A DNA stretch of 19,441 bases, taken from assembly GCA_964619725.1 (NCBI GenBank), contig CAZUFC010000141.1:1-19441 (forward strand), in the 5' to 3' direction. The notes under the pieces are model-generated. The model was not told the origin of the DNA and searched no databases. It worked only from the letters and a program-made list of their open reading frames with translations. Within the stretch, counting starts at the first letter, position 1; each line of letters opens with the position of its first letter. Source of the stretch: an uncultured bacterium. Lineage in GTDB: Bacteria > CSSED10-310 > CAZUFC01. Both the position numbers and the translations under genes were made by a program. Below, piece by piece: positions 1 through 19,441 of the stretch.

Positions 1-582
1 GGTCTGTGTCGCTCCAGTAATTCCTGTAATAAATGACTTCGCCGTCCCCGTTTCCAGTAAGTAAGTTCCTGCGCCGTTGATCGTGTTGAACGCTATGATA
101 GACTTGGAATTCAACGAATAAACCGCCTCGCGGCTGTTAGATCGCGGACTCTGCATCGTGTTGCTCGTAATAGTGACGGAACTGTCGACCAGTCTTACCG
201 CAAAATCATCCCAATTGACGATTATAAAACCGTCCATTACGGCATCATTGATCTCTTCCGCAGAAACTGCCGGCGCCTTCTCCGGAGTGCCGTCGATAAT
301 CGTCGGGTTGGCATCGATGTCGCGAGTCCATCCATCCGCCTCATATCCGCCCTCCAATACGACTCCTTCAACTAATGAAATCGTCTCAAAATAAGTCCCT
401 TCTGCCACCTGAACGACGTCTCCAGGACTCGCTGCAGCCAAGGCATCATTGATCGTCACATAATCACCGCCGCCGGCGGCATCCACGCGTATGACTTCCG
501 CCTGACACTGAAAAGCGCTCGCAAATAATGCAATCAACATCACGCACATAAAATTCATTAAAAAAATTAATGCTCTCTGCAT
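1..582 (-). CDS. Secreted right-handed parallel beta-helix (pectin-lyase-fold, DUF1565-like) protein, N-terminal part; runs off the window edge
   Basis: Absent from the ORF track because there is no stop in the window. Manual translation from ATG at 582 is open to base 1: MQRALIFLMNFMCVMLIALFASAFQCQA-EVIRVDAAGGGDYVTINDALAAASPGDVVQVAEGTYFETISLVEGVVLEGGY...TIIDG. This gives a signal peptide followed by the typical 'DY.TI.DAL.AA.PGD.V.VAEGTY.E' beta-helix cap motif. GGAGG lies just upstream. Confidence 0.85.
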   Translation of the reverse strand, partial: MQRALIFLMNFMCVMLIALFASAFQCQAEVIRVDAAGGGDYVTINDALAAASPGDVVQVAEGTYFETISLVEGVVLEGGYEADGWTRDIDANPTIIDGTPEKAPAVSAEEINDAVMDGFIIVNWDDFAVRLVDSSVTITSNTMQSPRSNSREAVYSLNSKSIIAFNTINGAGTYLLETGTAKSFITGITGATQT

Positions 583-882
583 CAGCCTCCGCCTGTCATG
601 ATGATCTCGTAACCGGATATTCCTCCCCCGGTAACGATGGCGATTTAAACTGTATCACTTGAATCTCATTGAATTATTTTTCCGGGAAAGCTCTCCCTTG
701 CTCTCAGAAAACTTCCTCTTATTACTATTATTGTTATTGTTTACAGCGAAGTCAAAAAATTCAAAAAACAATTTACATTTGGAGATGAAAGGTATAAATA
801 ACCATTGCCTGCATTTGCCGGTCTAAACGCCGCTACACGAAAAAAAATCTTCTGCAGGTTGAGCTTGAAAAATATCGCCGTC

Positions 883-1938
883 ATGAGTTATATCAAAAGA
901 CAAAAGGATAAATCCCAAGGGAAAACGACTCGCCTTTTGACGATACTTATCGTTGTTTACTGCTCCTGTCTTTATCTTTGGGCAGGTTCAAGATTCATTT
1001 TTGAAGACCGGTGGTGGCAACTTATTCAATTGAACTCGTTCGCCGTTTACCTGTTTTTGCCTTTGCCCCTCGTTATTATTTTCGCCCTTGTCCATCGAAG
1101 ATTTTCGGCGTGCGTCTCTGCAGCGCTCTCTGCAGCGCTCTGGTTATGGTTTTTCGGTCGCCTTTTCGTTCCTGTATTTCCCCCTGCTGAAGCGGGAAAC
1201 AGCGGCGCGAGCGTGAAAGTGATGACTTACAATATATTGGGTTATAATTCAGAAGGATGTAAGATTGCGGATTCCATAAAGAAAAGCGGCGCGGACATAG
1301 TGTTTCTTCAGGAGCTGAATCCGACGGCAGCCGCAGTTATTGAACAGGAATTAGACAGTTTGTACCCCTATCGAAAACTCGATCCTCAGCCGGGAGTAAC
1401 GGGAAAAGGAACATTCAGCCGTTATCGGCTTAATTCATCAAGGTATGAGCTGACGGGACACTGGGTGGGAAAAACGCAGGTGATGAAGGTTGATTCCGGC
1501 GTTTTTACTTTTTATGCGGTCAATTTTCATGCTTATACCGCCGGCGGCGTCAGACTGATCGAGCAGACCGAAACTTACAGAAAACAGGCGGCGCATGAAC
1601 TGGTTGAACTCTGTCTTAAAATCGATGGACCTGTAATAGCAGGAGGCGACCTTAATTCAGCTCCGCTCAGCATGCCGTACAGGATCATCACTAATGAACT
1701 GAATGATGCGTGGATGGAGGCGGGTTGGGGATTCGGTCACACGTTTCCCGGGGCTTATTCCACGGGCAGTTCGAAACCGAGATTCTTCGGTTTGCCGATC
1801 CCGAAATGGCTTGTCAGGATCGATTACATTTTTCATTCGGACCATTTCAAGGCCCGAAACGCTGAAACCGGGCCCTGGTGCGGATTTTCCGACCATCGGC
1901 CGGTGACGGCAGCTTTATCTAGAAAAAGCGACGTGTAG
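883..1938 (+). CDS. Membrane-anchored endonuclease/exonuclease/phosphatase (EEP) family protein
   Basis: About three N-terminal hydrophobic segments, then EEP motifs VMTYNI, DIVFLQE, GGDLNS, RIDYIF and SDHRPV. The ORF is open from TTG at 805; ATG at 883 was chosen as the more likely start. Confidence 0.88.
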   Translation: MSYIKRQKDKSQGKTTRLLTILIVVYCSCLYLWAGSRFIFEDRWWQLIQLNSFAVYLFLPLPLVIIFALVHRRFSACVSAALSAALWLWFFGRLFVPVFPPAEAGNSGASVKVMTYNILGYNSEGCKIADSIKKSGADIVFLQELNPTAAAVIEQELDSLYPYRKLDPQPGVTGKGTFSRYRLNSSRYELTGHWVGKTQVMKVDSGVFTFYAVNFHAYTAGGVRLIEQTETYRKQAAHELVELCLKIDGPVIAGGDLNSAPLSMPYRIITNELNDAWMEAGWGFGHTFPGAYSTGSSKPRFFGLPIPKWLVRIDYIFHSDHFKARNAETGPWCGFSDHRPVTAALSRKSDV

Positions 1939-2157
1939 AGGACATCTTATGCTCAATCTGCGCTGTTATTGTCGATATGTTGACAATTCCCGGATGTTAT
2001 GGTGTCATCACTTCGTGAAACATTGCGCTAATGTGTAATGCGCAAACGCCCGTAATTTCGGGGATATTTCTGGAAGGAGGACTTCAGGTTTATCTCAGTT
2101 GCTGACGCGATTTATTCAGAAAGGCAACTATAACGATTTGAAAGGTTTTGTGTTCTC

Positions 2158-3474
2158 ATGAAGCGGAAATATTTTGCATTTTACGCTATTCTGTCATTGA
2201 TCGGAATCATCTACAACGGCGACTCCAAAGCTGTATGGAATGATGAGGCCGTTGTGCAAAAAGGGAATCCAAACATCGTAATATTAGTAGTGGATACTTT
2301 GCGGGCCGACCATCTGCCCTTTTACGGATATACGCTCAAAACAACGCCGTTTCTCGCCAAGCTGGCTTCTCAGTCTATCATTTTCGATAATGCCTATTCC
2401 GCTTCTTCCTGGACCCCTCCCTCCACAGCTTCCATTTTTACTTCGCTTTATCCGTTTCAGCATAAAGTAGTCATGGCGCTTCAGGATTCCGTAGAAGTTA
2501 AAATAGCTTTAAACCGCATTCCGGAGCGTCTGGAGACTATCGCTGAATTTCTTAAAAAACAGGATTATAAGACCTATGCGGCAACGGATAATATCAACAT
2601 CTGCAAGGATGAAGGATTTGACCAGGGATTCGATATGTTCGTGAATCATGATTACGATACGGCGGAAGTCGTTAATGGTCATGTGAAAGAGTGGGCGGAG
2701 GACATAAAGAATCAGGAAAAATACTTTTTGTACCTGCACTATAACGACCCTCATCATCCTCTTAACAAACGCGAACCCTGGTACGAAAAGAAAGAGGACA
2801 GCAAGGAAAATTACATTTCAATGTATGACAGCGAAATCAGTTACGCTGATGCACATATATCTGAATTGTATGACTTACTCTCGTGGGATAAGAATACTCT
2901 TGTCATCTTTACGGCGGACCACGGCGAAGAGCTATGGGACCATGACGATATGGGACATGGCTACACGCTTTATAACGAAGTGACCCGGGTGCCTTTGTTC
3001 GTTTATTTTCCGGAAGATCAGCGAAAGACCGGCCGCATCCAACACAACGTGAGCACAATGGATATTTTTCCCACTATCCGGGCGTATCTGGGGCTTGAAC
3101 CGGACCCTGATCATGAAGGCGTTTCATTGCTGCCCTTAATGAAGAATCCCGAATCCGTGAAAAATGAAAGACATATATTTTCACACCTCGACCGCAAACA
3201 TAAAACCCGCGGCGATATGCTAGCCCGTTCAACGGTTTACAGGAACTGGAAATGGTATCGCATGGAACCTCATGAAGGAGCGTTGTTCAATCTGGAAAAT
3301 GACCCCGGTGAGAAAACCGATGTCTCAAAAGAAAACCCGGCAATAACCGCCGACCTGGCCGGCAAGTATAGGACTTTTGAAAAGAACTGCGTTAAATACG
3401 ACAGAGAAACAGTCGATTACTACCTGGATGAAAAAACCAAGGCGTCGCTAAGAGCGCTGGGTTATACTCAGTAG
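2158..3474 (+). CDS. Exported sulfatase-like hydrolase/transferase (alkaline phosphatase superfamily)
   Basis: N-terminal signal/anchor, then PNIVILVVDTLRADH, SSWTPPSTASIFTSLYP, YLHYNDPHHP, YDSEISYAD, TADHGEE, GHGYTLY, LFNLENDPGEK and C-terminal LRALGY. Confidence 0.9.
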   Translation: MKRKYFAFYAILSLIGIIYNGDSKAVWNDEAVVQKGNPNIVILVVDTLRADHLPFYGYTLKTTPFLAKLASQSIIFDNAYSASSWTPPSTASIFTSLYPFQHKVVMALQDSVEVKIALNRIPERLETIAEFLKKQDYKTYAATDNINICKDEGFDQGFDMFVNHDYDTAEVVNGHVKEWAEDIKNQEKYFLYLHYNDPHHPLNKREPWYEKKEDSKENYISMYDSEISYADAHISELYDLLSWDKNTLVIFTADHGEELWDHDDMGHGYTLYNEVTRVPLFVYFPEDQRKTGRIQHNVSTMDIFPTIRAYLGLEPDPDHEGVSLLPLMKNPESVKNERHIFSHLDRKHKTRGDMLARSTVYRNWKWYRMEPHEGALFNLENDPGEKTDVSKENPAITADLAGKYRTFEKNCVKYDRETVDYYLDEKTKASLRALGYTQ

Positions 3475-3516
3475 GTTCTCACCCGCCGGCCCCTTCTCCA
3501 ACAATAGATTACCCCC

Positions 3517-3723
3517 CCCAAAAAGCCCAACAAAAACCCGGTCTTATTACCCCGCCGGGCAGTACAGGCTAAACCACCCAAAAGCCCAACAAAAACTCAA
3601 TTTTATTACCCCGCCGGGCAGTACAGGCTAAGCCACCCAAAAGCCCAACAAAAACTCAATCTTATTACCCCGCCGGGCAGTACAGGCTAAGCCACCCAAA
3701 AGCCCAACAAAAACCCAATCTTA
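3517..3723. repeat. Tandem array of a 59-bp unit, about 3.5 copies
   Basis: Unit CCCAAAAGCCCAACAAAAACTCAATCTTATTACCCCGCCGGGCAGTACAGGCTAAGCCA starts at about 3517, 3577, 3636 and 3695 (partial). Copies differ by a few substitutions and have no unique spacers. Confidence 0.95.
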
Positions 3724-3765
3724 CTCCCCCTCTCCAGCAATGGAGAGGGGGCCGGGGGGTGAGGT
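3712..3765. repeat. REP-like palindromic element, copy 1
   Basis: Hairpin CCCCCTCTCCA-gcaa-TGGAGAGGGGG followed by CCGGGGGGTGAGG. It matches 13667-13720 at 51/54 positions, with differences only in the loop. Confidence 0.9.
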
Positions 3766-4221
3766 TAAGAAAGCAATAATCTCACCGGCCGTTTCTTCCG
3801 CCGAACCCTCACTCGTATCGAACAGTAAATCAGCTTCGACATCCCGGAAAGAATCAGCCTGGCGATCGATCATTTGAGCCAAAGGCTGCGGAAGCTCCCG
3901 TTTTATACGTTCGGCAAACCTTTGCTTGAGACGGTCGGGATGCGCGGTGAATTTAACTTTCAAAATGTTCCCGGTAAGATGATCGTTTTTTTGCAGCAAA
4001 GCGGCTTCAGTTATCACATGGATAACCGATTCCGGACCCAATGATCTTACGTTTGCGGCTTTAACCAGCAGCGATGTAAATTTTTTCCAGGCTTCCTGTT
4101 CATTTTTGGCCAGTCTCAGATAATCTTTGCCTGTGTATACCGCCGCGCCGCTCCTGTTCGCTATTATGTCCGCAACGCTCGATTTGCCGGAACAACTGGG
4201 ACCGAAAAATATCAGCAGCAT
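3721..4221 (-). CDS. Small P-loop kinase (nucleoside monophosphate/shikimate/gluconate kinase-like)
   Basis: N-terminal Walker A motif GPSCSGKS, lid-like LKQRFAER and C-terminal LFDTS...EETAGEI. It starts 4 nt after the ATP-grasp gene stop. Confidence 0.8.
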   Translation of the reverse strand: MLLIFFGPSCSGKSSVADIIANRSGAAVYTGKDYLRLAKNEQEAWKKFTSLLVKAANVRSLGPESVIHVITEAALLQKNDHLTGNILKVKFTAHPDRLKQRFAERIKRELPQPLAQMIDRQADSFRDVEADLLFDTSEGSAEETAGEIIAFLTSPPGPLSIAGEGE

Positions 4222-4225
4222 CTTA

Positions 4226-5584
4226 TTACTTTATGTAACAAATGGGAATTAATCCTCCGCCCTGGTGGATATTGATGATGGCGCCTTCGGAAATCCTGAC
4301 GAATCCGCCTCCGAACTGTCCGTCAAAAGCGAAAAAATTTATATTGACGTTTTTCGGCTTCCACGTCAGATCAGGCTCCAGAGAAGGAAAAGTCTCGCTT
4401 GGAATATCCAGAAGTTCCTGAACGACCCAGCTCTCATTCTGAGTCGCTTCCACCACCTTGTCCCAATGGTTCTGGTCGACCTCTGTGCCTATCGTCACGT
4501 TGTATCCGCCGTACCCGCCGTTCGGCTTCAGAACGAACATGTCCTTGTGACTCCTGACGTATTCCCGCAGATCAATCGTCTCGCCCTTATACAGCGTCTT
4601 TTCATCCTTCATGAAACGAGTCCACGGAATGGATTCTCTGATGGTTTTCACCTCTTCTCTGGTAAATAAATGCTGGGTTTTCTCATCCGTCATGAACCAC
4701 AGAACGCACTTCAATCCGCCCACACGGCTGGCGAATGGATTAATGAAACATACTTTGCCGTCCTTCAACGCATTCATCACCGGCTGCACGTCGTCCATGT
4801 AATCCGTGAAATCCTGGATCGCATCGCGATAAATCAACCCTATAGGCGTTCCGTTCAACGTCAAACGCTCTCCGTCATATTCAAAATCGCGCGGGTCAGC
4901 AAAAATCGCCTGGTGACCTTCCTTTTCGTTGATGTGCTCCACGATCAGATCGACATCATACCGGATCGTCGAATCACGCTTGCACACGATCGCAAAAGGT
5001 ATATCCTCCGGATTCCCGAATTGACGGTTCTTGGCCTTCAACATCTGAAAAAAAGGCGGCAGCAATGCCCTGAATTCAGCCGTAAATTTGCCCTGCAACT
5101 CCCTGATCACCGGCAATTCCCTGAATAATCCTATCAACTGGTCATGCCAGCCCATTCCCGACGGACTGTCGCAGTTGAACTCCAAAAACTTCACCGATCC
5201 GTCGTCATATACGAATGCATCCAATCGCGCCTGTATCTCCCGACGGGGATAACGCGGGTCTATCTTCGCCAACTCCTTGTCCAACGGGTCCATCTCAAAG
5301 TATTTCTCATACTCGGGATTCTCAAAATACAACTCCACGACCTTTTCCAACGCACTCATCACATTGTTCGTCGTCTTTACCAGATAATCCATAGTACTCC
5401 GATGCACGAAAAGCGGCCTTAAAAACGTCGGAAAAGGCTTGCCCTGCATCGTGAAGTTCTTCTTCAACATCTTTTCATTCATTTCAGCCATCTGTGCCGC
5501 CGCATCCGGGCCTCGCTCACCTGCCGAGTCGAGCAGCTTCCTGAATTCGCCGTCTACTTTTTTCAATAAATTCTCATCGTTCAT
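4226..5584 (-). CDS. Circularly permuted type 2 ATP-grasp / glutathionylspermidine-synthase-like peptide ligase
   Basis: Motifs ARLDAF, KFLEFNCDSPSGMGW, VLKPNGGYGGYNVTIG, WVVQE and GGFVRIS...IINIHQGGG. ATG at 5584 is preceded by GGGAGG; the ORF is open from 5605. Confidence 0.82.
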   Translation of the reverse strand: MNDENLLKKVDGEFRKLLDSAGERGPDAAAQMAEMNEKMLKKNFTMQGKPFPTFLRPLFVHRSTMDYLVKTTNNVMSALEKVVELYFENPEYEKYFEMDPLDKELAKIDPRYPRREIQARLDAFVYDDGSVKFLEFNCDSPSGMGWHDQLIGLFRELPVIRELQGKFTAEFRALLPPFFQMLKAKNRQFGNPEDIPFAIVCKRDSTIRYDVDLIVEHINEKEGHQAIFADPRDFEYDGERLTLNGTPIGLIYRDAIQDFTDYMDDVQPVMNALKDGKVCFINPFASRVGGLKCVLWFMTDEKTQHLFTREEVKTIRESIPWTRFMKDEKTLYKGETIDLREYVRSHKDMFVLKPNGGYGGYNVTIGTEVDQNHWDKVVEATQNESWVVQELLDIPSETFPSLEPDLTWKPKNVNINFFAFDGQFGGGFVRISEGAIINIHQGGGLIPICYIK

Positions 5585-5685
5585 AGTTTCCTCCCTTTTC
5601 AGCAACGGCGTATGTTACCAATTGCCGACCGTAAGTCAAGCATCTTTTTTTCCGGTCGCCCCCACCCCTCCGATTCATTGGAAAT

Positions 5686-5741
5686 CAGTCCATACTTCTC
5701 ATGCAAAATCGCAACAGCTTTTGTATGAAAAATCCGGGTTA
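5686..5741. repeat. Short degenerate copy of the MITE ends found at 13470-13652
   Basis: TTTTGTATGAAAAATCCGGGTTA (5719-5741) is 1 mismatch from the reverse complement of 13470-13492. 5686-5710 matches the opposite end at about 19/25. Confidence 0.7.
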
Positions 5742-5962
5742 CACCTGTGATGATGCCGGAAACGCATGAAAAACAATTCTCTTGTATGACGCTGCCGAAC
5801 ACACGCTCTTTCCTCAACACCAAAAATCAGACAAAAATAATACAAAAGTTAAATTTATTATAATTATTTTAAAATAAACAATTTTAAAGTCCCTAAAGCC
5901 TCAAAAAAACATTAATGACAAGCAAAAATTTCAATTTTTTCCAAAAAATGTTAAATTTAATC

Positions 5963-5991
5963 TTGACAAAATTTAGACAAAGAATTAAATT
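5963..5991 (+). promoter_or_regulatory. Putative sigma70 promoter for the DUF4397-like gene
   Basis: TTGACA, 17-nt spacer, TAAATT, in an AT-rich region about 60 nt upstream of the AAGGAG ribosome-binding site and ATG 6053. Confidence 0.5.
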
Positions 5992-6052
5992 AAGAAATGA
6001 AGCTGGTGAGGAAGGCCGGCAGAAACTTTCATTTTAACAAGGAGAAGGAAAA

Positions 6053-7822
6053 ATGAAACGGTCAGGACAAAACAAAGGATATTTCGGAAGTGTAAGGAGC
6101 GTGTCGATATTAGCGGCGGCGTTGGTGATCATGGGGATAAGCGGATACAACGCCGAAGGTTACAGGGGAGAGTATGGAGGATATTTGCCGGATGATTTTG
6201 CGAACATAAGGGTATTACATTTATCTCCTGATGCTCCCGACGTAGACATCTGGGTAAACGAATCGATCCAGGCGGTAACCGATCTGCAGTTTCCGCAGGG
6301 CACGGAATATCTGGAACTGGAAGCGGGGACGTACACGTTTGATGTAGTTCCGACGGGGCAGCCGGTAGATCAGAGCGTATTGACGATACCGGACCTTCCG
6401 TTGTCAGCGGGTGAGTATTACACGGCGGTTGCTTATGATTTTCTGAGTTCCATCAGTCCATTGGCGCTGGTAGATGATCTAAGCATGGTTGGTTCGGACA
6501 TGATTCGAGTGAGAGCGATTCACACGGCGTCGGGAGTGGGTGAGGTTGACATATGGTTATTGCCTGAGATGGGCGATCCGGTTCCATTATGGGTTGATGT
6601 AGGTTTCGGGGATGTCGGGGAATATGTAGAAACTTCGGCGTCTGCTTTTGTAATAGGATTTGACTTAGACGATGATGCGGTTCCGGATTTAATTTTCGAC
6701 GTGCCGGCGTTGCCCGAAGACACAGTGGCTAATGTATTTGCGGTAAAGGATGATATGGGAGATGTTTTTTTGATAGCGCAGCTTGAGGATGGAACTACGG
6801 TGAAGCTGGAACCTCGTCCCGAACCGGCCGGCATAAGGGTCATTCACTTGTCGCCTGACGCTCCGGCAGTGGACGTATGGGTAAACGATTCGATTTTAGC
6901 GGTAGAGGACCTGTCATTCAAAGAAGGAACGGAATATCTGGAATTAGATGCGGGAACATATTCATTTGACGTATCGCCGGCGGGCACGAATCCGGAAAGC
7001 AGCGTGCTGGCGATTGACGACCTTCCTTTGGAAGCGGGCATGGATTATACGGCGGTGGCCTATGATTTTCTGAGCGGAATAAGCGCTCTGGCTCTTGTAG
7101 ACGACAACAGCGAGACGGCTCATGGTTCTATAAGGGTGAGGGCGATTCATACGGCTTCAGGGGTAGGAGAAGTCGATATATGGTTAATACCCGAAATGGG
7201 CGATCCGGCGCCGTTGTGGGAGAATCTAGGATACGGCGAAGTGGGCGAATATCTGGAGACGGCTGCAGAAGCTTTCACGATAGGATTCGACGTTGACGAC
7301 GACGCTGTTCCGGACCTCATTTACGACGTGCCGGCATTGCCTTCGGGAACGGTGGCCAATGTTTTCGCTGTCAGGGACGGCGAGGGAGACGTATTTCTGA
7401 TAGCGCAGCTTCCTGACGGAACGACGGCGGAAATAGGGGCTGTAACATGTGATCAGTTCGGCGTGGACCTGACCATTCCTACAAACTACGTATCGCCGGG
7501 TAACGCATTTTATGTCCTGGCCGATATATGCAATCCGGGCGCTCCCCAGATGGATGCCCCGTTTTTCGCTCTGTTGGATATCGGAACGGGCGACTACTGG
7601 TTTTACCCGTCCTGGGTAATGTACCCTTCGGTTGATTATGAGATGCTCGATCTGCCGACTGGTTTGACTTCGGTCGATGTTTTGCCTGAGTTCACCTGGC
7701 CGGATACGGACTCAGAATCCTTCAGCGACATTCACATTTTCGGCGCCATACTCAGTCAGGACCTCACGTCCATCGTAGGAGAATACGACGTCGTAGCGTT
7801 TGGTTATGGTCCCGCCATGTAA
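6053..7822 (+). CDS. Secreted acidic protein with two tandem DUF4397-like units and a separate C-terminal domain of about 125 aa
   Basis: Signal-peptide-like N-terminus. The motif IRV(L/I)HLSPDAP.VD.WVN occurs twice, as does IRVRAIHTASGVGEVDIW, with a 209-aa period. Good ribosome-binding site. Confidence 0.88.
   Translation: MKRSGQNKGYFGSVRSVSILAAALVIMGISGYNAEGYRGEYGGYLPDDFANIRVLHLSPDAPDVDIWVNESIQAVTDLQFPQGTEYLELEAGTYTFDVVPTGQPVDQSVLTIPDLPLSAGEYYTAVAYDFLSSISPLALVDDLSMVGSDMIRVRAIHTASGVGEVDIWLLPEMGDPVPLWVDVGFGDVGEYVETSASAFVIGFDLDDDAVPDLIFDVPALPEDTVANVFAVKDDMGDVFLIAQLEDGTTVKLEPRPEPAGIRVIHLSPDAPAVDVWVNDSILAVEDLSFKEGTEYLELDAGTYSFDVSPAGTNPESSVLAIDDLPLEAGMDYTAVAYDFLSGISALALVDDNSETAHGSIRVRAIHTASGVGEVDIWLIPEMGDPAPLWENLGYGEVGEYLETAAEAFTIGFDVDDDAVPDLIYDVPALPSGTVANVFAVRDGEGDVFLIAQLPDGTTAEIGAVTCDQFGVDLTIPTNYVSPGNAFYVLADICNPGAPQMDAPFFALLDIGTGDYWFYPSWVMYPSVDYEMLDLPTGLTSVDVLPEFTWPDTDSESFSDIHIFGAILSQDLTSIVGEYDVVAFGYGPAM
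6206..7426 (+). repeat. Intragenic direct duplication, 627-bp period (6206-6799 vs 6833-7426)
   Basis: The two units align without gaps in protein and remain clearly similar in DNA, e.g. ACGGAATATCTGGAA and GCGATTCA(C/T)ACGGC in both. Confidence 0.9.
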
Positions 7823-7861
7823 GGCGGTGTAATTGAAACAAAAAGAAAGGTCTCAACCCCG

Positions 7862-7894
7862 GCCGGCGAATCATTCGATTCGCCGGCTTTTTTT
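7862..7894 (+). terminator. Rho-independent terminator
   Basis: Perfect 11-bp stem GCCGGCGAATC-attc-GATTCGCCGGC followed by T7, 40 nt after the stop at 7822. Confidence 0.92.
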
Positions 7895-7956
7895 GTGCGG
7901 TTTGAAAGAGGGCAGATACTGGATAAATCCGCAGTGCGGCCCCTATTAGGAAAAAT

Positions 7957-8136
7957 GGAACTGATCAAACCGTGGTTACGCTTTTTCCAAAATATTTGAA
8001 AGTTTGTTTCGGGGTCGGGATCGAAACAAAATAATTACAGGGAAATATGTCTTGTCCTGATCATCTTTTAAAAGCTTCTTAATTATTCAATGCAGCAAAA
8101 ATTGTAACCTCGAAACACGGATATCTGATCAGCGCC
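7957..8136 (+). mobile_element. MITE-like dispersed repeat of the 'CTGATCA' family, copy A
   Basis: Starts GGAACTGATCAAACCGTGGTTACGCTTTTTCC and ends AATTGTAACC...TGATCAGCGCC, an imperfect inverted end. Both ends are homologous to 9227-9373. Confidence 0.65.
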
Positions 8137-8160
8137 GCAAAAATTCCCCGTTTACGAACA

Positions 8161-8820
8161 TCAACTTCCGCGTGATTGCAGCATGCCGACGGCTTCCGTC
8201 AGCAGATATTTCTTCATTTCCTGCAAATCAAAATCGATAAGCATCTGAGGCAAATCGGCCTGAGTTATTTTTTTCACCAACATTAACCTCTCAGGTATAA
8301 TAAAATCCAGTCCTTTGATTCCAAATCTCTGCTCAGTCTTCCTGATCAGCTCGATCAACCGCAGCTTTGAGCTGATAAGAATGAAATAAATATCTGTCAA
8401 ATCCTTGGGATCGTAACGGTCAGTCAGGGCGATGAGTTTACCCGTAACGATATTCAACAGGCTGTCCACTTCGAGTCGTCCAATTTTTTTCCTGTCCTGA
8501 AGGCTTTTGAAAGGATAAACCGTAAACTCCAGTTTTAGAACCTCTTTATCTGAAAAGATCAACTCAAATATACGGCGATCATAAAGTCGCTCAAAACGAA
8601 TATCCTCGACCCCTCCTTTTTTAAGCGCTCCTGTCAGATATTCTATGCGCGGCATCTTTTCATCCGAATCGGTAAAAAAATCAAGGTCCATAGACAGCCT
8701 GTGCTCCAGGTAAAAAGCCGAAAGAGCCGTACCGCCCGTCAAGTAAAAGTTGTTCATCAACAGATCGGGTAAATGACGGATAATAATCTTCTGCTTCTTA
8801 TTCAATATCCTGTTCTTCAC
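8161..8820 (-). CDS. AbiEii/AbiGii-family nucleotidyltransferase (type IV toxin-like)
   Basis: Signature FYLTGGTALSAFYLEHRLSMDLDFF plus K..AL.DR..PKDLTDIY. The GTG start at 8820 overlaps the upstream ORF; the exact start is uncertain. Confidence 0.9.
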   Translation of the reverse strand: MKNRILNKKQKIIIRHLPDLLMNNFYLTGGTALSAFYLEHRLSMDLDFFTDSDEKMPRIEYLTGALKKGGVEDIRFERLYDRRIFELIFSDKEVLKLEFTVYPFKSLQDRKKIGRLEVDSLLNIVTGKLIALTDRYDPKDLTDIYFILISSKLRLIELIRKTEQRFGIKGLDFIIPERLMLVKKITQADLPQMLIDFDLQEMKKYLLTEAVGMLQSRGS

Positions 8821-9013
8821 CGCACATCATCCTGATCAGCTCTTTCCGCTCCCAGGGAACCTTGATCTCGTCAAGCCGTTTAAGAAGGATTCGCTTATCT
8901 TCCTCCGTCATTCTATCATAAATAAAAGGGAAATATTCCGCCAGCCGGGTCGCTCGCCATAATTCGTCCTTCAGCGGATGAGGATAATCCCACGTCAATT
9001 TTTCCAGGTCCAT
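8798..9013 (-). CDS. Small helical protein, putative partner/antitoxin of the AbiEii-type nucleotidyltransferase
   Basis: 71 aa, overlapping the toxin gene start. 'L.WDY...R..EY' resembles the short proteins commonly found upstream of AbiEii genes. GGAG lies upstream. Confidence 0.7.
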   Translation of the reverse strand: MDLEKLTWDYPHPLKDELWRATRLAEYFPFIYDRMTEEDKRILLKRLDEIKVPWERKELIRMMCGEEQDIE

Positions 9014-9099
9014 TTTTCAGGCTCCATCAGCCTTCAAGTCAATTACGCCAATAAATGAAGCGCCTGCGTAAAAAAAACCGCCTCCATTCGCCTCAATTT

Positions 9100-9128
9100 A
9101 AAATAACAATTAAACGAAAAGGAGTCAA
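9100..9128 (-). promoter_or_regulatory. Putative sigma70 promoter of the toxin module
   Basis: Minus strand TTGACT, 17-nt spacer ending in TGT, then TATTTT (extended -10 like), about 87 nt upstream of ATG 9013. Confidence 0.5.
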
Positions 9129-9226
9129 AGACGGAACATTTTTGAATTCTGTTCCGGTATTGATCAGATAAGCTCCAAAAATGTCCGATTCCTGCTTGTA
9201 GATAAGAGTAAAAAGAGCTTATCCCT

Positions 9227-9373
9227 AGGACTGATCAAACGGGATTACGCTTTTTCAAAACGTTTGACGGTTTGTTTCTGCAATAGGGGTCGGTATCGGG
9301 ATCGGTATCGAAACAAAATGATGGAACATTCTGTAGAATTGCAACCCAAAAAGACGTATTTTTGATCAATGCC
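9227..9373 (+). mobile_element. MITE-like dispersed repeat of the 'CTGATCA' family, copy B
   Basis: AGGACTGATCAAACGGGATTACGCTTTTTC...GTTTGTTTC...GGGGTCGG...ATCGAAACAAAAT...AATTGCAACC...TGATCAATGCC, colinear with copy A. Confidence 0.65.
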
Positions 9374-9475
9374 ATTTTTTATCAGTCAACGTCAGGAGAT
9401 GTGAATGTCTTCTTTTGCTCAACGCTCAAAAAATACCCTTTCATCAATCAAAATACGGCGCCGGACATTCGCTTT

Positions 9476-10081
9476 TTAGAAACCCGCCATATAGTCCCAA
9501 CAGAAGGGTCCTTTTGATGCTGTACCCGGTCTGAGATCAGATTTTTTAATTATTTCGCAGGCTTCGGGAATAGTCAGGGCCGTTTTCAGTTTCTTGACGA
9601 AAAGTCCCAGCCAGAAGCGCCTCAAATCGGTGATCATTATTTTACCGTCTTTTCGGGTCGTTCGTTCCGTTTCATTCAGCATTTTAACGGGATCGTCAAC
9701 CACATGGAGCATGAATGTATTGACCGAGACGTCGAACTCTTCATCATCGAAATCCATGTTCTGAACATCGCCCTCCATCAGGGTTATCCTTTCTTGGAAC
9801 CCGGTTTTTTCGACCAGGGAGCGTCCCAGTTCCAGCAGGGGTTCTCCCAGGTCGATGCCTGTAATTACCGCTTCGGGAAAAGTTCGCGCCAGGGCGATGG
9901 GGACAGCGGCGAACCCGCATCCGGCATCCAGGATTTTACCGCTTTTAAAACCCGATTTCTTTAATATTTCCGCTAACCTCTTCCCGACCCGTTCAATATT
10001 TTTGGCGTTTCTTTTGTAGTATCCCTCGGCCCATTCCTGATCGTTAAAAACTACCGGGTGGAATAATTCGGCTCGTTTCAC
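9476..10081 (-). CDS. Class I SAM-dependent methyltransferase
   Basis: Motif I ILDAGCG, ITGIDL, EGDVQNMDF...FDV and LHVVDDP. GTG at 10081 follows AGGAGG; the ORF is open from ATG 10108. Confidence 0.88.
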   Translation of the reverse strand: MKRAELFHPVVFNDQEWAEGYYKRNAKNIERVGKRLAEILKKSGFKSGKILDAGCGFAAVPIALARTFPEAVITGIDLGEPLLELGRSLVEKTGFQERITLMEGDVQNMDFDDEEFDVSVNTFMLHVVDDPVKMLNETERTTRKDGKIMITDLRRFWLGLFVKKLKTALTIPEACEIIKKSDLRPGTASKGPFCWDYMAGF

Positions 10082-10189
10082 TCTGACCTCCTTTTCACAA
10101 AGAAACATAAAACGCTGACCAGTAAGTCGTCATTGATCAGGATTGACTGCTGTTCGGATCGACAGTTTAATATACTCTTGCAGACTGTA

Positions 10190-11581
10190 TCAAACGGCTG
10201 TCGAGACGCTTGAAAAGGTGAATTTGTCGATTCGCATGGGAGGCATAATCAGCCGCATCTGATAATAACGGATCAACCTCGGTTCGCCCAGCGCCTCGAT
10301 GTGATTCAAGGAAACCAGGGGACTTTCGTTGAACCGGAAATTACGGACAGGAGCGACGATCCTGCCGTTTTTGATCCGGAACGTTCCGTCTCTAGTCAGT
10401 CCCGTCAGGAGCATGGTATTCGGATCAACGAAACGTATATACCAGAGGTTTGAAACAAGAATGCCGTCATCGGTCGTCTTTATCAGCTCTTCCAGGGAAG
10501 CGTCTTCGCCTTCCATCAGAATCTGGCGGGGCAATCCGTATGGTTCTATGCCTTTTTTTACAGCCCAGTAATAAGGATAAAAAACGTTCTTGATATGTCC
10601 CTCTTTAATCAGGTAATTTTCCTTTACGGGAAGTCCTGAGCTGAAAAGATTAGCCGCAGCGCCCTGTCCCGCATCTCCGTCCAGGCTCAGAGCGGAACCG
10701 AAAGGCAGACCGGGATATCTCTCGTGCCCGACGATGCTCCGGAACGATGCCTTCTCGCTGAAAACCTTCTGATTGATGATGGAACTGCCGTTTTTATACC
10801 GGGAAAGAAAAGACCTGTTTTCGTCGATCTTCCTGGCATCGAAACCGAAAAACATAGGCGCCAGGAAATTGGCCGCTGCCTGTGAAGTCAATATGACCTT
10901 GTAATCGCCCGGTTCCAGAGTTTCAGGATCAGAAGTCTGCCTGGCGGTTTCCGCAGCCTGCTTCATCAGGAGCTCCGGTTCCAGGAATCGCGGACTGTAT
11001 TCAAATTGTTCCTCACGCGCGCTCCCGCGACCGTCCGGCGTCCTCATCGTCACGCTGTATCCCGTGTCCGTAAACCTGTGATACGCGAACAATCCGTTGC
11101 TGTTCATGACGCTGGTGAACGACAAATTATTCTGCACCGTTCCGAAAGCGTCCAAATGCATTTTTTCCGCATAAGAACAGGTTTCGCCGACTATTTCAGC
11201 TCGATGCTCCTCGTTGAATTTCTCCGCATCGCTGTCCCATCCCCTTACTTCCGGATACTTGCTCACGCTGACCGGCGGCAGATGCTCCCGGTTGACCGGC
11301 ATGAAACGGGCGTTCTTTACGCAGGAATTTACCGTCCTCTTTATCGATTCATCGTCGATTTTATTGATTGAAATGTAATTCTCGCGATTATTGACTGATA
11401 CGCCTATACGCAAATGTATGTTTTTCCTGATGACGTTCTGAGTCATCATATTTCTGGCGAAACGCGACAGCGCCTTTTCCGAACCGCTGAGTTCGACGGC
11501 CGCTTCGTCCGCTCCGGCCTGCAGCGCCGTCTTCAGCGTTTTCTCCAGAATATGTCCTGTTTCCGTTTGGTTCAATATCAT
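10190..11581 (-). CDS. tldE: TldE/PmbA family protein (non-catalytic subunit)
   Basis: SRFARN, LEPGDYKVIL and WYIRFVDP...LTGLTRDGTFRIKNGRIVAPVRNFRFNESP, with no HExxH. ATG 11581 overlaps the tldD stop (ATGA), so the longer 11713 start is unlikely. Confidence 0.88.
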   Translation of the reverse strand: MILNQTETGHILEKTLKTALQAGADEAAVELSGSEKALSRFARNMMTQNVIRKNIHLRIGVSVNNRENYISINKIDDESIKRTVNSCVKNARFMPVNREHLPPVSVSKYPEVRGWDSDAEKFNEEHRAEIVGETCSYAEKMHLDAFGTVQNNLSFTSVMNSNGLFAYHRFTDTGYSVTMRTPDGRGSAREEQFEYSPRFLEPELLMKQAAETARQTSDPETLEPGDYKVILTSQAAANFLAPMFFGFDARKIDENRSFLSRYKNGSSIINQKVFSEKASFRSIVGHERYPGLPFGSALSLDGDAGQGAAANLFSSGLPVKENYLIKEGHIKNVFYPYYWAVKKGIEPYGLPRQILMEGEDASLEELIKTTDDGILVSNLWYIRFVDPNTMLLTGLTRDGTFRIKNGRIVAPVRNFRFNESPLVSLNHIEALGEPRLIRYYQMRLIMPPMRIDKFTFSSVSTAV

Positions 11582-13038
11582 AATCTTGCACATCCTACCC
11601 TGACGTTTTTCACTCTCAACGGCGCGCTGCCGTGCGTCATTTGCGCCACCTGCGGCGGCTGACCTTTGCCGCAACTCGTTATGCCGTAGGGACGCCACTC
11701 TTCCTGTCCGCAAACCGCATCCACTGAACTCCAGAAATCCGGGTTATGCGACTGGTATACAGCGTTTCTGAGCATGCCCTGGACTTTTCCGTTCTCTATC
11801 ACCCGAACGGAATCCGCGCCGAACTGAAAATTTATCCTCTGCTGATCGATGCTGAAACTGGCCGTGCCGTCCATCAACAAAGCACGCTTCGTATCCTTGA
11901 TAAGCGTCTCCAAATCCGGCGCCCCATTCTTGCCGGCCCGGATGCATACGTTGGGCATACGAAGTATAGGCACCGAATTCCAGGAATCAGCGTAACTGCA
12001 GCCGCGGCTTTCACTTTCGCCGATAATATGAGCCGTATCCATGGTGGTGGAAAAGCCCGTCAGAATACCATCACTGATGATATCCCATTTTCCTGTTTTT
12101 ATGCCGTCATCGTCATAGGGAATGGACGACCGGCCGCAATTCAAAATCCGGTCCGCCGTCACATTGAAAATATCCGAACCGTAACGTAGCGATCCCAGCC
12201 CCTCAGGCCTGGCCCAACTCGTACCCGCGAAATCAGCTTCCCAGCCCAGAGAACGGTCCAGCTCCGTCGCATGCCCGATAGTTTCATGTATCACCAGGCA
12301 GGTATGACTGGGCAACAAAATCAAATCCATCGTATCTTCGGGACAGAAGGGAGCATTCAGCTTCTCCACCGCTTCCTTCCCGATCCTTTCCGCATTTTCA
12401 AGCATAGGCAGCTCTTCAATGTGCTCATATCCGCAGTTCAGCGGCGTATCGAAAAACGTCCGCTGCTCGAACCCGCCCGGTCCAGCCGCTGTGGCGGAAT
12501 ATCCCGCAAGACTCCTGATGAAGGACTGATCAATGTAACTGCCCAGAGTATCCGCAAAATATTTCCGGCAATGAGTAAACCCCATGCTCGCCGCAGTCCA
12601 GGTCACACCGGGAATCCCTCCAGACTTTTCATTAATCTTAAGAAGCAGCTCGATCTTCTCCTCCAGGGGCACTGTAAAGGGGTCCTTCTCATAAGACGCG
12701 GTCCAGGAATCGACGACAACGGGCTTGGAAACCAGACTCAGCTTATGTTTCATAAACCGGGATGCCGATTCGGCAGTGGAAACGGCCAACTCAACAGCGG
12801 ATGCAATATGAGTCTTATCGATATCATGACTGCTCGCAAATCCCCAGCAACCGTTCACCATCACCCGTACGCCGAATCCCAGCGATTCCACTTCAGAAAT
12901 AGACGTTACCAGTTGATTCCGAGCCGTAATCTTCTCATCCTTCTGACTCACGATACGTATGTCGCCGTAATTAACCCCGCGACGGCTCATCTCATCAACC
13001 GCAAATGCCAATAAGTCTCTCAACTTCATCTCCTCCAC
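11578..13038 (-). CDS. tldD: TldD family metalloprotease
   Basis: GFGVRV.VNG.WGFAS, catalytic IHETIGHATELDR, PILRMPNV, SFSIDQQRINFQFG and C-terminal CGKGQPPQ. Start is GTG 13038 or ATG 13029. Confidence 0.93.
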   Translation of the reverse strand: MEEMKLRDLLAFAVDEMSRRGVNYGDIRIVSQKDEKITARNQLVTSISEVESLGFGVRVMVNGCWGFASSHDIDKTHIASAVELAVSTAESASRFMKHKLSLVSKPVVVDSWTASYEKDPFTVPLEEKIELLLKINEKSGGIPGVTWTAASMGFTHCRKYFADTLGSYIDQSFIRSLAGYSATAAGPGGFEQRTFFDTPLNCGYEHIEELPMLENAERIGKEAVEKLNAPFCPEDTMDLILLPSHTCLVIHETIGHATELDRSLGWEADFAGTSWARPEGLGSLRYGSDIFNVTADRILNCGRSSIPYDDDGIKTGKWDIISDGILTGFSTTMDTAHIIGESESRGCSYADSWNSVPILRMPNVCIRAGKNGAPDLETLIKDTKRALLMDGTASFSIDQQRINFQFGADSVRVIENGKVQGMLRNAVYQSHNPDFWSSVDAVCGQEEWRPYGITSCGKGQPPQVAQMTHGSAPLRVKNVRVGCARL

Positions 13039-13162
13039 ATTATCAATGCCTTATCCACGTTCTTAACAACCGGAGCAACCTCCGGCAAAACTGAGTCTAG
13101 CGCTTTTTTTCCGCAATGCAAGTTTTGAGTATTTTGAATCACATGAGCGGCAGCGATTGTAA

Positions 13163-13186
13163 ATCGGGATCGGTATCGGAATCGGA
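13163..13186. repeat. (ATCGGN)4 hexamer repeat
   Basis: ATCGGG ATCGGT ATCGGA ATCGGA. The same hexamer occurs at about 9289-9312 and 8014-8025. Confidence 0.75.
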
Positions 13187-13285
13187 GGCGAAATTCCGGG
13201 GCGCCGTGCTGAATGAAGAAGTGAACGATATCTGGGGGATCAGGATTTGATTGAATTCGGTTCGGGGCTTTAATGATAAAGGGGA

Positions 13286-13337
13286 AAGGGACAAAGCGAC
13301 CAAGGGACCTAAGGGACCTAAAGGACAGAAGGGACAC
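13286..13337. repeat. Imperfect 8-9 bp purine-rich tandem repeat (AAGGGACNN), about 6 copies
   Basis: AAGGGACA AAGCGACC AAGGGACCT AAGGGACCT AAAGGACAG AAGGGACAC. Confidence 0.8.
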
Positions 13338-13412
13338 ATGGAATTAAAAAAATTTGTTTTAGCAAAAACCGGTATCTGAAAATTAACCGTCTCGCAGAAG
13401 AGACGAAATTTT

Positions 13413-13461
13413 GGGTCTGATCATAGGGGCTGCACTTTTTCATAAAACGTTTGGCTGTTTG
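13413..13461 (+). repeat. 'CTGATCA' family repeat, partial copy C (left end only)
   Basis: GGGTCTGATCATAGGGGCTGCACTTTTTCATAAAACGTTTGGCTGTTTG aligns with the left ends of copies A, B and D. Confidence 0.6.
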
Positions 13462-13469
13462 AAAACCCC

Positions 13470-13652
13470 TAACCCGGATTTCTCATACAAAACCTGTTAC
13501 GAGCGTCCATACCCCCGCACCTTCAAGCGCTGCTCCCTACGGCCTTGCTCAACGTAGCGCTGCTATGTTTCCGCAGTCCTCCAGTCCGCTACGCTTGAAT
13601 TTGCGGGAATCTGGACGCTCTCACTAGGATTTTGTATGAGAAATCCGGGCTA
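13470..13652. mobile_element. MITE of about 180 bp with 20-bp perfect inverted repeats and TA at both boundaries
   Basis: CCCGGATTTCTCATACAAAA (13473-13492) and TTTTGTATGAGAAATCCGGG (13630-13649). Nested inner inverted repeats GAGCGTCCA/TGGACGCTC, CCCGCA/TGCGGG and TTCAAGCG/CGCTTGAA. No ORF. Confidence 0.8.
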
Positions 13653-13666
13653 ATCCGCTAAAAAAC

Positions 13667-13720
13667 AACCCAATCTTACTCCCCCTCTCCATTCATGGAG
13701 AGGGGGCCGGGGGGTGAGGT
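13667..13720. repeat. REP-like palindromic element, copy 2
   Basis: CCCCCTCTCCA-ttca-TGGAGAGGGGG-CCGGGGGGTGAGGT; 51/54 identical to 3712-3765. Confidence 0.9.
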
Positions 13721-13777
13721 CAACCCGCCGACAACAATCAAAACCGCAAAGATTTATACCGGCAGTTTTTCGCTGAT

Positions 13778-13871
13778 AAAAAATTGCCCTCCCTAGTGTG
13801 CTCCGTCAGCAGACGCAGCCTTTGAAGGCAGCGCTTCTCCTCACTCCGCACGCGGGGCAAGACAATTTTTT
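13778..13871. other. Long imperfect inverted repeat/hairpin just downstream of the collagen-FGE gene
   Basis: Outer arms AAAAAATTG (13778-13786) and CAATTTTTT (13863-13871) enclose a GC-rich core with the inner hairpin CGCAGCCT-ttga-AGGCAGCG. Confidence 0.55.
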
Positions 13872-13904
13872 AAAAGTGCAAAAGCGTAAAAGTATAAAGG
13901 GTAA

Positions 13905-16028
13905 TTAAAGCGTCCTCGCAGGGCGGATGCCGACATTGACGTAGCTGTCGTCGGGCGAGTAGCTGTACCGGCGAGCAGCACGACAGTACATCGCATCGTG
14001 GATGCAACTCCCGCCGCGGAGAATACGGAGCGAGCCTGAATCAGGTCCTGCAGGGTCCTCAACCGGTCCGCTTGGATAGCCGGCATAATAGTCCCAGCAC
14101 CATTCCAAGACATCACCATGCATATCATGCAATTCCCATGCGTTGGCCTGTTTCTGACCGACATCTTGCGTCTGGTTTCCAGAAGTGTATTTATACCACG
14201 CCAAAGGATCAAGATTAGAATCGTTGGTGCAGCCGGTATTATCCTGCCCGCTGTTGTAAGCCGTATCTGTTCCGGCCCTGCAAGCGTATTCCCACTCCGC
14301 TTCAGTGGGCAGCCTGTATCCATTCGCCGACTGGTCCCAGTATACCGTGCCGCCGGTGACAGGCGGCGTTCCGTCGAAGACCGTCGTATGAGTTTCATCC
14401 GTATAATAACAGGGCGTTAATCCCTCATTGATGGAAATATGATTACAGTAGATACAGGCATCATACCAGGTTATTTGCTCGACAGGTCTGTCGTCGCCAT
14501 TAAAATATGAGGGATTAGTCCCAAAAACATCCACCCATTGGGACTGGGTAACTTCCGTTTTCTGAATGATGAATCCTATGGTCAAGGTTACCGAATGCCG
14601 AAGTTCATCGCTTTCACGGCACATTTCGTCCGTCGGAGACCCCATCTGAAACGTTCCCGGTGGGCAATAAGTGAAATTATCCGGTATATTAACGATCATC
14701 AGGTAATCGCCGGTCCTGTAGACGGCTCCGAACGTCAGTCCGGCCGCCAGAGCTTCCGCATTATCCGCATATTCGGGAATATCTGTCAGTTGCAGTCGCG
14801 ACGTTGGACTATCCGTGCCGATACCCACTGAACCAGTGGTTTCGTCATAGTAGACTTCTGCGCCGGCAGGCGTTCCTTCGTCGTTGTAAATAAGCTGCCT
14901 GTTCGATCCGCCGGCAGGGCCTTCAGGACCGGTGGGTCCTTCGGCTCCCGTATCGCCCTTTGGGCCGGCTATGCCCGTATCGCCCCGGGGACCTTCCGGA
15001 CCGATGGGGCCTGTCGGACCTGTTTCGCCGACGGCGCCCGTATCGCCCTGTGGACCGACCGCTCCTGTAAAGCCTGCAGGACCGGTCGAACCTTCAGCGC
15101 CTGCCGGACCTGTTGGGCCGGCAACTCCCGTATCGCCCTGCGGGCCCATGATTCCTGTGTAACCGGTCGGGCCGGTCGGACCCGCAGCGCCGGTGTCTCC
15201 TTTCGGACCGACATATCCCGTATCGCCTGTGGGGCCTGTCGGACCGGCAGCGCCTGTCGCCCCCGTCGGACCGGTCGGACCGGTCTCCCCGGCAAGACCC
15301 ATAACGCCCGTTTCGCCTTGCCCTCCCATAGGACCTGTTTCGCCCATCATTCCCGTCGGACCCGTTAAACCCGTATCGCCCTTCGGACCAGCAACACCCG
15401 TATCGCCAGCAGGGCCGGTCGGGCCGGCAGGACCTTCAGCGCCGGTGGCTCCTGCAGGACCTTCCAGTCCCGTCGGATCGCCCACCCATTGGCCCGTCTC
15501 GTCTATTACCGTCGCAGCTTTGCCGGCGTAACCTACTATGCTTACGCTGCGGGGAGTGATGTCATTGTCGTATACATCCTCCGCCTGCAAGGCATAACCC
15601 GCACCCATTATTCGCTGATCGGGCGTCAGAAGCTGAAACCCGTTCACTCCGTCGGAAAACCACACCCGCAGATATGCCTCATCCGTTTCAAATACCGATG
15701 CCGGTATGGGCTCCATATTATCCATTCCATCCGCATCGCCCAGCATTACGTTATACAGCCCGTTCGTCACGGGCGTTTCCACTGCCGACTCAGGAAGATC
15801 GGGCTCTTTTCCGTCGTTGGTCCATAATATCTCACCCATACCGTCCACTATCGCAAACATGAAATATCCCGGCTCCGGTCCTGTCTCACCGTACGGCTCG
15901 CCGTTCACTTCCACCTTGCCCTGGTAGTTGATCATGCCCGGCGCCGCCTCGATTGACGATTGAAAAACAAGCGACAATACAATGAAAAATGACGTAACGG
16001 AAATACATAATACGAATGATCTCCTCAT
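13905..16028 (-). CDS. Secreted collagen-like fibre protein with C-terminal FGE-sulfatase (SUMF1-like, C-type lectin fold) domain
   Basis: Signal peptide, N-terminal '[10 protein letters not shown]...YLRVWFSDG...PDQRI..GYAL.A' domain, 63 G-X-Y triplets and a 'VGIGT.SP' fibre motif. The FGE-type motifs are [58 protein letters not shown] and RILRGGS...G.R.AR. GGGGAG lies upstream. Confidence 0.92.
14904..15470 (-). repeat. Collagen triple-helix repeat, 63 uninterrupted Gly-X-Y triplets
   Basis: Runs from GLE-GPA-GAT to GPE-GPA-GGS, 567 nt, rich in GPT, GDT and GET. Confidence 0.95.
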
Positions 16029-16442
16029 CCTTGCTCTCCCCTTGTTGTTTGTTCCTTCAGAGAGAATAATAAAACTTGCCGGGATGCTTGAAAAATTAAT
16101 CGCTGCAATCCCTTATCGACGACATTTATCGTATAATTATATTTTGTTTTAATGTCAAGCGTTGCGCTTTAGTTTTTCATTGAAAATAATGTGACTGGTT
16201 CGTTTGTAATTTGAATCACAATATTGGGACTTATAGCGCTGTTTATGGTTTTTAAGAACGGACGCAGCGGACTAAACAGTACAATTTTGACGATGCGCGT
16301 GGCCGGACAACCCCATATTACCCAGGATACATCTGATCCGGCGCCCCTTGCCGGCCTATACTAGCATAATCATCCGGTCGCTGCAAAGAAGAGTCTGTAC
16401 CTTTTGTCAATTAAGCTTCCGGAGCATACTTGGTCCGTACCG

Positions 16443-17036
16443 TCAGGAGCCGTTTTTAACCCAACGGAAAACACGCATGGGGGGGATGTTGAAAAACTCA
16501 AGCGACGAATCTGCCGTGCCCATATAAGGTCGGCATAATTCTGCGACTTTTCCGCTTAACTGGTAGGCTGTAAAGCGGCCTTTCGGATTGAGTAAAGAGG
16601 TCAACTGATCCAAAATGTGATGAGCGTCATCTGGATTCATGGTTGAAAACGGGACTCCTGAAATAACGGCATCAGGAGCGCCCAGTCCATAGCCGGCCAG
16701 GATTTGTTTCAGATTGTCGGCGCTTCCGAAATGGGCAATCAGCCGGCTGTCTTTGATTTTCTTTATAATGTCGTACAATCTAGGATTTATTTCAATAGTC
16801 AGGAGTTTCGCGTTCTGATGCATCGCCTTCAATATTGCTCGAGTAACTCCTCCCGTACCCGGACCCAATTCGACTATGACATCGGCTGAAGCTACGTCGG
16901 CAGCCTTAACGACGCGCTCTCCGACAAAACGCGTGCATGGAATTATTGATCCTATCTGAAGAGGATGTTTCAGAAATTCTGAAATGAAAATCCTTCTTCT
17001 GTTGCTTTGATCGTCGATTGTTTTTTTGTTCGTCAT
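16443..17036 (-). CDS. Phospholipid N-methyltransferase-like (PmtA-type) SAM methyltransferase
   Basis: FLKHPLQIGSIIP, IVELGPGTGGVT, LTIEIN, DAVISGVPF and FFNIPPMRVF. AAGGAG ribosome-binding site. Confidence 0.85.
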   Translation of the reverse strand: MTNKKTIDDQSNRRRIFISEFLKHPLQIGSIIPCTRFVGERVVKAADVASADVIVELGPGTGGVTRAILKAMHQNAKLLTIEINPRLYDIIKKIKDSRLIAHFGSADNLKQILAGYGLGAPDAVISGVPFSTMNPDDAHHILDQLTSLLNPKGRFTAYQLSGKVAELCRPYMGTADSSLEFFNIPPMRVFRWVKNGS

Positions 17037-17654
17037 CGATTCTCCTTCTTTCGGAACGACTCATCGAAAGCGAAATGCGATTCGCTTGAGCCAGTAATTA
17101 TCAGATTCTTCGAATTTTCTGCTCCTATTCAAAATGCGAATTCCTGCTCACAAAACGGAAAAATGTGTGGATTGCGCTTAAACCGGGGCAACTTACGGAA
17201 ACGTTTCATGAAAAAATTTACCCGTTCAAAGAGAGCGGTTGCTAGAGCGGTTCACGAAGGGCCCTGCAACATCTTTTCTGCAAGACCGACGACTGAACCC
17301 GGATTGACTTATCCTGCTTTTATCAGCAAGCCGGATCAAACGTCATCTTCAGCATGCGAAAAAAGCATTGATTTTTTGCAGATTCAATATCCGCATCCAT
17401 TAGTTGATGATATCTCGCCTGAAGTTAAAACGCAAGTCGATACCGCATGCCGAGAAAAATTCAAATATGTCAGATTTTCAATATTTTTGCTTTTCCTTCT
17501 CTTGTAGCATAGAATGTAAAAGTAAATCAGGAGGAGTTCAGGAGGACCGGTGCGTTCGATTTAAAACAGCAGGGGAAGGCGTTTCGGCGGCGCCGGTTAT
17601 TTCCGTTTCAGGCTGTATTTTTTATAAGTCATAAATTCCTGAGAGGATAGGGGG

Positions 17655-19265
17655 ATGGAAGCGAAGGAGAGGTTTGATTACGATTATATCATTATCGGCA
17701 GCGGATTCGGCGGGTCGGTCTGCGCCATGCGGTTGTGTGAGAAGGGTTATAGCGTGCTCGTCCTGGAGAAGGGCAAAAGATGGACTGCGGAGGATTATCC
17801 GAAACGCAACTGGAATTTAAGGAAGTGGCTATGGTTGCCGGTTTTGCGTTTTTCCGGTTTTTTCAAACTGACTTTTTTTCGTCATGTCGGGATATTGTCC
17901 GGAGTAGGCGTTGGCGGCGGTTCTCTTGTTTATGCCAATACCCTGGAACGCCCTAAGCATGAATATTTTGAATCGGAAACGTGGCGGCATCTGGCGGATT
18001 GGAAGTCGGAGCTGGAGGAGCATTATTCGACAGCGGAACGTATGCTGGGGGTGACGCAAAATCCGCGGCTTGAGGAAGGCGATGAGGCGTTGCGGAAGGT
18101 TTCCGAAAAGATCGGCAAAGCTGACTGTTTTGCACAAACAAAAGTAGGCATATTTTTCGGCGAACCGGATGTCGCTGTTGCAGACCCATATTTCGAAGGC
18201 GAAGGCCCGGAACGAAGCGGCTGCAATTTCTGCGGCGGTTGCATGGTGGGCTGCCGTTTCAATGCAAAAAATACCCTCGATAAAAATTATCTCTATCTGG
18301 CGGAAAAAAGGGGATGCCGTGTGCAGCCTGAATCTGAGGTATACGACGTCAAGCCTTTGGACGATGAAAGAGGCTCCTCAGGATATGAGGTAAAATGGAA
18401 ATCATCCGTCAAGCTGATTAAAAAGCGAGGTAGCTATACCTGCCTCAATATAGTATTTGCCGGCGGCGTTCTGGGTACCGTTCCCCTCCTTCTGAAATTG
18501 AAGCAGTCATCTCTGCCGCGTTTATCCGATCGGGCAGGAAAAAGAGTCCGCACCAATTCGGAAAGCCTGATGGGGATCGTAACATTCCACAAAAACAGGT
18601 CTTTCTGCGACGGGATAGCGATCGGGTCCATTCTTCATACTGACGAACACAGTCACATCGAGCCGGTAAGATATGCGTCCGGTTCAGGGTTCTGGCGAGT
18701 GATGATTATGCCTCTGGTACACGGTCCCAATGTTTTTTCCAGGATAGGCCGATTGCTGATGGATTTTTTGGCGCATCCCTTGAAAAATTTGAGAGCATAC
18801 ACGGTCAGAGATTTCGCCAGAAGTTCGCAAATTTTATTGTACATGCGAACACTCGAGGGCAGTCTCTCATTTCACAATGGTCGCTTCAGGATGCATTCCC
18901 GCCTGGAAGAAGGAGCAGCGCCCACCGCATTCATGCCCGAAGCGAAGCATCTCGCCGAAGCGTATTCGGAAACGGTCAACGGCAAACCCTATGTGCTGCT
19001 GACGGAAACGCTGCTGGGAATCCCCACAACCGCTCATATCCTGGGCGGAGCGGTCATGGGCAGAGATGAAACCGAAGGAGTCATAGATAAAGATCATCGC
19101 GTCTTCGGATATGACAATATGTATATCTGCGACGGTTCGAGCATTTCCTCCAATCCCGGAGTCAATCCGTCTCTGACTATCACGGCCCTCGCTGAACGGG
19201 CCATGAGTAAAATAGCCGCCGCCGGTCCGCAAAAGGGGTCAGCGGATAAAAGGCATTGGGACTGA
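17655..19265 (+). CDS. GMC-family oxidoreductase, cholesterol oxidase (ChoD)-like
   Basis: FAD motif IIIGSGFGGSV, GVGVGGGSLVYAN, CNFCGGCMVGCRFNAKNTLDKNYL, TAHILGGAVMG and NPGVNPSLTITALAERAM. Confidence 0.9.
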   Translation: MEAKERFDYDYIIIGSGFGGSVCAMRLCEKGYSVLVLEKGKRWTAEDYPKRNWNLRKWLWLPVLRFSGFFKLTFFRHVGILSGVGVGGGSLVYANTLERPKHEYFESETWRHLADWKSELEEHYSTAERMLGVTQNPRLEEGDEALRKVSEKIGKADCFAQTKVGIFFGEPDVAVADPYFEGEGPERSGCNFCGGCMVGCRFNAKNTLDKNYLYLAEKRGCRVQPESEVYDVKPLDDERGSSGYEVKWKSSVKLIKKRGSYTCLNIVFAGGVLGTVPLLLKLKQSSLPRLSDRAGKRVRTNSESLMGIVTFHKNRSFCDGIAIGSILHTDEHSHIEPVRYASGSGFWRVMIMPLVHGPNVFSRIGRLLMDFLAHPLKNLRAYTVRDFARSSQILLYMRTLEGSLSFHNGRFRMHSRLEEGAAPTAFMPEAKHLAEAYSETVNGKPYVLLTETLLGIPTTAHILGGAVMGRDETEGVIDKDHRVFGYDNMYICDGSSISSNPGVNPSLTITALAERAMSKIAAAGPQKGSADKRHWD

Positions 19266-19304
19266 TCAAACCGGGGTACGCTTTTTCATAAAATCATTGA
19301 CTGC
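19258..19304 (+). repeat. 'CTGATCA' family repeat, copy D (left end), overlapping the GMC gene stop codon
   Basis: GGGACTGATCAAACCGGGGTACGCTTTTTCATAAAATCATTGACTGC; the TGA within it is the stop at 19263-19265. Confidence 0.7.
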
Positions 19305-19367
19305 TACTGACCCAAAACCACCTCCTTGAAGAACTCACCGCTGTTTTTTCATCAAGAACCGCTAGGT

Positions 19368-19422
19368 AGTGCCTGTCCATAAACTAGAATCTCGATTCAA
19401 AATTTAATGCTGGACAGCCACT
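19368..19422. repeat. Short element with 12-bp inverted ends (possible MITE remnant)
   Basis: AGTGCCTGTCCA ... TGGACAGCCACT, 11/12 complementary, around an AT-rich core. Confidence 0.45.
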
Positions 19423-19441
19423 TGGGTTTTGATCCATAAAC

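Follow-up and report, generated by a model that had tools for sequence, protein, structure and literature searches.

The window, a stretch of 19,441 nucleotides from contig C141 (CAZUFC010000141.1) of an uncultured bacterium, carries on its minus strand an intact open reading frame whose end and 3' flank are considered here (Table 1). From N- to C-terminus the product comprises a hydrophobic N-terminus, judged by eye to be a likely signal peptide, followed by an N-terminal domain, a collagen Gly-X-Y stalk and an FGE/C-type-lectin-like domain. The Gly-X-Y repeats that characterize bacterial collagen-like proteins are evident in the translation and in four stretches matched by the Pfam Collagen family, the best being residues 316-373. 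The solved structure closest to the C-terminal domain is 2Y3C, variable protein 1 of Treponema denticola (TvpA; E 3.7e-42). As in TvpA, an FGE-type C-type-lectin fold at the C-terminus has a variable region (VR) at the extreme 3' end of the gene, where its core stops two codons ahead of the stop codon; unlike TvpA, the window protein has a collagen stalk upstream of the head. The product is probably a secreted or surface protein in which the collagen stalk bears the TvpA-like head.

Table 1. Features of the collagen-stalk gene and its 3' flank (positions in the window)
Feature	Position	Strand	Basis and remarks
CDS, 707 aa	13905..16028	-	ORF list and translation; Pfam PF01391 E 1.1e-26, PF03781 E 6.7e-44
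Collagen triple-helix (Gly-X-Y) region	14904..15464	-	Residues ~189-375, edges placed by eye; translation
FGE-sulfatase-family domain, TvpA type	13914..14666	-	Residues 455-705; Pfam PF03781 and genome scan
VR-type core, 39 codons, NNC/NNT-rich	13914..14030	-	Homologous to C168 and C153 tails; codon table
Stop codon TAA	13905..13907	-	Translation
Pyrimidine-rich tract, 33 nt	13872..13904	-	Degenerate CCCTTTTAC tandem octamer array; IMH-equivalent position, outside TR homology
Imperfect palindrome, ~95 nt, between A-run and T-run	13777..13871	-	Eroded copy of the paralog palindrome

The NNC-rich tail and its paralogs

The initial annotation regarded the last codons of this gene as a candidate DGR variable region and marked 17 of them as variable. 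The gene terminates exactly as quoted there, and on recounting all 17 codons end in a pyrimidine (15 NNC and 2 NNT), a result that is post hoc because the codons were chosen by hand. An unbiased comparison gives NNC at 22 of the last 42 codons versus 179 of the remaining 665 (Fisher p 0.0012), or versus 122 of 480 when only non-collagen codons are counted (p 0.00045). As had been pointed out, Tyr is encoded by TAC at all four places in the tail and by TAT at the three places immediately before it, yet this contrast is weak alone and not significant because the remaining gene has 16 TAT and 15 TAC. Among the confirmed DGR-target tails that were scored, NNC accounts for 16-27 of 45 codons (19, 26, 27 and 27 in four VRs with fully scored tails), compared with 23 in the window copy. 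Counts of 23-27 are also reached by several FGE tails that lack a template repeat (TR) partner (C155 twice, C198, C8 and C226), and others have 7-18; since these tails span 7-27, the NNC count alone is not discriminating. The variable codons align with AAC/AAT codons of the genome's real TRs.

The strongest support for a DGR-type tail lies outside the window, in paralogous FGE genes with the same scaffold and 3' flank. Such genes, for which the initial annotation had proposed a search, were found on two other contigs, C168 and C153, and align gaplessly to the window tail at 78% over 221 nt (C168) and 75% over 187 nt (C153a). Their tails vary mainly at positions 1 and 2 of the same codons as the window copy, and at most variable codons the third position is constant in all three. 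Within the 39-codon core C168 and C153a differ at 17 bases, distributed 12/5/0 by codon position, compared with 11/9/12 in the 23 codons upstream of the core. The complete lack of third-position differences in the core is a DGR signature.

Changes private to the window copy number 18 in the core (6/4/8 by codon position) and include scaffold residues. Those at third positions are scattered over the VR, reaching 12 codons from the 3' end. The departures from consensus noted earlier, GGSC and GIR, also proved private to this copy (Trp to Cys and Phe to Ile), the paralogs having GGGW and GFR. Third positions are mostly kept at the variable codons and have drifted in the scaffold, a pattern that a diverged TR of its own could yield. 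The window copy and C168 share 80-88% identity across the flank and 83-92% across the compared part of the FGE domain; C168 and C153a share 97% across the flank and 75-83% across the gene. Homing does not copy the flank, and the 97% similarity therefore suggests that recombination contributed. The ORF is intact in the window copy, but the C168 gene, with perfect cis elements, carries a 1-nt insertion.

Templates, RTs and population data

The assembly searched comprises 9.17 Mb in 344 contigs and is 90.9% complete, with 37 N gaps. The window holds no RT, avd or TR, in agreement with the initial annotation, which had proposed searching the full genome for a non-coding TR-like homolog. No such homolog emerged: BLASTN with a word size of 7 returned nothing beyond the three VR copies, and neither did adenine-tolerant scans of all 344 contigs on both strands with queries of 146, 111 and 45 nt. 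The same adenine-tolerant scan recovered all four control TRs (C324, C25, C26a and C9a). A TR of 130 nt could be unassembled at this level of completeness.

The genome contains three complete TR/VR/RT cassettes with adenine-biased mismatches, on C280, C9 and C26. Their RTs adjoin the adenine-biased TR/VR pairs and bear an IGNLTSQ motif, which we take to be a mark of the DGR RT clade. The TR on C280 matches three VRs, one local and two remote; TR adenines account for 19 of 21, 17 of 20 and 19 of 20 of the respective mismatches, and the C280 DGR demonstrably serves two remote FGE genes in trans. We considered the three cassette TRs as donors for the window family and rejected them, since the alignments are unrelated, with mismatches falling on all four bases of the C280 TR. 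Among other RTs, those on C78 and C274 look group II-intron-like, with a QGAVISPLLSN-type motif (339-aa ORF and 506 aa), and those on C247 and C66 (447 and 436 aa) were placed in the same class only by ORF length and Pfam score; none of the four is of DGR type. No adenine-biased repeats were found near C78 or C192. C27 and C207 carry two DGR-type RT remnants, both broken at interspersed repeats, which indicates that DGRs decay in this genome; no adenine-biased repeat was found near either fragment. As a marker of hidden cassettes, avd (PF05635) gave eight matches in the genome, of which only the weak one on C280 lies in a DGR; none is on C141, C168 or C153. An AAC-rich, TR-like stretch at C8:48911-49030 is related to the C26 TR at 74% and not to the window family.

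Read-level evidence was taken from Logan contigs of four runs, and contigs of this kind drop rare variants. In two samples (depth 8.8 and 3.1) one contig per sample covers the whole VR with 0 differences; contigs of X3 and X4 do not reach the VR. No hypervariation in the VR is visible in the contigs among the 40 of 150 differences listed. One X1 contig joins position 13857 to 14091, with the letters between undefined. We read it as the C168 paralog, or it could be the window locus with a replaced VR.

No match was obtained at the DNA level in 40 other genomes. The phylum itself comprises only 14 genomes. In public collections, an exact 20-mer from the VR end of C168 and C153a occurs at seven metagenome and three genome loci, and no TR of the window family was found among these loci; records of the present genome may be lacking from those collections. 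A protein search with residues 540-707 gave at least 7201 matches with E <= 1e-10 among 8000 scored candidates. No near-identical variant of these residues was seen among the matches listed, the best non-self ones being 59-70% identical.

The octamer array and the palindrome

The pyrimidine-rich tract and the imperfect palindrome described earlier after the TAA stop are both present (Table 1). Behind the stop codon, five other DGR-type VRs of the genome have an array of CCCTTTTAC octamers, of which the window copy, lacking a match to the two-octamer pattern, has a degenerate version. In total, two unrelated TR families with six VRs carry the array behind every VR, in degenerate form only in the window copy; the C280 TR is not followed by it. 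One other genome of the phylum also has the array, behind a VR remnant. Among ten public contigs sharing the VR end, CTTTTAC-type arrays are found behind a VR-like end in four, and CCCTTG-type repeats in two more.

The palindrome occurs at four loci genome-wide and is near-perfect after the C168, C153a and C153b genes. Folded as DNA, the window copy reaches -21.9 kcal/mol (z -2.4), compared with -49.3 and -50.5 kcal/mol for the paralogs (z -11.3). With an A run on one side and a T run on the other, it has the appearance of a terminator; a simple terminator scan did not call it. The initial annotation had likened the hairpin to those that aid target recognition in studied DGRs, and this likeness did not hold up: a ~95-nt palindrome with A/T-run flanks, eroded in this copy, is not a canonical GC stem with a GRNA tetraloop, and an IMH with a short GC-rich inverted repeat and GRNA loop was not found in the window copy. 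The canonical hairpin has a GC stem of 7-10 bp and a 4-nt GRNA loop, 4-34 bp past the VR (PMC3240598, accessible text). Only 127 of 372 DGRs proved to have such inverted repeats (PMC5758913, accessible part), and the hairpin is therefore not an obligatory feature. The C9 and C26 DGR targets of the same genome do carry the canonical form, with an 8-bp stem and a GAAG loop. The arrangement resembles that of Mtd in Bordetella phage BPP-1, as far as the excerpted PMC3240598 describes it, in having a GC-rich VR end, target-specific sequence and an inverted repeat past the stop. Unlike Mtd, the window gene is followed by tandem pyrimidine octamers and then by a ~95-nt palindrome with an 8-nt loop.

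The octamer array is a candidate target-side cis motif. One tentative idea, which we consider more apt to fail than to hold, is that (CCCTTTTAC)n right after the stop could be a recipient-site (IMH-type) determinant for a clade of cellular DGRs targeting FGE-type domains, licensing dispersed genes in trans and acting in the window family together with the long palindrome. Erosion of the array would then be the way in which a target such as this one drops out and becomes a lectin of fixed specificity.

Origin and present state of the variable region

The initial annotation proposed that this gene is, or descends from, a DGR target served in trans. Descent is upheld by the TvpA-like fold, the three paralogs with variation at codon positions 1 and 2, the three complete DGRs and the trans-targeting by C280. 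It is well supported that the tail is a genuine DGR-derived variable region, belonging to a remote or orphan target. Present service in trans is not upheld, the cognate TR being absent from the assembly despite recovery of all four controls and the window copy carrying 18 private substitutions. The copy is more likely a fossil than an active target.

We propose that the NNC/NNT codons would have arisen by adenine-specific mutagenic retrohoming from AAC/AAT template codons, in a three-member family (C141, C168 and C153). Its members have in common the VR scaffold, the octamer array on the 3' side and the long palindrome, and none is located near an RT. The window copy has most likely dropped from the homing cycle, its scaffold, array and palindrome drifting at about the rate of the remaining gene while the ORF stayed intact. 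A copy out of homing with an intact ORF would, for that reason, be a fixed-specificity lectin-like binder, and its ligand-binding surface may be encoded by the ~39 codons at the end of the head, as the cases of TvpA and Mtd suggest. That this copy once took part in homing, is now inactive and binds a ligand is inferred. For the reading as a whole, in which the VR is one by descent, the family TR and RT are absent from the assembly, and the window copy has left homing to become a fixed-specificity lectin-like binder, we estimate a probability of roughly 0.55.

Another possibility, to which we give less than even odds, is an active remote target, in which a DGR with an unassembled or unbinned TR, and perhaps RT, continues to diversify the VR in trans. 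That TR could be one of its own, or the TR of C168 and C153a could act with tolerated non-adenine differences. The accessible part of PMC5758913 lists targets that depart from their TR at up to 11 non-A positions, and nine or more such differences would therefore not in themselves rule out homing. Scanning of 9.17 Mb recovered the controls and neither a TR for this copy nor part of one, although the assembly is incomplete and gapped and the RT fragment at the very start of C207 implies that its upstream TR region is missing. The eight private third-position changes persist, and homing from a shared family TR would have erased them; against this, most variable codons keep the third position and the ORF is intact. 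The palindrome and tract are eroded relative to the paralogs, yet still recognisable. Contigs from two samples agree fully over the VR, although low coverage under-detects DGR activity (PMC8144416, accessible part). That the C280 DGR reaches remote FGE genes in the same genome also favors activity.

It is improbable that no DGR was involved and that the NNC-rich tail reflects codon bias, or diversifying selection with gene conversion among paralogous lectin heads. Third-position differences between C168 and C153a, 12 of 32 just upstream and 0 of 17 in the core, argue against this explanation, as do the match of variable codons to AAC/AAT columns of real TRs and a fold that is the canonical DGR target fold. 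The NNC share (23 of 45, within the 16-27 of confirmed targets) points the same way, though the count alone is not discriminating. The missing TR, the hand-picked codons, the non-significant Tyr contrast and the 97% similarity running into a flank that homing does not copy would be compatible with it. Least probable is a working formylglycine-generating enzyme that matures the sulfatase at 2158-3474 in the window. The Pfam FGE-sulfatase match (E 6.7e-44) and the PF00884 sulfatase ~10 kb distant would fit such a role, but true FGE enzymes match the domain at only ~1e-13, far below TvpA. Aligned to the FGE 6MUJ, the first residue of the Cys-x4-Cys pair, which we take to be the catalytic active-site cysteines, falls on a His while the second is kept. 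Moreover, a collagen stalk with a hydrophobic N-terminus is no known enzyme architecture, and the genome has 33 FGE-domain matches.

The preferred reading of a DGR-derived, probably frozen VR has partial counterparts elsewhere. The Treponema DGR also has several paralogous targets distant from the RT, seven of them non-adjacent in the accessible part of PMC5758913. Its TR is known and its VRs differ only at adenines, unlike here, where no TR was found and drift is of a non-adenine type. Thiohalocapsa PB-PSB1, as covered by the accessible text of PMC10907252, likewise has several DGRs per genome, some broken by mobile elements; some of its remote targets match a distant TR, others lack a perfect counterpart among the TRs of the reference, and in one no variation is seen. 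Deep and long reads there revealed intact variants of broken loci, in contrast to the contigs of four runs used here. Dispersed CLec-domain paralogs with a VR near the 3' terminus are also known among cyanobacterial remote variable proteins and VP homologs, some keeping TR homology and others being mere homologs (PMC7517822, in part). That set was classed by identity to a known TR or VR of the same genome, whereas here a whole three-member family is without a TR. In the accessible text of that paper, collagen appears only inside a cited reference title.

These findings leave the known DGR mechanism unchanged, and the case is one more remote or orphan DGR target, a kind already known. Remote and orphan targets are systematically missed by cassette-based surveys, according to the accessible part of PMC8144416, and each documented case therefore helps to size the hidden repertoire. 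By analogy, the collagen stalk with its TvpA-like head would be a collectin-like layout with a DGR-written binding site. Within this single genome, the series from complete cassette to trans-served remote targets, a TR-less family and an eroded copy shows how DGR targets may be retired.

A collagen-stalked gene with a variable-type tip

The window, 19,441 nt long, is contig C141 in its entirety. The gene under study encodes a collagen-stalked protein with an FGE-type head (see table). The nearest solved protein to this head is Treponema denticola variable protein 1, TvpA (2Y3C; E 3.7e-42, the match spanning residues 34-260 of a 264-aa query), while catalytic FGEs reached only ~1e-13. In the alignment with the FGE 6MUJ, a His of the head lies opposite the first Cys of the C-x4-C stretch, whose cysteines we take to be the catalytic pair. 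Since the TvpA match is far stronger and this Cys is replaced by His, the head is, as judged by alignment, of the non-enzymatic, DGR-target type of the FGE fold. The window also encodes an Exo_endo_phos nuclease, a DUF4397 protein, a methyltransferase and a GMC oxidoreductase, and none of the named neighbour genes in the window has a DGR-related function.

Features of the window and DGR cassettes of the same assembly
Feature	Position	Strand	Evidence
ORF, 707 aa	13905-16028	minus	ORF list and translation
Hydrophobic N-terminus, probably signal peptide	N-terminal	minus	by eye
N-terminal region, ~160 aa	ahead of collagen stalk	minus	
Collagen stalk, Gly-X-Y			PF01391, E 1.1e-26
FGE-sulfatase-family domain, C-terminal	residues 455-705	minus	PF03781, E 6.7e-44
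Pyrimidine tract	13872-13904		
Imperfect palindrome	~13777-13871		
Interspersed repeat family	13660-13760		58 matches, 48 contigs
MITE-like interspersed repeat, 196 nt	13465-13660		140 BLAST matches on 76 contigs, 64 near full length
Interspersed repeat family	13130-13340		174 matches, 63 contigs
PmbA/TldD pair	10190-13038	minus	
AbiEii-family nucleotidyltransferase toxin	8161-8820	minus	
Sulfatase	2158-3474	plus	
DGR cassette	C280		mismatches at a single template base, 19/21
DGR cassette	C9		mismatches at a single template base, 13/15 and 8/11
DGR cassette	C26		mismatches at a single template base, 18/18 and 19/19

The tail codons and stop quoted in the initial annotation are present in the sequence, as are the pyrimidine tract and the imperfect palindrome that it described beyond the stop. 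Its NNC-rich tail holds by an unbiased count (22 of the last 42 codons against 179/665 in the remainder of the gene, Fisher p 0.0012). Its figure of 17 out of 17 was post hoc. Its Tyr contrast carries little weight, since outside the tail the gene uses 16 TAT and 15 TAC.

Repeat DNA fills the entire 560-nt spacer that follows the gene. Its 196-nt repeat is palindromic (RNA fold -93 kcal/mol), with a contig depth of ~800 versus ~9 at the gene, and a copy of this family interrupts the DGR-type reverse transcriptase (RT) on contig C27. In the 13130-13340 repeat, AAGGGAC heptamers stand in tandem (reading GTCCCTT on the opposite strand), and there are also CGATACCGAT-type repeats.

Paralogous tails and 3' elements

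BLASTN against the genome found two ungapped relatives of the tail including its 3' flank, C168:603-823 (78% over 221 nt) and C153:3801-3987 (75% over 187 nt); paralogous FGE tails sharing scaffold and flank, as the initial annotation proposed to seek, exist. Between C168 and the C153 tail, the 39-codon core of the variable region (VR) has 17 differing bases, distributed 12/5/0 over codon positions, and the 23 codons directly upstream differ by 11/9/12. The chance of 0/17 at third positions is ~0.001, or (2/3)^17, if all three positions are equally changeable. AAC/AAT codons of the genome's real template repeats (TRs) coincide with the variable codons of the family. Such a footprint is what adenine mutagenesis would be expected to leave. 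The nearest paralog of the window's gene, C168:628-2760 (L012), has the same architecture, ~85% DNA identity and perfect cis elements of the VR; a 1-nt insertion shifts its frame within the FGE domain, so that this paralog is a pseudogene unless the insertion is an assembly error.

The window's copy departs at 18 bases (6/4/8 over codon positions) from the sequence on which C168 and the C153 tail agree. Among these changes, the Trp of GGSW has become Cys (TGG to TGC) and the Phe of GFR has become Ile (TTC to ATC), and third-position changes reach to 12 codons from the VR 3' end. Homing from a TR of the family would have reset these changes. Identity profiles agree with this: between the window's copy and C168, identity is 83-92% for the compared part of the FGE domain (80-90% across the gene as a whole), 75-83% for the VR and 80-88% for the flank; between C168 and the C153 tail it is 75-83% for the gene and 97% for the flank, the VR scaffold being perfect.

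The 3' elements of the window's copy are eroded. A two-octamer pattern of the tandem pyrimidine repeat CCCTTTTAC matches seven loci in the genome; at five (C25, C153, C168, C280 and C324) it sits immediately behind the stop of a DGR-type VR, and the window's copy fails this pattern. The palindrome occurs at only four loci genome-wide; its DNA folding energy is -49.3 and -50.5 kcal/mol (z -11.3) for C168 and C153, which differ by a compensated pair in the stem, and -21.9 kcal/mol (z -2.4) for the window's copy.

The CCCTTTTAC array follows VR stops of two unrelated TR families, including all three VRs of the C280 DGR, and is absent after the C280 TR. It also follows a VR remnant in another genome of the phylum (G011). 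CTTTTAC-type arrays follow the VR-like end in 4/10 public loci, and CCCTTG-type repeats in two more of the same ten. This distribution suggests that the array is a candidate target-side determinant.

Templates and remote targets in the genome

RVT_1 matched at 12 places in the genome, none of them on the three contigs that carry the family (C141, C168 and C153). Three cassettes, whose RTs contain an IGNLTSQ motif, have adenine-biased TR/VR pairs. Mismatches of the C280 TR to its local VR and to VRs on C324 and C25 lie at TR adenines in 19/21, 17/20 and 19/20 cases; the matching VRs on other contigs therefore show trans-homing to remote FGE genes in this genome. A single DGR on a 4.5-kb contig (L028) serves one local and two off-contig VRs (L027 on C324, L024 on C25).

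Further DGR-type RT fragments are broken at interspersed repeats: C27:66660-67441 keeps IGNLTSQ, its N-terminal half displaced by a MITE insertion, and C207:2-478 retains the C-terminal part only, beginning at a repeat at the contig start. At C8:48911-49030, an FGE ORF ends in frame with an AAC-rich TR-like sequence (tail ...NDADNVEVRNRNRNVAVNRNDNNGFRL). This sequence shares 74% identity with the C26 TR, is followed by DNA similar to that found behind the C26 TR, and had no adenine-biased partner among the matches listed. The FGE tails C226:8138-8539 and C198:4533-5294 are rich in NNC (27/45 and 24/45), lack both a TR and a paralog as partner within the assembly and are possibly additional orphan VRs. 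CCTTGG-type repeats follow the C226 tail, similar to those after the VR-like ends of L020 and L022.

All contigs were scanned in both orientations with adenine mismatches tolerated, the queries being the tail (146 nt), the core (111 nt) and seven sub-windows of 45 nt; only the three VR copies of the family were recovered. The template homolog anticipated by the initial annotation did not appear in this assembly (9.17 Mb in 344 contigs, 90.9% complete, 6.5% contamination, 37 N gaps). For 4/4 control VRs the method recovered the TR, the mismatches at adenines numbering 17, 19, 22 and 10. None of the three cassette TRs aligned with the family, 40 other genomes gave no match, and exact-word scans of public metagenome and genome collections found a TR of the family at 0 of 10 loci.

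A probable formerly homed target and its alternatives

Non-adjacent and remote targets are established for 45/372 DGRs, with seven for the Treponema DGR, up to 11 recorded non-A differences per target, and inverted repeats in only 127/372 (PMC5758913). In Thiohalocapsa PB-PSB1, some DGR loci are incomplete, some targets are served in trans, others match no TR and one does not vary (PMC10907252); cyanobacteria have both 'remote VPs' and 'VP homologs' (PMC7517822). The canonical target hairpin (7-10 bp GC stem, GRNA loop, 4-34 bp after the VR; PMC3240598) is present after the C9 and C26 VRs and absent after the window's VR. Because such targets are already known, the window's gene is one more case of a known kind.

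We consider this gene a formerly homed, now frozen DGR target encoding a binder of fixed specificity, with a probability of about 0.55. That it is instead an active target whose TR is unassembled is a tentative but serious alternative: the assembly is incomplete and trans-homing occurs in it, and the 18 unreset changes and eroded 3' elements count against it. Parts of the window occur as Logan contigs in four runs of one study (X1-X4). Contigs of X1 (503 nt, depth 8.8, 13720-14222) and X2 (226 nt, depth 3.1, 13876-14101) show 0 differences; in X3 and X4 the VR lies outside coverage, and no difference falls in 13905-14033 among 40 of the 150 difference rows. One X1 contig links 13857 to 14091 with unknown letters between; we take it for the C168 paralog, and it may be a VR-replaced allele of this locus. 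This evidence for stasis is weak, because Logan contigs omit rare variants and because under-detection of DGR activity is already reported at 20-50x, a coverage far above that of these contigs (PMC8144416).

A gene in which no DGR was ever involved is improbable. It would fit the missing template; the codon-position footprint speaks against it. A true FGE enzyme, which the domain match alone would allow, is hardly credible given the TvpA-like head.

For the frozen target that we favor, the ancestral family gene would have been a remote DGR target, its tip written by mutagenic retrohoming. After the C141/C168 duplication, now at ~15% DNA divergence, overwriting of the window's copy would have ceased, and ordinary substitutions would have accumulated in scaffold, octamer array and palindrome while the frame stayed open. 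Its product today would most likely be a lectin-like binder whose specificity is fixed, carried on a collagen stalk and probably trimeric.
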